Virus record (IMG/VR): IMGVR_UViG_3300045988_134226
Source: a virus
Strand: one strand, 5' to 3'
Length of the DNA stretch: 60,175 nt
In this document: in pieces, positions 1 through 60,175 of the stretch
Position numbering within the stretch: position 1 is the first letter of the stretch
Layout of the letters: every line of letters begins with the position of its first letter
Made by a program: the position numbers and the translations under genes
The notes under the pieces: generated by a model
What the model was told of the DNA's origin: nothing
Database searches by the model: none
What the model saw: only the letters and a program-made list of their open reading frames with translations

Positions 1-55
1 GCCAATGCAGAAACAAGGTTACAAAGGCTTTTCGGGGTATAGTCTTGTTTCTTAT
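1..55. repeat. Exact 55-bp terminal overlap, copy 1 (identical to 60121..60175). Signature of a circular assembly.
   Basis: Bases 1-55 (gccaatgcagaaacaagg...cttat) recur exactly as the last 55 bases. An ORF reads through the junction in frame. Confidence 0.95.
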
Positions 56-248
56 CTGTTCTGTCTGCTTCGTAATATTGCCATAAGGCTTGTAGCCAAT
101 CTTTTGTATCGTCCACGATTTCAAGGTACTTATTATAAAAGTCCTCATTATGATTTAACACGGTTTCCATTAACACATTGCCAATGTCTTTAGTTTCTTT
201 TACATTGCAAAGTTCTAATGCCTTGTTCTTAAATTCTAATAGCTCCAT
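1..248 (-). CDS. First 82 codons of an N6-adenine DNA methyltransferase. The body of the gene is 58812..60120, so the gene crosses the circular junction.
   Basis: ATG at 248 has GGAG about 12 nt upstream and reads without a stop to base 1. The frame joins the 58812..60125 ORF (..QDYTPKSLCNLVSAL|AGNCNCFYDCCGGSGAL..). Confidence 0.8.
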   Translation of the reverse strand, partial: MELLEFKNKALELCNVKETKDIGNVLMETVLNHNEDFYNKYLEIVDDTKDWLQALWQYYEADRTDKKQDYTPKSLCNLVSAL

Positions 249-257
249 TACTTTGTT

Positions 258-1946
258 TTACTCCAATCTTAACACTTGATTATTAACAACAGGGGCAAGA
301 TAATAATTTGATTTTGCCATAACATTATTGTAGGCTTCTTCGCCCTGAAAACTGTCTATAACTTCCTTTTCCTCCGCTGTCATATCTTGATATGCCTTTT
401 TGCCGTATGCAGGAGGTAACCAACCCTTACGCTGTCCTGCGTAAATGTTAAAGCGGTCTATTAATTCGGGACAAGTGAATGTAATATGTACCGTGCCTTT
501 TTTATAAAAATTGACTTTGAAAAATTTACATTTGATGTTTTTAGTTTCTCCGCACTTAAAGTGACAGTCGATAATATCCCAACTATCAACTTCCCTTGTC
601 ATACCGCCGTCAAGAAAATTCAGTATTCTTTCAATATCTTCAAGTGTTTTTCTTGCACTGTATGAGTCAACTCTATCGCTGTAATCACTAAACACACCAT
701 AACAAGGTATAATTACTTTCTTATCAATCTTGTAAGCACTATTTGTTTTCCAACCGTTATAATAATGCCTATTCTTTGAAAATTCAGGATAATATGAGTG
801 TTTTTCGGTCAATCGGTCATACATTGCAACTATTTCGTCCTCTATTCCTTGCTTTATGCGTGAGTTCATTTCAGCCGACAATGTATATATGTTAAACTCG
901 GTAAAGTCGTAATCAGCGAGTTTATAAACTTGCTCCATATATTCCTGTTGTAGTTTACTTGTTAATTTTTGTGTAAACTTTCGATTTGATAACAACGCTT
1001 TCCAATATTTAAGACGAACATCTCTCAAATAATCGTTAATAGTTACGCAATCGTTACCATAACTTCTATCTTTTTGGTTTAAAAGTCGCAATATAGGTTT
1101 TTTGCTATAAATATCATCATCAAAACTATTCTGCATATATGGCATTAACGCTCTGTACTTACGGATAAGTTCAAGTCCTGACTTAACCTCAATATTAAAT
1201 AGATTTACCGCCGCTTTGATGTAATCGGTTACTTCAAGGTCTGTCACATTTTCGTAAACATCTTCTACTTGTTCAGCCTTTTTGAAGTGATTATAAATAT
1301 CGCTTTCCTCTTGCACTTGTTCAATAGCAACCTTAATCAATGCTACTTGTACGCCTGTTGGTCGTTCTGCTGATATAAAAGCATTATCTATATATTCAAT
1401 TTGAGCGTTGTATTTGTTGAGCAATTCCAACAATGATTTACGGCTTTCTGTATAGGGGTTTTTAAGCGTTTCTGCATTAAGTAGGCAAATTATATTACCG
1501 CCTTTTTCTTGCATTTTGAGGGCTTTCAAGAGGTGTTTATCACCGTTTGAAAATGGAGGGTTCATTATGATGAGGTCATAACGCTTGTAGGGGCTATATG
1601 TGAGAAAATCGTCGTGTATGATGTGTATTCCCTTGTTAAAGAAGTATTCTCTTTCAGCGTCATTATAGTCAAATTGACATTCTCTTTCATCAGAAAAATT
1701 GTACTTTAGAATTTGTCGTAAATTCGGGTCAATCTCAATACAATCAACATCAAAAGAAGTATTATACAAACTATGCTCTTTTTTTGCTATTTCTCTTAAT
1801 ATATCGCCTTTACCTGCTGACGGCTCTAATATTGTGTTTATGTAATTCCAATTAGCACCTGTCAACATTTTATCAACTATGTTTTTAGGTGTAGGGTAAA
1901 ACTCGCTTGTTTGCTCGTTTTCTACCATTTGCATTAAATTACTCAT
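258..1946 (-). CDS. N6-adenine DNA methyltransferase with a long C-terminal extension
   Basis: 562 aa. Motif I is ILEPSAGKGDIL and motif IV is DLIIMNPPFS (order I then IV). The roughly 330-aa C-terminal region has no catalytic motif I recognise. Confidence 0.85.
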   Translation of the reverse strand: MSNLMQMVENEQTSEFYPTPKNIVDKMLTGANWNYINTILEPSAGKGDILREIAKKEHSLYNTSFDVDCIEIDPNLRQILKYNFSDERECQFDYNDAEREYFFNKGIHIIHDDFLTYSPYKRYDLIIMNPPFSNGDKHLLKALKMQEKGGNIICLLNAETLKNPYTESRKSLLELLNKYNAQIEYIDNAFISAERPTGVQVALIKVAIEQVQEESDIYNHFKKAEQVEDVYENVTDLEVTDYIKAAVNLFNIEVKSGLELIRKYRALMPYMQNSFDDDIYSKKPILRLLNQKDRSYGNDCVTINDYLRDVRLKYWKALLSNRKFTQKLTSKLQQEYMEQVYKLADYDFTEFNIYTLSAEMNSRIKQGIEDEIVAMYDRLTEKHSYYPEFSKNRHYYNGWKTNSAYKIDKKVIIPCYGVFSDYSDRVDSYSARKTLEDIERILNFLDGGMTREVDSWDIIDCHFKCGETKNIKCKFFKVNFYKKGTVHITFTCPELIDRFNIYAGQRKGWLPPAYGKKAYQDMTAEEKEVIDSFQGEEAYNNVMAKSNYYLAPVVNNQVLRLE

Positions 1947-1952
1947 TGTTAC

Positions 1953-2165
1953 TTACCTTTCTATTTCTTTATAAACAAAACTCTTTCCGTTGCCGTAAAC
2001 AACAAACCGTCCTTTACCCTCATAATCTCTCACTATATTTTGGGGGTTTTTCATAAGTTCAAGGGCGTATTGCCGTACTGCTTCAAGTGGTGATTTAGCA
2101 TAGATATATGTATCATCTGCCATAAGTCCTTTGTTAAGGTCAACTATACGATATTTAGTATTCAA
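1953..2165 (-). CDS. hypothetical protein
   Basis: 70 aa with a TTG start preceded by AAAGGTAAG. Tightly packed in the operon. Confidence 0.55.
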   Translation of the reverse strand: MNTKYRIVDLNKGLMADDTYIYAKSPLEAVRQYALELMKNPQNIVRDYEGKGRFVVYGNGKSFVYKEIER

Positions 2166-2171
2166 TGTTGC

Positions 2172-2378
2172 TTACCTTTCTTCGATTACGGTTTGAGTTA
2201 AGCACTCAATCAATTCGTATTTCTTATCAAGTAGAGTTTCTACTTTCTTCATTAAAGCCCTTACTCTCGATTTGTTAAAATCCTTGTCTATCCAAGTCAA
2301 TTTAACAATTTCATTGTTAGGACCTGTAATATGAGCATTTACTTCACTTAACTTTTGTTCAACCGTTTCGTATTCCAT
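2172..2378 (-). CDS. hypothetical protein
   Basis: 68 aa. The start follows two-hairpin element copy 1 and SD GAGAGGAA. Confidence 0.6.
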   Translation of the reverse strand: MEYETVEQKLSEVNAHITGPNNEIVKLTWIDKDFNKSRVRALMKKVETLLDKKYELIECLTQTVIEER

Positions 2379-2391
2379 AATTTCAATTCCT

Positions 2392-2450
2392 CTCTGCGTT
2401 TTAAGACCGCCGTCTTATTATGGAATAGGGCTGATACGCTCAACCCTTTA
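2392..2450 (-). promoter_or_regulatory. Conserved two-hairpin RNA element, copy 1
   Basis: Minus-strand RNA has AGGGUUGA-GCGUA-UCAGCCCU, then a linker, then AAGAC-GGCG-GUCUU, then AAAACGCAGAGAGG (SD). Nearly identical to 7858..7917. Covaries with 51876..51940. Confidence 0.7.
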
Positions 2451-3011
2451 CCATTCAAAACATTCTTTCATTCTTACAAATTCTGCTGAACGATTTTTCT
2501 TAAATTCTCTTACTATTGATGAAACGCTACGGTGTTCGTTAATTATTACTTCAACATTGGAGGCATTTGTCCAATGCACATTTCCGTTTTCGTCCTTAAA
2601 GCCAATTCTTGTGACTTCGTTCCACCAACGCTTGTATCGGTCAAAATTTGCATTTCCAATCCAAAAACATTCGCCTGTTGTACCTTTAGGGACTTTTCTA
2701 CCTTTAACAACTACAACCTTTTTACCCTTTCCAACTGTTTTTTCATTTCTGCGAACAGTTCCGATAAACTCCTGCAACATTCTGTTGTAACCGTTTCTTA
2801 AATAACTGCGATAATTTTCTTCCGTAATATCAACCTCGGCACTCCCACAACCACCACAACGAGTTGTGTCGTATTCGATAGTATCAATCTTGCCTGTTTC
2901 AGGGTTAAAACAATCTGCATAAAAATCGCTATCATTATAGCCATTTCTTTCCCAAATGTTAAAAACACAACCTGCATAAGTAACATTTCCGTTATTGTCT
3001 TTAATAGCCAT
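2448..3011 (-). CDS. hypothetical protein (first gene behind operator promoter A)
   Basis: 187 aa with SD GAAAGGAAA. Contains a Cys cluster (RCGGCGS). No family recognised. Confidence 0.65.
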   Translation of the reverse strand: MAIKDNNGNVTYAGCVFNIWERNGYNDSDFYADCFNPETGKIDTIEYDTTRCGGCGSAEVDITEENYRSYLRNGYNRMLQEFIGTVRRNEKTVGKGKKVVVVKGRKVPKGTTGECFWIGNANFDRYKRWWNEVTRIGFKDENGNVHWTNASNVEVIINEHRSVSSIVREFKKNRSAEFVRMKECFEW

Positions 3012-3063
3012 AGTAATTTCCTTTCATGGTTTAAGGATTGTCCGCTTCCTTATTACATTTGTA

Positions 3064-3092
3064 ATTGTACTACTTTTGTAGTATAAAATCAA
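3064..3092 (-). promoter_or_regulatory. Early promoter A with an embedded palindromic operator
   Basis: On the minus strand: TTGATT, 17 nt, TACAAT. The spacer holds the palindrome TACTAC-AAAA-GTAGTA (3068..3083; extended 3065..3086). Confidence 0.65.
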
Positions 3093-3156
3093 GGAAATTA
3101 ACATATTTTGTAAGGTTGCACAAATTACGCACGATTGTTTTATATAATTTGTATAA

Positions 3157-3669
3157 TTACTCCCAAGCGGCGGAAAACTCTTTATCTTTGAACAATGCTT
3201 GTAAACCGCTTAACTGTTTAAGCCTTAAAAGTTCCTCTGCGTCCATACCGATATTTTTTAATATCCAAGCGTCCGACATACCGCTTTCAACAAGTTCGGC
3301 AACAATGTTTGTCATTAGTTCGATTGAGTGGCTTCCTCTCGCTCTGTTGTGCCTTATTGTGCTTGCCATTCGGTTAGATATGTCCTTGTCAATCGTTACA
3401 ACAGGCAAACAACCATTTTCACGCTCGTAAATGTCTTTATGCGTCAGCATTACGGTGTATCTATGGTAGCCGTCCACAATCTCGTATTTGTCAATGTCAG
3501 CAAGATAATAGCAGACAATCGGCATAGTATAGCCGTCCTCTTTAATTGATTGATAGAGTAATTTCATTTCAGGCGGTGCAACGCTGTTAGGGTTATAGGC
3601 GTTTGCCTGTATCTTTTCAATCGGTATTGCTTTGACATCATAAACAGGTGATTTATACATAGTGTTCAC
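3157..3669 (-). CDS. ParB/Srx-fold protein, IbrB-like partner of the PP-loop enzyme
   Basis: 170 aa with ..ANAYNPNSV.., VDGYHRY (DGxHR-type motif) and RHNRARGSH. Starts 4 nt after the stop of the upstream PP-loop gene. Confidence 0.75.
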   Translation of the reverse strand: MNTMYKSPVYDVKAIPIEKIQANAYNPNSVAPPEMKLLYQSIKEDGYTMPIVCYYLADIDKYEIVDGYHRYTVMLTHKDIYERENGCLPVVTIDKDISNRMASTIRHNRARGSHSIELMTNIVAELVESGMSDAWILKNIGMDAEELLRLKQLSGLQALFKDKEFSAAWE

Positions 3670-3672
3670 TCC

Positions 3673-4962
3673 TTATAATTTCTTGTATTTTTCTATTGCC
3701 GACTTTCTCTTTTTGATTTCGTTCTTTGTTTGAGCAAAGCCCATATATTTACAGTAATAATCATTTTTGATGATACAAACGCACATTCTTTTGTAGGTCG
3801 GTACTTCCTTGAATTTTGTGCAGGTTGTATCGTCTAAATAATCATTAAATGCAATAACTCTTTTGGGTGATATTTTGCTTGTATTTCCCTTGTCTATAAA
3901 GTCTGCGTTTTCTTCTTCAAGTTCGGCTATTGTTTCATCATCAAGGCAACCGCCTTTTTCTTTCCAAAACTTGATTGAAGTATTTAGTTTTTCGAGGTAA
4001 TGTGCTTTTGTTTTTTCGTCAAGGGTATCAAGTAGAAAGTAACAATATTCTTTCCAAGTGAAATGTGCAGGCTTTTTGATAGACTTCCAACCCATAGCTG
4101 TTGTATCGCCGTACAGCCCTAAAAAGTTTACACCGTTTACCCTGCCTATCATTTTGCCCCAATTATTCGGGTCAATCACCTTGTAATACTTTAGTGTTGC
4201 TCCTGCACAATCGTTAAAGGGGCTTGCTACTCGCATTTGTTCAATGCTCATTCCTGCTTGATAATACAAATCATACAATCGGTTGTATGGCTTTTCGTAT
4301 TTTGCGTTGTATATCCATATATCTTGTGTTTCCCAATCGTAAATAGGGAAGCCGTGATAAACGCCACAAATCTGTTCAAGCACATACTTTTTACCTTTGT
4401 ATTTGCGTATATCCGTTTTGGCTCTCATATAGCGTGTGTAACTCTCGCTTGCCCTTATTCCTGTTATTACAATAGTACTTTTATTTCCGTTTATTTTCTT
4501 GTACCACACGCAAAAATTATCTTGCACCTCGTAATCAGGCTTGTTATATTCAAACTCGCAATTATCTTGATTTATAACAAAATCGTATTCAGGCATATTC
4601 CGCACCCAAATATCTTTTTTTGATTGCTCCCACGGTGTCCAATATGCACCTTGCATATTACAACAGCATTGTGCTTTAATCGGCAGGCACAACCAATACC
4701 GCTTAATGTCGCTAAACTGCTTGAATGTTTCCTCTACATAGTCGGTAGTCATTTGATATTGTGCTTCATAGTCGAGGTGATACATTGCCAACTTATCAAG
4801 CATATTATGCTCTTTGGCATAGTCATAGCAGAGGTTTAGGCAAACGCCACTATCCTTGCCGCCGCTGAACGCTACAAGAATATTATCAAATTCATCAAAA
4901 ATGTATTTTAGCCGCTCCTGTGTGGCTTCATAAACATTTTGACTTAAATACTTTTTACCCAC
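3673..4962 (-). CDS. PAPS-reductase-family PP-loop ATP pyrophosphatase (IbrA/DndC-like)
   Basis: 429 aa. N-terminal PP-loop VAFSGGKDSGV, plus a roughly 200-aa C-terminal domain. The GTG start (SD AAGGAG) overlaps the SNF2 stop by 19 nt. Confidence 0.8.
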   Translation of the reverse strand: MGKKYLSQNVYEATQERLKYIFDEFDNILVAFSGGKDSGVCLNLCYDYAKEHNMLDKLAMYHLDYEAQYQMTTDYVEETFKQFSDIKRYWLCLPIKAQCCCNMQGAYWTPWEQSKKDIWVRNMPEYDFVINQDNCEFEYNKPDYEVQDNFCVWYKKINGNKSTIVITGIRASESYTRYMRAKTDIRKYKGKKYVLEQICGVYHGFPIYDWETQDIWIYNAKYEKPYNRLYDLYYQAGMSIEQMRVASPFNDCAGATLKYYKVIDPNNWGKMIGRVNGVNFLGLYGDTTAMGWKSIKKPAHFTWKEYCYFLLDTLDEKTKAHYLEKLNTSIKFWKEKGGCLDDETIAELEEENADFIDKGNTSKISPKRVIAFNDYLDDTTCTKFKEVPTYKRMCVCIIKNDYYCKYMGFAQTKNEIKKRKSAIEKYKKL

Positions 4963-6182
4963 TCTTTAACTCCTTTCTTTGCTATTTCCTTTTTTACTTC
5001 ATCAAGCAAATTTGACTTTTTATTCAGGCTTCCTTGTATCAGCCGTTCAAGCCCTACATTGCACCATAGATTATAATAATCAACATCATATTCTTGCCCC
5101 ATTCTGTATATCCTTGCTTCCGCCTGTTCTCGCTGTGCGTAATCAAAGGAGTGTTCGGCAAATATGATATTTTTGCAGAATTGTAGGTTAAGACCGTATG
5201 CACCGCAACCATAAGTAATATATAGCACCTTTTCGTTGTCCTTAAAGCGTTGTATCGCTTCCGCTCTTTGCTCTGTGTTCATTTCACCTACAACCTTTAA
5301 CGCTCCGTCAGGTATGCTATTTAGATATTTCACAAACACAATTACTTTGCCGTCAATATCATCAATAAGCCGATTGAGTTTCAAGCATTTTTCGGTTGCA
5401 TTGCAATAATGAGATTGCAACAGTTGTGTTAATGCGAAAAAATCAATGTTATTCATATCGTCAAAGCACTTGTTTAAATAGTCGGTTTTAATAAATTCGT
5501 ATTCGTTAAGTTCTGCCGCACTCATTGAATAGGCTATATCGTGATACGCTTTCCTTGCTTCAATATCAAGTTCACAATCGAAAATATACGGTTGTATGAG
5601 GGATATTAGATGTTCAATGTTGTATTGCTCTTTTACCATTCCTTTTAACTTTCCACGAATGTAATACTCGCAATAGGTGTCTTTGAAATGGTTGTAACTC
5701 ATATTGAGGATTTTAGGGGATAAAAACTGCATTTGCGTCCAAAGGTCAAGAACATTCTTTGATAGTGGCGTGCCGTTCAAAATCAATTTGTAGGTTGCCA
5801 ACTCGCCGATTTTCAATATTCTTTTGGTGCGGTTGGCTTCTTTGTTTTTGATTTTCAGGCTTTCGTCTACTACCACAAAGCACCGCTTACCTTGCATTTT
5901 TTCAAGCGTTTCTAAATAAATGCGGTCACTCATTCCGATACTCTCGCAACCTACAACATCAAGTCGTAAATCAGCGTGCCATTTCTGCCGCTCCGCTTCA
6001 ATCTCGCCTTTCAGGGAACAAGGGCAAATCCAAAGGACATAATCAACCTTGTGTATCTTGCTTTGAATAAGGTCAAGAGCAACCTTTGTCTTGCCTGTTC
6101 CCATTTCCATAAATAACGCACCAACTTTAAGCCGTGACAGTTTGTCAAATGCTAATTGCTGTTTATTCGTCTTTGAGTTCAT
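4944..6182 (-). CDS. Compact SNF2-family ATPase/helicase
   Basis: 412 aa. Motif I MGTGKTKVA, II VVVDESLKIKN, III LNGTPLSKN, VI QAEARIYRMGQ. Confidence 0.85.
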   Translation of the reverse strand: MNSKTNKQQLAFDKLSRLKVGALFMEMGTGKTKVALDLIQSKIHKVDYVLWICPCSLKGEIEAERQKWHADLRLDVVGCESIGMSDRIYLETLEKMQGKRCFVVVDESLKIKNKEANRTKRILKIGELATYKLILNGTPLSKNVLDLWTQMQFLSPKILNMSYNHFKDTYCEYYIRGKLKGMVKEQYNIEHLISLIQPYIFDCELDIEARKAYHDIAYSMSAAELNEYEFIKTDYLNKCFDDMNNIDFFALTQLLQSHYCNATEKCLKLNRLIDDIDGKVIVFVKYLNSIPDGALKVVGEMNTEQRAEAIQRFKDNEKVLYITYGCGAYGLNLQFCKNIIFAEHSFDYAQREQAEARIYRMGQEYDVDYYNLWCNVGLERLIQGSLNKKSNLLDEVKKEIAKKGVKEWVKSI

Positions 6183-6606
6183 CAGGTACTTTCACCTCTT
6201 GCGGTTGTAACATTTTATTTTTAGGTGTTTGTGTTTGACGCATATAATTTTTATACGCCTTGTCTTGTTCAAACAGTTCTTTCGGCTGTTCGTTGCTTTG
6301 AAAATCAGTATCAAACATTTCTTTCAATATATCGTGAACATTTTTAACACCCTCAATACTAAAATTGTAATCAGCATAAATTTGCCTGCCATTTACAAAT
6401 ATAACCTTTCGTGGTTTTCTTCCATTATGATTGCAAGGATAGTTATAACCAACCTTTCCGTTATCGTATTCCACATTGCAACGCCACCATACATTCAACT
6501 TGTCTTTATTATTTTTTAAATCCTCTGCATATGTTTCCGAGGTTGTAGCAAGGACTAAATCGCCCCTATTATCTGTGATTGTGATTTTAACTGCGTTGTT
6601 ATTCAT
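6163..6606 (-). CDS. hypothetical protein
   Basis: 147 aa. The start overlaps the upstream stop (ATGAATAA) and the 3' end overlaps the SNF2 start. Confidence 0.65.
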   Translation of the reverse strand: MNNNAVKITITDNRGDLVLATTSETYAEDLKNNKDKLNVWWRCNVEYDNGKVGYNYPCNHNGRKPRKVIFVNGRQIYADYNFSIEGVKNVHDILKEMFDTDFQSNEQPKELFEQDKAYKNYMRQTQTPKNKMLQPQEVKVPDELKDE

Positions 6607-6997
6607 TGTCTTGCAACTCCTTTATTGAATTATGCTCAACCGCTTCAATCGTCTGCGGCTTGTGTGTTTCGTAAGGGTTTTTAAATTCCTTTTCGGTTAT
6701 GTTTTCATTGACAACTCCGAAAGCGTTTTCAAATTCCTCAACATCAATAACTTTTTCGTCTATGACTTCACGGCTGTTATATCTGCCTTTTCCGTACTTT
6801 TTCAATGTAAATGTAAAGTCGTCAGTATAGCCGAGTGATACCGACGCCGAATGTCTGCCGTTTCTTATCAACTTTGATGTATGCCAAAAGGCGTAACCGT
6901 CATAATCAGAATTGTGTGGCATAGCGATTAAAACCGCCTTGCCTGTGTCTGCTTTAATTTGATTTGTGTTGATATTGATATTCTTCCAATTTGCCAT
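6599..6997 (-). CDS. hypothetical protein
   Basis: The track ORF is 6599..7015. ATG at 6997 (MANWKN..) has SD AAAAGGA and begins 1 nt after the upstream stop. Confidence 0.6.
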   Translation of the reverse strand: MANWKNININTNQIKADTGKAVLIAMPHNSDYDGYAFWHTSKLIRNGRHSASVSLGYTDDFTFTLKKYGKGRYNSREVIDEKVIDVEEFENAFGVVNENITEKEFKNPYETHKPQTIEAVEHNSIKELQDNE

Positions 6998-6998
6998 T

Positions 6999-7202
6999 TT
7001 ACTTGTCCTTTTCATACGCTGTTGCTAATGCAATGAATACGGCTGTATTTTCAACTTTTTTCATTCGGTCATATGTTTTCTTTGCTTTTTGTAAAACTCG
7101 CTTATTTCGGCGCTTGCAAGCACTGTCTGCAATAAGTGTTATGAACATCACAAGTGCAAGCGTTCCGAAAAACACTAAACCGAAAACTTGATACTCTGTC
7201 AT
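6999..7202 (-). CDS. small membrane protein
   Basis: 67 aa with an N-terminal hydrophobic helix (VFGLVFFGTLALVMFITLI) followed by a basic tail. Confidence 0.55.
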   Translation of the reverse strand: MTEYQVFGLVFFGTLALVMFITLIADSACKRRNKRVLQKAKKTYDRMKKVENTAVFIALATAYEKDK

Positions 7203-7228
7203 TTGTTTTTACTCCTTTCGTGTGGCGG

Positions 7229-7426
7229 TTATTGTACCGCCTTTACCGTTACATCTGTAATTTGATACTTTGTAATCGTACCGTCTTTGTCGATTGCTTC
7301 AAAATTCCAACCCTCGCCGTTAATTGTTGGGTGTGGTCTTGACATTATGTAATCAATAGCCTGTTCAGGCGTTGCATACGCTTCCTGCGATACTTTGCCG
7401 TCAGCAAATATTAAATAGACTTTCAT
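7229..7426 (-). CDS. hypothetical protein
   Basis: The track ORF is 7229..7513. The internal ATG at 7426 (MKVYLIF..) avoids overlap with 7431..7847. Confidence 0.55.
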   Translation of the reverse strand: MKVYLIFADGKVSQEAYATPEQAIDYIMSRPHPTINGEGWNFEAIDKDGTITKYQITDVTVKAVQ

Positions 7427-7430
7427 TTTG

Positions 7431-7847
7431 TTACTCCTTTGTCCAATAGTTACCGATACAACCGTTAGTGCTATCCCATATGTCATTAACCTTGCCGTCC
7501 ACGATTGCCACAATATGATTACCGCCTATGTGTGCAATGTAATTTTCATATCGTCTTGCTCTCTCACAAAATTCTTTACCTGTGTATTTTGTGTTATCTG
7601 CTTTTCTCGGCTGTTTGTGCATTACCCAACCTTTAGCCTTTAGATAGCGTTTATATGTATGTGGGTCATCAACAATATATCCGTATTTAATACCCACTTC
7701 AGTTAATTCCCTTACGGTTTGTTCCCAAGACTGATTTAACGCCGTGCATATCGCTCTTATCACGCAATCTCCACCAATTTTATTTTTAGAGTTTGCGTTG
7801 TAATAGTGAAATGTACTTGTGTCTTGATACTTTTCTTGCCTTTTCAT
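7431..7847 (-). CDS. hypothetical protein, possibly a papain-fold Cys/His enzyme
   Basis: 138 aa. GGDCVIRAI (Cys) and GGNHIVAIVDG (His) followed by NDIWD resemble a Cys-His-Asp arrangement. The function call is weak. Confidence 0.6.
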   Translation of the reverse strand: MKRQEKYQDTSTFHYYNANSKNKIGGDCVIRAICTALNQSWEQTVRELTEVGIKYGYIVDDPHTYKRYLKAKGWVMHKQPRKADNTKYTGKEFCERARRYENYIAHIGGNHIVAIVDGKVNDIWDSTNGCIGNYWTKE

Positions 7848-7857
7848 TTGAATACCT

Positions 7858-7917
7858 TTCTGCGTTTTAAGACCGCCGTCTTGTTATGGAATAGGGCTGA
7901 TACGCTCAACCCTTTAG
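7858..7917 (-). promoter_or_regulatory. Conserved two-hairpin RNA element, copy 2
   Basis: One mismatch to copy 1 across the roughly 55-nt core. Same context: after first gene 7928..8182 and before the SD/start of 7431..7847. Confidence 0.7.
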
Positions 7918-7927
7918 AAGCGTTAAA

Positions 7928-8182
7928 TTAAAATCGTTCAAAAACTGTTATACAACAATCATTTGCCAATCCAAACATTATATCTTCAATCTCACAATCT
8001 GTTGTGCTGTGTTCTTTAATATCGGTTGCGATTTTTTCAAGGTCATTAGTAGTTGCGTGTTCCAAACTGTTTACGAAAGTAAGCATATTATCATAGGCTT
8101 CGCAATCGCCGTTTGTGTACCAATTATTTTTAATACATTCTGTTCTTACATCAGACATTGATATTTTTCTTGTTTCTTTCAT
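7928..8182 (-). CDS. hypothetical acidic protein (first gene behind operator promoter C)
   Basis: 84 aa with SD AAAGGAAT. Confidence 0.65.
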   Translation of the reverse strand: MKETRKISMSDVRTECIKNNWYTNGDCEAYDNMLTFVNSLEHATTNDLEKIATDIKEHSTTDCEIEDIMFGLANDCCITVFERF

Positions 8183-8230
8183 AATCTTTAATTCCTTTCT
8201 TTGAGGTCTTTTCCCTTACCTCTTGTCTGT

Positions 8231-8259
8231 ATTGTACTACTTTTGTAGTACAATTTCAA
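8231..8259 (-). promoter_or_regulatory. Early promoter C with a perfect palindromic operator
   Basis: On the minus strand: TTGAAA, 17 nt, TACAAT. The perfect 22-bp palindrome TTGTACTAC-TTTT-GTAGTACAA lies at 8232..8253. Confidence 0.7.
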
Positions 8260-8329
8260 GCATTTTTCCACAATTTCCAACATTTTGTAACTTTGCACAA
8301 AAGCCATACTATTTATCAAGCCTTTTTTG

Positions 8330-8358
8330 TGTATTTTGTACTGCAAAAGTAGTACAAT
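8330..8358 (+). promoter_or_regulatory. Divergent promoter C' with an operator copy
   Basis: On the plus strand: TGTATT, 17 nt, TACAAT. The palindrome TTGTACTGC-AAAA-GTAGTACAA at 8336..8357 has one mismatch. Confidence 0.5.
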
Positions 8359-8427
8359 GATATTGAAAGAGGATAGCAATGTATTATTTGCTATAATCTA
8401 ATTAACATCACATAAAGGGTGGTTAAT

Positions 8428-8682
8428 ATGGTACTAAATCAAAAACAACTTATTGAGTATGCTATCAAGGGTGTAAATGCCGACATTGGTAAAATTGAGC
8501 GGTCTATCAGGAGGGGCGAAAACTTATTACTTGCTATTGAAAAAGGTATTGCACAAACTAACAAAACACCATTAGAGGTTAAACAATCTATTCAAAAGAA
8601 AAAAGCAGAGGTTGAGCATTTAACATTTACGGTTATGAAATTAAAATGGGAATTGTCCGAGTTAGAGGAAAAAGAGCAATAA
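8428..8682 (+). CDS. hypothetical coiled-coil protein (lone plus-strand gene)
   Basis: The track ORF starts at 8419. ATG at 8428 has SD AAGGGTGG. Flanked by operator promoter C' and a bidirectional terminator. Confidence 0.65.
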   Translation: MVLNQKQLIEYAIKGVNADIGKIERSIRRGENLLLAIEKGIAQTNKTPLEVKQSIQKKKAEVEHLTFTVMKLKWELSELEEKEQ

Positions 8683-8683
8683 A

Positions 8684-8719
8684 AAAAGAGGGGCTATCAA
8701 TTAAGATAGCCCCTTTGTT
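8684..8719. terminator. Bidirectional intrinsic terminator between convergent genes
   Basis: Stem AGGGGCTATC / GATAGCCCCT (8689-8698 / 8705-8714). An A7 run lies upstream and TTTGTT downstream. Confidence 0.8.
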
Positions 8720-8723
8720 ATGA

Positions 8724-9527
8724 TTATACTCTTTTTGTGAATGCAAGGTTGATATAGCCGATACCTGATTTTAATTTACCCCAGCCGTCCTTTTCTGCAA
8801 CGATTGTGTAAACTTCATTGCGGTGTACGGTGGTTTTTAGCTTGTACTTCATTCCTGCGCCTGCTCTTACATTAAGTGTAGTTGCATTGATTTTGACCTT
8901 ATAAGGAAACTTTGACTTTGTTTCTGTCTTTGTGGCAGTTTCCTTTTTCTGCTCTTTCAAGCCCCTAACACTTGCGATTGCCTTTGCGATTGCTTCACCG
9001 CATTTCTTTTGTCCTGCGGAAGTTTTGACTTTTACAAGGTCGCTGTCAGTATCAATAAACACCGTTTCAACAAGAACGGCACACGGCTTTGTACTGCGAA
9101 TAATTCCAAAATAGTCATTGCCATTTGAGCCGAGTTTTGTTTTTGCCCCTCTATTCTTAACATCAAAGGTGCTTGCAATGTTCTTAGTAATTGTTTCGGC
9201 GTATTTCTTGCCCCTTTCACTTTGGTGGTGGTAGTAACATTCTGTACCTGTTCCGCCACCTGCGTTAAGGTGAATTTCAGCGATAAAGTCGTATGTATCG
9301 TCTTTAAGCTTATTAATACGCTCTTGCAAGGATAAACCGCCGTCATAGTTCATCAAGTCGCAATGTTCGGCGTAATGCTCGTTATAATACTTTTGAGCAT
9401 ACTTGCCGATTTCCTTTGCTATTTTAAACTCGTGATACTTTTTATCCTTTGATACTGCACCGCTGTCGTAACTCTTGCCGTCGTCTGCTGTACCGTGTCC
9501 GATTGTAATAATAATCTTTTTAGCCAT
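8724..9527 (-). CDS. Endolysin: N-acetylmuramoyl-L-alanine amidase (Amidase_3-type) with a C-terminal SH3-like domain
   Basis: ITIGHGTADDG.., AEIHLNAGGGTGTE and VLVETVFIDTD motifs. C-terminal LNVRAGAG..GWGKL is SH3-like. ATG at 9527 has SD GGAGGA. Confidence 0.85.
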   Translation of the reverse strand: MAKKIIITIGHGTADDGKSYDSGAVSKDKKYHEFKIAKEIGKYAQKYYNEHYAEHCDLMNYDGGLSLQERINKLKDDTYDFIAEIHLNAGGGTGTECYYHHQSERGKKYAETITKNIASTFDVKNRGAKTKLGSNGNDYFGIIRSTKPCAVLVETVFIDTDSDLVKVKTSAGQKKCGEAIAKAIASVRGLKEQKKETATKTETKSKFPYKVKINATTLNVRAGAGMKYKLKTTVHRNEVYTIVAEKDGWGKLKSGIGYINLAFTKRV

Positions 9528-9801
9528 TTGCTTTGTCCTCCGTATCATCATTTACTTTCGGTGCTTGATAATTTAAGGCGTTTTTGCTGTCGCCTATTCC
9601 GTCTGTTGTTGGGTCAACTACAACACCAAGAACAACAAGAATATTAACTAACAAGCCGATAGTATTTATAATCTCGTCCTGTGATACAGTAGGCACAACG
9701 CCGAACAAGCCCAAAAGCTGATACACAAAAGTAACGCAAAGAGCAATTAAAGTTACAAGAGTTGTTTTATTCTGTAATCTCAATTTCCAATTAATTTTCA
9801 T
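9520..9801 (-). CDS. Holin (phi LC3 / holin_4_1-like)
   Basis: MKINWKLRLQNKTTLVTLI.. is followed by two hydrophobic helices and VDPTTDGIGDS. ATG at 9801 has SD GAGGTG. Confidence 0.75.
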   Translation of the reverse strand: MKINWKLRLQNKTTLVTLIALCVTFVYQLLGLFGVVPTVSQDEIINTIGLLVNILVVLGVVVDPTTDGIGDSKNALNYQAPKVNDDTEDKANG

Positions 9802-9811
9802 TTTTAGCACC

Positions 9812-10462
9812 TCACTTTAAATATTCGCTTGCTACATATCCTGTATAAGACTTGTATTTTACTTTCGCCCAACCGTGACCGTTTTTGCTTCCGCAATTCT
9901 TATTGATAACATCAACGGTTGCGCCGTTTGGGATAGTGGTAACTACTCCTGCGGTTGTACCGATTTTTGAGCGCATAGTTAAACCACCGTTAGCGTCAAC
10001 GGTGGCTTTTGTTGTAGTTACCTTTTTAGTTGTCTTAATTTTTCTTTGGTCTTTGGGTCTTAACACACCGTAAACGGCTCTATAAGAGTGCTTAACCTTT
10101 TTCATTTCCTTACTGCCCCAATTTTGGTCGTAAGTATAGAAATAAGATGTGTTGCCCTCGCCTGTTGCAATAGCGATATGTCCGCAATCGTTTTTACTGC
10201 TTATATCGCCGTTCCAAACAACAATATCACCCTTTTTCGGTACAAAATCGGGTGTGTTCTTGATTTTGGTAAATTTGCTTTTCAATGCTGAATGGCTGTT
10301 AAAACTCAACCAATAATCTTTTGCGTTGCCCCAAGCGCCTGCCTTAATTCCAAAAACGGAATAAAGATATTGCTTTGCTAAATCGACGCATTGAACGCCG
10401 CTTACCTTGTCATAGTCCGTTTTCTTACCTAAAAACTTTTTTACAAATTCGTTATAATTCAT
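9812..10462 (-). CDS. Second endolysin: CHAP-domain peptidase/amidase with a C-terminal SH3-like domain
   Basis: GVQCVDLAKQY (Cys) and CGHIAIATG (His) mark the CHAP domain. The C-terminal GWAKVKYKSYTGYV is SH3-like. Confidence 0.8.
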   Translation of the reverse strand: MNYNEFVKKFLGKKTDYDKVSGVQCVDLAKQYLYSVFGIKAGAWGNAKDYWLSFNSHSALKSKFTKIKNTPDFVPKKGDIVVWNGDISSKNDCGHIAIATGEGNTSYFYTYDQNWGSKEMKKVKHSYRAVYGVLRPKDQRKIKTTKKVTTTKATVDANGGLTMRSKIGTTAGVVTTIPNGATVDVINKNCGSKNGHGWAKVKYKSYTGYVASEYLK

Positions 10463-10474
10463 ATTGCTACTTCC

Positions 10475-10780
10475 TTATAAAACATTTGCAAGTATAGCAC
10501 CAATAACCGCACCTATTACCGTTGTAATAACACAACCAATAACAAGTCGCTTATAGTGCTTGTATTCCTCTGTCGGCTCGTGTTCAAGCCTTTCAAGGCG
10601 TTCACCTTGTTTTTGTTGTTCCTTTGCAATATATTCTACATTAAAACTGACTGTTTTAATTTGTGTAGTTAATTCTATCAATATTTCGTCAGTTTTTTCT
10701 CTTTTATCCATACGGTGTTTTAGGCTTTTAATTTCGTTTTCGTGGTCGGTAAACTTGATTGCGATTTCTTCTGCTGTCAC
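10475..10780 (-). CDS. xhlA: XhlA-like lysis-associated membrane protein
   Basis: Coiled-coil N-terminus plus a C-terminal TM helix (LVIGCVITTVIGAVIGAILANVL). GTG at 10780 has SD TAAGGAGGG. The track start at 10810 lacks an SD. Confidence 0.65.
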   Translation of the reverse strand: MTAEEIAIKFTDHENEIKSLKHRMDKREKTDEILIELTTQIKTVSFNVEYIAKEQQKQGERLERLEHEPTEEYKHYKRLVIGCVITTVIGAVIGAILANVL

Positions 10781-10793
10781 ATTTCCGCCCTCC

Positions 10794-13433
10794 TTAATAT
10801 TCATAGACACAACGCAAAACTACATCGTTTCGCTCGTCTTTATCGTTGTTGAAACTTCCTTTGATACAATTATCGTGAATATAAATACTCTTGATAATAC
10901 GGCGTTCTGTGTCAACATCATTTACATTACTGCCCATATATCTCGGAATATCACAATAGAACGCTTTACCGCCCCAAGTTCCGCCTGTCGGGTTGTGCTT
11001 CGGTATCATTGTTGTAACAAAGTCGCTGTCGTTTGCTTTCTTTGTGTCTTTGTCGTAATCACTCCAAAGTAAAAGCCAACCGTTACGGCACTCGGATAAC
11101 TTCTTTGACGGTGTAACTGTCTGCGGTGTGCTATTAGGACTTGACATATAAGCCGCTCCTGTCCAAAGCGGTGCAGGTGACGCTTCAAATATAGCTTTCC
11201 AATCTCGCCAAGTACCATTATCAACATAGCCTGTGTAAACACTACCTCTACCGCCAAACGCCATTACCCAACCGTACTTTGCTGAACCTGTCTTATGTAC
11301 CATAAAACGGAACGACTCAATACTGTTCGGGTTATTTGTTGTGCCGATTGAAGCATAAGCAGTTGTCATTCCTGAACCAAGAGCCTTAATTTTTGCAACA
11401 ACATCTTGATTAGCCCAACTAACCTCTACATCACCGTCGTCCGCTGTCATTTGCAACGATTTAGCAATATAAGCGGAATTATGATTGTGATTTGTGTTTG
11501 ACTTACCTGCAAGTGCTGTATTGATAACCTTGTTTTGTACGGGGTTGGTACTTGAAGCACTCAACGCTGTATCAACGGTTGTCTTGTTTGCACCTGTTGC
11601 AATGCCGTTAAGTTTTGTTTTATCCTCTTTACTCATAAAGCCGTTTGCAGTAGTTGAAGCGGCACTATGGGTATGTCCTGTATTGGCTTTACCGCTTAAC
11701 GCTGTTGCAAGCCCTGTCACATCACTTTGAGCGTGTGTATGTGCTGTCGGTGCCATACTTGTAGGTTTATCCGACAAATCGTTATAACTGCCTGATGTGG
11801 CTACATCTGCAAGCCCTGTAATCATACTTGCAGGGTGTGAGGTCGGGTGAGTGTATTTATTCGCACCTGTCGCAATTCCTGCAAGTTTGGTCTTTTCGTT
11901 AGTTGTATAATCGTTTGTTGAAAGTCCTTTACCTGAAACCTTGTCAACCTTATTACCCAAAGCCGAATTTACAGTTTTGTTTTGAACAGGATTTGTGCTT
12001 GTGCTTGACATTGCGGTGTCAACTACTGTTTTATTTGCTCCTGTGGCAATTCCGCTCAATTTTGTTCTTTCGTCAGCCGTCATAATCTTTTTAGCGGTTG
12101 TTTCCGAAACATCATCAAGTGAATGTGTGTGACTTGCGGAAGCCTTACCGCTCAAAGCCGTGTCAAGACCTGTGATGTCGCTTGTAGCGTGAGTGTGTGA
12201 AGCGTTAGCCTTATTGCCTAATGCTGTTGCAAGTCCTGTTATATCGCTCTGTGCGTGGCTGTGAGTAGCGTTTGCTTTGCCACTTAAAGCGGTTGATAAG
12301 CCTGTAATATCGCCTTGTGCGTGAGTGTGTGTGCTGTCTGCCTTGCCTGCTACTTCCGTTTCAAGTGCTTCAACATCATCATTTGTCGCATACTGTGAGT
12401 GAGTATGATTTGCGTCTGCTTTTCCTGCAAGCTGTGAAGCTGTTGCAAAGTATGTAGTATCGTGACCGTCAAGCATATCTGCGTCAAGTCCGCTGTTTTG
12501 ACCGTCAACAGTCTTTAACTTTGTCAATATCTCGCTTGCTGTGATTACTGCACCGCTCTCGCCTTTGTCGCCTTTCTCACCTTTGTCACCCTTGTCGCCT
12601 TTATCGCCCTTTGCTCCTTTAAGGCTTGCTACCCAATCGGCTTGTGTTCCAACAAAGCCATTATCAAGGGCAATTTGATAAGCACTTTTACCGTCTTGAC
12701 CGTCTGCACCTGTTGCACCTGTGTCACCCTTAACGCCCTGAATACCTTGTATTCCTTGTTCGCCTTGCTCACCTTTGTCGCCCTTGTCACCTTTTGCACC
12801 TTTTAGGCTTGCAAGTTGTTCCGCTGTAAAATCGTCATAAGTGAATGGGTCGCCCTTATCGCCCTTATCGCCTTTGTCACCTTTTGCACCGTCTACACCG
12901 TTAGTGCCGTCTATACCATTAGTGCCGTCTATACCATTAGTGCCGTTTGCACCGTCAGCGCCCTTGATAATTACAGGGGCAGGGTTAGCAAGTCCTTTGT
13001 TGTTGCTCCAAGACAAAACGCCGTCACTTGATACGCTCGGTGTAAAGGTTGCACCGTCCTCACCGTCTGCTCCTGCTGTGCCATTATCCCAAAGTGATAC
13101 CTTTTCGGCTGTGATACTGTCAAGCACGGATTTGTTTGTATGATTGTGTAAGTCAGTTGTATTTGCTTTACCGTTAATATCTGCTTGCAATTCGTCAATT
13201 TTAGCAGATAAAACCTTTCCCGCTCTTTTGTACTGTATTTCATCAGTTGAACCAACCCAATAGTGAACATCACTAAAACCTGAGCCGTCAGTATTGTATA
13301 CCATTCCTACAAGATTACCGCTTGTGTATTCACTTTCGGTGATTTCTATGTAATATTCATTTGTGATTGTTGTAGCACTTGAAATTAATTCAATAACTTC
13401 GAGATTGGTATTAAGATGTGCATAATACTTCAT
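10794..13433 (-). CDS. Tail fibre with collagen-like G-X-Y tracts and repeated HxH motifs
   Basis: 879 aa. Three Gly-X-Y blocks (GADGANGTNGIDGTNGIDGTNGVDGAKGDKGDKGDKGD..), eight HxH motifs in roughly 22-aa repeats (..HTHAQGDITGLSTALSGKANAT..) and a globular C-terminus. Confidence 0.85.
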   Translation of the reverse strand: MKYYAHLNTNLEVIELISSATTITNEYYIEITESEYTSGNLVGMVYNTDGSGFSDVHYWVGSTDEIQYKRAGKVLSAKIDELQADINGKANTTDLHNHTNKSVLDSITAEKVSLWDNGTAGADGEDGATFTPSVSSDGVLSWSNNKGLANPAPVIIKGADGANGTNGIDGTNGIDGTNGVDGAKGDKGDKGDKGDPFTYDDFTAEQLASLKGAKGDKGDKGEQGEQGIQGIQGVKGDTGATGADGQDGKSAYQIALDNGFVGTQADWVASLKGAKGDKGDKGDKGEKGDKGESGAVITASEILTKLKTVDGQNSGLDADMLDGHDTTYFATASQLAGKADANHTHSQYATNDDVEALETEVAGKADSTHTHAQGDITGLSTALSGKANATHSHAQSDITGLATALGNKANASHTHATSDITGLDTALSGKASASHTHSLDDVSETTAKKIMTADERTKLSGIATGANKTVVDTAMSSTSTNPVQNKTVNSALGNKVDKVSGKGLSTNDYTTNEKTKLAGIATGANKYTHPTSHPASMITGLADVATSGSYNDLSDKPTSMAPTAHTHAQSDVTGLATALSGKANTGHTHSAASTTANGFMSKEDKTKLNGIATGANKTTVDTALSASSTNPVQNKVINTALAGKSNTNHNHNSAYIAKSLQMTADDGDVEVSWANQDVVAKIKALGSGMTTAYASIGTTNNPNSIESFRFMVHKTGSAKYGWVMAFGGRGSVYTGYVDNGTWRDWKAIFEASPAPLWTGAAYMSSPNSTPQTVTPSKKLSECRNGWLLLWSDYDKDTKKANDSDFVTTMIPKHNPTGGTWGGKAFYCDIPRYMGSNVNDVDTERRIIKSIYIHDNCIKGSFNNDKDERNDVVLRCVYEY
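12540..12960 (-). repeat. Coding tandem repeats (9-bp and 18-bp units) encoding collagen-like tracts
   Basis: For example, accattagtgccgtctat occurs twice in tandem with a degenerate flanking copy near 12897-12950, and ggcgacaa/ggtgacaa 9-mers occur at 12550-12610 and 12770-12880. Confidence 0.85.
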
Positions 13434-13501
13434 TACTTATTAAACCTCCTTTCTGTTGGTGGATTTTGTCTTTCGTTGAATGATTGTTTTACTTTTCTCA
13501 T
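13433..13501 (-). CDS. 22-codon leader mini-ORF coupled to the tail-fibre start
   Basis: SD TTAGGAGG, then 8 nt, then ATG. Encodes MRKVKQSFNERQNPPTERRFNK. Its TAA overlaps the fibre ATG (TAATG). Confidence 0.3.
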   Translation of the reverse strand: MRKVKQSFNERQNPPTERRFNK

Positions 13502-13530
13502 AGTAAAAACCTCCTAAAATTCAAATACAA

Positions 13531-13552
13531 AACACGCCGATTAAGGCGTGTT
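13531..13552 (-). terminator. Intrinsic terminator between the two fibre genes
   Basis: Minus-strand AACACGCC-UUAAUC-GGCGUGUU followed by UUGUAUUUG. Confidence 0.65.
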
Positions 13553-13558
13553 AAATGT

Positions 13559-14851
13559 TTAACGGTACAATATTTGAATGTGTGTATCATCAAGCCTTTT
13601 CATTACTCTATAACCTGTATCGGCTTTTGTTGCCTTGCCACCGTCAGCCACCTTGCAATATCCATTGACTACACAAGTGCCGTCGTCAACAATAATCAAT
13701 TTACCCATAAGACCAACGCAAGCCCATTCTTTCCTAAACTCACGGCTTGTGTATTCTTCATCAGGGTTATAGTCAGGGTTTACAACAAGTCTTGTAATAG
13801 TGTGTGCAGGAATGACCTCGCCTGTTTTATCGTCTGTGTTTTCGGGTACTTCTACTGTTTCTGTGAGCGGTTGACCGAACACATCTTTTTTATACATTCC
13901 GTGCCAATTTTCCGACTGAACATCACCAACAACAGAGGGGTTAGCTGAAATTACACCAAGAATATAATCATCATTAGCGTTTGCAAGTCTTATCTTGTCA
14001 CCGTCTAAAGTAACAAATAAACCTCGTCTATCCTCACTGTTTTTATTGCCGTCTTGCCACTCAAAATATTCTGCGTAATCTGCCCCACTTGAACCAAAGG
14101 AAGATGTACCCATACATTTGCCGTCTGCTCTAATTCTAAATGCGTTTGCTTTTACTGTTTGTGTGCCATTTCCGATAATAAAAATAGAATTATCGGCTGA
14201 TTGGTCGTCTTGGTCTGTGCAACCTGTTTTTTCTGCGTTGTGTTTTCCTGTAACAAATTGATAAGCATTTGCTAATGTGGCATATCCTCCTGCGTGAGAA
14301 TAATCACCGAATGCTTGTGTACGAAAACCCTCTGCGTGGGAACTTCGACCACTTGCCGTTGTGTATGAACCCTCTGCGTGGGAACTTTGACCACTTGCCG
14401 TTGTTTTCCAACCCTCAGCGTGGGAACACGCACCGCTTGCGGTTGTAGCACGTCCTTCTGCGTGTGAATAATTACCGCTTGCAGTTGTACTGCTTCCCTC
14501 TGCGTGAGAATAATCACCGCTTGCAACATTTCCGTCGTTTATATTGGTAGTTTTGTCAGTACTTCTATTTCTGTAATCGTTAAAAATCTCTGCTCCCTCA
14601 CCTGCTACAGCAGTTGTTTCTGTTCCTTCATCTACGATTACCGTTTGTCCTGCTAACGATTTGCCGACTTCCGATTTTTTTACAACTTCTGTTTGCAGTT
14701 CAGTAAGGCAAATGCCGTACTTATTGAACATATAATTAAAGATAGGTGCAGGCGGTTTATATCCTGCTTGAAAGCCGTTTGTTTTGAGCGTTTCGCTCGG
14801 TGCAGTACCCTTATTAGTCCATAAGGGCGGTGCTGTAAATGTTGTTGCCAT
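13559..14851 (-). CDS. Tail fibre/appendage protein with YadA-head-like (Hep_Hag-type) repeats and a C-terminal intramolecular-chaperone-like domain
   Basis: 430 aa. Six 14-aa repeats (YSHAEGSSTTASGN, YSHAEGRATTASGA, ...). The downstream ADYAEYFEW region resembles Peptidase_G2/IMC domains (from memory). Confidence 0.75.
   Translation of the reverse strand: MATTFTAPPLWTNKGTAPSETLKTNGFQAGYKPPAPIFNYMFNKYGICLTELQTEVVKKSEVGKSLAGQTVIVDEGTETTAVAGEGAEIFNDYRNRSTDKTTNINDGNVASGDYSHAEGSSTTASGNYSHAEGRATTASGACSHAEGWKTTASGQSSHAEGSYTTASGRSSHAEGFRTQAFGDYSHAGGYATLANAYQFVTGKHNAEKTGCTDQDDQSADNSIFIIGNGTQTVKANAFRIRADGKCMGTSSFGSSGADYAEYFEWQDGNKNSEDRRGLFVTLDGDKIRLANANDDYILGVISANPSVVGDVQSENWHGMYKKDVFGQPLTETVEVPENTDDKTGEVIPAHTITRLVVNPDYNPDEEYTSREFRKEWACVGLMGKLIIVDDGTCVVNGYCKVADGGKATKADTGYRVMKRLDDTHIQILYR
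14280..14530 (-). repeat. Roughly 42-bp coding tandem repeats (about 6 units)
   Basis: Recurring ctctgcgtgggaac..ccacttgccgttgt units encode the xSHAEGxxTTASGx repeats. Confidence 0.8.
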
Positions 14852-14863
14852 ATTTTATACCTC

Positions 14864-15490
14864 CTAAATCGGTAAAATTATTTCGTTATCTTCACTACTC
14901 AAAGCACCAAAATAACCGCCTATTGTTCCGCCCTCGACATCACAAAAGCCTGCTGTTTCGTCTTGTTCGTTTTCGCTTGCTGAAAATTCAAAAGTTCCCT
15001 CATATATTGAATTAGCTGAAAGAACAATACCAACAGGCATAAGGGTTTGAACAAGTTGATTAAATTGTTTTACGGTAAATTCTGCATTGATAATAGCGTT
15101 CAACGGTGCAATTATGGTTACTTCGCAAGGGTTAGTTGCTTCCGTAATATGTATTTGTGATTGCTCGCAATTAAGAATTGCACATAAAGCGTCTGCAATG
15201 CTCTTATTTGAGCCATTCGCAAGGTTACGCATAATTCTTGTCTTAATCAATAAAATGTACTGCTCGTCAGTTGCAAGTCCTCTACTTTGCCCTACAAGGT
15301 CGCCGTAAAGGTCAAGCGTTGCGCCTTTTGCATTATTTAAGTTTAAAGAGTTTTCAATACTGATTAAACATTCCCTAAATGCTTCAACGTTTTTGTCCGA
15401 CAATTCAAGTAGTTTATAATTGTTGCTTGTTTTATCCTTGTTATAGCAATCGGGTAAATTGTTGATGTGATTTTCTTGAAATAGTTTCAT
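14864..15490 (-). CDS. Baseplate/tail protein, XkdU (DUF2313)-like
   Basis: 208 aa. Position is directly after baseplate J. The NAKGATLDLYGDLVGQSRG motif is typical of this family (from memory). Confidence 0.6.
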   Translation of the reverse strand: MKLFQENHINNLPDCYNKDKTSNNYKLLELSDKNVEAFRECLISIENSLNLNNAKGATLDLYGDLVGQSRGLATDEQYILLIKTRIMRNLANGSNKSIADALCAILNCEQSQIHITEATNPCEVTIIAPLNAIINAEFTVKQFNQLVQTLMPVGIVLSANSIYEGTFEFSASENEQDETAGFCDVEGGTIGGYFGALSSEDNEIILPI

Positions 15491-15491
15491 A

Positions 15492-16640
15492 TTAATTCAC
15501 CTCAACATTAACCGCCGCACATACGGCACTTTGATACTGTCCGATTGTTATATCGTTTGTTGTAAAGGTCGTGCCATTTGTCGATACTTGCAATAGCGTT
15601 ACTTTCTTAACGCCTGCAACTGAATATATGTAGCTGTAAAGGGCTGAATAAATAACGCTGTTGCCAACGCCCAAACCGTTGATATATTCCGCAATATTGC
15701 TCTTGATATTATCAACGCCGTTACTCTCAAATTCTGCCGTTGTATCAACTTTGATTTTGACTGTAACGTTTACGTTCTCTGTCCTTGCAAAATAGATTGT
15801 GTGAGTATATCCGCCCTCGTCCGTTATTTCCTGCGAAATAGCGCCGTAAGTTTTAATGCCTATCGGCTTTTTATCAAATATCGTTTCGGCTATTTGTTCC
15901 TCATAGCCTACACCGCCTGTGATATAAGCGGTAAAGCTGTGCGGTGGTCTGCCGCCACTATCCGTTGTGTCACTTTCATTAACTATTACTTTTGCACTTG
16001 ATACATTAGGCACACGAACTAACGCACTTTCAATAGCTGTTTGATTGCAACTGCCTAAGCCTTGACCTGCTTGCTTAAATCGTTGTCTTAACTCGTGGTC
16101 GCTTTCCTCGTCCTCACCTGCGGTAACAACGCTCTTTCCTGCAACCTCGTCAATGTCAGCGTCAGGGTTTACAATTTCGGTAATATCGCTGTAATTAACA
16201 TTGCCGATTGTTCCGTTTTCAGTACATTCAACGGTAATAACACAAGTGCCGTCCTCACCGATTACAGTATCTTGTGTATTGTAAAATTCAACCTCTGCGT
16301 CAGTTGCAACTAAAAAGCCATACGGCACGGTATGTCCTGCCGTGCCTGTTACTGTAACTTCATATTGTGACGGTATTGCTGAATTTCGTGCAATGCCAAC
16401 AAAAGGGCAAAGCCTATCAAGACTTGTACCGCTTGCAGTATTCGGAAATCTCGCATAATATATTGCTTCTGCTTCTTCCTCTGCTGTCGCCCTATCGTAT
16501 GCAATAATTCTTATGAATTTGCCAAGCGGTGTTTGGTCGTCCGTGTCTATATCCTCACCAAACAACTCTTGTGCCTTTAAAATAAGGCTGTTAAGAATAT
16601 CATCATAGGTCGGGCGTTCATAACCTTTAGTCGTCAGCAT
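15492..16640 (-). CDS. Baseplate J-like protein (XkdT/gp47 family)
   Basis: 382 aa. The N-terminal pattern ..YDDILNSLILKAQELFGEDIDTDDQTPLGKF.. and the synteny fit this family. Confidence 0.75.
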   Translation of the reverse strand: MLTTKGYERPTYDDILNSLILKAQELFGEDIDTDDQTPLGKFIRIIAYDRATAEEEAEAIYYARFPNTASGTSLDRLCPFVGIARNSAIPSQYEVTVTGTAGHTVPYGFLVATDAEVEFYNTQDTVIGEDGTCVITVECTENGTIGNVNYSDITEIVNPDADIDEVAGKSVVTAGEDEESDHELRQRFKQAGQGLGSCNQTAIESALVRVPNVSSAKVIVNESDTTDSGGRPPHSFTAYITGGVGYEEQIAETIFDKKPIGIKTYGAISQEITDEGGYTHTIYFARTENVNVTVKIKVDTTAEFESNGVDNIKSNIAEYINGLGVGNSVIYSALYSYIYSVAGVKKVTLLQVSTNGTTFTTNDITIGQYQSAVCAAVNVEVN

Positions 16641-16652
16641 TTAATCACTCCT

Positions 16653-16973
16653 TTAGTCTAATTCTGTTTCAATTTGTAATTCCGTGTCGTTTTCTTCACT
16701 TGTGCAAGTGAATTTAACAATCAGCGTTCTACCGTCAATGCTCATTTTAAAATTGGTAATATTTAAGGTTTCGTCTACTTGCTGTAAACCGTCCTCTATT
16801 TCTGCCATTACCATTTCTTCGGTTACGCCTTTGCCGAGGATATTTGAAAAATCTATACCCTCTTCCCAATCGTCAAACCATTCGCCTTTATTAGTGTTAA
16901 TGATTAACTGCACCTTTTGTCTTAACAATTCCTCGCCGTCAATCATTTGTATTTCGTTATTTTCAATCAACAA
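16653..16973 (-). CDS. Baseplate wedge protein (XkdS / DUF2634 / gp25-W-like)
   Basis: 106 aa with LLRQKVQLIINTNKGEWFDDWEEGIDF. Synteny supports the call. Confidence 0.65.
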   Translation of the reverse strand: MLIENNEIQMIDGEELLRQKVQLIINTNKGEWFDDWEEGIDFSNILGKGVTEEMVMAEIEDGLQQVDETLNITNFKMSIDGRTLIVKFTCTSEENDTELQIETELD

Positions 16974-17019
16974 ATCGCCTGTGCTGTCGAGTGCAAAACC
17001 TTTGATAAAATCGCCCCCC

Positions 17020-17409
17020 TTATAAAACGCCTATAATGATACTGTCGCTCATATTGTGGTGACCAACAGGTGGACACACGTTCTTGCCTTTTTTTGCTTC
17101 CGTGATATTTCGCTCACAACAAATGCAAACCGCTATATCCCCTGCTTCTATCGGGAATGGCTGATAACCGCTCCAAGTGTGGTCGCCTACCGATATACTT
17201 TGTGTCTTGAATTTTCTTGCTGTTTGCATAATAGGTACGGAAGTCAAAACAGATTGTTTCGCCGCCTTTTCTCCTGTTTCTTTCGTCAGTCCTAACGGCT
17301 GTATTTTTGCCGTCTTGCCTTTAACAGAAAGCACCTTTGCCAAATATGCAGTATGCAAAGATAACAATTTGTTATCTATGAAATCATCAAAATATTTAGC
17401 ATATCCCAT
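17020..17409 (-). CDS. Baseplate spike/hub protein (XkdR / DUF2577, gpV-like)
   Basis: 129 aa. Called on synteny between the XkdQ-like and XkdS-like genes. Confidence 0.6.
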   Translation of the reverse strand: MGYAKYFDDFIDNKLLSLHTAYLAKVLSVKGKTAKIQPLGLTKETGEKAAKQSVLTSVPIMQTARKFKTQSISVGDHTWSGYQPFPIEAGDIAVCICCERNITEAKKGKNVCPPVGHHNMSDSIIIGVL

Positions 17410-17448
17410 TGTGTCACCTCATAAAAATAACCGTGATTTTACACACGG

Positions 17449-18357
17449 TTAAAATACTTTTATTTTAGTTGTTGCTTCGCCCTCATTAAATGTATGCTCG
17501 CCACTTCTTATACGATATTTGCCGTCTTTTGCGTTTATGCTTTTTAGCTTGATTATTCCGCCTGTTGTCATTCTGTGTTGGAGCAACATTTCTATCTCAT
17601 AGCCTTTGATTGTTTCCTTATACTTTTCGGCTGTAATTTCTTCCTCGTATTCGGTTGGTGTGTTAATCATTCCTGTGCTTTCTTCAACCGTGAAATTAAG
17701 GTTATCGCCAACCTTTAAATGTCGGGCGTAAATCTTGCCCTTATTCACATATACGGATATACCGCATACATCAGCATAGGTTTTAATGTTTTCGTACAAA
17801 TCACCGTCAACCTTTTGTTCGTCCTTATATGTGAAATCTCGCTTTATCTTAAACACCGCTATCGGTGTACCTGTCTTTTTTAGTAAGTCTTTTAAAATTT
17901 TGCTTGCCTTTGTTCCCTTTTTGTAGGTCTTTTCTTTTAGCTTTTTCGTCTTAATTCTATCTAAACATTTGATAGTTGTTTTTCGGTCCGCACCCTCATA
18001 AGCTGTTTTTCTTTTCGATACATAGCCTTTGAATATAACTCCTGTATCACCTTTAAAGCCTGCTTCAATAGTAATTGAACAGTTTTTCTTAAATCGGTTT
18101 ATTGTTGTAGTTGAAAGGTTATATATTGTAATCTCTGCTTCGTTAGCTTCCATATCATCATCAAAAGGCACGCTAAATTCCAAATCTAAATCATTTGAAT
18201 TTACAACTGCGCCATTGCAACGGATAATAGCAACGCTACCAAATACACCTTTAGGCATATCGGTATAAAAAGTGTCATTCCAACCTTTCATAGCCTTTGC
18301 CATTTTCGATACATCACTATTAGATTTAACATTTATAATTTGTGATTTATTACTCAT
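17449..18357 (-). CDS. Baseplate hub protein (XkdQ / late-control-D-like)
   Basis: The track ORF extends to 18486, across a promoter and hairpins. ATG at 18357 (MSNKSQ..) has SD AAAGGTGG. Confidence 0.7.
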   Translation of the reverse strand: MSNKSQIINVKSNSDVSKMAKAMKGWNDTFYTDMPKGVFGSVAIIRCNGAVVNSNDLDLEFSVPFDDDMEANEAEITIYNLSTTTINRFKKNCSITIEAGFKGDTGVIFKGYVSKRKTAYEGADRKTTIKCLDRIKTKKLKEKTYKKGTKASKILKDLLKKTGTPIAVFKIKRDFTYKDEQKVDGDLYENIKTYADVCGISVYVNKGKIYARHLKVGDNLNFTVEESTGMINTPTEYEEEITAEKYKETIKGYEIEMLLQHRMTTGGIIKLKSINAKDGKYRIRSGEHTFNEGEATTKIKVF

Positions 18358-18373
18358 ATAACCACCTTTAAAC

Positions 18374-18414
18374 GACAAACACCGCAAGGGATATTTGCCC
18401 TCACGGTGTTTGTC
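18374..18414 (-). terminator. Long leader hairpin, terminator-like with a weak U tract
   Basis: GACAAACACCG..(internal GAGGG/CCCUU)..CGGUGUUUGUC followed by GUUUAAAGG. A second hairpin GUAGGG-AUUGA-CCCUAC lies at 18434..18450. Confidence 0.45.
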
Positions 18415-18457
18415 AATTTCAAATTTACGGAGTGTAGGGTCAATCCCTACATACAAT

Positions 18458-18486
18458 ATTATAGCAGAATAACTTTTTGATGTCAA
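18458..18486 (-). promoter_or_regulatory. Consensus promoter P18 inside the tail/baseplate module
   Basis: On the minus strand: TTGACA (18481-18486), 17 nt, TATAAT (18458-18463), followed by ATT. The -35 starts 6 nt after the upstream stop. Confidence 0.65.
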
Positions 18487-18492
18487 TAATTG

Positions 18493-18966
18493 TTAATTAA
18501 GTATTCCGCTATCATCAATAAGCTTTTCAATCTCTTCAATTTCGTCCTCGTGCAAGCAATCGTCAGGATTGTCAATGTCGCCGTTGCTAAATTCAAGTCG
18601 TGATTGTTTAGCTTCAATCTCAATGTCCTCGTCTGTGTTATCAATACACAAAAATACCGTTTCATTAAGATTGTCAAAAGTTACTGCATTGTTCTCGCCG
18701 CTTTCATCATAAGGTACAATATCTATTGCAGGATATTTACCATTAATGAAAACATCTGAAAATAAAGGCTTGCCGTATATAATCGGCTCGCCTTTGCAAA
18801 TTTCCTCATATTCGCCGCTTTCCTCGTCTAACTTTGATAAATCAAGTGTAAAGAGTTCGGCGGTTTCGTTGAAATTCACGCCTATTTTGAATGTTTCGTC
18901 AGCAAGAACAATGTCAAATTCATACGGTATCAAATCTTTATTGATTTCGATTATATCCCTTTTCAT
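18493..18966 (-). CDS. Acidic tail/baseplate-associated protein
   Basis: 157 aa. The pattern YEFDIVLADETFKIGVNFNETAELFTLDL...GEPIIYGKPLF resembles a recurrent contractile-tail accessory family (from memory). Confidence 0.55.
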   Translation of the reverse strand: MKRDIIEINKDLIPYEFDIVLADETFKIGVNFNETAELFTLDLSKLDEESGEYEEICKGEPIIYGKPLFSDVFINGKYPAIDIVPYDESGENNAVTFDNLNETVFLCIDNTDEDIEIEAKQSRLEFSNGDIDNPDDCLHEDEIEEIEKLIDDSGILN

Positions 18967-18977
18967 TTGTACCCCTC

Positions 18978-19199
18978 TTATCTTGCAACTTTAGCGTCGT
19001 CAGGTAAATCTTCCTCGGCTACTATTTCAATGCTTGCCCAATCGTAAGTACCTGCAAGCATTACGCAAGTTTTGTATAAGTTATGTGGATTTCTTTTTGT
19101 TAAATGGATATACCAACCGTCCTCTGAGCGAATAACATAATACGGGTCAACTTCGCCGATAGGCTCTGCCGTACAATGTGGTAAGTCATAAGCTGTCAT
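18978..19199 (-). CDS. hypothetical protein
   Basis: 73 aa, packed between tail genes. Confidence 0.55.
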   Translation of the reverse strand: MTAYDLPHCTAEPIGEVDPYYVIRSEDGWYIHLTKRNPHNLYKTCVMLAGTYDWASIEIVAEEDLPDDAKVAR

Positions 19200-19203
19200 A
19201 TTA

Positions 19204-19845
19204 TCACCCTAATTCACATCTTTTTTCTTTAAATATTTGTTTAATGTATTCAGGCATATTATTCAATACAGTTGATGAAAAAGAAATAAATGCACATTCT
19301 TCATCAGGAACGCTGTCGGGCGCTCTAATTATACCTTTAGCAATTGATAACAATGTTTCCTCACTCAAATTGTTACTATCCTCAAAAGTCAAATCCCACG
19401 TACTATATGGTATGGTATTTTCTTTAACTCTTAATTCTGTAAGATTAGTGCAATGAGTAAAAGCGTTTAATTCTTCTGCATTTGAGAAGTCTAAAGGTGT
19501 GCCTAATATTTCTTTCGCACCACCCCGTCTTGTTCCTCCTGCAAAGCAGTTATCAAAAGAACTTACATTTCTTGTATTGATATTAAGTGTTAAAACGCAA
19601 TTATTATTTGTAATATCAAAGAATGTTGAGTTCATACTACTTATATCTGCATTACTTTCAACAGTAATAGTTCTATGAGATAAGTTCTTAAATAAACTAT
19701 TCCAATTAGTTATATCTTTAGGTACAGTATAATATGATAAGTATGCTTTAAATTTAAAACTGCTCAATTGCGAAATATAAGATTTATGTATTTTTAATTC
19801 ATCAATCAATGCCTGAACTTTTGTTTTTAAGGTTGCTAAACTCAT
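19204..19845 (-). CDS. AT-rich inserted gene, weakly BspA-type LRR-like
   Basis: 213 aa with ..SSFDNCFAGG.. and ..NAFTHCTNLTELRV.. segments. A hand-counted 60-nt sample is about 30% GC, against about 43% in the neighbouring gene. Confidence 0.6.
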   Translation of the reverse strand: MSLATLKTKVQALIDELKIHKSYISQLSSFKFKAYLSYYTVPKDITNWNSLFKNLSHRTITVESNADISSMNSTFFDITNNNCVLTLNINTRNVSSFDNCFAGGTRRGGAKEILGTPLDFSNAEELNAFTHCTNLTELRVKENTIPYSTWDLTFEDSNNLSEETLLSIAKGIIRAPDSVPDEECAFISFSSTVLNNMPEYIKQIFKEKRCELG

Positions 19846-19859
19846 ACTTTATCAACCCC

Positions 19860-20738
19860 CTAACTCTTATATCCCATAAGTAGCTTAACACCAACTTTCA
19901 GCGTTTTCGGGTCGCCTTTTCTGCTAAAAGCATTAGGATTGTTTTTTATAACCCAACTTTCGCTTTTGCCTAAAGATTTATAGTTTTTATTCACTAATTT
20001 ATAGACTGTATCGCCTTTTTTAGTTTTATGATAAACCGCTTTGCTTTTTCCGCCTTTAGTCTGTTGAGTACCGCCGTTTGATTTTGATTTAGTCGTACTC
20101 TTAACAGGTAAGCCCTCAATTTTCGATTTATCAACCCAACCATAAACCCTCTTGCCGTCCGTACTTTTCAAGTGGTATTTGTGTTTAGCCTTTTTTGTAT
20201 TTTTTATTTTTGTGATTTTGCAGGTGGAGCGCCCACGCTTCGCCGCCGCTTTTTTTGCTTCGGAAGAAGCGTAGACATTACCGCCCTTAAAAACAACCTT
20301 TGCACCGACTTTTAAATTAGGCTTTGACTTCTTTGTCTTTGCCTGTTTTTTAGCGGTGCTTGATTTTGATTTTTTGCTTTTATAAGAAGATTTCGCAATG
20401 CGTACTTCTTTAAGTTCCATTGAAAAGGCAGAGCCGCCCTTAATGTTCTTATCGTCCGTACAATCAAATGACTGTATCTGTAAGTTTTTAAGGGTGTTGC
20501 GTCCGACATAAGTAATCAAAGAGCCTGCATTTTGCAACTTCTCAATTTTCTTAACTATATCGGACGCTTTATATTTACCGTTATCAACGATTTTACCGTC
20601 AATACTTAAAGTAATTGCCTGCTTTTGAATGTTGCTTGTAATCGGCAAGCCTGTTTCGGTTGGGTGGTCTGTGCTATTAATTGAACGCTTAACATTTTCG
20701 CTTTCAACAAAAATCGCTATTCCGTTTATAGTAGCCAT
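19860..20738 (-). CDS. XkdP-like tail protein with a C-terminal LysM domain
   Basis: 292 aa. The C-terminal YHKTKKGDTVYKLVNKNY..LKVGVKLLM is LysM-like. Lys-rich linkers. Lies directly after the tape measure. Confidence 0.7.
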   Translation of the reverse strand: MATINGIAIFVESENVKRSINSTDHPTETGLPITSNIQKQAITLSIDGKIVDNGKYKASDIVKKIEKLQNAGSLITYVGRNTLKNLQIQSFDCTDDKNIKGGSAFSMELKEVRIAKSSYKSKKSKSSTAKKQAKTKKSKPNLKVGAKVVFKGGNVYASSEAKKAAAKRGRSTCKITKIKNTKKAKHKYHLKSTDGKRVYGWVDKSKIEGLPVKSTTKSKSNGGTQQTKGGKSKAVYHKTKKGDTVYKLVNKNYKSLGKSESWVIKNNPNAFSRKGDPKTLKVGVKLLMGYKS

Positions 20739-20741
20739 ATA

Positions 20742-23700
20742 TTAGACCTCCTTAACCTTTGGGTTTTTAGTTGCAATGCCCTCGAATACTTCCTCCATTG
20801 CTTCCTGTACCCATTTCTTAACTTTTCTTGCCGTTGTCCTGTCGTCACTTGTTCCGCTAACGGTCAAGTTAAATACGGGCGCATACGTGTTGTTCTCGGT
20901 GCGGTTTGCACCTTGCTGTGATGTACCGCTTTCGGGGCTGTAATTAGCCGTGCTAACACCGAGCGAATTTCCTGCCTGTTGCCATAAGCCTATGCTTCGT
21001 TTTCTCTTTGCAGGGTCGGTCGGTATTACCCATTCAGGCTTATTCTGTTCAGCAATTAAGCCTGTTTTGGTAACAAGACCGCCGTTAGAATAGCCGTGTC
21101 CTTGATATGCTCTTGCTAACGAGCCATATCTTGATACCGCATATCTAATTGAAGCAAGAATATTACTCAAAGGGTCATAGATATTTTTGTTATAACCCTT
21201 TCTTGCATACGCTCTAAATGTCGGGTCAATTACCTGCATTAAGCCTTTTGACGGTGTGCCTTTTTTAGCGTTGCTATCCCAATTGTTTATTGCTCTTGGG
21301 TTGCCACCGCTCTCGGTTTGCATTTGGTAAAGTGTCCTTTTAACATTTGCGGCGCTGTACTGCCCTTCCATTTTCAAAGCACGAATAACGGTTGTGCGCC
21401 ATTGTGCTACACCTTTTGAAGCGTCATAGTTTGCAAGGCTTAACGCTCCCATTTCGTCAAATTTCTTTTTGAGCCAAGATGTCATTGCACCGCCTGTAAT
21501 TTTATTAACAACACCTTTACCAACTTTAAGCGGAAAACCGCTCTCGTTGCCGTATGCGGCATTTTTACGCATATAGCTTGTTAGTCCTTTAGGGTTGTCA
21601 ATATATTCCCAAGCGTCAAAGTCGCCTGTACCTTTAGCGTAATTATAAGTAGTTGATTTTCTACCCATAATTTGAGCGGTACGTTCAGCAGGTAACACTT
21701 TCATTCCTTTAGGTGCGTTCGGTATAAGTACATTTCTGCCCTTTGGTATAAACGATTGTCCGTTAGGCATTTGTACTAATTCAGCACCTCTGCCGTCGTT
21801 TACAAGGGCGTTACCGCCTTTGTGTCCGTTTGTACCGTTTGCATAACTTACAGTTGATAACTTGCTCTTTGAGCCGATTTGTCCTAATACACCGTTTGCG
21901 GTGCTAATAACTCTGTTAGCACCTCGTATAGAAGCCTTCGCCGCTCTATTCCATATTGCAGTTATCGCATTTGCTAAACTGTTGCCTGTACTCTTAATAG
22001 CATTACCCATTTTGTTAGGTAATTGTTTAGCCGCACTCACCATAGAATTACAGTTTTTAGTTACTGTTTTAAGCGAACTTGATGTAATCTTACTCGGCTG
22101 TTTTAATGACCTCCAAAGTCCGTTTAAATTGCTAAGATTGATTTTGTTTACCTGTGAAATAAAGCCTTTGATATTTGTACCAAAGTCTTTAAGTGCTGTG
22201 CCGATACCTGATATATCGTTCTTGCCTGTGAATAGCTGTTTAAGTCCACCCTTTTTAGGCAAGCCGTTAATGCTCTTTAAGGCTTTGAAAAGTGACGATA
22301 TTTTACTCATATCCTTAATGCCCGATATTGAGCTGTAAAACTTCGCCATTGCCGTGCCAAACGGTGGCAACTTTGAAGCGATACCCGACAAGTCAGTTTC
22401 ACCTGTAAACCATTGTTTGATACCGCCCGACTTCGGCAAATTACCAATGTCGGATAATGATTTAAACAATGCTTTAGCATTTGTAAATCCTGCTTGCGGC
22501 AATTTCGCTACTTTGGTATAAAAACCTATAACGCCCTTACCTGACATTTTCGACAATCCACTTGACAATGAACTAAAATCGGTTTCACCGCCAAACCATT
22601 GAGCAAGTCCGCCTGTTTTCGGCACATTGCCTATATCTGCAAGTGATTTAAACAATAACTTTGCATTAGTAAATCCGTTTGCAGGTAATGTAGCAACTTT
22701 AGTAAAGAAGCCTGACGCATTATTAATAAAGGTTGTTAATTGAGTGCCTACATCACCCAAATTTGTACCGCCTGTGAGTTTACTCAAAAGGTTATTTCCT
22801 GTCATTTTGAGCATAAAGCCACCAACGGCACTAAAAAAGCTACCTATTCCGCTCATATCCACGCCTTTAAACAGCGTAAACATAGGGGCTACCGCTCTTG
22901 CAAAAGCGGTTAAATTCTTGCCTATCGTCGGTAATGAAGCTGAAATACCCTCACCAAGTCCACCAACTAACGCACCAGCGATTTTGCCAATTTGATTAAA
23001 CAAATTAGCGAGAGTGTCGCCGCCTTTTGATATAAACTCGTTGAATTTAGGTATTTGTGCTAATGCTCCATAAGCAGTAATTAAAGCTGTCATACCGCCA
23101 ATTACTAACGCTATGTTAGCAAGTCCTTTCAACACTATCGGTGTAGGTATCATACCTACCAATCCTGCAAAGGCAGTCAATGCCGAGCCGACTGTGCCTA
23201 AAACACCAATTATAACGGCAACTTTTGTTAATCTTGTAAGGTCAAACTCAATAAGTGAAACCGCACCGATTAACAAATACAATGCCGACATTCCTGCAAC
23301 AACCAACGCAATGTTTGCAATTCCTTTAAGCACGACTGCAATAGGTATTACGCCAACTATGCTTGCTAATTTCGCAAGCCCTGTGCCTACCAAACCTAAA
23401 GCACCGATAATAGCGACCATTTTCAAAACGGTTTTTCCGTCCGCTAATTGTGATATATACGGTGCAACAGCCATAAACGCCGCTGTTATCGCCGTCATTC
23501 CACCGATTATAATTGCAAGATTTGCCATACCTTTTAAAATGGTACTTGTTTTAGTCTGTGCAAGTCCTTTAAATATGTTCGTTATGCCGTCAAACAGCGA
23601 GCCGCCCTCGCCACCTTTTCCGCCAAACATTCCTTTTAGTGACGATACGCTCTTTAGTACCTTTATCACCGCTACTACACCGAGTATGTAAGGAATAGCT

Positions 23701-25505
23701 TTTGTAAGTATTTTTGCACTATTTTTGAAAAGATTTGCAACCTTTTCAATAGCAGGAAATTTAACGCCGAAAGCCTCAGCAAACGCTTGACTTAATCGCT
23801 TTGCGATATTTGGTAATTCAGCAACAATAACCTTGATTATGTTAGGTGTTGCTACTATAAGTCCTTTGACTAATGAAGTCGCCGCTCTTAATAACGGTGG
23901 TAATAATTCATCAACAAGTTTTGGAAATTCCTTTTCAATAATCGGTGCTAATTCTTCAATCAATTTGCCTATTCCTGTTAATGATTTGATAATTGCAGGC
24001 TTAATATTCTTCACAAATATTTTTGTAGTGTCTATAAGATTATCAACACATTGGTCGAAAGCGTCACCGCCTTGTATCAATGCAGGCATAAGATTGCCCC
24101 ACGCCGATTTCATAGAGTTTAACGAGCCTTGTATGGTGTGTTCCGCTTCTTTTTGCGTTGTACCATAAATGCCTGTTTCCTTTTGCACGGCGTGAATTGC
24201 TTTAACGATATTACCGTATGACAAACTGTTGCCGTTGATACTCTTATCAAGTTTAGAAGCGTCCTTAACAAGTCTTTGCATTTCGGATTTTGTACCGCCG
24301 TAACCTAACTTCAAGTTGTCGAGCATTGTATAGTTCTGCTTTGCAAAACCTTGATAAGCCCATTGAATACTGCTCATATCAGTACCCATTTTGTTAGCGT
24401 TATCTGCCATATCCGATACGGCTACATCTGCAAGTTTCGCCGCTTTTTTAGTATCGTTGCCTGTACTCTGCAACAAACTTGCCGCAAAGCCTGTTACGGT
24501 TTCCATATAATCATTAGCGGAAAGTCCTGCCGTTTTAAATGCGTTGTTCGCATTTTTAACAACAATCTTTTGACTTTCGTTTAACTTCTTATATTCGCCT
24601 TTGACCTTGCCAACCGATTTACCTGTTAGATTTGCATACTCTTGAACGCTTTTCGCACCTTTAGCACCTAACAGCGTTTCAACACCGCCAATAAGTTGCT
24701 CATAGTCTGCATAAGCTGTTACCGATTTAGCGGTAAGTCCACCTATTGCAGTTGCACAAGCGGCAATACCGCCTGTTATAGCTTTAAGGCTTATACCTGC
24801 TATCTTTTTAAGTCCTCTAAACGCCGCTCCTGCGGCTTTTTTGCCGATTGTAGATAGTTTGTTTGATACGCCTTGTAAACTGTTTTTCAGCTTCGCCATA
24901 CTTGTATCGTCAATGCTTTTTAGCTTTGTTTTAAATTTGGTAGAGCCACGAACACCGTTAGCCATACTCTTTTTTAATTTTTCAAAGCCTGATAATGTTT
25001 TTGAAACACCAACTTTGCCGATATTCTTAATAGCGTTTTTAAAGCCTTTTGCGCCTTTTTCACCGTCTGTTAATGTATCCTTGACTTTGCTGACATTCGA
25101 TTTAAGTTTGCTTAATTTTTCTTTTTGCAGTCGTTTAAACTCTGCCCTTGTTTTGCCTGCCGACATTTGAAGTGCTAACACTTTATCGTTAAGTGCTTTA
25201 ACAGGGTGGGAAGTAATACCTTTAATTGATTTTTTTAAGGAATTAACTTTATCCTTTGCAACATCAATAGCCGCTCCGCCCACTTCAATATCTTTTTTAA
25301 GCTTGCTTATGCCTTTTTCTTTGCCAAGAGCCGATATTGATTTTTTTGTACTGTCCGCACTTTTTTTAAGCTTACTTAAACCGCCGTCAACATCATTGCT
25401 AACAGACTTTTTAAGCTTATCCATTCCGTCATTGATTTTATTAAGAGTTCCTAAATCCGATTTAAAGCCTATTTCAATAACATCTTGACGGATAACATTT
25501 GCCAT
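20742..25505 (-). CDS. Tail tape measure protein with hydrophobic repeat core and a lytic transglycosylase (SLT) domain
   Basis: 1587 aa. Three roughly 50-aa hydrophobic repeats (..KG[ML]ANxAxxxGGMTA..), three roughly 55-aa repeats (..GFTNAK.LFKSL.DIGN.PK.GG..QWF.GETD..) and an SLT motif YQMQTESGGNPRAINNWDSNAKKGTPSKGLMQV. Confidence 0.9.
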   Translation of the reverse strand: MANVIRQDVIEIGFKSDLGTLNKINDGMDKLKKSVSNDVDGGLSKLKKSADSTKKSISALGKEKGISKLKKDIEVGGAAIDVAKDKVNSLKKSIKGITSHPVKALNDKVLALQMSAGKTRAEFKRLQKEKLSKLKSNVSKVKDTLTDGEKGAKGFKNAIKNIGKVGVSKTLSGFEKLKKSMANGVRGSTKFKTKLKSIDDTSMAKLKNSLQGVSNKLSTIGKKAAGAAFRGLKKIAGISLKAITGGIAACATAIGGLTAKSVTAYADYEQLIGGVETLLGAKGAKSVQEYANLTGKSVGKVKGEYKKLNESQKIVVKNANNAFKTAGLSANDYMETVTGFAASLLQSTGNDTKKAAKLADVAVSDMADNANKMGTDMSSIQWAYQGFAKQNYTMLDNLKLGYGGTKSEMQRLVKDASKLDKSINGNSLSYGNIVKAIHAVQKETGIYGTTQKEAEHTIQGSLNSMKSAWGNLMPALIQGGDAFDQCVDNLIDTTKIFVKNIKPAIIKSLTGIGKLIEELAPIIEKEFPKLVDELLPPLLRAATSLVKGLIVATPNIIKVIVAELPNIAKRLSQAFAEAFGVKFPAIEKVANLFKNSAKILTKAIPYILGVVAVIKVLKSVSSLKGMFGGKGGEGGSLFDGITNIFKGLAQTKTSTILKGMANLAIIIGGMTAITAAFMAVAPYISQLADGKTVLKMVAIIGALGLVGTGLAKLASIVGVIPIAVVLKGIANIALVVAGMSALYLLIGAVSLIEFDLTRLTKVAVIIGVLGTVGSALTAFAGLVGMIPTPIVLKGLANIALVIGGMTALITAYGALAQIPKFNEFISKGGDTLANLFNQIGKIAGALVGGLGEGISASLPTIGKNLTAFARAVAPMFTLFKGVDMSGIGSFFSAVGGFMLKMTGNNLLSKLTGGTNLGDVGTQLTTFINNASGFFTKVATLPANGFTNAKLLFKSLADIGNVPKTGGLAQWFGGETDFSSLSSGLSKMSGKGVIGFYTKVAKLPQAGFTNAKALFKSLSDIGNLPKSGGIKQWFTGETDLSGIASKLPPFGTAMAKFYSSISGIKDMSKISSLFKALKSINGLPKKGGLKQLFTGKNDISGIGTALKDFGTNIKGFISQVNKINLSNLNGLWRSLKQPSKITSSSLKTVTKNCNSMVSAAKQLPNKMGNAIKSTGNSLANAITAIWNRAAKASIRGANRVISTANGVLGQIGSKSKLSTVSYANGTNGHKGGNALVNDGRGAELVQMPNGQSFIPKGRNVLIPNAPKGMKVLPAERTAQIMGRKSTTYNYAKGTGDFDAWEYIDNPKGLTSYMRKNAAYGNESGFPLKVGKGVVNKITGGAMTSWLKKKFDEMGALSLANYDASKGVAQWRTTVIRALKMEGQYSAANVKRTLYQMQTESGGNPRAINNWDSNAKKGTPSKGLMQVIDPTFRAYARKGYNKNIYDPLSNILASIRYAVSRYGSLARAYQGHGYSNGGLVTKTGLIAEQNKPEWVIPTDPAKRKRSIGLWQQAGNSLGVSTANYSPESGTSQQGANRTENNTYAPVFNLTVSGTSDDRTTARKVKKWVQEAMEEVFEGIATKNPKVKEV

Positions 25506-25534
25506 TATATACCTCCTTTCTTACAGGAAGTAAA

Positions 25535-25558
25535 AAGCACCCTAATCAAAGGGTGCTT
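25535..25558 (-). terminator. Hairpin terminator between the chaperone genes and the tape measure
   Basis: AAGCACCC-UUUGAUUA-GGGUGCUU followed by UUUAC. The plus-strand reading is followed by AATTTTTT. Confidence 0.5.
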
Positions 25559-25567
25559 AATTTTTTG

Positions 25568-34175: not shown

Positions 34176-34242
34176 TATACATCACCCCCTTTTATTATAC
34201 TACATTTCATTGTCAACATTATTAACTATGTTTCATAACGGC

Positions 34243-35742
34243 TCATTCTTCACCGTCGTTTTTCTTTTTATCGTCTTTGTTAGGGTCATTGCCCTTTGTA
34301 TCGTCGTCACCGTCTGTATCATCATCATTCGGTGTGTTGATAGGCAAGTTAGGATATAATTCAGCAACTTCCTCTTTCTCGTCTGCTATCATATCCATAA
34401 TTGCGTCAACATCATCAACACTTGACATTTGACTATATACCCAACGCTTCGGCAATCCTGCGCCTATCTGTGTTTGTGCCGCCTGTGCTTCGCTTAATGT
34501 ATCTAATGGGAAATTACGGACAAAATCAACACAACAATAAAGAGGGTCAACCTTAATACCTCTTTTAGCCCAACTTGAACATAGCACTTTCCACATATAC
34601 TGTTCAGCGTTCATCATATTAGCTTCAAAGGTTGCACACTTTGTTTCAAGTCCGTGTAACCTAAACTTTAATGCAACACCGCTCGCTGTTGAAAATACAT
34701 CATCATTCATATTAGGCGTTTTAGAAAATCTGTAAATATTATTTTCCAATCGCTCTAAATGATGTTCTGTAAAGGTATCGTTGATATTCTTAGTTACCCA
34801 CTTTACAGGGTCATTGTTTGTTTGCGCTCCTGTTGGTGGCACAATCAACATACCTGATTTCTGTGCTTTCTCTATTGTTTCATCATCAACATTAAGATTT
34901 GCTAACAACATAGCGTGTACGAATGCTTCAATCTCGTTTGAATTGTCACTCACATTCTTATCGTAATCATCAATAAGAGCAAGCACCTTTTCAGCGTCAC
35001 CCAAACACTCATTATTGTTTGCCACACCTTGAAGCGGACAATAGTCAAAGTCGTGCGTTGCTTTCTCAACAAGACTAAATGCTCCTATTTGTCCTTTGAA
35101 CACATAACGGTATTTTTCGTCGTAAAATTCAGCATTCCAATGTTCAACACCGTTTATATCTGTTGAGGGATAATATCTAACAGCATATTCAGGCTCGGAA
35201 ATATTTGTATCGGACAATGGTATTGTTTCAAAGCCGTGTATTGCCATTGCCTGCTCGTTACCCTCTTTGTCGTGGTAAAACAATCTGCCTGAATATCCAT
35301 ATATTGACGCATTTTTGGTAGTTTCCATATCAACGCCGTACATATTCGTTCTTGTTGTAAAGTCTGTTAAGGTTTTGCTTGCTTCCTTTACCGCTTTTTC
35401 GCCGCCTGTTACTTCCTCTACCTCGTCACCAACGCTATAACTGTATGTTGCAGGACTTCCTGCAAAGTAACCTACCTTAAAATCGACAATCTCACCGAAA
35501 AAGTCATTGTTGACCTTGTTATTTATCGGGTCTTTTTCTTCCTCGTACTTTGGTTGCCTGCCAAAGATAGGTACACCGCCTGCTATTGCTTCATAACGCT
35601 TATACAATGTCTTGTTATATAAAGCATTAGGCAAATGTTTATTTATAATCTTGTTGAGCAAGTCCTCTGTAATTCCGTTTTTGCGTATTTCCTCAATCTC
35701 TGCCGTAAATTTAGGAAATAACTCACTTTCCGTTCTTATCAT
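34243..35742 (-). CDS. Portal protein (SPP1 gp6-like)
   Basis: 499 aa with an acidic C-terminal tail. Position is after terL. Confidence 0.85.
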   Translation of the reverse strand: MIRTESELFPKFTAEIEEIRKNGITEDLLNKIINKHLPNALYNKTLYKRYEAIAGGVPIFGRQPKYEEEKDPINNKVNNDFFGEIVDFKVGYFAGSPATYSYSVGDEVEEVTGGEKAVKEASKTLTDFTTRTNMYGVDMETTKNASIYGYSGRLFYHDKEGNEQAMAIHGFETIPLSDTNISEPEYAVRYYPSTDINGVEHWNAEFYDEKYRYVFKGQIGAFSLVEKATHDFDYCPLQGVANNNECLGDAEKVLALIDDYDKNVSDNSNEIEAFVHAMLLANLNVDDETIEKAQKSGMLIVPPTGAQTNNDPVKWVTKNINDTFTEHHLERLENNIYRFSKTPNMNDDVFSTASGVALKFRLHGLETKCATFEANMMNAEQYMWKVLCSSWAKRGIKVDPLYCCVDFVRNFPLDTLSEAQAAQTQIGAGLPKRWVYSQMSSVDDVDAIMDMIADEKEEVAELYPNLPINTPNDDDTDGDDDTKGNDPNKDDKKKNDGEE

Positions 35743-35884
35743 AGGATTTCACCGCCTTTTTTCTTTTTGATTTATAGTTTACTATCTTTTTATCGAATAG
35801 TAGTTTGCCGTCATAGGTTGTTGTTAGTCCGCATTTCATACAAACACGAACATCATTTATCTTTTTCCATTCGTGCGAACACAC
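35723..35884 (-). CDS. Small zinc-ribbon-like protein
   Basis: 53 aa, below the track cutoff. GTG start overlaps the upstream TAG. Carries CSHEW..VCMKCG. Confidence 0.35.
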   Translation of the reverse strand: MCSHEWKKINDVRVCMKCGLTTTYDGKLLFDKKIVNYKSKRKKAVKSYDKNGK

Positions 35885-36228
35885 TATATACACCCTACCT
35901 CTTTAAACGCTTTGTATATTTTCGGTATTTGTATAGCAAGCCAATCAACCATTTCTTCATTCATTGCCCATTGCTCAACATCATTTGAATTAATCCACAA
36001 ACCGCTTTCATAAAAAAATGCGTGTATTATTTCGTGCCTTGTGACTTTCTGCTGATAAGATGTAAGGTCTTTTACATTTTCATCACTATCTTTAATTGTG
36101 CCTACATCTAATATTACAAGTTTCTTGATTGTTGTATCTGTGTAACCGTCTGCTTGCCTTAATCTCGGATAATCTTCTTCATTTCCGATTACAATTTCGT
36201 AATCAGTTCCTAATATATTTACTTTCAT
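35884..36228 (-). CDS. Small HExxH metallopeptidase-motif protein between terL and portal
   Basis: 114 aa with VTRHEIIHAFFYESG. Confidence 0.6.
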   Translation of the reverse strand: MKVNILGTDYEIVIGNEEDYPRLRQADGYTDTTIKKLVILDVGTIKDSDENVKDLTSYQQKVTRHEIIHAFFYESGLWINSNDVEQWAMNEEMVDWLAIQIPKIYKAFKEVGCI

Positions 36229-37455
36229 TTATAACCTCTTTCCTGCTCTTACCTCTGCCGACAAGATTTCATCATTCAATGCGTATCTTAAAGCGTCTAA
36301 CAAGTGGTTGTTTTCATCAACAGGCTTTGCCATTGCATTACCGTACTTATCCTCTTGCCAATGGTATTGCTCTATCTCGTTTTTGAAGTTTTGGCAACGA
36401 ATATCAATAATAATTTTGCAACCTTGTAACCACCTAATACCACGATTGATACTGTCAGCACCTTTAACCGCTCCGACTGCTCTTACATTGTTAGTTGCAA
36501 GGAAGTCAATCGTTTTCGGCTCTGCACTATCGCATACCAAATATTGATTGCCACAAAACCGCTTGCACACTCTCAATAATTCGTCGTCGGTCATTCCTGC
36601 TTGATACCATTCATCATATACATATATTCGCTTACGCTTTTTATCGTAATGCACTTTAATTAGTGCGTTTGGGTCACTTGAAAAACCAAAGTCACACCCA
36701 CAATGCACTCTATCAAACTGTGGTATAAGGTTGCTTATATCCTCAACACGCCAATTCTTAAAAATAACATTGCCGAGTATGCCCCAATTACCAAGCGAAT
36801 ACACATTATAGAAATATGGGTCTGTTTCGTCCTCTAATAACTTTCTGTCCTCGTCGGTCAAAAAGATATTATCTTTATATGTAGTCTTGACAATGAGTTT
36901 GTCCTCGTCCTCGTAAACGGTCTTGTTATCTTCCCATTTGCCGAAAAACTCTTTATATATCCAATGTGATTTTAAGATAGGGTTAAACGCCATAAAAATA
37001 TGCTTGCTGTGGCTACTTTTACCACGCAAACGCTTTTTTAACTGCATATATGCGTCACGCTTTATCTCTGTCGCCTCCTCAATAAATATTCGCTCTAATA
37101 CACCATTGGCAGGCGTAATAGACTTAACCTTTTCAACATCATCAAGACCGCAAAACATAATCTGCTTCTCGTTCAGCTTGCAAGTGATAAGCATATCGCT
37201 CTTATTGATTGAGAAGAATTGTTTAACGCCCATACTTGATATTGACTTTGTGATTTCATTGAATACACTTCGCTTAATCGTATTACCGACATTACGGCAA
37301 CAAAGCCAATTAACACCGTTAAGAACATCAAGCACTATCTTATCAGTGATAAAAAACGATTTACCGCTTGACGAGCCACCAAAGAATATTTGCAGGAATT
37401 GAGGTTTATTCATATAAGGGATATATGCAGGGTTTTCCTTTACCACAATATCCAT
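36229..37455 (-). CDS. terL: Terminase large subunit (PBSX/Terminase_3-like)
   Basis: 408 aa with Walker A FGGSSSGKSFF. The size and C-terminal nuclease-type region fit. Confidence 0.9.
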   Translation of the reverse strand: MDIVVKENPAYIPYMNKPQFLQIFFGGSSSGKSFFITDKIVLDVLNGVNWLCCRNVGNTIKRSVFNEITKSISSMGVKQFFSINKSDMLITCKLNEKQIMFCGLDDVEKVKSITPANGVLERIFIEEATEIKRDAYMQLKKRLRGKSSHSKHIFMAFNPILKSHWIYKEFFGKWEDNKTVYEDEDKLIVKTTYKDNIFLTDEDRKLLEDETDPYFYNVYSLGNWGILGNVIFKNWRVEDISNLIPQFDRVHCGCDFGFSSDPNALIKVHYDKKRKRIYVYDEWYQAGMTDDELLRVCKRFCGNQYLVCDSAEPKTIDFLATNNVRAVGAVKGADSINRGIRWLQGCKIIIDIRCQNFKNEIEQYHWQEDKYGNAMAKPVDENNHLLDALRYALNDEILSAEVRAGKRL

Positions 37456-38033
37456 TATTCCTCGTCCTCCATATCGTCAGGCGTTGCCGCCACAACAGTA
37501 ATGTTGATATTCGGGCTTTCCTGCGGTTTATCTTCGTCCGCTGTGAATTGAATATCTTTCAAGTCTTTCAATGCACTTGCTATCTGTTTTAGTCCTGCTC
37601 GGTCTATTCTGTCCTTTTTTGATACATTAAAGGTTTCTTTCTCTTGAAATGCGTCTTGTATTTCGCCTGTTTTTTTGTCTTTAACTTTGACAGGTGCTTT
37701 GACTTTTGTCTTTTCAAGGTATAAATCTAACTGCTCCGTTGCAAGTTCTATCTTTTCAAGCAATTTATCAGCCGCATTGGATATTTTTAATAATCTGTTT
37801 GCTTCTGCTTCTGCTAATTTTTCGGCACTTTTTTCATCCGTTTTTATACTGATTTTTTCCCGTTGCTCTTTACGCTTATTAAACCATTTTTCTTTTATTG
37901 CTCTATCTCGCAATGTTTGATACGGAATATTGTGTTTTTCAGCTAATTTTTGATAACTGATATTGCCGTTTATGTATTCGTTCCTTATCTTGTTCCAATT
38001 AGTAGCCAAATCACCACCTACTTTATGTTTCAT
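37455..38033 (-). CDS. terS: Terminase small subunit (putative)
   Basis: 192 aa with an N-terminal HTH-like region (ISYQKLAEKHNIPYQTLRDRA) and a coiled coil. Overlaps the terL start. Confidence 0.7.
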   Translation of the reverse strand: MKHKVGGDLATNWNKIRNEYINGNISYQKLAEKHNIPYQTLRDRAIKEKWFNKRKEQREKISIKTDEKSAEKLAEAEANRLLKISNAADKLLEKIELATEQLDLYLEKTKVKAPVKVKDKKTGEIQDAFQEKETFNVSKKDRIDRAGLKQIASALKDLKDIQFTADEDKPQESPNINITVVAATPDDMEDEE

Positions 38034-38061
38034 ATCCTTAAATTAGTTTCAAAGCGACACA

Positions 38062-38202
38062 TTACGCACCGCACTTTTTCAATAATCTGTTTAAGCCTTT
38101 GTTTGCTCCCTCAATATCCCTTGCTATCAGTTGTCCTTTGATAGTCCTGTATTGTTGCTTTGTAAGGTGCTTCTTGCTTTCTTTAAGCCGCTTCCACATC
38201 AT
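38062..38202 (-). CDS. Small basic protein
   Basis: 46 aa, below the track cutoff. The ATG has SD GAGGGTG inside the 3' end of the ParB-MTase gene. Confidence 0.4.
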   Translation of the reverse strand: MMWKRLKESKKHLTKQQYRTIKGQLIARDIEGANKGLNRLLKKCGA

Positions 38203-39544
38203 TATCACCCTCACTAAAACTATATTCGTATATGTCAAGGTCTTTCATTAACTCTTTTTCATTACCCTTAACGAATATCAACACATTTTGATGTGTTTTA
38301 ACAACCTTTCGCCCTGCTTCAAATTGCCTGCCTGCTCTCATAGCCCCTGTTGCAATTTGTTCAATCAAGATACATTCGTTGTAATATTTAAGCCCTGCGT
38401 CTTTGGCGGCTTGTATCGTGTCACCTACGAAATTATAATAATAGCCTTTCTTATCTCTCACATCACCAACAACGATAGCGGCAAAGGCATTGTCCTTTAA
38501 CTTTTCCGCCGCCTTGCTGATAATTTCTCTGTAAGCGGATAAAAATTCGTCATATGGCATATTGCTAATATCTCGTGGGTCGTCACTATACACCTCTAAA
38601 TCGGCATAAGGCGGACAAGTCAACATAAAGTCGTGCTTGCCTTTTACCAACAAATCAATATTGCAACTGTCGTCATTTATCCAATTCGGCATTTTTAAAT
38701 CATTGCCGTGCAGGTCTTGTCTGTCTGCTATTGCTTTGTAATTATTGATGTTTGCTTTTATCTGTTTTTCGCTTAAATCTATCCCTGTGTAGTCATTGCC
38801 TAACAACACGGATATAAGTCCTCGGACGCTTCCGCCTGCAAATGGGTCAAGCACTTTGCCACCTTTAGGGCAAAACCAATTTATCAGCGTTTCACATAAT
38901 ACAGGGTCAAATATGCTTGTTCCTGTCAGGTCCGCTCCTGTTTTCTCGGCAAGTTCTTTTAGTCCACTACCCAACAAGCATTCGTCCCTACCGTTATCGC
39001 TCTTAATTATCTGTTTCCATATCTTTTTTCGTTCCTGCCAATAGCCTTGTCTTGTATCAAGGATTGAAAACGGCGGCACAATAAACCGCTCTTGCAGTGT
39101 TTCTCTGTTTTCGTCGAGGTTATCCCCTAAATCGTCCTCGTTTTCATCTTCATTTAACAAACTTTCAATCTCAAATTCTTCAAAGCCTGTTAAATCAAGG
39201 TCAAAATCAAGTTCTTGTAATTCCTCTAATTCAATAGTCAACATTTCATTATCCCAAGAGGAATACTCTGCAACCTTATTGTCAGCAAGCCTAAAGGCTT
39301 TAATCTGTGCAGGCGTTAAATCGTCCGCTTTAATTGTTGGCACGCTGTCAATGCCGAGCCGTTTTGCCGCTTTGTATCTTGTATGCCCTGCTACAATCAC
39401 ATTATCTTTATCAATAATGAGCGGATTTTTAAAACCGTACTCTTTAATGCTTGCCGCTACACGCTCAACCGCTTCACCGTCATTATGTCGTGGATTGTTT
39501 GCATATGGAATAATATCATCAATACCTAAATACTCAATCTGCAT
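38183..39544 (-). CDS. ParB-like N-terminal domain fused to a SAM-dependent DNA methyltransferase
   Basis: ATG at 39544 has SD AGGAGTG. ParB motifs are NPRHNDGEAV..GFKNPLIID..VAGHTRY. MTase motif I is VLDPFAGGSVRG and motif IV is MLTCPPYADLE. Confidence 0.85.
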   Translation of the reverse strand: MQIEYLGIDDIIPYANNPRHNDGEAVERVAASIKEYGFKNPLIIDKDNVIVAGHTRYKAAKRLGIDSVPTIKADDLTPAQIKAFRLADNKVAEYSSWDNEMLTIELEELQELDFDLDLTGFEEFEIESLLNEDENEDDLGDNLDENRETLQERFIVPPFSILDTRQGYWQERKKIWKQIIKSDNGRDECLLGSGLKELAEKTGADLTGTSIFDPVLCETLINWFCPKGGKVLDPFAGGSVRGLISVLLGNDYTGIDLSEKQIKANINNYKAIADRQDLHGNDLKMPNWINDDSCNIDLLVKGKHDFMLTCPPYADLEVYSDDPRDISNMPYDEFLSAYREIISKAAEKLKDNAFAAIVVGDVRDKKGYYYNFVGDTIQAAKDAGLKYYNECILIEQIATGAMRAGRQFEAGRKVVKTHQNVLIFVKGNEKELMKDLDIYEYSFSEGDNDVEAA

Positions 39545-39607
39545 TAGCAACACTCCTAAATGTTATTAGAAGTTGTCACCTGCACCATTTACCCCTAAAT
39601 GTGAGCA

Positions 39608-39643
39608 TAGAAAAAGCCGTACCGTTAATACGATACGACTTTT
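39608..39643 (-). terminator. Intrinsic terminator in the leader of the packaging operon
   Basis: Minus-strand AAAAGUCGUAUCG-UAUUAA-CGGUACGGCUUUU (two G.U pairs) followed by UCUAUG. A small upstream hairpin GUGUAAA/UUUACAC lies at 39668-39687. Confidence 0.7.
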
Positions 39644-39693
39644 CCACAAAAGGTATAAATTTTAATGGTGTAAAGCTATTTTTACACAATAAT

Positions 39694-39722
39694 ATTATAC
39701 TACAATAATAACTTTTTTTCAA
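39694..39722 (-). promoter_or_regulatory. Near-consensus promoter P39
   Basis: On the minus strand: TTGAAA (39717-22), 17 nt, TATAAT (39694-99), then ATT. The -35 starts 6 nt after the stop of the regulator gene. Confidence 0.7.
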
Positions 39723-39728
39723 GTATTT

Positions 39729-40142
39729 TTATAATTTTGTGACATATTCACTTAAAACAGTATTTATTTTCCTGTAAACTCGGAATACTTTGTTTTCGTT
39801 CCAACTTAATTCCTTGCCTACACGCTTCCACGACAAGCCATAAAAAAACCTGTATTTAATCAAAAGTATTTCATTTTCTGTGAGGTTGCATTCTTTCATC
39901 ATTGTTACAATTTCTTGTCGGCAATGAAATTTTTGTTTTTCAATCTCGTAACGCTCATTTGTTAGTTTTTCCTTTTTTTCTACAAGCTTATCAACAATGC
40001 TTTCCGTTCCACCGTTTCCTTTTGGCATACCTGATAAGTCTTGCACTTTAGGGCTGTATAACAAAGCGTTAATTTCCTCTATCTTTTCATCAATAGATTT
40101 ACCTTTTATGTAAAGTTCTAAACAAACATCAAGTTCTTTCAC
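39729..40142 (-). CDS. RinA/ArpU/DUF1492-like late-gene transcriptional regulator (sigma region-4-like)
   Basis: 137 aa. GTG start with SD AGGAGGG. Contains ..SPKVQDLSGMPKGNGG.. and ..LIKYRFFYGLSWKRVGKEL... Lies immediately upstream of the packaging operon. Confidence 0.65.
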   Translation of the reverse strand: MKELDVCLELYIKGKSIDEKIEEINALLYSPKVQDLSGMPKGNGGTESIVDKLVEKKEKLTNERYEIEKQKFHCRQEIVTMMKECNLTENEILLIKYRFFYGLSWKRVGKELSWNENKVFRVYRKINTVLSEYVTKL

Positions 40143-40154
40143 GGCTTTGCCCTC

Positions 40155-40268
40155 CTACATTTGTTTAAATGCACAATAAATAACTGTGCCAACTACTAAG
40201 CCAATTATTATTGTTTCAATAACAAAAAGCGTCATTATCACGCCAAACAAAATAGGGTTAATAGTCAT
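40155..40268 (-). CDS. 37-aa hydrophobic mini-protein
   Basis: Encodes MTINPILFGVIMTLFVIETIIIGLVVGTVIYCAFKQM. SD GGTGAG. The TAATG start overlaps the upstream stop. Confidence 0.4.
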   Translation of the reverse strand: MTINPILFGVIMTLFVIETIIIGLVVGTVIYCAFKQM

Positions 40269-40543
40269 TACTTCTCACCTCTTTCCTTTTCTAATATCTG
40301 CATTAAGACATTTATTCGTCTTTCGTATGCTTCGCACTTTGCTTTATAAGCATTTTCCATTTCGGAACATTCTTTTTTCCAATCGTTGTTTAAGAGTGTG
40401 TAGTTTCTTAATAAGTTGTTGTAATCGTCTTTTGCTTCTTCTGTTGCTACCTTAAAGCCTGTGTTATATCCACTATTGTTAGCAACAATGATACAAACGA
40501 TATAGCCGATAAAAACAACTACACATAAAATTACAGTTTTCAT
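40268..40543 (-). CDS. Membrane-anchored coiled-coil protein
   Basis: 91 aa with an N-terminal TM helix (VILCVVVFIGYIVCIIVA). Confidence 0.6.
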   Translation of the reverse strand: MKTVILCVVVFIGYIVCIIVANNSGYNTGFKVATEEAKDDYNNLLRNYTLLNNDWKKECSEMENAYKAKCEAYERRINVLMQILEKERGEK

Positions 40544-40920
40544 TCTTCTACCTCAATTAGTTTTACAATTACATAATCTTTTGTGTCCTTAACAAAATCA
40601 TCTGTAAAGCCTTTGATATACTTTTGATTATCGTTTGGAATTATGTTTTCTTTCTGCAAAGCGTCAAGAATGAATTTCTTTGCACTTGCTATGTTGTCAC
40701 AATCCCTTTTTCGTGTCTTTTCGTGCCATTCAAAATGGACTGTACACGGCTTGCAAGTGGGCTGTATCATTTTTTTAATTTTTGCTGACTTAATCGCCCA
40801 TTGTATCAATTCTTCTGTTTCCTGCTTGAATTTATTGCCTGTATGTCTGTTGCTGTTTATCTTTGCAATATATTCGTTCAGCGAGGGCAACTTTGCGTTA
40901 ATCACAAAATAATACTGCAT
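40540..40920 (-). CDS. rusA: RusA-family Holliday junction resolvase
   Basis: 126 aa with LPSLNEY and RDCDNIASAKKFILDALQKENIIPNDNQ. Confidence 0.8.
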   Translation of the reverse strand: MQYYFVINAKLPSLNEYIAKINSNRHTGNKFKQETEELIQWAIKSAKIKKMIQPTCKPCTVHFEWHEKTRKRDCDNIASAKKFILDALQKENIIPNDNQKYIKGFTDDFVKDTKDYVIVKLIEVEE

Positions 40921-41106
40921 TTACTCATTATTCCCCTTTTTGTTTCGTTTTGACGCATTAGTTCGTTTAATAAGCCCTGCCCATTTAATTTTCGGTAGGT
41001 CGTTTATGTAGTTCTTTGCATAAGGACAACGATACACTGAACATACAGCCTTGCCCTCGCCACATTCAACACGCCAAATACAATGTTTTTTCTTGCATAC
41101 TATCAT
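40921..41106 (-). CDS. Small Cys-rich basic protein
   Basis: 61 aa with CKKKHC..C..C..C. Confidence 0.55.
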   Translation of the reverse strand: MIVCKKKHCIWRVECGEGKAVCSVYRCPYAKNYINDLPKIKWAGLIKRTNASKRNKKGNNE

Positions 41107-41110
41107 TTTT

Positions 41111-41320
41111 TTAGTCCTTTACTGTCACTTGCGATAAATCAACAATCATAATGCTGTTTGCATTTGTATCTTTGATTTCTGCTTGATAGAATATCTTTTT
41201 CGTTTCCTTGTTACGCCGTAAAATGCAACCTGTTAAATAGTAATCTGTTGCTTTGCTTTCTTTAGTCGGCTGATAAGTTACAAGTTTGTTTAAGTTCTTT
41301 TTGACCTCGGATATATCCAT
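41111..41320 (-). CDS. hypothetical protein
   Basis: 69 aa, packed in the operon. Confidence 0.55.
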   Translation of the reverse strand: MDISEVKKNLNKLVTYQPTKESKATDYYLTGCILRRNKETKKIFYQAEIKDTNANSIMIVDLSQVTVKD

Positions 41321-41730
41321 TATCGCCCTGTACTTCCAAAACCGTTGTTGCCACGCTCTGTTACTTTAAATTCATCAACAACATTGAGTTCGGGTATATC
41401 AATTTTCATAACTACAAGTTGAGTAATTTTGTCGCCCCTCTTAATCTCATAGTCCATATTAGAGTGATTATACAGTTTACAAACGATACTGCCGTTGTAA
41501 CCGACATCTATAACGCCCTCGCTTGTAATGCCGTACTTAACATTCAATCCGCTTTTTGATTTGAGGAAGCCTGCGGTATTTGGTGGCAACTCAATATGTA
41601 CGCCTGTATCAATGCTGATACTGCCCTTTGCAGGAACAACCGTATCAATCGGTGATAATAAATCAAGTCCTGCGTCTGTTGCGTGTCCTCTTTTCGGCAT
41701 TAAAGCCGTGCTGTCTAACATAATGTTCAT
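41320..41730 (-). CDS. dut: dUTP diphosphatase
   Basis: 136 aa with ATDAGLDL, GVIDVGYNG and RGNNGFGSTGR motifs. Confidence 0.9.
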   Translation of the reverse strand: MNIMLDSTALMPKRGHATDAGLDLLSPIDTVVPAKGSISIDTGVHIELPPNTAGFLKSKSGLNVKYGITSEGVIDVGYNGSIVCKLYNHSNMDYEIKRGDKITQLVVMKIDIPELNVVDEFKVTERGNNGFGSTGR

Positions 41731-41752
41731 ATTTTTTTACTCCTTTATTTCA

Positions 41753-41905
41753 TTAAAACGGTGCATAGCCGTTATTTCTTTTCCTCTCTTTACTTGATAA
41801 TTCATCAAGTAATATTCTTGCTTTTCTAAAGAGCGGTTTATGGTCTGTGAAAAATGTTATTTCGTAACCCTCTTTTGTTCGCTGTTCGCTGATTTTAACC
41901 GTCAT
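41753..41905 (-). CDS. Small basic protein
   Basis: 50 aa, below the track cutoff. The ATG has SD GGGAGCAGGAA. Confidence 0.45.
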   Translation of the reverse strand: MTVKISEQRTKEGYEITFFTDHKPLFRKARILLDELSSKERKRNNGYAPF

Positions 41906-42077
41906 TTCCTGCTCCCTTGCTCATATTCTCAATAGTTTCAATAATTTTATCTCTTACGGATTTTTTGGCTTTGTAAATTGCCGTGCAACTATCATCAAAA
42001 TATAGCAATTTGTATGCCTTGTCGTCCTCGGCTTGTTGCTCGTATATAGCACTAATTAAAACATTTTCGTCAATCAT
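41895..42077 (-). CDS. hypothetical protein
   Basis: 60 aa. The start overlaps the upstream stop. Confidence 0.5.
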   Translation of the reverse strand: MIDENVLISAIYEQQAEDDKAYKLLYFDDSCTAIYKAKKSVRDKIIETIENMSKGAGNDG

Positions 42078-42286
42078 TTTTCGTTATCTAACAAATAATC
42101 TATTGAAACATTTAATTGATTTGATAATTTTATAAGGTTTAGTGCCGAGGGAAACATACCACCGTTAAGCCAATTATAAAGTTGTGCGTGGTTCCATTCG
42201 TTAGCCAAGCAAAATTGATGTACATTTGGATATTGAGAAACAATTGTATTGTATAATCTCGTTGCAAATTCTCGTTCTGTAATCAT
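42074..42286 (-). CDS. HTH (XRE-like) DNA-binding protein
   Basis: 70 aa with ..LYNWLNGGMFPSALNLIKLSNQLNVSIDYLL. Confidence 0.6.
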   Translation of the reverse strand: MITEREFATRLYNTIVSQYPNVHQFCLANEWNHAQLYNWLNGGMFPSALNLIKLSNQLNVSIDYLLDNEK

Positions 42287-42292
42287 TTTTTT

Positions 42293-42550
42293 CTACCTCT
42301 TTCCTAAATCAAGTAACGCCTTTAACATCTTCATTCCCTCGTCAACGGTAAAGCCTGTTACCTTTTGTGATTGAAATTCTTTGAAACATTTTTCTTCAAG
42401 ATAACGCCATACATCAAACAATTCTTCCTTATTGATGTCGTACTTTTCTGCCGTTGTAAACAAGCCTTTCATAACGGTAAAAACATCAATTTTTAATTCT
42501 TTAGAAAGGCTTTTTCTCTGCTTTTCTGTTAATTCGTTTATGAATTTCAT
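42293..42550 (-). CDS. hypothetical protein
   Basis: 85 aa. Confidence 0.55.
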   Translation of the reverse strand: MKFINELTEKQRKSLSKELKIDVFTVMKGLFTTAEKYDINKEELFDVWRYLEEKCFKEFQSQKVTGFTVDEGMKMLKALLDLGKR

Positions 42551-42569
42551 TCCTCTACCTCACGCCTCT

Positions 42570-43037
42570 CTAATATTTAACATCTTTGTGACCAAAATAC
42601 AGCCACCACCGTTTTACATTGCCATTTATCGCTGTTACCTTTAATTCTTTAATTTTTTTGTTATTACTTTGATAAGTTTTAATCTGTTCTTTTACTAAAG
42701 TATCGCTCTTTAGTTCAGGATAAATAGAAACTAACTGTATATAGCTATCAGGCTTTACCTCTGTAAAAACATCTTTTTCGTGTTGTTGATAGGCTGTTAC
42801 TGCGGTTTCAATTTGCTGTTCAATTTTTGTATTTTCCTGTTCATACATTGCAATCTTTTGGTCAATAACGCTCAAATTTGAAATTTGAACAGCTAAAGAA
42901 ATCGCTACAATAACACCAATAACAAGTGGTATTGTGCCAAAAAAAACGCCAAATAGTCCGTCACAATCCCCATTTATATCAATAAACCACGAAATAACAC
43001 ACCATATTAATAAAATCACTAAAATAACAATAATCAT
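42570..43037 (-). CDS. Two-TM membrane protein
   Basis: 155 aa with N-terminal helices IIVILVILLIWCVISWFI and FGTIPLVIGVIVAISLAV. Confidence 0.6.
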   Translation of the reverse strand: MIIVILVILLIWCVISWFIDINGDCDGLFGVFFGTIPLVIGVIVAISLAVQISNLSVIDQKIAMYEQENTKIEQQIETAVTAYQQHEKDVFTEVKPDSYIQLVSIYPELKSDTLVKEQIKTYQSNNKKIKELKVTAINGNVKRWWLYFGHKDVKY

Positions 43038-43321
43038 TTAATATCACTCCAATCTAAAGCCTGTCCGCACTGCCGACAATATTCAGGTTGTAGCCCAGCA
43101 TATTTCAATTCTCTTTCATCACCTAAATAAATTTTACAAACAGAGCAGAAATAATTATTTTGCAGACGACCCTTTTCTTTATATGGCTTTTTTTGTATTT
43201 GCTTTTCAAGTGCCTTATGGATTACTTCTCTGCACTCAATAAGCATTTCTTTCGATATTGACTTTCCCTTATAAATAAAAGAAAAATCGTCCACAAGTGC
43301 ATTTGCTTCTTGTATTGTCAT
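43034..43321 (-). CDS. Zinc-ribbon protein
   Basis: 95 aa with CSVC...CRQC. Confidence 0.55.
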   Translation of the reverse strand: MTIQEANALVDDFSFIYKGKSISKEMLIECREVIHKALEKQIQKKPYKEKGRLQNNYFCSVCKIYLGDERELKYAGLQPEYCRQCGQALDWSDIK

Positions 43322-43509
43322 TCTTCTACCTCGCTTTCAAGCCAACAGCCAAAATCGGTTGCTGAACAATTACCACGATTTACGGGGCAACCTTTGCAAA
43401 ACAGTTGCTTATTATAATATCCATTTAGGTTACAACTTGTTATAATCTTGTCCATAAGAATTGCCATTTCCTCAACACTCATATTTTTAATTCGCTCAAA
43501 ATTTGTCAT
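43318..43509 (-). CDS. Small Cys-rich protein
   Basis: 63 aa with CKGCPVNRGNCSATDFGCW. Confidence 0.55.
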   Translation of the reverse strand: MTNFERIKNMSVEEMAILMDKIITSCNLNGYYNKQLFCKGCPVNRGNCSATDFGCWLESEVEE

Positions 43510-43748
43510 TCTTTATTCTCCTTTACCAATTCAAATACCCACGCAGGTAAGAAAATGTTATAGTCTTTTAATGTTTGTAGTCTCATATCTTTAACAGATG
43601 AAAAAACAATTTCTTCAATCAACAATCTAACTGCTTCTTTGACTGCTCTTTTTTTCATCATTCCGTTTACATAAAAATTATCAGGACTAAAGTTACAGTA
43701 TTCCTCAAGAAAGTTTTGTATTTTTCGGTTATATGGTGTGTCAAGCAT
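43506..43748 (-). CDS. hypothetical protein
   Basis: 80 aa. Confidence 0.55.
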   Translation of the reverse strand: MLDTPYNRKIQNFLEEYCNFSPDNFYVNGMMKKRAVKEAVRLLIEEIVFSSVKDMRLQTLKDYNIFLPAWVFELVKENKE

Positions 43749-44016
43749 TTTCTACCTCCAACTTCACTAAACCGCTTTTTACAATATCATCAACGATTTG
43801 TTTAATTAAAAGATTTGCCCCGATTTTATTATCTGCCAAAGCATCTTCGAGTTTTTCATTTTCTATTACAAGATGTTCTATTTCTCTATTCTTTTCCTCT
43901 GTTAGGCATTTAAGGCGGTCAATTTCCACTTGCATTTTTTCAATGACCTGTTTCTGTTTGCAAATAGTCTTATTTGCATTTGACAAATCCCTCAATAATT
44001 CTATTGTGTCTTTCAT
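43741..44016 (-). CDS. Coiled-coil protein
   Basis: ATG at 44016 (MKDTIELL..) has SD GGAGGC. The track start at 44040 has no SD. Confidence 0.55.
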   Translation of the reverse strand: MKDTIELLRDLSNANKTICKQKQVIEKMQVEIDRLKCLTEEKNREIEHLVIENEKLEDALADNKIGANLLIKQIVDDIVKSGLVKLEVENA

Positions 44017-44071
44017 TGTTTTGCCTCCACATAGCACCACGATTGTGGCTTTATGCTTATCATTACTGCTC

Positions 44072-44479
44072 TCATTCTTTCACCTCAATCAATATGTATT
44101 TGCCATTTATTATGCAGGGCTTGTTCAAAAAACTTTCTCGGAAACAATTATCAGTCGGACTAATAGGACAGCAGTAACCGTCGCTGACGATACTTTTGCA
44201 AAATAAATGATTTTTCAACCACTTATCGCAAAACTCCGCATTAGTCATAGTCCTAAACTTATGCTTGGTTTTTTTGGTAGGGATATTTGTGTCCTTAGCA
44301 GAGTTTTCGTGTTCATCATATCTTTTTTGTATAAACTCTTTGACTTTATCATAATTTCCTTGTATTAACTGATTTTCTAACCATTCACAACTATAACTTG
44401 GAATACCCATTCCATTAAATGAAAATTGCAAATCTTCCGCAATCAACTTTACAAAATATCTTGCTATTTCTTTATTCAT
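44072..44479 (-). CDS. hypothetical protein
   Basis: 135 aa. Confidence 0.6.
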   Translation of the reverse strand: MNKEIARYFVKLIAEDLQFSFNGMGIPSYSCEWLENQLIQGNYDKVKEFIQKRYDEHENSAKDTNIPTKKTKHKFRTMTNAEFCDKWLKNHLFCKSIVSDGYCCPISPTDNCFRESFLNKPCIINGKYILIEVKE

Positions 44480-44763
44480 TTTCGTTCAACTCCTATTTTC
44501 ATTTGTTCATAATCACTTTTGATTACTGTTCTTGGCTTATACTCTGCAAAATTTCCGTTTTCATCTTGCCTAAATATATCTGCGTTCAGAAATTCAAAAT
44601 GTTTACATTTGTTAGGTCTTTTTGCTTTAATCGCTTTGTAAAACCTACCAGCTCCGTCATCTCCGCAGGGCGCTTTTGCTGTACAAATGAAATCGGTACA
44701 CTCACCGTTATAATCAAGAGCATTTGCACAATATCTGCAATACTGATTTTTAGGTCGTTCCAT
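44476..44763 (-). CDS. Cys-rich hypothetical protein
   Basis: 95 aa with YCRYC...C..C. Confidence 0.55.
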   Translation of the reverse strand: MERPKNQYCRYCANALDYNGECTDFICTAKAPCGDDGAGRFYKAIKAKRPNKCKHFEFLNADIFRQDENGNFAEYKPRTVIKSDYEQMKIGVERK

Positions 44764-44944
44764 TGTTTAACTCCTTTAATCTTGCTTCTGCTTCCTCTGT
44801 GTTATATGAATATTTACCGCAAATATCTATTAGCGGAGTTCCCCATTTGTTCTTGTCGATATAAACAGTGGCATATCTTCCGTTGAATTTTTGAAGATAT
44901 ATATTGTCTGCAAACTTTATTGCAACAAAGGACAATTTACACAA
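44750..44944 (-). CDS. hypothetical protein (start uncertain)
   Basis: 64 aa from TTG. The well-placed SD GAGGTAG serves an out-of-frame ATG that gives only 11 codons. Confidence 0.4.
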   Translation of the reverse strand: MCKLSFVAIKFADNIYLQKFNGRYATVYIDKNKWGTPLIDICGKYSYNTEEAEARLKELNNGTT

Positions 44945-45135
44945 CTTTTCATATAACTACCTCACTTTTTGTTGCCCAATGTCTACCTGCTGAAAATTAA
45001 GCGGTGGAAAGATTAACGCCTACTACTACTAAAACATCAATCTTTTTTATATATGAATAATTAGTCGCTCGAAGAAAAAGTGTTTATTTTCAACATTTAA
45101 AACCACATTAAAAATCAGTCAGGTAGCACATTGCT

Positions 45136-45534
45136 TTAACCGTTTAAATACTTTTGAGTTCCGCCGTTGAGCATTTCTGTAAGCTTCGGCTCAATTCCAC
45201 TTTTGTGTTTATATTTGTTTGTTATGTCGTAAATTCGTTGATACTTTGCTTCATCTTCCTTTGACAAGTCGTTGTGTATGTCAGCAATCTTTTCATATGC
45301 TTCCCAATGTAAAGTGCTAAACTTGCTTTTCACTTCACTTATCGACGGTGGAAATTGATTTGTACTTATCAACTTATTTATCGCCATTAACACAATGTCA
45401 GCAGGAATATCGTCAAATTGCATAGTCCATATTGCAATCGTTCCCATTGCTTCGTCTTTTGTCATTCCTTTATAGCTGTTAGGATATGCCGCTTTAAGTA
45501 TCGCTAATATCTTAATTGTTTCGTCCTGTGTCAT
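45136..45534 (-). CDS. G39P-like helicase-loader protein (putative)
   Basis: 132 aa with ILAILKAAYPNSY...FPPSISEV, a pattern recalled from SPP1 G39P-type loaders. Confidence 0.5.
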   Translation of the reverse strand: MTQDETIKILAILKAAYPNSYKGMTKDEAMGTIAIWTMQFDDIPADIVLMAINKLISTNQFPPSISEVKSKFSTLHWEAYEKIADIHNDLSKEDEAKYQRIYDITNKYKHKSGIEPKLTEMLNGGTQKYLNG

Positions 45535-45545
45535 TATGTATCACC

Positions 45546-45641
45546 TCAATTAATCTGTGTCCTTGATATAAGAATAGTAATAATCAAAGCTAACGCTACA
45601 ATCGAAATAAAGCGTATTGTTTGCTTTATAAAATCGTTCAT
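45546..45641 (-). CDS. 31-aa hydrophobic mini-protein
   Basis: Encodes MNDFIKQTIRFISIVALALIITILISRTQIN. The TAATG start overlaps the upstream stop. SD AAAGGGG. Confidence 0.35.
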   Translation of the reverse strand: MNDFIKQTIRFISIVALALIITILISRTQIN

Positions 45642-46363
45642 TAAAACATACCCCTTTCGTTAGCAAGGTCAAGAAATACATTACCGCTCGGCTGTTGCTT
45701 GCTTTGCTGTATAGGCTTTTGTTCTTTATCTTTCCTTGCCCAATTTCTAATAGTTGCAAGGTGATTTTTATATGATTTTCCTGTACTTGCAATATAACCG
45801 CTTAATCTTTCAATGCGTTCTTGATAATCAGTAGGAAATTCAGCTTTAAGCTTTTCCATATCTTCATCAGTTAAAAGAACATTTTTATACTCACCGTATT
45901 TATGGCGAACAGGCTTTTTTGCTGTGTTTGTACTATCTATATCCTTACCTTGCTCTAACTCTAAACTATCCTTACCTATCTCTAACCTATCCTGTGTATC
46001 CAAATTGTACGCATTATGTATACATTCTGTGTACGCCTTGTTTTCTTTTACTGCAAGTGTGCTTTTTTCCTCTTGATAAATGGTAGGCTTGTATCGGTCC
46101 TTTTGTATGTAATTATGTATTTTCCAATGTTTGATAACGATAACGCCACTTTCAAAAGTAATGATAAATCGTTTTAAGATAAGCAATTTACAATCATCAT
46201 CACTTGCCCCTATCATTCTTTGAATTTTTTTAGGGTTATTTATAAAGCCGTCGTCGTCGGCTCTCATTGATAAATGAAAATATAAAGCCTGTGCAGATAG
46301 TGGCATATCCAAAAATGCGTCACTATCAATTATTGTTTTTGCAAACATTCGTCTTTCAGCCAT
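45641..46363 (-). CDS. Replisome organizer / DnaD-like replication initiation protein
   Basis: ATG at 46363 (MAERRMFAKTIIDSDAFLDMP..) has SD AAGGAAG. The track N-terminal extension covers the promoter and terminator. C-terminal ..YKNHLATIRNWARKD. Confidence 0.8.
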   Translation of the reverse strand: MAERRMFAKTIIDSDAFLDMPLSAQALYFHLSMRADDDGFINNPKKIQRMIGASDDDCKLLILKRFIITFESGVIVIKHWKIHNYIQKDRYKPTIYQEEKSTLAVKENKAYTECIHNAYNLDTQDRLEIGKDSLELEQGKDIDSTNTAKKPVRHKYGEYKNVLLTDEDMEKLKAEFPTDYQERIERLSGYIASTGKSYKNHLATIRNWARKDKEQKPIQQSKQQPSGNVFLDLANERGMF

Positions 46364-46378
46364 TTTTGCACTTCCTTT

Positions 46379-46428
46379 AAAATAAAAGCGTACCGTTTGA
46401 AGTGTGTCGGCACTTTCAAACAATACGC
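46379..46428 (-). terminator. Intrinsic terminator in the leader of the replication gene
   Basis: GCGUA..GUUUGAAAGUG-CCGACA-CACUUCAAAC..UACGC followed by UUUUAUUUU, directly before the SD. Confidence 0.7.
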
Positions 46429-46432
46429 CTGT

Positions 46433-46484
46433 GTTGATACAATATTCTATTTTGTGTTGAACAATACCGACATATTGTATCAAC
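46433..46484. repeat. 13-bp perfect inverted repeat plus a third related box (GTTGA(T)ACAAT)
   Basis: gttgatacaatat at 46433-45 and atattgtatcaac at 46472-84. A related gttgaacaat lies at 46456-65. Confidence 0.85.
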
Positions 46485-46490
46485 GAGAAT

Positions 46491-46519
46491 ATTATACCAA
46501 AATAGTAATTATTTGTCAA
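46491..46519 (-). promoter_or_regulatory. Consensus promoter P46
   Basis: On the minus strand: TTGACA (46514-19), 17 nt, TATAAT (46491-96), then ATT. Confidence 0.7.
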
Positions 46520-46555
46520 TATCAAATTTGTTTACTTTGATAACAAAGTGACGCA

Positions 46556-47098
46556 CTATGCGTAAATGTCAAGCACGCTGTTATCAATCACAATTAAGTC
46601 ACTCGGCTTGCACTCATATAATTCCGCAAGTTTCATCAACTGATACGGTGTAGGTAAGCAAAATCCGTTTTCAAACTTTGACAGCATAGGCGTATCAAAG
46701 GATAAATCAAACTTACGCATATACTCAACAACTTCTTGCTGATACAAGTTCTTTTCAAGCCTAATTGCTTTCATATTGTTAAAAATGCTTGTCTGCAATG
46801 CTTCCGTATCGCTGTTTAGTATTCTGTTGATTTTGCCGAGCGGTGCAAAGTTGCTTTTTGCCTTTGCCATAATCTCTTTTTTATAGGCTTTAATTTCGTT
46901 AATATCGTCGGTCTTGTAAAATCCTTTGCCGTGACCGCTACGAATGATAACAAAATTATCGCCACTATCGTACTTACTCAACTCGTGTAGTTTTCTTCTT
47001 ACTTGCCTTTCACTCATACCCCATTTTTCGCATAGGGTAGGATATGTAACGGCATTTTCACGCCCAACAGGGATAGAATTATAGTAATATTCAAGCAT
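46556..47098 (-). CDS. DNA-binding protein (winged-helix-like N-terminus and XRE-type HTH C-terminus)
   Basis: 180 aa with ..MSERQVRRKLHEL.. and ..LYQQEVVEYMRKFDLSFDTPMLSKFENG... Confidence 0.6.
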   Translation of the reverse strand: MLEYYYNSIPVGRENAVTYPTLCEKWGMSERQVRRKLHELSKYDSGDNFVIIRSGHGKGFYKTDDINEIKAYKKEIMAKAKSNFAPLGKINRILNSDTEALQTSIFNNMKAIRLEKNLYQQEVVEYMRKFDLSFDTPMLSKFENGFCLPTPYQLMKLAELYECKPSDLIVIDNSVLDIYA

Positions 47099-47112
47099 TT
47101 TTTATCACTCCT

Positions 47113-47541
47113 TTAGAAAGGTAAATCGTCGTCCTCGTCCACAATTTCCTCAAAGTCGCTGTTGTCGGCACTTGCGTATGTTGGCGGTGCAACATTCAAA
47201 TTTGGATTTGAGTTACTTTGCTGTTTGCTTCCACAAAAAGAAACATTGTTTGCAACTACATCAACCGACTTTCTTTTGTTGCCGTCTTTGTCTGTAAAGT
47301 TGCTTGTTTGAATACTGCCCTCAATGCCTATCATATCGCCTTTATGAAAATATCGGCTGATAAATTCGGCTGTGCTACGCCAAGCCATACAATCTATAAA
47401 GTCGGCTTGTCTTTCTTGTCCTTGTGCTTGATAATTTCTATCAACAGCCATTTGAAAACGAATGACTGATACGCCACTCTGTGTTGCTTTGAGTTCAGGC
47501 TCGTATGTCAAGCGTCCTGTTAATGCTACTGTGTTAATCAT
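47113..47541 (-). CDS. ssb: Single-stranded DNA-binding protein
   Basis: MINTVALTGRLTYEPELK.. OB-fold pattern with an acidic tail DEDDDLPF. ATG at 47541. Confidence 0.9.
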   Translation of the reverse strand: MINTVALTGRLTYEPELKATQSGVSVIRFQMAVDRNYQAQGQERQADFIDCMAWRSTAEFISRYFHKGDMIGIEGSIQTSNFTDKDGNKRKSVDVVANNVSFCGSKQQSNSNPNLNVAPPTYASADNSDFEEIVDEDDDLPF

Positions 47542-47665
47542 CTTTGTCCTCACTTTCTTTAATGCGTGTAAAGCGTGCTAATCTGCCACACTCTGCACAT
47601 CTTGTCGTGTCGTCGTCTGTTTCAAATTCTGTACTTCCGCAAGTACATTGTTTTATAACCCACAT
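47534..47665 (-). CDS. Small zinc-ribbon protein
   Basis: 43 aa, below the track cutoff. SD GAGGTAA. Carries CTCG...CAECG. Confidence 0.45.
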   Translation of the reverse strand: MWVIKQCTCGSTEFETDDDTTRCAECGRLARFTRIKESEDKDD

Positions 47666-47675
47666 ATTTATTACC

Positions 47676-47981
47676 TCACAAATAGTTTTTACCGAATATT
47701 TTTATAAAATCTTCCTCGCTCCAACCGTAATAATTCATTGCTTTTTGCTGTGCAAGTGCCTTTAGTCTGCTGTTGACCTTTGCATTTTGATGTACGGAAT
47801 TTTTACCGAATATATGACATTTGTTATGATGTATATAAACAAATAGTCCGTATTGCTCCGATTTATTACGGTTGCTTGCTCCAAATATATGATGTTTGTC
47901 TAATGGGTCATTAAAACCATTACCGCCGCATATAAAACAATGTTCCTTATCTTTTTGAATAATGCTGTCAATCGTTATCAC
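47676..47981 (-). CDS. Hypothetical protein with an HNH-like Cys/His pattern
   Basis: 101 aa with CFICGG..DKHHIFG..NR..HHNKCH. Confidence 0.55.
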   Translation of the reverse strand: MITIDSIIQKDKEHCFICGGNGFNDPLDKHHIFGASNRNKSEQYGLFVYIHHNKCHIFGKNSVHQNAKVNSRLKALAQQKAMNYYGWSEEDFIKIFGKNYL

Positions 47982-48522
47982 CCCACAATGCTTTTAATCT
48001 TGCGATTTCGTCAGGTGTCATTGTTTCTATGCCCTGTTCCTTACAATCAAATATCACGCTATCTAATAACGCACTCATTTGTTCCGTGTTGTAGGTTGAC
48101 GAGCCATAATAACAACAAACATTTGTATAGCCCTCAATTTTGCTATCGCCTAATACCTCACATATCCAACCAAGACCTTTAACGCTCCAATTTTCGCACC
48201 AACTATTTACAGCGTCGTTTCTTATAGGTACAATCTCAAAATTATCCCCTATTTCTCGTATTAACTGCTTGTAAATGTCTGTTTTGTTTTGTCTTGTTTT
48301 AAGTGCCAACTTGCCACACAAAACCCAAAAATAAGCGTTAGCGTCAAGTGACCGCTTTTTTCTCTTTTGCGTGATTTTTATTGATAATTCCTTATCTTTC
48401 AAATCATCATAGCCTTGCAGCAAGTTGTCTTTTTCATTGACGGCAAGCGTTAATTTCGGTTGACCTGATACAAAATCAATATTGCAATCTATCAATTTGC
48501 CTGTTAATTCAATCGTTCTCAC
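47968..48522 (-). CDS. ninB: NinB/Orf-family recombination mediator
   Basis: 184 aa. RSLDANAYFWVLCGKL and the C-terminal ARLKALWGD parallel lambda NinB RSLDQNRKLWACLGDV / ..WKARWGD. Confidence 0.7.
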   Translation of the reverse strand: MRTIELTGKLIDCNIDFVSGQPKLTLAVNEKDNLLQGYDDLKDKELSIKITQKRKKRSLDANAYFWVLCGKLALKTRQNKTDIYKQLIREIGDNFEIVPIRNDAVNSWCENWSVKGLGWICEVLGDSKIEGYTNVCCYYGSSTYNTEQMSALLDSVIFDCKEQGIETMTPDEIARLKALWGDND

Positions 48523-48652
48523 CGTCCTGTTCTATTACATAGCCGTTTGCTTCACAAACGCCATTGTCAATATTTTTTAGTATTTTAATGATTGTGTTGT
48601 TTTGCTTTTTAATGTCCTTTAACAAATTGACAATTTCCTTATCAATGTTCAT
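48509..48652 (-). CDS. Small hypothetical protein
   Basis: 47 aa, below the track cutoff. SD AGGTGA. Confidence 0.45.
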   Translation of the reverse strand: MNIDKEIVNLLKDIKKQNNTIIKILKNIDNGVCEANGYVIEQDGEND

Positions 48653-48689
48653 TTAATCACCTGCTTTCTTTTGCTAACAAACCGACACA

Positions 48690-49358
48690 TTATGTGTCTG
48701 CATACTCCCACTCTTGCGTTTTTTTCTTGTCTTTGTGACCGTGCAAGAATACATACTCACTCTTTGCGCTCATATTTTCCATAAGCCACTCGCTCGCTTG
48801 CTCGTGGGATAGGTGACGGCTTGCTACATTCAGTTCATAAGAATACTCGCCTGCTTCAAGCTTTGCATTGATACGCTCTTGCAAGTCCTCGTCGGTGTAA
48901 TTTGCTTCAATCATATAAAGGTCATAATCTTTTGCCGTTATGCCTTGCAAATGTTCCGTGTCGGTTGCATATATAGCCTTTTCGCCGTTTGCAAATATTC
49001 TATAACCGCAATTTGGTACATTATGATATAACTTGATAGGTGATACCTTAAAAACCTTGTAATCGTAAATCTTGCCTATTCCCAACACATCAATTTGTTG
49101 TTTTGGTACTCCTGCTTCTACAAGGTCATTTACCAACCATTCACAACAGCCTATTCTAATAGTCGGTCTTTCGTCCGCTAACCTCTTAATCGTTTTACCA
49201 TTGAAGTGGTCTGTATGAATGTGCGTGAGTAAAACTATTTGCAAGTCCTTATACACATCTTTCAGTGCCTTAAAGCTAACGCCGCAATCCACTAAAATAG
49301 TATCGTTAATGACTACGGCGTTACCCTGTGAGCCTGTCGAAATTATGTTGTAGTTCAT
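48690..49358 (-). CDS. Metallo-beta-lactamase-fold hydrolase
   Basis: 222 aa with LLTHIHTDHF (HxHxDH). Confidence 0.8.
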   Translation of the reverse strand: MNYNIISTGSQGNAVVINDTILVDCGVSFKALKDVYKDLQIVLLTHIHTDHFNGKTIKRLADERPTIRIGCCEWLVNDLVEAGVPKQQIDVLGIGKIYDYKVFKVSPIKLYHNVPNCGYRIFANGEKAIYATDTEHLQGITAKDYDLYMIEANYTDEDLQERINAKLEAGEYSYELNVASRHLSHEQASEWLMENMSAKSEYVFLHGHKDKKKTQEWEYADT

Positions 49359-50077
49359 TAAATTTCGTCCATATTCACAACATTTTCAACAGGTGTAGCG
49401 TCAACCTCAATAGGCTCGTCCTGCTGTATGATTTCTTGTTTTTGCGGTGCTGTTTCATTCGGCAAGTCAACGCCCATTTCTTCGGCTTCATACATTCCGC
49501 CGAGTTCCTCAACGAATGTTTCACGCAATGCCCTTACCTTTGCAACTTTTTCAACCATTGTTGCACCCTTACCGCTCCAATTAGCATTCAAACTGCCGTC
49601 ACTCTTTTTCTGTGCGACTTCATCAAATCCAACACTGCAATATGTAGGGTGTTGCCAATCCTTACGGTAGACTTTAGCCCAACCGCCGACAAGGTTTTCA
49701 CTGTCACGCAAATAAAATGTGCCTTTGCGTTCGATAATCTCGCTTGTTTCTTTGTTTTGAACAATAACACCACTTTCCATACCGTCATAGTTAGGGTTTT
49801 TAATAGCACGCTTCAAAACTGCGTCCTTACCTACAACAATTTGTGCAGGGTTTTCGCCATACTTGATACAGTATGCTTCTTTCAAAAATGGGTTAAGTCC
49901 TCTTGCCTTGCACAAAGATGTGAAAAACTTAAATTCAGGCATTGTAATTTGTGCGTCTGTGCCTACAATGTAGTTTTGAACAATGGACGGTGTGAGTTTA
50001 ATTTGCTCGCCGTCAACCTCGTAAACTACTGCAATTTCCTTTTTTGTTTCCTCTTTCTTTGTTTCTGTATTACTCAT
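49358..50077 (-). CDS. recT: RecT-family single-strand annealing recombinase
   Basis: 239 aa with ..ARGLNPFLKEAYCIKYGENPAQIVVGKDAVLKRA... Confidence 0.85.
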   Translation of the reverse strand: MSNTETKKEETKKEIAVVYEVDGEQIKLTPSIVQNYIVGTDAQITMPEFKFFTSLCKARGLNPFLKEAYCIKYGENPAQIVVGKDAVLKRAIKNPNYDGMESGVIVQNKETSEIIERKGTFYLRDSENLVGGWAKVYRKDWQHPTYCSVGFDEVAQKKSDGSLNANWSGKGATMVEKVAKVRALRETFVEELGGMYEAEEMGVDLPNETAPQKQEIIQQDEPIEVDATPVENVVNMDEI

Positions 50078-50903
50078 AATCGTAACCTCCGTTATTCAAA
50101 AATTCTTTAAGTGCTTTCAACTGTGGCATTGTGCCACGCACTATAAATTTCAATGTGTATGTCTTTTCTTCCTCAACAGGCGGTGCAATCGGCTCAACTG
50201 TCGGCGGTGCTACTGCTTCAACAACTTCCTCAACCTTTGCGACGGCTTCGGCTTCTGCTTGCTCTCTTGCTTTGCGTTCTTCCTCTCTTGCCTTTGCTTC
50301 CTCAATAGCCTTGTATCTGTTTGCAACCGTTGTAATGGCGTTTGATACATTCAAAGACTGCTTGTATTCGTACAAAATCTCGTCTTTGTGTTCCTGCGTG
50401 TCAATCAAATTAAGGTTGTCAACAATCTTGTCAACAAAGGCTTTTGCCTGCTCTTTTAGACTTTTCATTGAAGCGGACAAAGTAACATTGATGTTTGCAT
50501 TTTCAAAGGTTACAAAGTCAATGCCTGTTGCTGTCAGGTATTCGTCAAAGTAGCCTTTTACCTCTGCCTTTTTCTGCTCTTTCAACTCGTTTTCAACGCT
50601 GTCAATCTTGCCCTTTAACTCGGTATCAGCCTTTTTGTATGTATCGGAAATACAATCCTTGTATACCGCTTCAAACTGCTCATACGGTGTCATAATTGCT
50701 TTTTTGACCGCTTTTCTGCGTTCCTCATAGTCTTTCAACTCTTTGTTGAGGTCTGACCTTACCTTTTTGACATCTTTAACGGTGTCCTCTGTGCAAACAA
50801 GGCTTAAAGCCTGCTCTACCTTTGCCGTAACCTCGGCTTTGACTTCGTGCAACTGCTCAACGATAATCGGCAACTGCTTTACTGCGATAATTTCCTTATC
50901 CAT
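50070..50903 (-). CDS. DUF1351-like protein (RecT-associated)
   Basis: 277 aa, coiled-coil rich, immediately upstream of recT. This arrangement is recalled from Firmicute phages. Confidence 0.6.
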   Translation of the reverse strand: MDKEIIAVKQLPIIVEQLHEVKAEVTAKVEQALSLVCTEDTVKDVKKVRSDLNKELKDYEERRKAVKKAIMTPYEQFEAVYKDCISDTYKKADTELKGKIDSVENELKEQKKAEVKGYFDEYLTATGIDFVTFENANINVTLSASMKSLKEQAKAFVDKIVDNLNLIDTQEHKDEILYEYKQSLNVSNAITTVANRYKAIEEAKAREEERKAREQAEAEAVAKVEEVVEAVAPPTVEPIAPPVEEEKTYTLKFIVRGTMPQLKALKEFLNNGGYDYE

Positions 50904-50905
50904 TT

Positions 50906-51088
50906 TTAGTTTCCTTTCTGTATGTTAAAAATCTCTTTTATATCATCAATGTTTGAATAACTGTCCTTTTTGGATAATGCTGTTTCTAACATTGATAATT
51001 TCTGTTCTGCCTGTATCAGTTGTTCATAGCGTCTTATATCAACCTCAACAGTTACTTGTCTATCAAGTCCTGTTACAACTTCTGCCAT
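50906..51088 (-). CDS. hypothetical protein
   Basis: 60 aa with SD AAGGAAAGGGG. Confidence 0.55.
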   Translation of the reverse strand: MAEVVTGLDRQVTVEVDIRRYEQLIQAEQKLSMLETALSKKDSYSNIDDIKEIFNIQKGN

Positions 51089-51197
51089 ACTCTACACCCC
51101 TTTCCTTTGCTTTATTTGCAAAGTATTCTATTAACCTTGCATTATGTACTTGCTCGCTTTGAATAAGATTTACAACTACTTTTCTTTTGCTTCTCAT
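51063..51197 (-). CDS. Small basic protein
   Basis: 44 aa, below the track cutoff. SD GAGGAG inside the upstream 3' end. Confidence 0.35.
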   Translation of the reverse strand: MRSKRKVVVNLIQSEQVHNARLIEYFANKAKERGVEYGRSCNRT

Positions 51198-51202
51198 TGT
51201 TG

Positions 51203-51409
51203 CTACTCCTCATCAAGTTTTTGAAGTGCATACATATCCTCGTCAGGCACATTAAGCACATCTTGAATTGCCTGCCAAAATTCGTGTGTTCCACCTCGCT
51301 GTCCTGTTTCAACAAAACTGTATGTTGCACGGCTTACGCCTATTTTTTCGGCAAATTCCGCCTGCGTTAGTTTTGTGCCTACCCTGAATTGCTTTAGTTT
51401 AGTTCTCAC
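51203..51409 (-). CDS. XRE-family HTH protein (Cro-like candidate)
   Basis: GTG at 51409 has SD AAGGTGGTG. Contains LTQAEFAEKIGVSRATYSFVETG. Confidence 0.7.
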   Translation of the reverse strand: MRTKLKQFRVGTKLTQAEFAEKIGVSRATYSFVETGQRGGTHEFWQAIQDVLNVPDEDMYALQKLDEE

Positions 51410-51423
51410 TTGCTCACCACCTT

Positions 51424-51630
51424 TCAATATCCTATGCCTTTGAAATTGTAATTGCCTTGTCGGATTTGCTCGTGGTCTGCTTCAACCGCTTTGCTGTAAT
51501 CTTTCCTTTGGCGTTCTTTTTTGGAACACTCCATACAAATACAATCCTCGTTGAACATTGACATTGTGCGTCCGCCGTCCAATGAGCCGCCGCACCTGTC
51601 ACAATGCTTTTGCGTGAAAAATCTATCCAT
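51424..51630 (-). CDS. Zinc-ribbon protein
   Basis: 68 aa with CDRCGG...CICMEC. Confidence 0.6.
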   Translation of the reverse strand: MDRFFTQKHCDRCGGSLDGGRTMSMFNEDCICMECSKKERQRKDYSKAVEADHEQIRQGNYNFKGIGY

Positions 51631-51680
51631 TGTAACCGTCCTTTCTTAAAATGTTTCGTTATGACGCATAATAGCGTTTT

Positions 51681-51866
51681 TTAATAAACAAGTTCCATTC
51701 CAAAATTCTTTATGATTTTCTCGGCTTCTACCTTACCTCCAATGTTATACGGCGAGCCTATGCGTGTTATTCCTGTGTAATGCTCCTCGCCGTTTTCAAA
51801 GCGGTGTAATTCCACTTTTGCACCTTTGTCATATCCTTTTGTTACCGCCCATCTGTTTACTAACAT
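51681..51866 (-). CDS. hypothetical protein
   Basis: 61 aa. The start follows two-hairpin element copy 3. Confidence 0.55.
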   Translation of the reverse strand: MLVNRWAVTKGYDKGAKVELHRFENGEEHYTGITRIGSPYNIGGKVEAEKIIKNFGMELVY

Positions 51867-51875
51867 TTTAATTGT

Positions 51876-51940
51876 TCCTTTCTGCGTTTAAGCACGCCTG
51901 CTTGTGTGGAATAGGGCTTGTTAAGGACAAACCCTTTAGA
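51876..51940 (-). promoter_or_regulatory. Conserved two-hairpin RNA element, copy 3 (diverged, with compensatory changes)
   Basis: Minus-strand AGGGUUUGU-CCUUA-ACAAGCCCU and AAGCA-GGCG-UGCUU. Both stems are retained relative to copies 1 and 2 through paired substitutions. Confidence 0.7.
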
Positions 51941-51946
51941 AACCTA

Positions 51947-52366
51947 TTATTTTTGAATTTCTTTCATTAACTCAACAACTTTAAATGCGTCTTGTGGTAA
52001 TTTAAAATTACCTTGTTCGTTAATGTGTCCGTAAAATCTTTCTTCGTTCTCGCCACATCTGCAACAAAAACTTCTTATTAAATGTAAATCTTCCATAAGT
52101 TGATAGTCTTTGTTTCCTTTATATCCTATTGGATAGCAATGAAAAGTGTTGATGTAATTTTCCATTCTTTCTGTTTCGGTAAAAACTTCATCCGCTCTGT
52201 AATTTCCAATTACTTCGTGGTCGTCTGCGTAATGTGCTTTAATCATTACTCCACCACCTACTGAATATCTGCCGTTCTCAAAAACTACTGAACAATCATC
52301 ATATGCTCTTAATGTGTTTTTAACCTGCTTTTGAATTGCCTTTGGTAAATACTTTAATTCTGTCAT
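51947..52366 (-). CDS. hypothetical protein (first gene behind operator promoter B)
   Basis: ATG at 52366 (MTELKYLP..) has SD GAAAGGAAT, homologous to the leader/SD of 2448..3011. Confidence 0.65.
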   Translation of the reverse strand: MTELKYLPKAIQKQVKNTLRAYDDCSVVFENGRYSVGGGVMIKAHYADDHEVIGNYRADEVFTETERMENYINTFHCYPIGYKGNKDYQLMEDLHLIRSFCCRCGENEERFYGHINEQGNFKLPQDAFKVVELMKEIQK

Positions 52367-52420
52367 AATCTTAATTCCTTTCACGGTTTAAGGATTGTCC
52401 GCTTCCTTATTACACTTGTA

Positions 52421-52448
52421 ATTATACTACTTTTGTAGTATTTTTCAA
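52421..52448 (-). promoter_or_regulatory. Early promoter B with a palindromic operator
   Basis: On the minus strand: TTGAAA, 16 nt, TATAAT. The perfect palindrome ATACTAC-TTTT-GTAGTAT lies at 52424..52441. Confidence 0.7.
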
Positions 52449-52532
52449 TTCGCAAAATATACAAACATTTACAAATTGTTTTGTTAAAGTTGCACAATAT
52501 ATACAAATGCAAACAAAATGACACATCAAAGG

Positions 52533-52557
52533 CAAAAAACAAAGGGCGGTTGCCCTA
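52533..52557 (-). terminator. Intrinsic terminator after 52555..52764
   Basis: Minus-strand AGGGC-AACC-GCCCU followed by UUGUUUUUUG. Confidence 0.6.
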
Positions 52558-52764
52558 AATCAATTCAAATATCTTGCTTATGTATCTTTCAAACTCTAAA
52601 TATGTAATTAGTCCAAATTCTACGGCTATTTCTACTGACCCAAGTGCTTGAAATGCTAACGCTTTTTTATTCTCTATATCTTTTGCGTTTTTCGCTAATT
52701 CAATATCAAACGACAATCTATCTTGTATGGTGTTTCCTCTGCTGTTAATCAAAATTTGCGACAC
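52555..52764 (-). CDS. Small non-HTH protein in its own promoter-terminator unit, divergent from the repressor gene (start uncertain)
   Basis: 69 aa from a GTG embedded in GAGGTG. The alternative TTG about 12 nt downstream is better spaced from the SD. Confidence 0.5.
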   Translation of the reverse strand: MSQILINSRGNTIQDRLSFDIELAKNAKDIENKKALAFQALGSVEIAVEFGLITYLEFERYISKIFELI

Positions 52765-52803
52765 CTCGTTATCATTACAATAATATTGCTAACTTTCGTT
52801 ATC

Positions 52804-52832
52804 ATTATACTACTATAATTATTTTTAATCAA
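52804..52832 (-). promoter_or_regulatory. Promoter P52.8, flanked or overlapped by 11-bp direct repeats
   Basis: On the minus strand: TTGATT, 17 nt, TATAAT. Direct repeats cgttatcatta lie at 52767-77 and 52797-807, 30 bp apart. The second overlaps the -10. Confidence 0.6.
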
Positions 52833-52905
52833 TCGGCAATTTTCACAAAATATAATCACAATGTTACATATATGTTTCATAATTCTACACAATGTAAACA
52901 AAGTG

Positions 52906-52914
52906 TGCTAAAAT
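52906..52914 (+). promoter_or_regulatory. Extended -10 element (TGCTAAAAT) upstream of the repressor-like gene
   Basis: TGnTAAAAT lies 41 nt before the GTG at 52955. No good -35. Confidence 0.4.
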
Positions 52915-52954
52915 GGTGCTATCGCTAAATATTTAATAAGAGGTGGAAAAAATA

Positions 52955-53275
52955 GTGTGTACTATCGGCACGAAACTGAAAACATTGAGGAAAGGCAGAA
53001 AACTAACGCAACAAGAATTATCCGAAAGAATGGGCTTAAGCCGTGCCACTATAAGTAATTATGAGGTCGGGCGTCGTTCGCCACATTTATCCGATTTACG
53101 CCGCTTTGCTGAATTTTACGGCGTTAGTCTTGATTACTTCGGCGTTACTACAACAGACGAAAGTTTTGAGTTGTTAAGCCGTGCAAAAAGCATTTTCCTT
53201 AATGAAACTATCCCAAAAGAAGAAAGGGAACATTTATACAAGGAAATAATGAAAATGTATTTGAATATGAAATAA
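52955..53275 (+). CDS. XRE-family HTH repressor (CI-like candidate)
   Basis: GTG at 52955 lies 8 nt after AAGAGGTGG. The track start at 52943 lies inside the SD. Contains LTQQELSERMGLSRATISNYEVGRR. Confidence 0.75.
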   Translation: MCTIGTKLKTLRKGRKLTQQELSERMGLSRATISNYEVGRRSPHLSDLRRFAEFYGVSLDYFGVTTTDESFELLSRAKSIFLNETIPKEEREHLYKEIMKMYLNMK

Positions 53276-53280
53276 ATTCA

Positions 53281-53309
53281 AAGAATACAATTTATTGTAT
53301 TCTTTTTTT
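53281..53309 (+). terminator. Intrinsic terminator after the CI-like gene
   Basis: AAGAATACAAT/ATTGTATTCTT stem followed by a T7 run. Confidence 0.7.
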
Positions 53310-53434
53310 ATTGACAAAATTATAATAACATAGGGAATTTATCGTTACAACAACTTTTTAGATACTTTGAGCATAAAATTTTTACTTTTAAGATACAATA
53401 ATGCTATGCTATTCTACAAAGGAGGTGATTAGTA

Positions 53435-53809
53435 TTGTCCTTAACAGTAGGTGAAAAAATCAAAAAGTACAGGCTTGAAAAGGGAATGACGCAAGAGGAG
53501 TTAGGAAAGGAGTTAGGCGTTGGGAGGGCAGCTGTGCAGAAATACGAAAGCAATCAGGTACAAAACTTAAAGTCCGCACATATCAAAAAATTATGCCACC
53601 TATTCGACAAAGTTCCGTGGGATTTTATCTTTGACGGTCATACTAAATATGCTGAATACAATGTAACGCAAGTTACAGCATTAAGAAAAGCATTTGGTGA
53701 AGAAGTGGAAAATATACTACTTCCGTTAGCAAAGTTGAATGATAAAGGGTTAGCAAAAGTTCGTAATTACATTTCCGATATGCTGAAAATAGAAGAATAT
53801 CGCAATTAG
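53435..53809 (+). CDS. Second XRE-family HTH regulator
   Basis: 124 aa. TTG start with SD AAGGAGGTG. Contains MTQEELGKELGVGRAAVQKYESNQ. Confidence 0.75.
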   Translation: MSLTVGEKIKKYRLEKGMTQEELGKELGVGRAAVQKYESNQVQNLKSAHIKKLCHLFDKVPWDFIFDGHTKYAEYNVTQVTALRKAFGEEVENILLPLAKLNDKGLAKVRNYISDMLKIEEYRN

Positions 53810-53821
53810 GAGGAATATTAC

Positions 53822-55399
53822 TTGAAGTCGAAAAACAAGCCATTCATACGGAAAGCCGTTGCTTACGCTCGGTTTTCATCAAACAATCAGCGTGAGGAAA
53901 GTATAGACGCACAATTAAGGGCTATAAGCGACTATTGTGAGCGTGAGAATATTCAATTAGTAGATATATATTCAGATGAAGCACAATCCGCTAAAACCGA
54001 CAACAGGGACGATTTTAAGAATATGACAGACGCAATATTCAAAGGCAATTATGATATTGACGCTGTATTAGTCCATAAGTTTAACCGTTTTGCTCGTAAC
54101 AAGTATGATAGTGCGTTGTATAAGAAGCGTTTAAGAGATATAGGCATAAAGGTTGTGTCCGTTACTCAACCGATAGACGATAGCCCCGAGGGGCGTATTC
54201 TCGAAAGCCTTATTGAAGCAATGGACGAATACTATTCGGAAAACCTTGCTTTAGAGGTCAAAAAGGGAATGTTAGAAAACGCCTTGAAAGGTAAACATAC
54301 AGGTGGTGGCAAACTGCTCGGACTGTCCGTTGATGATGAGGGTTATTATTATCCTGACGAAAACGCACCGATTATTTATCGAATATTTAAGGAATATGCG
54401 GACGGCGTACCAAAGACGCAAATTGTTGAACGCTTAAACCGTGAGGGCTACCGCAACCAATACGGCAGGAAGTTCAACACTCGCACCATTACCGATTTAT
54501 TGCAAAATGAAAAGTATATAGGTAATTTCATTTATAATCATACTCAATCGCAAGTTATCCGTTTAGAGGGTATAATCAAAAATCCAATAGTTGATGAGGA
54601 TTTATGGGAACGAGTGCAAAAATTGCGGAAAGACGCAAACAAGCCAAAACACCGAAAAAGAAAATATCTAATGACAGGTAAATTGCGTTGCGGTGTTTGC
54701 GGATTTACTTATTGCGGAAGCGGTGCAAAAAAGAAAAACAAGAACGGAGATATGTCCGCTTATTATAAATGTCAAGGCAAAATTAAAAACAAGAACGGCT
54801 GTACTAACCCGTCCTTGAACAAAGATTATTACGAAAAACTTGTTATTGATACTATAACAAAAAGCGTCCTGACAGACAACGCCATTGATGAAATAGCGGT
54901 TAGTGTGACAACTCAACTTGAAAGAGAAAGAAAAAAGCCACTAATACCAACGGCAAAATTAAGAAATCAACTCGACAAAGTGAAAGATAAACAAGCAAGG
55001 CTAATGGAGTTATACCTTGACGGTGGTATGGAAAGAAAGGTACTTGATGAAAAGAACAACGCATTAAAAGAAGAAAGAAAACACATTGAAGAACAAATAG
55101 AAAGAAATTTATATTTAGAGCAATCAAACATTCTTGATGTTCAAGATATAAAAAATATGATATTAGAGTTTCGTGAGGAATTAAAAAATAACCCTGACTT
55201 TGATTTTGCACAAGTAGTATTTAATACTTTTGTTGACAGTATCGTTGTTTACCCCGATACCCTTGAAGTTAATTTAAGGGTGGACTTTTCCACCCTCGGG
55301 GGTGATAAGAGGAAAAACAGGGGGGCAAGCCACCCAATAAACCCCCTTTTGATAAACAAATCTGTCAAACGGAAAACGCACCAACAACCAACAAATTAA
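53822..55399 (+). CDS. int: Large serine recombinase (integrase)
   Basis: 525 aa. Resolvase catalytic domain AVAYARFSSNNQ, a recombinase domain, a zinc ribbon CGVCG...YYKCQG and a C-terminal coiled coil. Confidence 0.9.
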   Translation: MKSKNKPFIRKAVAYARFSSNNQREESIDAQLRAISDYCERENIQLVDIYSDEAQSAKTDNRDDFKNMTDAIFKGNYDIDAVLVHKFNRFARNKYDSALYKKRLRDIGIKVVSVTQPIDDSPEGRILESLIEAMDEYYSENLALEVKKGMLENALKGKHTGGGKLLGLSVDDEGYYYPDENAPIIYRIFKEYADGVPKTQIVERLNREGYRNQYGRKFNTRTITDLLQNEKYIGNFIYNHTQSQVIRLEGIIKNPIVDEDLWERVQKLRKDANKPKHRKRKYLMTGKLRCGVCGFTYCGSGAKKKNKNGDMSAYYKCQGKIKNKNGCTNPSLNKDYYEKLVIDTITKSVLTDNAIDEIAVSVTTQLERERKKPLIPTAKLRNQLDKVKDKQARLMELYLDGGMERKVLDEKNNALKEERKHIEEQIERNLYLEQSNILDVQDIKNMILEFREELKNNPDFDFAQVVFNTFVDSIVVYPDTLEVNLRVDFSTLGGDKRKNRGASHPINPLLINKSVKRKTHQQPTN

Positions 55400-55414
55400 A
55401 AGGGATTTGATAAT

Positions 55415-55699
55415 ATGAGTATTGTTATATATGTTCGACAAACTAAGGATATTTCCCTTTACGAACAATTTAATAAATGTGCTGAATATGCCAAACGGTA
55501 CGGCTATTCTATCGAATATAAAGTTTTAGATTTTGAGGGCAATATATTTTATGAAGCAATAAATAAGGTGATTGTGGACCACGACATTACCGCATTGATG
55601 ATTTACAATAAAAATACTGCCTTTGATAGTGACGACGATTATTTGTTTTATCGGATATACCTTGAAAGGCTCGGTAAAAAACTAATTGCTTGTGAATAA
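55415..55699 (+). CDS. Stand-alone degenerate resolvase-catalytic-domain paralog lacking the serine nucleophile
   Basis: 94 aa. IVIYVRQTKD aligns with AVAYARFSSNNQ, and DITALMIYNKN..LERLGKKLIAC aligns with DIDAVLVHKFN..LRDIGIKVVSV of the adjacent integrase. Confidence 0.65.
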   Translation: MSIVIYVRQTKDISLYEQFNKCAEYAKRYGYSIEYKVLDFEGNIFYEAINKVIVDHDITALMIYNKNTAFDSDDDYLFYRIYLERLGKKLIACE

Positions 55700-55701
55700 T
55701 T

Positions 55702-55730
55702 AAGAGGGGCGTTATTGCCCCTCTTTTTTT
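55702..55730 (+). terminator. Intrinsic terminator ending the lysogeny operon
   Basis: AAGAGGGGC-GTTATT-GCCCCTCTT followed by a T run. Confidence 0.8.
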
Positions 55731-55875
55731 AATAACAGTCGTTTTGAAAATCCTCTAATTTAGGTAAGATTTCATCTCTTAATGTTTCAGGTATATCGTG
55801 CCATTCGTGACTACGAATAAAAGCAAGTATGTATTCCACTTCATCAAGTGTAAGTTCTAATGTTTCTTCATTCAT
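55729..55875 (-). CDS. Possible 48-aa ORF with no convincing SD
   Basis: ATG at 55875, encoding MNEETLELTLDEVEYILAFIRSHEW... It is the last open frame of the minus-strand accessory operon. Confidence 0.25.
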   Translation of the reverse strand: MNEETLELTLDEVEYILAFIRSHEWHDIPETLRDEILPKLEDFQNDCY

Positions 55876-55991
55876 CTTCGTTCAGTCCATTTCCGTGCCA
55901 ACATCTTAAAATATCTTTTAACTCATTTGACTTAAATTTATACACCCTGCTTTTATATTCAAATAGATTTATTGCACATCTTAATGCTATT

Positions 55992-56390
55992 TCAAGCTTT
56001 CTCATTGCCATTCAACTCCTTTAACTTTTCTTCTGCTTCTTCTTTTGTAAGAAAAACTTTCTCACCAATATCTGAGCCGTCATTCTTAAGAGGATACGCA
56101 CAAATGTTGTGCTTTGTATCGTCACACAGAGCCATACATAACTTAGCTTCTTTAGGACAATGGCATCTTATGTCAGGTTCACCTAAAATCATTTTTTGTG
56201 GTATGTTTCCTCTATTTAAAACATAAACTTCTTCCCCAACATTACAAGGTAACTCAACAATTCTGTCGCTTTGCAACAGTTCAATAGTTTTTGCTAATGC
56301 TTGTTCATAATGCCATAATTCACTAAATTGGCTTTTACCTAAATCACTTTTTAAATCTTCTAACAATTTAATGCAATCTTTGCAAGTCAT
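55992..56390 (-). CDS. hypothetical protein (N-terminal CxxC)
   Basis: 132 aa. Confidence 0.6.
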   Translation of the reverse strand: MTCKDCIKLLEDLKSDLGKSQFSELWHYEQALAKTIELLQSDRIVELPCNVGEEVYVLNRGNIPQKMILGEPDIRCHCPKEAKLCMALCDDTKHNICAYPLKNDGSDIGEKVFLTKEEAEEKLKELNGNEKA

Positions 56391-56602
56391 AATTCATCAA
56401 CACACCTTTCGTAACAGTATTTTGTTAATTCTTCTTTCAGTTTATCAGTGGTCATCATAGGTAACTTGATTATTTGCGATTTATCTATGAATTTACTGTA
56501 ATTTTGACAGAAATAACTATAGCCGTCCTTATAAGGGCGGTTGTTATCATTGTCCCACCCAGGACAAAGAGCATAGTGAATACAATTTTCACACTTCATC
56601 AT
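56387..56602 (-). CDS. Small Cys-rich protein
   Basis: 71 aa with CENC..C...C. Confidence 0.55.
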   Translation of the reverse strand: MMKCENCIHYALCPGWDNDNNRPYKDGYSYFCQNYSKFIDKSQIIKLPMMTTDKLKEELTKYCYERCVDEL

Positions 56603-56777
56603 CTAAATACCCTCCATAATTATCTTGTACCCAAGCAAAAAACGGACTTACTTTTCGCATAGCCTTATGAAGTTCCATACGCTTTATCCTTTGTTGCTCT
56701 TTTTTGCCTATTCTTTGTTCAGGTGGTATGTATTTTTTTCTGTGTGTTCCTGCTTTCATTTTTCTACCACCAACCAT
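56589..56777 (-). CDS. Small basic protein
   Basis: 62 aa, Lys/Arg rich. Confidence 0.5.
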   Translation of the reverse strand: MVGGRKMKAGTHRKKYIPPEQRIGKKEQQRIKRMELHKAMRKVSPFFAWVQDNYGGYLDDEV

Positions 56778-57187
56778 TCCAACAATTCGGGGTTATCGTG
56801 TATATTGTCAATAATTTCACAATTTGTTTTTATAGCAAATGCCTTTTTCTTTCCTCTCTTATAATAATTCTCTTTTTCGGTATAAGTGTGGGAAATAACA
56901 AATTGTGATGATTTAGAAAAGCGAACAACGCCTATTATTTCCAAATTGTCGTATGAATTTATTTGTTTAATAATGTCGCCCTCAAAAATCTTTTTACCAT
57001 TTTTATCGGTCAAGCCTGTGAATTGTCCGACTGTTTTAGGGTCAACAAAAACTCTGCACCTGTTACCAAATCTATCAAGATAGATTATTGACGGATATTC
57101 TTTTCCAGTTGTATCTAAACTGCCAAAAAGCCAACAATGATTTGTAAGAGCCGAAAATTCCTTTCCTCTAAAAAGTATCTCTCTCAT
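56756..57187 (-). CDS. YopX-family protein
   Basis: 143 aa with MREILFRGK.. and TVGQFTGLTDKNGKKIFEGDII. Confidence 0.75.
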   Translation of the reverse strand: MREILFRGKEFSALTNHCWLFGSLDTTGKEYPSIIYLDRFGNRCRVFVDPKTVGQFTGLTDKNGKKIFEGDIIKQINSYDNLEIIGVVRFSKSSQFVISHTYTEKENYYKRGKKKAFAIKTNCEIIDNIHDNPELLEWLVVEK

Positions 57188-57229
57188 TTTTATCCTTTCT
57201 ATGAAAACGCTTTCATTTTGTTGTATTAA

Positions 57230-57251
57230 AATAGCCTGAATATCAGGCTAT
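57230..57251 (-). terminator. Hairpin, terminator-like
   Basis: AUAGCCUGA-UAU-UCAGGCUAU followed by UUUAAUAC (weak U tract). Confidence 0.4.
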
Positions 57252-57261
57252 TAAATTGTTG

Positions 57262-57516
57262 CTATGCAGTTGCGTATCTCGGCACAAAGCAATTTCCGAT
57301 TTCTTTCTTCTTACGGTCAATGTTATTCTGTATGCCTACAATATCGTGCAGGAAATTAACATCATCAGCGACAAGCAACTCATTAAGTCGTAACTTGAAT
57401 TGTTCGTGTGCCGTTTCAATATCCATAATTAAAGACATTCTATCGTACTGCAACGCTCCGTGTTCTTCTGCCCTTTTTGCAATATCTACAATCAATAGCA
57501 TTTCTTCTTTTGTCAT
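57262..57516 (-). CDS. hypothetical protein (C-terminal ..NFLHDIVGI..CFVPRYA motif)
   Basis: 84 aa. The motif resembles an uncharacterised family I recall from plasmid/ICE accessory regions. Confidence 0.55.
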   Translation of the reverse strand: MTKEEMLLIVDIAKRAEEHGALQYDRMSLIMDIETAHEQFKLRLNELLVADDVNFLHDIVGIQNNIDRKKKEIGNCFVPRYATA

Positions 57517-57529
57517 AATAACACTTCCT

Positions 57530-57760
57530 TTATTTTACTTTTTTGTAATGCTCAATCAGTTCTTTGCTCTCTAACAAATCGTCAATCTTACAACCAAGAG
57601 CAACGCTCAATTTGCAAAGTTGACTAAGCCGTGCACCGTCAATCGGTCTTGCTTCCTGCTCGTAACATTGGATTGTACGCTTTGAAATACCCGACTTTTC
57701 CGCTAAATCATTTTGTGACATTCCCCTCGCTGTTCTAACGCTTTGCAGTTTAGTCACCAT
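57530..57760 (-). CDS. XRE-family HTH protein
   Basis: 76 aa with MSQNDLAEKSGISKRTIQCYEQ. Confidence 0.75.
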   Translation of the reverse strand: MVTKLQSVRTARGMSQNDLAEKSGISKRTIQCYEQEARPIDGARLSQLCKLSVALGCKIDDLLESKELIEHYKKVK

Positions 57761-57775
57761 TCTATCCCTCCTCTC

Positions 57776-58195
57776 TTAACCTATCAAAATATAACCTTTA
57801 TTTTCAGCCCATTTATAGGCTTGTTTTGTATCGTCTTGTAAATAACCCTCTAAAGCAGGCATAAGGTTATCCCACTCTATCGCCGCCAAATATTCGTCCA
57901 CATCATCAAACGCCTTTAACAACAAATATGTTCTATGGTAATTAGTGTCTGTATTTGTGAAAATGGTAGGGTCAATAACTTTGTCGTTTTCGTCAATGAT
58001 GAAGCAATGGCGGCAATAAACGCCTGCCATTGTTTCAACATATCCGTATGCTACTTTCCATTCGCCTGAACGGAATTTACTGTTAAATTCTGTGACAACA
58101 TTAAACACATTATTGTAGCACATCTTAAATTCAATGTACGGCTTGCATTCCTCATAAACTCGTTTGCTCTGCTCAATGTTCAATTCGTATCTATC
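57776..58195 (-). CDS. hypothetical protein
   Basis: ATG at 58195 (MDRYELN..) has SD TAGGTGGT. Confidence 0.6.
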   Translation of the reverse strand, partial: DRYELNIEQSKRVYEECKPYIEFKMCYNNVFNVVTEFNSKFRSGEWKVAYGYVETMAGVYCRHCFIIDENDKVIDPTIFTNTDTNYHRTYLLLKAFDDVDEYLAAIEWDNLMPALEGYLQDDTKQAYKWAENKGYILIG

Positions 58196-58215
58196 CATTA
58201 TTACCACCTACAAAA

Positions 58216-58461
58216 TTATTTAAGTCGGTAAGAATAACTGTAACTGTATGAGCCTTGCTCTTTCTCAACAATCAATCTATCGCCGTACTTCTTAATCAAT
58301 GCTTCCTCGTATTCCTCTTGCACGATATTGTTTCTTGTGTGACCGATAACATCAATATACATCTCAATAGTATCGCCTTGCTTTAATGCTTTACACGCTT
58401 TGTCAAATGATACAGAATTGAAGTAATTTCCACCGTTAATTAGCTTTGGCATTATGCTCAT
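58216..58461 (-). CDS. hypothetical protein
   Basis: 81 aa with a C-terminal SYSYSYSY tract. Confidence 0.55.
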   Translation of the reverse strand: MSIMPKLINGGNYFNSVSFDKACKALKQGDTIEMYIDVIGHTRNNIVQEEYEEALIKKYGDRLIVEKEQGSYSYSYSYRLK

Positions 58462-58465
58462 TCCT

Positions 58466-58756
58466 TTAATTGAATTTGTCCATAATCATCAACATTTGCA
58501 TATCGTCTAAACTTGCAAAGTCCTCTTTGCCGTCAAATCCCACAAATACCGCTGTTCCTACAATAGTATCGTGTCCAATGCTGAAATTAGGTTGTAAGCC
58601 TTGCAGTTTGCCCTCCTCGTTACAAATCAATAGAACATCATCATCAACCCTTACAACCTCAATGTAGCCGCCGACAAGTTCCTGCAACACCGACAATTCG
58701 TTTTTGATTTCTCTTACTTCAGGTTGCTTATGCACTTCTTTTACTATTACTCTCAT
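58466..58756 (-). CDS. DUF3846-like protein
   Basis: 96 aa with ..LQELVGGYIEVV...ICNEEGKL.., a pattern recalled for DUF3846. Confidence 0.55.
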   Translation of the reverse strand: MRVIVKEVHKQPEVREIKNELSVLQELVGGYIEVVRVDDDVLLICNEEGKLQGLQPNFSIGHDTIVGTAVFVGFDGKEDFASLDDMQMLMIMDKFN

Positions 58757-58778
58757 TTATACCACCCTTTCTAATATA

Positions 58779-58807
58779 ACCATACTACAAAAGCGGTATA
58801 AGTGCAA
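58779..58807 (-). promoter_or_regulatory. Promoter D with a degenerate operator-like dyad
   Basis: On the minus strand: TTGCAC, 17 nt, TATGGT. The dyad ATACCGC-TTTT-GTAGTAT lies at 58782..58799. Confidence 0.5.
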
Positions 58808-58811
58808 ATAG

Positions 58812-60175: not shown

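Follow-up and report, generated by a model that had tools for sequence, protein, structure and literature searches.

An IbrA/IbrB pair linked to a minimal SNF2 ATPase in the accessory island of a temperate phage: a gene set that most likely acts on DNA

The accessory island of a temperate phage carries an SNF2 ATPase, the PP-loop enzyme IbrA and the ParB/Srx-fold protein IbrB beside two DNA methyltransferases (MT1 and MT2). We have analysed this island in the complete 60,175 nucleotides of the IMG/VR record IMGVR_UViG_3300045988_134226, to which we refer as the window. The conserved unit consists of a u138-like protein, SNF2, IbrA and IbrB, and this gene set most likely acts on DNA; a role in DNA modification or anti-restriction is suggested by domain logic and gene neighbourhood. 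As judged from profile scores, the domain assignments of IbrA, IbrB, SNF2, MT1 and MT2 are far beyond chance. An earlier note on this DNA presented the island as an undescribed system, which is an overstatement: IbrA/IbrB is a named family (DUF3440, PHROGs 2302 and 2159, YbdN/YbdM of E. coli), and the order helicase-IbrA-IbrB already occurs in isolate phages such as CR28, CHPC877 and phiCs5676-1.

The genes of the island form a chain on the minus strand, from 7202 to 3157, in the order TM67 (6999..7202), u138 (6599..7015), u147 (6163..6606), SNF2 (4944..6182), IbrA (3673..4962) and IbrB (3157..3669). Overlaps of 17 nt (TM67/u138), 8 nt (u138/u147), 20 nt (u147/SNF2) and 19 nt (SNF2/IbrA), a spacing of 3 nt between IbrA and IbrB, and Shine-Dalgarno sequences (AGGA/GGAG) ahead of most start codons bear out the overlapping chain of the earlier note; the motifs that it named (SGGKDS, DGYHRY, the helicase motifs, NPPF and NPPY) can all be read directly in the proteins. 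The true start of IbrB is probably the ATG at 3660, with AAGGAG upstream. A strong bidirectional intrinsic terminator (8687..8716, both strands; a 12-bp G+C-rich stem with a T-run on each strand) immediately follows the amidase lysin (8724-9551), where the lysis operon ends, and marks the upstream limit of the accessory transcription unit; genes at 8182-7229 come before the chain, and the start of the unit lies upstream of 7202. Past IbrB the methyltransferases do follow, as had been listed, but the list missed three small minus-strand ORFs of 187, 68 and 70 aa (2448-3011, 2172-2378 and 1953-2165, respectively) between IbrB and MT1, among which the 187-aa ORF alone has a relative (in locus L005), plus weak PHROG matches. 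A second promoter had also been placed after IbrB. The promoter-like site TTGATT-17-TACAAT in the 145-nt gap there (3064..3092, minus strand) matches the consensus at 9 of 12 positions, in a scan that overall returned fewer sites than shuffled sequence, and is a weak candidate. Bases 1-55 recur as an exact direct repeat at 60121..60175 (a terminal redundancy, no strand), and the contig is therefore circular, with a length of 60,120 bp. A 55-bp end repeat is the assembly signature of a circular contig.

By Pfam and PHROG profiles IbrA and IbrB are a true IbrA/IbrB pair, as had been supposed. IbrA (PF01507 and PF11922, phrog_2302) combines a PP-loop ATP pyrophosphatase with the PAPS-reductase fold and a DUF3440 domain at the C-terminus (DUF3440, 2e-82; PAPS_reduct, 2e-16; phrog_2302, 9e-102). 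The motif SGGKDS at residues 33-38 is a full PP-loop of the ATP-pyrophosphatase type; together with Cys92 and Cys394 it is kept across 124 IbrA sequences, down to 45% identity, and the core motifs GxRxxES..R and NxxYD are kept as well. The AF2 model of the N-domain resembles APS/PAPS reductases, CysD and FAD synthetase (Foldseek, E about 1e-7). An assignment of IbrA to DndC was rejected, the similarity being confined to residues 155-235 and reaching 28 bits where the cut-off is 290. A further reading makes IbrA an auxiliary metabolic PAPS reductase of the CysH type that boosts host sulfur assimilation. This is the sense of the label 'phosphoadenosine phosphosulfate reductase' in PHROGs (moron/AMG) and in phage records, and a paper on gut phages interprets an IbrA-type gene as a sulfur-assimilation PAPS reductase (PMC12323421). 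We regard this as hardly credible, and on profile scores it is already contradicted: models of CysH, PAPS reductase and APS reductase reach 16-28 bits where their cut-offs are 154-254 (27.9 bits versus 165 for TIGR00434), there is no catalytic ECG[LI]H tail and no ECGLH motif, the PP-loop is of the pyrophosphatase type, the protein comes with an obligate ParB partner and the extra DUF3440 domain, and no other sulfur-assimilation genes lie nearby.

IbrB (PF02195, phrog_2159; ParB_N, 5e-7; phrog_2159, 1.5e-80) has DGYHRY at residues 66-71, with a box II-like DGYHR and a box III-like RHNRARG, and its GxxR-like and N..R-like nucleotide-binding boxes are kept in 121 sequences. It is more conserved than its IbrA in 114/114 loci while its synonymous sites are saturated, which shows strong purifying selection on IbrB. 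The SNF2 ATPase of 412 aa (PF00176 and PF00271; SNF2-rel_dom, 6e-14; Helicase_C, 1e-8; phrog_62, 1e-69) has motifs I, II, III and VI, including GTGKT, DESL, NGTP and QAEARIYRMGQ, and is predicted to be a dsDNA translocase, a minimal SNF2 of an IbrAB-linked clade. In a neighbour-joining tree 79 IbrA-linked and 63 unlinked SNF2s split without exception, and among 80 viral SNF2 loci IbrAB is present at the 9 best and absent at the other 71.

Several relatives of these folds do not act on DNA: TilS, ThiI, MnmA and TtuA are PP-loop enzymes that modify tRNA bases, and sulfiredoxin is a ParB/Srx-fold enzyme with a substrate other than DNA. IbrA could in principle modify RNA (a tRNA base, for example), a nucleotide or a small molecule, with IbrB as an Srx/SerK-like partner. 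TilS, TtuA, NcsA and LarE are indeed among the weaker Foldseek PP-loop matches of IbrA, IbrB has a weak match to SerK, and the DUF3440 half of IbrA has no recognisable DNA-binding fold (best PDB match, E 2.7). Such a substrate is nevertheless very unlikely, as the matches to tRNA enzymes (E about 1e-4) are weaker than those to the PAPS-reductase group, the neighbours of the module are DNA enzymes, and a dedicated clade of SNF2, whose enzymes have duplex DNA as their substrate, is closely linked to IbrA, in many cases by translational coupling.

The conservation of the module was followed in about 220 fetched loci. IbrB adjoins IbrA in 114 of the 115 testable ones, from many phyla (49/49 viral, 65/66 genome), and SNF2 is directly upstream of IbrA, usually overlapping it, in about 58% (27/45 viral, 39/68 genome), while it is absent from about 40%. 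The earlier note had named two computational results that would speak against its proposal, a PP-loop protein of the metabolic CysH clade and a trio that does not co-occur; since the CysH test is negative and SNF2-IbrA-IbrB recurs across phyla with its own SNF2 clade, neither was found. The protein u138 (phrog_27058, 1e-25), small and conserved in association with SNF2, is probably a fourth component: a similar ORF lies upstream of SNF2 at 36 of the 58 loci with an SNF2 that could be tested, abutting or overlapping it in 27, and a 107-aa counterpart in Bacteroidota is a remote homologue (hhalign 81%, E 1e-5). The remaining genes of the island are not conserved partners of the module. TM67, a single-pass membrane peptide of 67 aa (hydropathy 2.6 in a 19-residue window, residues 6-24), has no family match in Pfam or PHROGs; u147, a lineage-specific orphan, has none in Pfam, PHROGs, NCBIfam or PADLOC, and in the closest relative, L002, it is missing and u138 abuts SNF2. 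Neither has a relative in any fetched locus.

The methyltransferases had been counted as part of the system, and this is not borne out, since relatives of MT1 occur in just 2 other loci, L002 and phiFN37, and an MT2-like gene in 1. MT1 (258..1946, minus strand) has an N6-adenine-type domain, with EPSAGKG as motif I and NPPF at residues 129-132 as motif IV, and a C-terminal DUF4942 (3e-35); several 'DNA methyltransferase' PHROGs match it, and its Dam and MTS matches are below their cut-offs. MT2, the junction-spanning gene of the earlier note, is real: its 5' part (1..248, minus strand; ATG at 248, 9 nt after the MT1 stop codon) and its 3' part (58812..60120, minus strand) join on the circularised sequence into an ORF of 518 aa (248..1 and 60120..58812), an HsdM-like N6_Mtase (PF02384, 1.6e-43) with NPPY at residues 187-190. 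No gene for a specificity or restriction subunit was found near it. We infer that MT1 and MT2 are independent anti-restriction cargo of the same accessory transcription unit.

The closest known arrangements are those of CR28, phiAQ113 (Lactobacillus), CHPC877 (S. thermophilus), phages of S. equinus and phiCs5676-1 (C. scindens), which share the module order (small ORFs, a helicase of about 400 aa, IbrA and IbrB, just after the lysis genes) with merely 26-53% IbrA identity to the window; at the 26% of the C. scindens phage the order persists, with a helicase 32% identical over its full length. The window adds to these u147, the TM peptide and the two methyltransferases, and has no DNA-level relative in the isolate-phage collection. 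The IbrAB island of E. coli ECOR-9 and its K-12 paralogues YbdN/YbdM share the two-domain IbrA (PAPS_reduct and DUF3440) with a ParB_N partner immediately downstream, and a pair on an E. coli plasmid is 31% (IbrA) and 43% (IbrB) identical to that of the window. Enterobacterial pairs, however, stand alone, with neither SNF2 nor a u138-like gene, and their IbrB is about 214 aa long with an N-terminal extension; they adjoin adhesin or siderophore genes, or fall under a LysR repressor, whereas the window has the SNF2-linked form of phages. In the Dnd system, too, a ParB-superfamily protein (DndB) and a PP-loop PAPS-reductase-like ATP pyrophosphatase (DndC) act on DNA (PMC10853773), and IbrB/IbrA are a pair of the same kind; but IbrA has DUF3440 where DndC has its remainder, DndA, DndD and DndE genes are missing, and the position of SMC-like DndD is taken by SNF2. 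In Dpd the ParB-like ATPase DpdB lets the modifying enzyme DpdA work on dsDNA (PMC12839542), and in phages a DNA base-modifying enzyme, thymine dioxygenase, depends on a ParB-like protein to act on dsDNA (PMC13229309). Dpd also includes the SNF2-like DpdE/DpdJ. In contrast to both, the catalytic enzyme of the window is a PP-loop adenylating enzyme and not a transglycosylase or dioxygenase; there are no preQ0 pathway genes, and SNF2 matches DpdE models partially.

PAPS-reductase-fold enzymes or SNF2 ATPases are also used in DNA-based conflict (BrxP of type 4 BREX, DrmD of DISARM, ZorD of Zorya), and the module might destroy or exclude DNA, in host-DNA takeover, superinfection exclusion or prophage defence of the lysogen. 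IbrB would then be a nickase/NTPase effector of the ParB type, SNF2 would translocate and act as the sensor, and IbrA would regulate at the expense of ATP. Prophage defence cargo usually lies where this module does, in the accessory region between the lysis and integration genes, here preceded by a terminator; the SNF2 has partial matches to defence models, PD-(D/E)XK nucleases and Mrr_N or Mrr-like genes are neighbours in some loci, and nicking, DNase or NTPase activity of ParB/Srx domains is documented (PMC5512222). We consider this decidedly unlikely. The SNF2 matches to ZorD, DrmD and DpdE models are partial and far below cut-off (15-55 bits versus 500-1500), in PADLOC (E <= 0.001) IbrA matched DndC models only, with nothing labelled BrxP, and IbrB matched neither DndB nor other defence models; other components of BREX, DISARM or Zorya are not present. 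Some nuclease ORFs have the look of mobile insertions, among them the HNH homing-type piece fused in frame to IbrB of L002, and stand-alone pairs are stable in housekeeping chromosomal contexts with no evident immunity gene. The module occurs, moreover, in virulent phages: in CHPC877 it lies between lysin and cro, with no integrase, and FCL-2 has neither integrase nor repressor (PMC4541368). Because these two carry the module without lysogeny genes, it serves the phage itself.

A regulatory role is the main rival of a DNA mark. According to Sandt and Hill, the E. coli IbrAB island reportedly activates eib genes, to our knowledge the sole experimental phenotype attached to the family. This gene activation is echoed in later papers (PMC4541368, PMC5874904, PMC8813620), and IbrAB could be a transcription-regulatory device, a 'co-activator of prophage gene expression' that leaves no lasting mark: IbrB would bind, spread or slide on DNA, and IbrA and SNF2 would help to evict silencers or to remodel nucleoprotein complexes, or IbrA would adenylate a protein; phage or host genes would thereby be switched on. 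On an E. coli plasmid an adhesin gene that is YadA-like (Eib-like) comes immediately before the pair, ybdNM has a LysR repressor of its own, the module of the examined Firmicutes phages sits at the lysis/cro or lysis/integrase boundary beside regulatory genes, and SNF2 partially matches an NCBIfam model named 'pilus expression-regulating'. On balance we hold this to be unlikely. A protein that only regulates would oddly need a canonical ATP-pyrophosphatase PP-loop and two invariant cysteines, and neither IbrA nor IbrB yielded an HTH or another domain for sequence-specific DNA binding. IbrB hardly varies between phyla, which is unexpected if it reads element-specific sites, and gene activation could itself come downstream of a DNA modification.

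Our own tentative reading, to which we give somewhat less than even weight, is that of a DNA-directed machine in which an adenylated intermediate leads to a covalent mark; IbrB would load or activate it, and SNF2 would be its translocase. The PP-loop, the two cysteines, the linkage, the SNF2 clade, the ParB precedent and the presence of the module in phages without lysogeny genes point to it, as do DNA-centred neighbours: the PD-(D/E)XK and Mrr-type genes, methyltransferases in this window and in L002, and in phiFN37 a 7-deazaguanine cassette of a ParB-like protein and a DpdA-like TGT beside the module. Against it count the lack of a sulfur-donor, amidotransferase or other co-substrate gene recurring in module neighbourhoods, the lack of a DNA-binding fold in DUF3440, the loci without SNF2, the many stand-alone pairs, whether in a housekeeping context on the chromosome or beside adhesin/siderophore genes of virulence plasmids, and a search for IbrA-ParB or IbrA-SNF2 fusions that found none. 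The literature searched yielded no IbrAB chemistry or DNA modification; that DNA is the substrate, that it is adenylated, which nucleophile takes part and what the module does for its carrier we infer as follows. IbrB, as an NTP-binding ParB/Srx-fold protein, would bind duplex DNA and recruit or activate IbrA, as precedents suggest (the ParB-like partners of phage thymine dioxygenases, DpdB for DpdA, DndB beside DndC), and the SNF2 motor would move the complex along dsDNA or clear bound proteins, so that many sites could quickly be reached during infection; in slower cellular and plasmid versions it would be dispensable. IbrA would split ATP into AMP and PPi and adenylate a DNA oxygen, of a backbone phosphate or a base carbonyl, and a nucleophile would displace AMP, our first guess being sulfur from a host cysteine desulfurase via Cys92 and Cys394. 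A weak hint is that in E. coli the cys regulon is induced at the same time as ybdNM is derepressed by deletion of ybdO/citR (PMC9068703). The covalent mark, which the nucleotide-driven machine would leave on the DNA after replication, may shield phage DNA from host nucleases, or it may alter the binding of silencing or regulatory proteins, in which case it could account for the 'gene activation' reported as a phenotype as well.

The two ends of the window repeat each other exactly, bases 1-55 being identical to 60121-60175; this 55-bp direct repeat shows that the contig was assembled as a circle of 60,120 bp, whose end genes must therefore be read over the junction. A Pfam scan places an Amidase_3/SH3 lysin at 8724-9551, two Cro/CI-type HTH proteins at 52943-53809 and a large serine recombinase (integrase) at 53822-55399 on the plus strand, from which the window can be recognized as a temperate tailed phage; nearly all its other long ORFs lie on the minus strand. 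The closest genomic relatives of IbrA belong to Clostridia and Peptococcaceae MAGs, which makes a gut Firmicute the probable host. No DNA-level relatives were found by megablast against 50,697 isolate phage records or by blastn against E. coli genomes, and scans of the window for tRNA genes and Rfam families returned no matches.

Two strong G+C-rich hairpin terminators flank a 12-kb accessory region that holds the module studied here, two methyltransferase genes and a YopX gene (56756-57187). One of them (8687-8716) is bidirectional and separates the lysin gene from a gene of 87 aa that converges on it from the plus strand (8419-8682); the other (55702-55725) is 3' of the serine integrase. Since the former closes the lysis operon, the module belongs to a separate accessory transcription unit running toward the integration region. 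Its minus-strand chain, from 7202 to 3157, encodes a TM peptide, two ORFs of 138 and 147 aa (u138 and u147), an SNF2 ATPase, IbrA and IbrB, and is tightly packed: successive genes overlap by 17, 8, 20 and 19 nt, the last two are 3 nt apart, and most starts have Shine-Dalgarno sequences. The ORF coordinates of the earlier note are all correct, and profile searches recovered every domain that it named; the genes it listed are present, but it missed three small ORFs between IbrB and the first methyltransferase gene. The second promoter that it proposed is a 9/12 match to the consensus, and promoter scans gave sites at a level not above that of shuffled sequence, so that the operon structure is drawn solely from the terminators and the gene spacing.

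IbrA (3673-4962, minus strand) has the composition of COG3969-type proteins, an N-terminal PP-loop domain (PAPS_reduct, PF01507, 61 bits versus a cut-off of 22.5) followed by DUF3440 (PF11922, 276 bits versus a cut-off of 25, 2e-82, whole profile covered), with a ParB-fold gene immediately downstream on the same strand; phrog_2302 also matches it at 9e-102. Over 124 sequences the canonical ATP-pyrophosphatase PP-loop SGGKDS and the PAPS-reductase-fold core motifs GxRxxES..R and NxxYD are kept, and the only cysteines that hold are Cys92 and Cys394, the latter in the tail motif K..C..I.KND. A three-cysteine Fe-S site, or a TtuA-like [4Fe-4S] center, was considered and dropped, because in the Cys99-101 run Cys99 and Cys101 are conserved only in close relatives. 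The AF2 model of IbrA (pLDDT 81) resembles APS/PAPS reductases, CysD and FAD synthetase (E about 1e-7) in the N-domain only. With DUF3440 modelled alone (pLDDT 73), a fold search of the PDB reached a best E of 2.7 and identified no fold, leaving a winged-helix guess unconfirmed; a PDB sequence search with IbrA and IbrB found no solved relative, the marginal matches being a plant APS reductase and Noc. The longer IbrA representatives (493-673 aa), among which we looked for fusions to ParB or SNF2 and found none, contain PAPS_reduct and DUF3440 only, apart from one that adds an ABC_tran fragment.

IbrA/IbrB pairs are currently labelled 'PAPS reductase / ParB partition protein' or counted among sulfur-metabolism auxiliary genes, a labelling that profile scores contradict. 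On IbrA the CysH model TIGR00434 scores 27.9 versus a cut-off of 165, TIGR02057 scores 20 versus 254 and TIGR02055 16 versus 235, and the C-terminal catalytic ECG[LI]H motif of CysH is absent. IbrA thus stands outside the metabolic CysH clade, and a role as a CysH 'auxiliary metabolic gene' is hardly credible. The phosphorothioation enzymes are also distinct: the DndC model TIGR03183 gives 28.1 bits on IbrA versus a cut-off of 290.4, the PADLOC models of DndC match only residues 155-235, and IbrB has no PADLOC match at E <= 0.001. Genes for DndA/IscS, DndD and DndE are absent among the recurrent neighbours of 135 loci and among the Pfam-scanned proteins of the window.

The reading frame of IbrB (3157-3669, minus strand) opens 3 nt past the IbrA stop codon, or 12 nt past it with the ATG at 3660, which is probably the true start. 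It carries a ParB N-terminal domain (ParB_N, PF02195, 30.2 bits versus a cut-off of 26.3) with a GxxR-type box II, and matches phrog_2159 at 1.5e-80. The conserved motifs are SPVY, NPN.V..PEM, DG.HR and RHNRARG.H, with DGYHR and RHNRARG kept in 121 sequences; in our own reading the last two motifs would be the counterparts of the boxes with which ParB-fold NTPases bind phosphate. In each of 114 loci IbrB exceeds IbrA in conservation (median identity 74-78% versus 51-56%), and its identity reaches 94% between unrelated phages. The gene is nevertheless saturated at synonymous sites (relative codon entropy 0.94), with no low-entropy stretch, which indicates strong purifying selection on the protein. 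The same saturation rules out recent transfer as the source of the conservation and, together with the lack of a low-entropy stretch, led us to reject an embedded parS-like DNA element. Such a constraint is unusually strong for an accessory phage protein of 170 aa. In the closest relative (L002, 9303-10304), and also in L017 and L091, the IbrB reading frame is continuous with a segment of ~165 aa that resembles an HNH homing endonuclease; this is either a mobile endonuclease inserted between IbrA and IbrB or a true fusion. Certain nuclease ORFs near IbrAB look like mobile insertions.

The SNF2 ATPase (4944-6182, minus strand, 412 aa) has both lobes (SNF2-rel_dom, PF00176, 52 bits; Helicase_C, PF00271, 36 bits), with motifs I, II, III and VI reading GTGKT, DESL, NGTP and QxxxRxxRxGQ, and nothing else beyond them. 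Its linkage to the pair was studied by mapping the window proteins onto loci that surround relatives of IbrA, 55 of them viral and 80 genomic. Where the locus extends far enough, a same-strand IbrB gene lies 3' of IbrA in all 49 viral loci and in 65 of 66 from genomes (114/115 in all), and SNF2 is directly upstream of IbrA, usually overlapping it, in 27 of 45 viral and 39 of 68 genome loci; it is absent from about 40% of IbrAB loci. The loci that bear it come from Firmicutes, Bacteroidota, Verrucomicrobiota, Gamma- and Epsilonproteobacteria and others, so the co-occurrence of SNF2, IbrA and IbrB that the earlier note proposed to look for extends over many phyla. A C. scindens phage keeps the helicase-IbrA-IbrB order with an IbrA only 26% identical to that of the window and a helicase 32% identical over its full length. 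Reciprocally, when 80 viral loci were found through SNF2, the 9 best (E <= 4e-55) all contained IbrA and IbrB, and the remaining 71 (E >= 5e-42) contained neither. In a neighbour-joining tree of 142 SNF2 proteins, in which the outgroup sampling is narrow, a single branch parts the 79 IbrA-linked sequences from the 63 unlinked ones.

A fourth component of the module emerges from the same loci: a u138-like protein (phrog_27058) is encoded upstream of SNF2 in 36 of 58 testable loci, abutting or overlapping it in 27, and a 107-aa Bacteroidota counterpart is a remote homologue of u138 (hhalign 81%). The 'island' of the earlier note therefore resolves into this conserved four-gene core and unrelated cargo, namely the two methyltransferases, u147 and the TM peptide. 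The last two have no relatives in any fetched locus. The first methyltransferase, MT1 (258-1946, minus strand), a candidate amino-methyltransferase of the N6-adenine/N4-cytosine type, combines DUF4942 (122 bits) with an N-terminal putative methyltransferase domain in which the SAM-binding motif I EPSAGKG and motif IV NPPF are both present, with Dam at 24.1 versus a cut-off of 28.1 and MTS at 19.9 versus 23; its relatives occur only in L002 and in Fusobacterium phage phiFN37. The second, MT2 (248..1 joined over the junction to 60120..58812, minus strand, 518 aa), is an HsdM-like gamma-class N6_Mtase (PF02384, 149.7 bits versus a cut-off of 20.4, 2e-43, profile positions 19-305 of 311) with NPPY at 187-190, and is an orphan, since no HsdS or HsdR gene lies near it; an MT2-like gene recurs once among the loci. 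MT2 also has a C-terminal extension of about 145 aa. Both enzymes are ordinary orphan cargo. The small ORFs between IbrB and MT1 have no relatives in the loci except for one of 187 aa (2448-3011), which recurs upstream of the module in locus L005 with 43% identity over its full length; it has a CGGCG motif and weak PHROG matches.

The IbrAB loci that lack SNF2 sort into recognisable types. In Bacteroidota phages two small ORFs lie 5' of IbrA (L033, 7382-8001, and about 30 other viral loci), as previously noted for phage FCL-2 (PMC4541368). The first, of ~140 aa, has an IYHHYxxWED motif and no family matches; the second, of 89 aa, has a match to DUF3440 confined to the final 40 positions of the profile, and so resembles an IbrA tail encoded on its own. 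A PD-(D/E)XK nuclease often follows IbrA and IbrB in these loci, or lies between them. Bacteroidales chromosomes have a conserved protein of ~131 aa upstream of the pair, and many other pairs are found simply amid housekeeping genes. In alphaproteobacterial MAGs (L070, 7558-7977) an Mrr_N-domain protein is directly upstream of a stand-alone pair, and in two Paraprevotella loci (L112, 6619-7539) a full Mrr-like gene is ~450 nt upstream, with a 134-aa ORF between; such neighbours may link the pair to modification-dependent restriction. Some viral contigs (L009-L012) have two IbrA/IbrB-type pairs in tandem (for example L009, 8001-12049), the second set consisting of a ParB-like protein, a WED-motif protein and an IbrA-like protein (about 35% identity), and in L009 a radical-SAM-like ORF (5925-7067) is upstream of them. 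In phiFN37 (L139, 1-4612 and 9363-10940) the genes for IbrA, IbrB, a hypothetical protein and a helicase adjoin a second ParB-like gene, with a DpdA-like queuine tRNA-ribosyltransferase and a preQ transporter beside them and an MT1-like DUF4942 methyltransferase close to the integrase; several DNA-modification systems share this region.

Among plasmids, an IbrA/IbrB relative is present in 704 of 72,556 records (about 1%), mostly from Klebsiella and Escherichia. E. coli plasmid p100 (L221, 4883-10823) has the classical IbrAB island, a stand-alone pair preceded by genes for a YadA-like (Eib-like) adhesin and OmpA; on the Klebsiella virulence plasmid pKP35_vir (L220, 8962-10823) the pair sits between the fec and iro siderophore loci. 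An anti-defence, leading-region context was rejected, as both inspected plasmids have the pair in virulence or cargo regions. YbdN/YbdM of E. coli K-12 is the same kind of pair, with YbdO/CitR as its repressor (PMC9068703). These adhesin-linked and LysR-controlled enterobacterial pairs fit a regulatory role for IbrAB, as does the sole experimental phenotype, an activation of target genes on expression, as labelled in the literature. We consider such a role somewhat unlikely, as it leaves the catalytic motifs and the near-invariance of IbrB unexplained, and a regulatory effect could itself follow from a DNA mark. In the scanned parts of the window, target genes of the eib kind were not seen.

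A role in nuclease action, exclusion or defence would agree with the accessory location of the module and with the known activities of ParB nickases. Against it, the window SNF2 scores 54.8 versus a cut-off of 950 for DrmD of DISARM, 41.6 versus 1500 for ZorD of Zorya and 15.2 versus 500 for DpdE of Dpd, each over a partial stretch, and no partner genes of DISARM, Zorya, Dpd or BREX are found in the region. With no match above cut-off and no partners, we judge this role unlikely.

PP-loop enzymes whose pyrophosphatase motif is intact are expected to act by adenylating their substrate, and SNF2 motors act on duplex DNA. ParB-fold helpers of DNA enzymes have precedents: DndB sits beside DndC (PMC10853773), DpdB cooperates with DpdA (PMC12839542), and a phage thymine dioxygenase requires a ParB-like activator, specifically on dsDNA (PMC13229309). 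The neighbours of IbrAB are DNA enzymes, and a cassette of ParB-like and TGT genes adjoins the module of phiFN37. Phages without lysogeny genes also carry the module, which therefore works for the phage itself. By analogy with these systems, the trio may be a post-replicative DNA-marking machine, a reading that we favour tentatively. IbrB would load or activate the complex and SNF2 would translocate; IbrA would adenylate a DNA oxygen, which would then be replaced, possibly by sulfur that a host desulfurase could supply through Cys92 and Cys394. The induction of the cys regulon when E. coli ybdNM is derepressed (PMC9068703) is a weak hint in the direction of a sulfur relay. Points against DNA marking are that cysteine desulfurase, sulfur carrier and amidotransferase genes do not recur among 1,463 ORFs neighbouring IbrAB, that fusions were not found, and that SNF2 is missing from a large part of the loci. 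A non-DNA substrate for IbrA is quite improbable, being hard to reconcile with a dedicated SNF2.

More specifically, and at a somewhat lower probability, SNF2-IbrA-IbrB might install an undescribed DNA modification, with the near-invariant ParB-like protein as an obligatory DNA-presenting activator and the dedicated SNF2 spreading the mark. The mark could be base thiolation or amination through an adenylated intermediate or, alternatively, phosphorothioation without the DndD/DndE machinery.

These results can be set against what has been described. IbrA and IbrB of the window are of a known, named but unsolved kind and do not make a new category; sequenced isolate phages share the helicase-IbrA-IbrB order, their helicase being annotated or left hypothetical and not discussed, so that the 'undescribed system' of the earlier note is an overstatement. 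Biochemical work on IbrA/IbrB, YbdN/YbdM or DUF3440 did not turn up in the literature searched, nor did a description of any of three features that make the trio a good experimental entry to a widespread unknown: its own SNF2 clade, the fourth gene of u138 type and the extreme constraint on IbrB. Clustering at 90% identity divides the proteins of IbrA/IbrB-type pairs into about 6,000 clusters. Phages of Firmicutes, Bacteroidota, Fusobacteria and Actinobacteria carry such pairs, and an Asgard-archaeal virus reportedly does so as well (PMC8813620). The window offers a compact, complete example, with u138, SNF2, IbrA and IbrB inside 3.9 kb, and suggests SGGKDS, Cys92, Cys394, DGYHR and the SNF2 Walker motifs as mutational targets. 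Should a new DNA mark prove to be the product of the trio, it would add a chemistry to the modifications of phage and bacterial DNA and provide a further instance in which ParB-fold proteins assist enzymes that modify DNA. In that event the IbrAB/YbdNM pairs of cells and plasmids would be epigenetic writers of the orphan type, and the mark would account for the old regulatory phenotype, 'gene activation' being its consequence.

Follow-up and report, generated by a model that had tools for sequence, protein, structure and literature searches.

Which role can be ascribed to a short structured RNA that occurs three times in the genome of a phage, between genes of its early operons? The initial annotation described this element as two hairpins always located after the first gene of such an operon, and compared it with the antitermination signals lambda nutR and HK022 put. 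The element is a ~45-nt H-type pseudoknot RNA plus an optional second hairpin, and it is widespread in phages of gut and rumen Clostridia, lying between the genes of their early operons. Tentatively, and with somewhat less than even confidence, we regard it as a cis-acting intercistronic 'punctuation' element that would process or insulate RNA, rather than as a lambda-style antiterminator.

The three copies in the phage genome

The window, i.e. the whole stretch of 60,175 nucleotides that was analysed, contains a circular phage genome of 60,120 bp, bases 1-55 being exactly repeated at 60121-60175. This 55-bp terminal overlap is probably an artefact that arose in assembling a circular contig. 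The phage proteins encoded in the window include a portal protein and a helicase, and the genes around the three copies of the element are carried by the minus strand. The copies had been placed on this strand at 2392-2450, 7858-7917 and 51876-51940, and a covariance model trained solely on relatives outside the window, then run on the window, recovered all three; the best other match in the window scored 11 bits (E about 1).

From 5' to 3', the motif exhibits a strand of 3-6 nt (S1a), the linker UUCU, the 5' strand of the long helix P1 (RRR-GGG-YKN..), the strand S1b and a short loop that is often A-rich. These are followed by the 3' strand of P1 (..GCCC-Y-A-YY, with the A bulged), CCA, the optional hairpin P2, an A-rich linker and a Shine-Dalgarno (SD) sequence. 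The features of the three copies are as follows.

Copy 2
7869-7923, minus strand: complete motif, S1a through P2; covariance-model match at 7887-7927, 53.1 bits, E 1e-9
7928-7930 and 7845-7847, minus strand: stop codon of gene 1 and start codon of gene 2
7920-7923, minus strand: S1a, ACGC, pairing with the loop GCGU at 7902-7905 to form helix S1, which covaries in the family
7916-7919, minus strand: unpaired linker UUCU, the pseudoknot loop L1, conserved in relatives
7890-7915, minus strand: long helix P1, with covariation of AAA/U-UU, of GGG/CCC and of the distal pairs
7906-7915, minus strand: 5' strand of P1, AAAGGGUUGA
7902-7905 and 7901, minus strand: P1 loop, comprising S1b and L3
7890-7900, minus strand: 3' strand of P1, UCAGCCCU(A)UU, with the bulged A at 7892
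7887-7889, minus strand: unpaired CCA directly 3' of P1, conserved in the family
7869-7882, minus strand: optional hairpin P2, AAGAC-GGCG-GUCUU
7855-7860, minus strand: SD sequence GAAAGG, preceded by the A-rich linker 3' of P2

Copy 3
51890-51945, minus strand: complete motif; covariance-model match at 51907-51949, 60.5 bits, E 3e-11
51943-51945 and 51924-51926, minus strand: pseudoknot strands S1a (AGG) and S1b (CCU)
51938-51941 and 51907-51909, minus strand: UUCU and CCA
51927-51937 and 51910-51921, minus strand: 5' and 3' strands of P1, with the bulged A at 51912
51890-51903 and 51876-51882, minus strand: P2 and SD sequence
51947-51949 and 51864-51866, minus strand: stop codon of gene 1 and start codon of gene 2

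Copy 1
2403-2450, minus strand: 5'-truncated motif; partial covariance-model match at 2421-2450, 35.2 bits, E 7e-6, model positions 12-43 only
2440-2449, 2436-2439 and 2424-2434, minus strand: 5' strand of P1, S1b and 3' strand of P1
2421-2423 and 2403-2416, minus strand: CCA and P2
2388-2394 and 2376-2378, minus strand: SD sequence and start codon of gene 2

Promoter regions
8231-8259, minus strand: promoter-like TTGAAA-17-TACAAT over the palindrome ATTGTACTAC-TTTT-GTAGTACAAT, upstream of the copy 2 operon
3064-3092 and 52421-52448: equivalent promoter/palindrome sites of the copy 1 and copy 3 operons

Copies 1 and 2 share a 71-nt block, SD sequence included, with 94% identity and with unrelated genes around it. 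As had been noticed earlier, they differ by a single base between UAAAGGG and AAAACGCAGA. The compensatory changes reported for copy 3 are also present: AAGAC/GUCUU becomes AAGCA/UGCUU in the short stem, and GGGUUGA/UCAGCCC becomes GGGUUUGU/ACAAGCCC in the long stem. The strand bias of the long stem holds as well, a U.G pair on the minus strand corresponding to C.A on the plus strand. Compared with shuffled sequence, the folding z ranges from -1.8 to -3.5 on the minus strand and from -0.1 to -1.8 on the plus strand. The sequence AAACGCAGARAGG occurs three times in the window, versus 0.24 expected. The P2 stem varies in copy 3 and in three related loci (L163, L141 and L067), its loop remaining GGCG or GGCA.

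Both stems of the two-hairpin description are real; the description missed the pseudoknot, the extension of the stem and the truncation of copy 1, and its second hairpin does not define the element. The boundary first drawn must also be moved, the true start lying about 6-10 nt further upstream in copies 2 and 3. Copy 1 exhibits neither S1a nor UUC, which are replaced by the 3' end of gene 1. Its gene-1 stop codon UAA (2448-2450, the UAA of UAAAGGG) is formed by the last U of UUCU and the first two A residues of P1. As copy 1 is otherwise conserved without S1a, part of the function may not need the pseudoknot.

The context described for the three copies is indeed shared: each follows the first ORF after a sigma-70-like promoter overlapping a palindrome of the GTACTAC-TTTT-GTAGTAC type. 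The leader and promoter of the copy 1 and copy 3 operons (3018-3084 and 52375-52441, respectively) are 96% identical over 67 nt, although the two operons begin with different genes. It seems that the regulatory cassette and the RNA motif travel as modules. On the opposite strand, upstream of the copy 3 operon, an HTH transcriptional regulator (PHROG 8/3) is encoded at 52943-53275 (plus strand), which is a candidate repressor of the shared palindromic operator. An 87-aa ORF at 8419-8682 (plus strand), divergent from the copy 2 operon, showed no family match. Comparison with Pfam and PHROGs was uninformative as to the function of the genes that flank the copies in the window. Within the copy 2 operon (minus strand), a PAPS-reductase-like protein (PHROG 2302) is encoded beside a DNA helicase (3673-4962 and 4944-6182), and this pair may constitute a DNA-modification or host-takeover module.

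Other repeated features were observed elsewhere in the window. A conserved block of ~36 nt is present in four minus-strand copies (18453-18488, 32009-32044, 39689-39724 and 46486-46521), and a scan revealed a perfect TTGACA-17-TATAAT promoter at 46491-46519 (minus strand), with TG before the -10 hexamer. These blocks form a second class of promoter, which differs from the early promoters with their palindrome. Collagen-like 9-nt periodic repeats are located at 12544-12921, inside an 879-aa ORF (10794-13433), and 42-nt tandem repeats at 14285-14524, in a neighbouring 430-aa ORF. Both ORFs probably encode tail-fibre proteins.

Relatives and fold of the RNA family

A first loose pattern scan of IMG/VR returned mainly chance matches, among which about twenty exhibited an unrequired TTCTA ahead of AAGGG and the same gene context. 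With a specific pattern, 72 loci were found in viral contigs and 45 in genome contigs, the latter including chance matches. The true genome-contig loci belong to Oscillospiraceae, Ruminococcus, Eubacteriales and Clostridia MAGs and to Flintibacter muris. In metagenome contigs, 41 candidates passed the stem and pseudoknot filters, with clear members from gut- and rumen-type contigs, and relaxed viral scans yielded further variants of the motif. When all scans are pooled, the family comprises about 170 copies in 154 loci. The conservation of some consensus parts is partly imposed, because the scans required them; each part was relaxed in turn, never all together. ORF calls in these loci were mechanical.

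One full-length motif is carried by a cultured isolate, Flintibacter muris DSM 110149 (NZ_CALPCP010000004.1; 6431-6467 in locus L190), presumably in a prophage, and this strain could serve as a wet-lab system. Pattern matches in Streptococcus, archaeal, Paracoccaceae and other MAGs were discarded as chance, as they exhibit no stem, pseudoknot or matching context. The Streptococcus pluranimalium and S. moroccensis matches (L180, L191, L197, L208, L211, L214 and L215) are multi-copy exact matches to the pattern in repeated IS-like coding sequence, which calls for caution in pattern-only searches. Megablast of 12 kb against GenBank phages revealed no close phage relative. With a 60-nt consensus, blastn returned chance Thermus phage matches only, because BLAST seeds are broken in the variable central part of the motif. 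Two other conserved sequences emerged from the scans. The first, in L224, L231, L235, L252 and L232, has half-sites only (GTTGATTCTAAAGGG ... TTGCCCTAT, then ..TAAGGGGTC in several) and could be a distant relative or an unrelated element. The second, a atcttaatagacTTCTAAAGGGATAAAATTTAAGCCCTATactagct block, recurs in L242, L244, L256, L258, L227, L230 and others without pseudoknot features; this set of contigs includes very large phage contigs, several of about 228 kb.

The initial annotation had proposed a covariance model and a database search as a check of its RNA, and in the relatives recovered by the pattern scans every helix covaries. The interleaved order S1a-S2a-S1b-S2b of an H-type pseudoknot is observed, and both helices show covariation. 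In the pseudoknot, the loop of the long hairpin is matched by 3-6 complementary nt immediately ahead of UUCU, and over 20 distinct sequence combinations are represented. At least 3 consecutive Watson-Crick pairs are present in S1 for 95% of 79 distinct members, versus 39% when partners are permuted (maximum 56% over 1000 permutations). For 39 members of fixed geometry, 93.6% of the cells of the full pseudoknotted structure are paired; shuffles gave 82.9 +/- 0.9 (0 of 500 reached the observed value), a statistic that overstates independence because the sequences are phylogenetically related, and slid controls gave 31-48%.

P1 is longer than first drawn: it is extended by pairs of AAA (in UUCUAAA) with U-UU (in CCCUAUUCCA), which flank the bulged A. 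These pairs become G-C in 8-11 of the 39 fixed-geometry sequences. An unbiased R/Y scan of the stem base revealed AAA/UAUU (77), GAA/UAUC (8) and GAG/CAUC (7), and more rarely GGA/UACC (3), AGG/CACU (2) and GGG/CACC (1), mismatches being a minority. The U.G pair is conserved in 41 of 56 and in 38 of 39 sequences. The conservation of this pair and the co-orientation of the motif with its flanking genes indicate an RNA on the mRNA strand. The covariation in about 170 relatives supports the proposal that the coding (minus) strand specifies a functional RNA whose structure is maintained by compensatory changes.

Around these helices, about eight unpaired nucleotides are near-invariant (UUCU, the bulged A and CCA). 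UUCU is present in clear relatives from scans that did not require it, with CUCU (L363/L366) and an irregular copy (L360) as exceptions. With a pattern that did not require CCA, this triplet was found directly 3' of P1 in about 88-90% of members, and CAA, UCA, CCG or CCU in about 10%. P2 begins immediately after CCA in 50 of 91 members, has a GNRA loop in 19 of 74, and is missing in about 20-25% (none found in 17 of 91, plus weak calls).

Placement between genes and possible functions

The motif is tightly anchored to the ends of cistrons. Between the end of the upstream stop codon and UUCU there are 2-17 nt (mode 11), and S1a abuts or overlaps the stop, lying 0-10 nt after it. The next start codon is located 18-61 nt after CCA, about 40 nt past the end of the motif. 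The flanking genes are small, diverse and unrelated (45 clusters for 77 downstream genes and 66 clusters for 88 upstream genes), and some members have no same-strand gene downstream. As no ORF family of at least 70 aa is common to more than 14 of 151 loci, the RNA would act alone or with host machinery. Arrays of 2-5 motifs per operon occupy successive intergenic gaps, e.g., L168 with five copies within 3 kb, L486 with three within 1 kb, and L087 and L444 with three each. The position after the first gene, which had been described as constant, applies to all three window copies; in the family, a crude count places the motif after the first gene in 40 of 117 cases and after later genes in 53 of 117.

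The same slots are occupied by self-cleaving ribozymes. Twister-P5, twister-P1 and Hammerhead_II are found in related loci, on the same strand as the motif and the genes. Most of them lie 1-20 nt after a stop codon and all of them 11-40 nt before a start codon, which is the slot geometry of the motif itself. In L130, the order is gene, motif, gene, twister, two genes, motif and gene. RAGATH-16 and RAGATH-33 also occur in related loci. RAGATH-33, RAGATH-16, gut-2 RNAs and tRNAs were observed in motif-bearing contigs (L058 2373-2485, L147 1959-2030, L053 365-412 and L186 1064-1111). That the motif shares a slot with ribozymes may signify no more than a tolerance of these gaps for any structured insert.

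The tentative reading as intercistronic punctuation can be described in four steps. The fold would form once the ribosome terminating on the upstream gene has cleared the motif. Cleavage of the transcript would then occur where UUCU and CCA, both conserved and single-stranded, meet at the base of P1. The cutter would be either the RNA itself, as a new class of self-cleaving ribozyme, or a universal host enzyme of the RNase P type, which would read the pseudoknotted helix and CCA as an acceptor-arm mimic. Finally, the neighbouring cistrons would be uncoupled, with a structured end left on each, presumably the job also done by the twister and hammerhead ribozymes that occupy these slots in sister phages. 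The RNase processing site that had been listed as a fallback in the initial annotation is close to this reading. We infer the cleavage itself, its site and the enzyme from sequence comparison. It is possible, but rather doubtful, that the motif is a new RNA-cleavage signal, either as a small ribozyme that cleaves itself or as a minimal pseudoknotted RNA that mimics an acceptor arm and is cut by RNase P. RNase P is a concrete candidate because the strand order recalls the TYMV acceptor-arm pseudoknot; as in RNase P substrates, a helix is followed by a single-stranded CCA in about 88-90% of members. Against it, the stacked length of P1 and S1 varies (about 11-15 bp by inspection of members, versus a fixed 12 bp), no T-loop is present, and CCA is not invariant. 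Against cleavage in general, no known ribozyme model matches the motif, and the members that lack a downstream same-strand gene do not favour punctuation.

The motif could instead be a passive structural module that is not cleaved, the pseudoknot insulating the downstream ribosome-binding site from upstream sequence and perhaps also blocking exonucleases. It may likewise cap the 3' end of the upstream cistron or act as a 5' roadblock for RNase J-type decay. This is consistent with the very tight abutment to the stop codon, with the members that end an operon, with the unstructured A-rich linker ahead of the SD sequence, and with the absence of an apparent partner protein. Stop-adjacent pseudoknots can be remodelled by terminating ribosomes, as is the H-type upstream pseudoknot domain of TYMV, located at a stop codon (PMC6265322), and the spacing between stop and motif implies that the pseudoknot of the motif must be remodelled likewise. 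Nevertheless, about eight near-invariant unpaired nucleotides are not needed for a roadblock and are kept across very divergent phages, and a simple GC-rich hairpin would suffice. We consider such a module unlikely.

A binding site for a trans-acting factor or a small ligand tuning downstream translation, such as a T4 gene 32-like operator or a riboswitch-like aptamer, appears improbable; the translational operator listed as another fallback in the initial annotation is thus weaker than the RNase processing site. The H-type pseudoknot, its conserved loop nucleotides and the A-rich L3 of many members are reminiscent of small pseudoknot aptamers, and the motif is placed upstream of an SD sequence, at or near which the P1 loop could pair in the clade of the window (ACGC or AAGG downstream). 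However, the loop is not significantly complementary to the SD sequence when the whole family is considered (the observed value is reached by 25 of 500 permutations), and the SD sequence is located 25-45 nt away, outside the conserved fold. The unrelated downstream genes do not form a riboswitch-type gene class, no protein encoded by ORFs of at least 70 aa co-occurs, and neither PreQ1 nor any other riboswitch model matched copy 2 and six loci at E <= 10.

Processive antitermination, in which the nascent RNA would modify RNA polymerase for read-through of downstream terminators, was suggested by the analogy with lambda nutR and HK022 put. Like these, the motif is a cis-acting early RNA, and in the window each copy comes after gene 1 of an operon under promoter/operator control, in the same way as nutR comes after cro. 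After the first gene is also the commonest single position in the family by the crude count given above, and, as with put, no protein partner is needed, at least none of 70 aa or more encoded at the locus. In other respects the analogy is not supported. Lambda nut is one promoter-proximal site per operon acting on downstream terminators, whereas 3-5 copies of the motif can be found in one operon (L168, L087, L444 and L486). Terminator-like hairpins are not enriched downstream (0.19/kb, versus 0.33/kb upstream and 0.31/kb on the other strand), and a scan revealed no intrinsic terminator on the gene strand within the three operons of the window. The motif has no boxA or boxB: among 22 one-mismatch matches to boxA (CGCUCUUUA-like), none adjoins a copy on the minus strand, and P2, the candidate equivalent of boxB, is optional. 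Lambda nut also has a cognate arginine-rich antiterminator of the N type; for ORFs of at least 70 aa, no family is shared beyond 14 of 151 loci. HK022 put consists of two adjacent stem-loops, both required, with no pseudoknot; in the motif, the first hairpin is part of a pseudoknot and the second is missing in about 20-25% of members. Its anchoring to stop and start codons, at positions interchangeable with those of self-cleaving ribozymes, also argues against antitermination, which we regard as very improbable.

Finally, a recombination linker or selfish repeat comparable to T4 PeSL elements or integron attC sites, serving only as a substrate for gene-cassette exchange without RNA function, would fit the 71-nt block shared by copies 1 and 2 between unrelated genes, the resemblance of copy 1 to a recombination junction inside the motif, and the cassette-like layout of small unrelated ORFs each followed by a motif, but it is scarcely credible given three helices, pseudoknot included, kept by compensatory changes despite sequence drift, a conserved U.G pair that fits one strand only, constant co-orientation with genes, and no recombinase common to the loci.

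Three further candidates were rejected. A frameshift or read-through stimulator is not indicated, as the distance from stop to motif falls in all three frames and no recurring slippery site was seen upstream. Mimicry of a T-loop or anticodon loop by UUCUAAA is incompatible with the pairing of AAA. A CRISPR-repeat mimic and an attC-like DNA site both conflict with the covariation of the pseudoknot and with the U.G pair.

The presence of a third, unrelated RNA in the slots of twister and hammerhead, in some cases in alternation with twister within one operon, suggests that all of them perform a common task where cistrons meet, and it provides a comparative handle on the role of the many twister and hammerhead ribozymes of phage genomes. 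If the punctuation element is indeed a cleavage signal, early polycistronic transcripts would be cut into single-gene units (in the RNase P version, a form of 'tRNA punctuation' in bacteriophage mRNAs), and gut and rumen Clostridia phages would use the motif interchangeably with twister and hammerhead. The motif would then stand for a new class of ribozyme or of RNase P substrate, and at about 45 nt it would provide a compact part with which genes in synthetic operons of Firmicutes can be insulated. Even without cleavage, it is an abundant, well-covarying pseudoknot of human-gut and rumen phages that is absent from Rfam, and it could help in annotating early operons.

Comparison with known RNA families

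The motif was compared with Rfam 15, including twister, hammerhead, pistol, hatchet, twister-sister, HDV-like, RAGATH-n, PreQ1, TLS and drum. At the gathering score, no match was obtained on the motif in the window and 27 related loci. At E <= 10, drum (RF02958) was the only match for copy 2 and six loci. This weak local similarity (AAGGGUUGnGCG) scored 13.9 bits, versus a gathering score of 43, with E 2.2 in one copy; it is absent in six other members and was attributed to chance. A search of full-text literature gave no description of the motif sequence, the core sequences matching unrelated primers only.

With the twister and hammerhead ribozymes and RAGATH RNAs, the motif shares the phage lineages, the strand and the intergenic slot. 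It is similar to small ribozymes in its size, its pseudoknot, its about 8-10 conserved unpaired nucleotides and its optional peripheral hairpin, on which a GNRA loop is often found. In contrast, it has no sequence or structure match with Rfam ribozymes and RAGATH, even at E <= 10, and we know of no small ribozyme class with the same strand order. PreQ1-I likewise forms a small pseudoknot of the H type, whose L1 contains UUC and whose L3 is A-rich; compared with it, the motif exhibits a long second helix and an SD sequence outside the fold.

Following the helix assignment of the acceptor-arm pseudoknot in the TYMV tRNA-like structure, the motif exhibits the same order of S1a, pyrimidine L1, S2a, S1b, short L3, S2b and single-stranded CCA, L1 being CUCU-like in TYMV and UUCU in the motif. 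The TYMV 3' end reads ...CCCCUCUUCCGAGGGUCAUCGGAACCA (PMC6265322). Unlike TYMV, the motif has a helix of 7-11 bp with a bulged A, versus 4-5 bp, it comprises no T, D or anticodon-like domain, and its CCA is internal to the mRNA rather than at a 3' terminus. No Rfam TLS model matched, and ARAGORN found nothing tRNA-like in the window.

As an H-type pseudoknot at a cistron boundary, the motif also resembles the T4 gene 32 leader pseudoknot and the TYMV upstream domain. These are gene- or virus-specific, whereas the motif is generic, with many copies between unrelated genes. We rate the motif as a new family among the structured RNAs that lie between cistrons in phage regions rich in ribozymes, one that bulk RNA catalogues may include, among them the catalogue drawn from IMG/VR (PMC10690425), with about 8,500 anonymous RNA candidates.

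Follow-up and report, generated by a model that had tools for sequence, protein, structure and literature searches.

Conserved promoter–leader–terminator modules precede lytic gene blocks of a prophage and may place them under read-through control

Four near-consensus promoters, each followed after 75-200 nt by a strong hairpin and a U tract, were found in a 60-kb, prophage-bearing window (the whole stretch of DNA that was analysed, 60,175 nucleotides, 37.6% G+C). The architecture is conserved across a phage family, which confirms the observation more strongly than one sequence could. The reading tentatively favored here, at somewhat less than an even chance, is an antitermination system like that of lambda pR'-tR', which would be loaded by a protein of the Ltr type at a short box in three of the promoters, P39, P32 and P18. 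The lysogeny module of the prophage occupies 52.9-55.4 kb on the plus strand, and the lytic genes all lie on the minus strand, from ~52.8 kb down to ~0.3 kb. The host is likely a member of the gut or rumen Clostridia, as an uncultured Ruminococcus and a Clostridia MAG are among the contigs that carry homologues.

A scan of the window for TTGAMA-N17-TATAAT returned exactly four matches, all on the minus strand, and thereby recovered each of the promoters that a first-pass annotation of this DNA had described as TTGA(C/A)A, 17 nt and TATAAT followed by ATT. The chance expectation is 0.07 matches (shuffle mean), and four matches were reached in 0 of 100 shuffles. In generic scans, these sites are the best-scoring promoter-like sequences within their own 20-kb segments, and the ATT directly after TATAAT is present in 4/4:

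P46: 46491..46519, minus strand; sigma-A-type promoter scoring 12/12, extended −10 (TGn), TTGACA-AATAATTACTATTTTGG-TATAAT, without an AAAGT box.
P39: 39694..39722, minus strand; promoter scoring 11/12, family box present, TTGAAA-AAAAGTTATTATTGTAG-TATAAT.
P32: 32014..32042, minus strand; promoter scoring 12/12, AAAGTTATT box present, TTGACA-AATGAAAGTTATTTTAG-TATAAT.
P18: 18458..18486, minus strand; promoter scoring 12/12, extended −10, AAAGTTATT box present, TTGACA-TCAAAAAGTTATTCTGC-TATAAT.

The upstream stop codon lies 6 nt from the −35 hexamer at both P39 and P18, in agreement with the earlier description, 23 nt from it at P32 (previously given as 24 nt) and 36 nt from it at P46. The gene 5' of P18 is a baseplate-plug gene (Pam3 gp18-like), and the gene 5' of P46 (46556-47098) encodes 180 aa with HTH-type matches that are sub-threshold only (PHROG 3 'transcriptional repressor', E 6e-7). 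Based on their sequences, all four promoters are expected to fire. With 11-12 of 12 consensus positions and a 17-bp spacer, they should need no activator, which argues for control after initiation.

The leader hairpins reported in the first-pass annotation are all present. When a terminator was defined as a single hairpin with a dG ≤ −12 kcal/mol and, immediately 3' of it, an 8-nt stretch containing ≥5 T, 23 minus-strand sites were found in the window, with T46, T39, T32 and T18 among these; from this base rate, the joint chance of all four promoters having so close a terminator is ~3e-6. A simple generic terminator scan missed all four due to its limits on loops and bulges. The pattern expected of an intrinsic terminator, a G+C-rich hairpin with an immediate U tract, is complete in T46, T39 and T32, and the U tract of T18 is the weakest of the four (GUUU only). 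The predicted folds of the leaders are much stronger than those of shuffled sequence (z-scores of −5.7, −6.9, −6.1 and −4.8), and every leader has a 5' hairpin at ~+1 and a long G+C-rich hairpin with U residues at its end:

P46 leader, 5' hairpin: 46433..46484, minus strand; 13-bp stem GUUGAUACAAUAU...AUAUUGUAUCAAC that begins at ~+1.
T46: 46378..46430, minus strand; 17-bp stem, dG ~−22 kcal/mol, then UUUUAUUUU.
P39 leader, 5' hairpin: 39668..39687, minus strand; GUGUAAA-AAUAGC-UUUACAC, conserved loop AAUAG.
Motif ACCUUUU: 39648-39654, minus strand; precedes T39.
T39: 39611..39643, minus strand; 13-bp stem including G.U pairs, AAAAGUCGUAUCG-UAUUAA-CGGUACGGCUUUUU, then UUUUUC.
P32 structured leader: 31843..32007, minus strand; ~165 nt with four hairpins.
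T32: 31812..31842, minus strand; 12-bp stem, AAAAGACACUUC-UAUAU-GGAGUGUCUUUUUU, then UUUUUUAUAU.
TTCTATATGGA copies 2 and 3: 31765..31797, minus strand; 5 nt separate the end of copy 3 from GGAGG, the Shine-Dalgarno sequence of the scaffold gene.
P18 leader, 5' hairpin: 18433..18451, minus strand; UGUAGGG-AUUGA-CCCUACA.
T18: 18371..18414, minus strand; 17-18-bp hairpin, inner stem dG ~−19 kcal/mol (scan), weak tail GUUUAAAGG.
Further late-region terminators: 26352-26374, 25535-25558, 17428-17451 and 13531-13552, minus strand; from the scans.
Strong final terminator: 8689-8714, minus strand; from the scans.

In the P32 leader, hairpin 2 has a conserved loop, yCCUUUC, on a stem that differs among phages yet remains paired, and copy 1 of the TTCTATATGGA motif occupies the loop and upper stem of T32. 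The late-region terminators already described at 25535, 26352 and 13531 were observed again, and those at 17428-17451 and 8689-8714 add to them. Hairpins that follow abundant structural genes often act as partial terminators, and the internal terminators alone, therefore, do not demand antitermination. The four leaders share no sequence and no common fold with one another, and inspection revealed no conserved short ORFs (leader peptides) within them. Rfam gave no match at gathering thresholds across the whole window and chance-level matches only for the P32 leader in E-value mode.

T46, T39, T32 and T18 are predicted to terminate transcription, and their placement has consequences for the genes that follow. 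The RBS of the replisome-organizer gene (AAAGGAAG) is found directly 3' of T46, and that of the baseplate-hub gene directly 3' of T18. This spacing leaves no room for another promoter, so the expression of both genes needs read-through; on the predicted structures, conditional or partial read-through at T46 and T18 would be logically required. In addition, the scan revealed no strong terminator between T46 and T39. Expression of the gene that directly precedes P39, which encodes the candidate regulator, thus depends on passing T46, and since this gene is reached only past T46, that terminator must be leaky or handled by an earlier factor.

Regulator gene: 39729..40142, minus strand; 137 aa, pI 8.65, directly upstream of P39.

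The immediate proximity of this gene to P39 was confirmed, and the abutment of regulator gene and promoter again argues for control after initiation. Downstream of the regulator lie a ParB-methyltransferase gene, a terS-like gene and terL. The protein, which had been labeled RinA/ArpU-like, belongs to the Ltr superfamily in the broad sense; the label does not hold in the strict sense of RinA or ArpU. Its match to DUF722 (PF05263) has an E-value of 3.6e-6 and 27.6 bits, under the Pfam cut-off of 29.8. Further matches are to PHROG 36 and the Alt-like PHROG 2198, and the protein shares 28% identity with TP901-1 Alt; other members of the family match Sigma70_r4, Sigma70_r4_2 and DUF1492. Within the Ltr superfamily in this broad sense, the regulator is DUF722/Alt-like, and it is no homologue of Q: in Pfam and PHROGs, only DUF722, Alt-like and transcriptional-regulator matches were returned, with no similarity to any Q family. 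Among ~40 phage proteins scanned against the same two collections, none was Q-, N-, NusG- or LoaP-like.

In the AlphaFold model of the regulator (mean pLDDT of 88.7), an N-terminal two-helix hairpin with the invariant loop PKxQDLSGMPKG at its tip precedes a three-helix domain. The C-terminal 60 residues superpose on sigma region 4 of SigD, SigE and SigA (target-normalised TM-score of 0.6-0.8, with no Foldseek E-value <0.1). The match to region 4 of SigD has a target-normalised TM-score of 0.75-0.81 and an rmsd of ~1.9 Å, and the SigE match is a region 4 bound to a −35 element. The PDB fold matches comprise sigma factors and no Q protein. The C-terminus is thus modeled as a helix-turn-helix domain like that of sigma-70 region 4.

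A candidate site for such a protein is present in the promoters themselves. The element AAAGTTATT occurs 3 times in the window, in P18, P32 and P39, as had been proposed for the spacers of three promoters. It does not keep one register: the P39 copy is displaced by 3 nt toward the −35, and farther from the −10, relative to the copies in P32 and P18. The distance from the AAAGT box to the −10 hexamer varies from 8 to 11 nt. P46 is without the box. In related phages, the late promoters of one phage have a common 3' extension of the AAAGT box, and this extension differs between phages: AAAGTCG in L024 and L058, TGGAAA-rAAAGTnGC in L033 and L063, and AAAAAGTT in L019 and L069. Sharing within a phage combined with difference between phages suggests that AAAGT plus 3-4 nt is a candidate binding site for a co-evolving, phage-encoded protein, and the Ltr-like protein is proposed to be the factor that binds it. 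The box was also considered as an operator of the prophage repressor and rejected, as the immunity region has other repeats (TAATGATAACGA twice, and ACATTGTG-type motifs). Neither the immunity-region repeats nor ATTGTGWAAWAT are enriched at the four promoters.

Conservation of the modules was followed at two levels. Among sequenced phages there are no close relatives, only short terL and methyltransferase matches of 65-70% identity; metagenomic contigs with 75-96% identical copies of the 39729-40142 protein were found. In L002, L003/L004 and L009, the P46, P39 and P32 modules are at the same positions, with nearly identical promoters and diverged leaders, and such same-position modules are seen in phages with regulators that are 75-80% identical. 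The layout of the P46 leader in L002 and L003 is that of the window; in L009, its sequence is unrelated, yet a long 5' hairpin and a terminator are again present. In the P39 5' hairpin of L002 and L009, two stem pairs change from A-U to G-C, a compensatory exchange that retains the loop AAUAG, and the top pair of T39 changes among relatives from C-G to U-A, which is likewise compensatory. P18 is retained in L039-L042 and L054, and a canonical terminator, AAAAGCACUCUUGAAAAAGGGUGCUUUUUGC, is found at the T18 position in L041, L042 and L054. The P18 module is absent, with the genes abutting, in phages with a hub protein that is ≤61% identical.

A broader survey drew on contigs that encode homologues with 24-88% identity (24 from IMG/VR and 2 from MAGs). 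The regulator profile corresponds to 667 clusters among 1.8 billion representative proteins; for the search for loci a narrower protein alignment was used, the very diverse one being too divergent. In 20/20 distinct phages with a promoter of the P39 type (regulators 27-88% identical), the order is regulator gene, promoter, leader and intrinsic terminator, and a terminator before the promoter is seen in 0/20. Since the opposite order would equally end early transcription, the constant position of the terminator 3' of the promoter argues for control after initiation. The family promoter is T(T/A)GAmAAAAAGT-N11-TAtAAT, located 1-45 nt past the regulator stop codon (n=20), and the terminators have dG values of −10 to −26 kcal/mol and end 42-162 nt past the assumed start site (n=20). 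Only the three most distant homologues (L011, L037 and L038) lack a module of the P39 type. The start region is conserved (AgTATTGTGaAAaAT), and between it and the terminator there is usually a pyrimidine motif, CCUUUC or CUUUCUUU. An assignment of this motif as a NusG pause site (TTNTTT) or a boxA-like element fits some members and was set aside, as it does not fit the P39 leader of the window. A repeated TTGTGAAAAAT, upstream of the −35 and at ~+1, forms conserved columns family-wide that are not significant within single modules. The −35 hexamers of the family are often off-consensus (TAGACA, TGGAAA, TAGTAA), with AAAAAGT retained. Some members have an extended −10 (TGn in L028, L032, L033 and L035; TGT in L026), three of these with a poor −35, and the TGn promoters should work without −35 contacts.

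Taken as antitermination, the modules would operate as follows. Host sigma-A RNA polymerase would use each promoter unaided and enter a short, structured leader, at the end of which an intrinsic terminator stands before an essential block for replication, packaging, head or baseplate. The products in a lysogen, or early during infection, would be limited to short leader RNAs of ~105 (P46), 77 (P39), 196 (P32) and 80 nt (P18), and transcription arriving from upstream would also be halted at T46, T39, T32 and T18. Late in infection, the Ltr-like protein would bind the 'AAAGT + 3-4 nt' box in or beside the −35 and spacer of P39, P32 and P18 and stay with, or modify, the departing polymerase, which would then pass the leader terminator and the others in the 31-kb late region. 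Read-through is thus proposed to be conferred by the Ltr-like protein. The P46 module has no box and is located upstream of the regulator gene, and so it cannot depend on the regulator alone. At P46, passage would occur by leakage or through a different, early factor; an early factor there followed by the regulator would form a two-step cascade, like that of lambda N and then Q.

Antitermination, as first suggested for these promoters, is consistent with the conserved promoter–leader–terminator layout, with the order of regulator, promoter and terminator in 20/20 modules and with the need for read-through at two of them. Other findings do not fit this reading or require it to be corrected: the regulator has no similarity to Q, P46 has no box, and the box of P39 is in a different register. 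A variable register, 8-11 nt from the −10, would be awkward for a rigidly docked factor, and the protein shows no relationship to antiterminators of the known Q, N or NusG-like types.

In lambda, the Q-binding element lies between the −35 and the −10. The AAAGT box occupies the corresponding place, which fits the logic of Q, pR' and tR'. As in the lambdoid systems (Q-lambda, Q21 and Q82), the regulator gene directly precedes a promoter that is strong and probably constitutive, the −35/spacer region contains a conserved element, the late genes come after a leader RNA that is short and terminated, and a long late operon has more terminators inside it. The differences are that the regulator here is sigma-4-like, without similarity to Q in sequence or fold, that there are three or four loading promoters per genome instead of one, and that the host belongs to the Gram-positive Clostridia. 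In addition, no convincing −10-like hexamer, the element of a sigma-dependent pause, was found in the initial transcribed region.

A doubtful though serious alternative is ordinary activation, in which the AAAGT-box promoters have the Ltr-like protein as their activator or sigma-4-type appropriator and the hairpins are leaky. The hairpins in this case would halt transcription from the early operon, set expression ratios and stabilise RNA ends, and the elongation complex would be unmodified; this second part of the alternative is likewise doubtful. The members of the Ltr superfamily have been described experimentally as activators, with Ltr, RinA and Alt proteins that bind 3-4 direct repeats upstream of a promoter (PMC3753634, PMC3152322, PMC13123087), and no report linking them to antitermination was found in the literature searched. 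The protein of the window resembles this superfamily (RinA, ArpU, LtrA-C and TP901-1 Alt/DUF722) in its similar size, its basic character, its position upstream of packaging genes and its sigma region-4-like C-terminal domain. It departs from the published members in that direct repeats of the Ltr type are absent from 39560-39920, save for a chance 13-mer pair, with the putative box inside a near-consensus promoter, and in that the terminator of the module family always follows the promoter. Many family promoters have a weak −35 that could need help; the promoters of the window, at 11-12/12 with a 17-bp spacer, do not need activation. The poor U tract of T18 would suit a leaky hairpin, whereas T46, T39 and T32 resemble efficient terminators. 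Some related phages have a small gene, and no terminator, directly after an AAAGT-box promoter, and hairpins after sheath- or tube-type genes are typical stoichiometry devices, both as expected for ordinary activation. However, a terminator followed by a promoter would serve activation as well or better, yet the promoter comes first in 20/20 modules, and if leakage from consensus promoters were unregulated, late genes would be expressed in lysogens.

A lower probability is assigned to read-through by an agent other than the Ltr-like protein, whether a phage protein, a host factor or a cis-acting leader RNA like HK022 put, EAR or conAn2; this we regard as unlikely for the system as a whole. At P46, upstream of the regulator gene and without the box, another route is needed at least, and the 180-aa protein encoded before P46, with its sub-threshold HTH matches, and the unannotated small early proteins are candidates. 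The hairpin at ~+1 that starts every leader would suit an RNA element, as would the loop AAUAG and the CCUUUC/CUUUCUUU motif that P39-type leaders have family-wide just before the terminator. Some Gram-positive mobile elements are known to use RNA-based and bipartite antitermination, and conAn of pLS20 silences spurious transcription by antitermination and allows differential expression (PMC8191782). The prophage shares with conAn a Gram-positive mobile element, a strong promoter and many intrinsic terminators in a long operon; conAn, in contrast, is one large cis-acting RNA with a processivity protein at the start of the operon, whereas several promoter–terminator modules with unrelated short leaders are present here and no homologue was recognised. 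Similarly, the structured RNA just 3' of a promoter and 5' of terminators recalls HK022 put and Bacillus EAR, but these have defined, conserved folds, whereas the four leaders have none in common and match no Rfam family. The family-wide 5' hairpin is weakly stronger than background (−5.5 vs −3.6 kcal/mol), none of the early proteins tested is annotated as NusG-, Q-, N- or ConAn-like, and the four leaders differ in sequence and fold whereas their promoters are alike.

Least probable, and very unlikely in our estimation, are small-RNA genes, whose promoters would drive abundant 75-200-nt RNAs acting in trans or cis, e.g., via CU-rich loops, with transcription of the downstream genes from elsewhere. 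A 5' hairpin combined with a terminator is the typical build of a small RNA; the P32 leader, which is long and folds well (z-score −4.8), has a conserved CCUUUC loop on a varying, paired stem; and the terminated pR' leader of Stx phages is reported to be a functional small RNA (PMC7547250). However, replisome-organizer and baseplate expression would be unexplained, since a transcript arriving from upstream would run into the same terminator; the P46 leader sequence is unconserved and has been replaced in L009; and such a role is compatible with antitermination and hence no true alternative.

Parallels to the promoter-loaded antitermination proposed here may exist in the phages from which the activator model was derived. 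Published data on phi11/80alpha reveal an order that, in 80alpha, matches that of the modules: RinA needs sequences >155 bp upstream of the mapped 5' end of terS, a distance that the authors left unexplained, and a terminator lies between rinA and terS (PMC3152322). In the sequence of 80alpha, a terminator, GGGUUGGCUGAUUAUAGCCAAUCCUUUUUU, is found between the region just past rinA and the mapped 5' end, and in TP901-1, a terminator-like hairpin is located 10 nt before the ribosome-binding site of terS. A terminator-like hairpin between the regulator gene and terS is thus common to 80alpha, TP901-1 and the prophage of the window. These parallels are leads, not proof.

It is conceivable, though we consider it unlikely, that the whole Ltr superfamily (RinA, ArpU, LtrA-C and Alt/DUF722) has been wrongly classed as simple activators. 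An equally unlikely extension is that its members are sigma-4 mimics, which would be loaded on the polymerase at a promoter adjacent to their own gene and would make it resistant to terminators. If so, the superfamily would correspond in function to lambda Q on the Gram-positive side, would have an unrelated fold, and would represent a structurally new class of promoter-loaded antiterminator. The RinA binding >155 bp upstream of the 80alpha/phi11 terS 5' end and the intervening terminator would be explained, which could reconcile puzzling published data, and abundant prophage-encoded leader RNAs would be predicted in lysogens. Virion production, lysis and the transfer of toxins and genomic islands all depend on late-gene control in temperate phages of Firmicutes, and this control is currently ascribed to an 'activator' family. 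The conserved order of regulator gene, promoter, leader and terminator points to control of transcript elongation and provides a testable model with a defined DNA box. Finally, this layout implies that the late genes are switched on by read-through, probably under a small sigma-like regulator that has so far been regarded as an activator only.

The early control region has the usual order of signals, in which the terminator precedes the promoter.

Window 52421-52850, minus strand: early control region

Two exact copies of TAATGATAACGA (52766-52777 and 52796-52807) come after its first promoter (TTGATT-N17-TATAAT), and downstream of them lie the first gene (69 aa) and then a terminator at 52543-52556. 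The second early promoter, TTGAAA-N16-TATAAT at 52421-52448, comes after this terminator. Beyond the serine-recombinase gene (53822-55399), an additional block of genes is observed.

Window 55990-60125, minus strand: additional gene block

This block, which includes an N6 DNA methylase gene at 58812-60125, may not belong to the prophage; it may instead represent a second mobile element or a restriction-modification locus.

A fifth promoter-terminator module was found in two relatives (L003 and L004), located 5' of a gene for a GIY-YIG homing endonuclease.

L003 14973-15095 and L004 5046-5093: fifth module, in which a hairpin and U tract follow a 12/12 promoter (TTGACA-N17-TATAAT)

In both relatives, the homing-endonuclease gene is positioned directly 3' of a shortened terL ORF. 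A GIY-YIG gene also comes after the module of promoter P46 in relatives L002 and L009. The spacers between the regulator genes and terS were inspected in two known phages. In 80alpha (L055, 1222-1410), the region immediately 3' of rinA is separated from the published 5' end of terS by an intrinsic terminator. The alt-terS spacer of TP901-1 (L074, 1987-2562) is 577 nt long and contains two tRNA-like genes, as predicted by ARAGORN, and a terminator-like hairpin just 5' of the terS ribosome-binding site.

Across the family, most P39-type leaders, which connect the family promoter downstream of the regulator gene to its terminator, have a pyrimidine motif (ACCUUUC or CUCUUUCUUU) just 5' of the terminator.

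Window 39648-39654 and 31966-31973, also L005 and L016-L035: pyrimidine motif

The motif is similar to the 3' end of 16S rRNA. In the leader of P32, the promoter before the scaffold and capsid genes, the second of the hairpins has this motif as its conserved loop. A separate block is located between T39, the terminator of the P39 leader, and the start codon of the ParB-methyltransferase gene.

Window 39575-39599, minus strand, also L023, L026, L028 and L032: AGGGGTAAAT..TGCAG(G)TGAC

Kept in distant relatives that have the ParB-methyltransferase gene downstream, this block might be a site for ParB or for processing, or one related to pac.

Finally, the whole window contains exactly three copies of an 11-mer, TTCTATATGGA, all of them immediately 5' of the scaffold gene.

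Window 31765-31833, minus strand, also L002-L010 and L056-L073: copies of the 11-mer

Two or three copies are present at the matching position in all of the relatives and in approximately 16 more IMG/VR phages. One related phage has a gene for tRNA-Thr(UGU) (L056 11407-11481) inside the leader, 5' of this motif. Every copy is located in the loop of a hairpin, the stem of which varies among phages yet remains paired. For copy 1 this hairpin is T32, the terminator after P32, whose loop the copy makes up; copy 3 lies 5 nt 5' of the Shine-Dalgarno sequence of the scaffold gene. In its RNA form, the 11-mer is self-complementary, using two G.U pairs; Rfam holds no family for the element. The 11-mer may be an operator through which scaffold and capsid synthesis is controlled post-transcriptionally.
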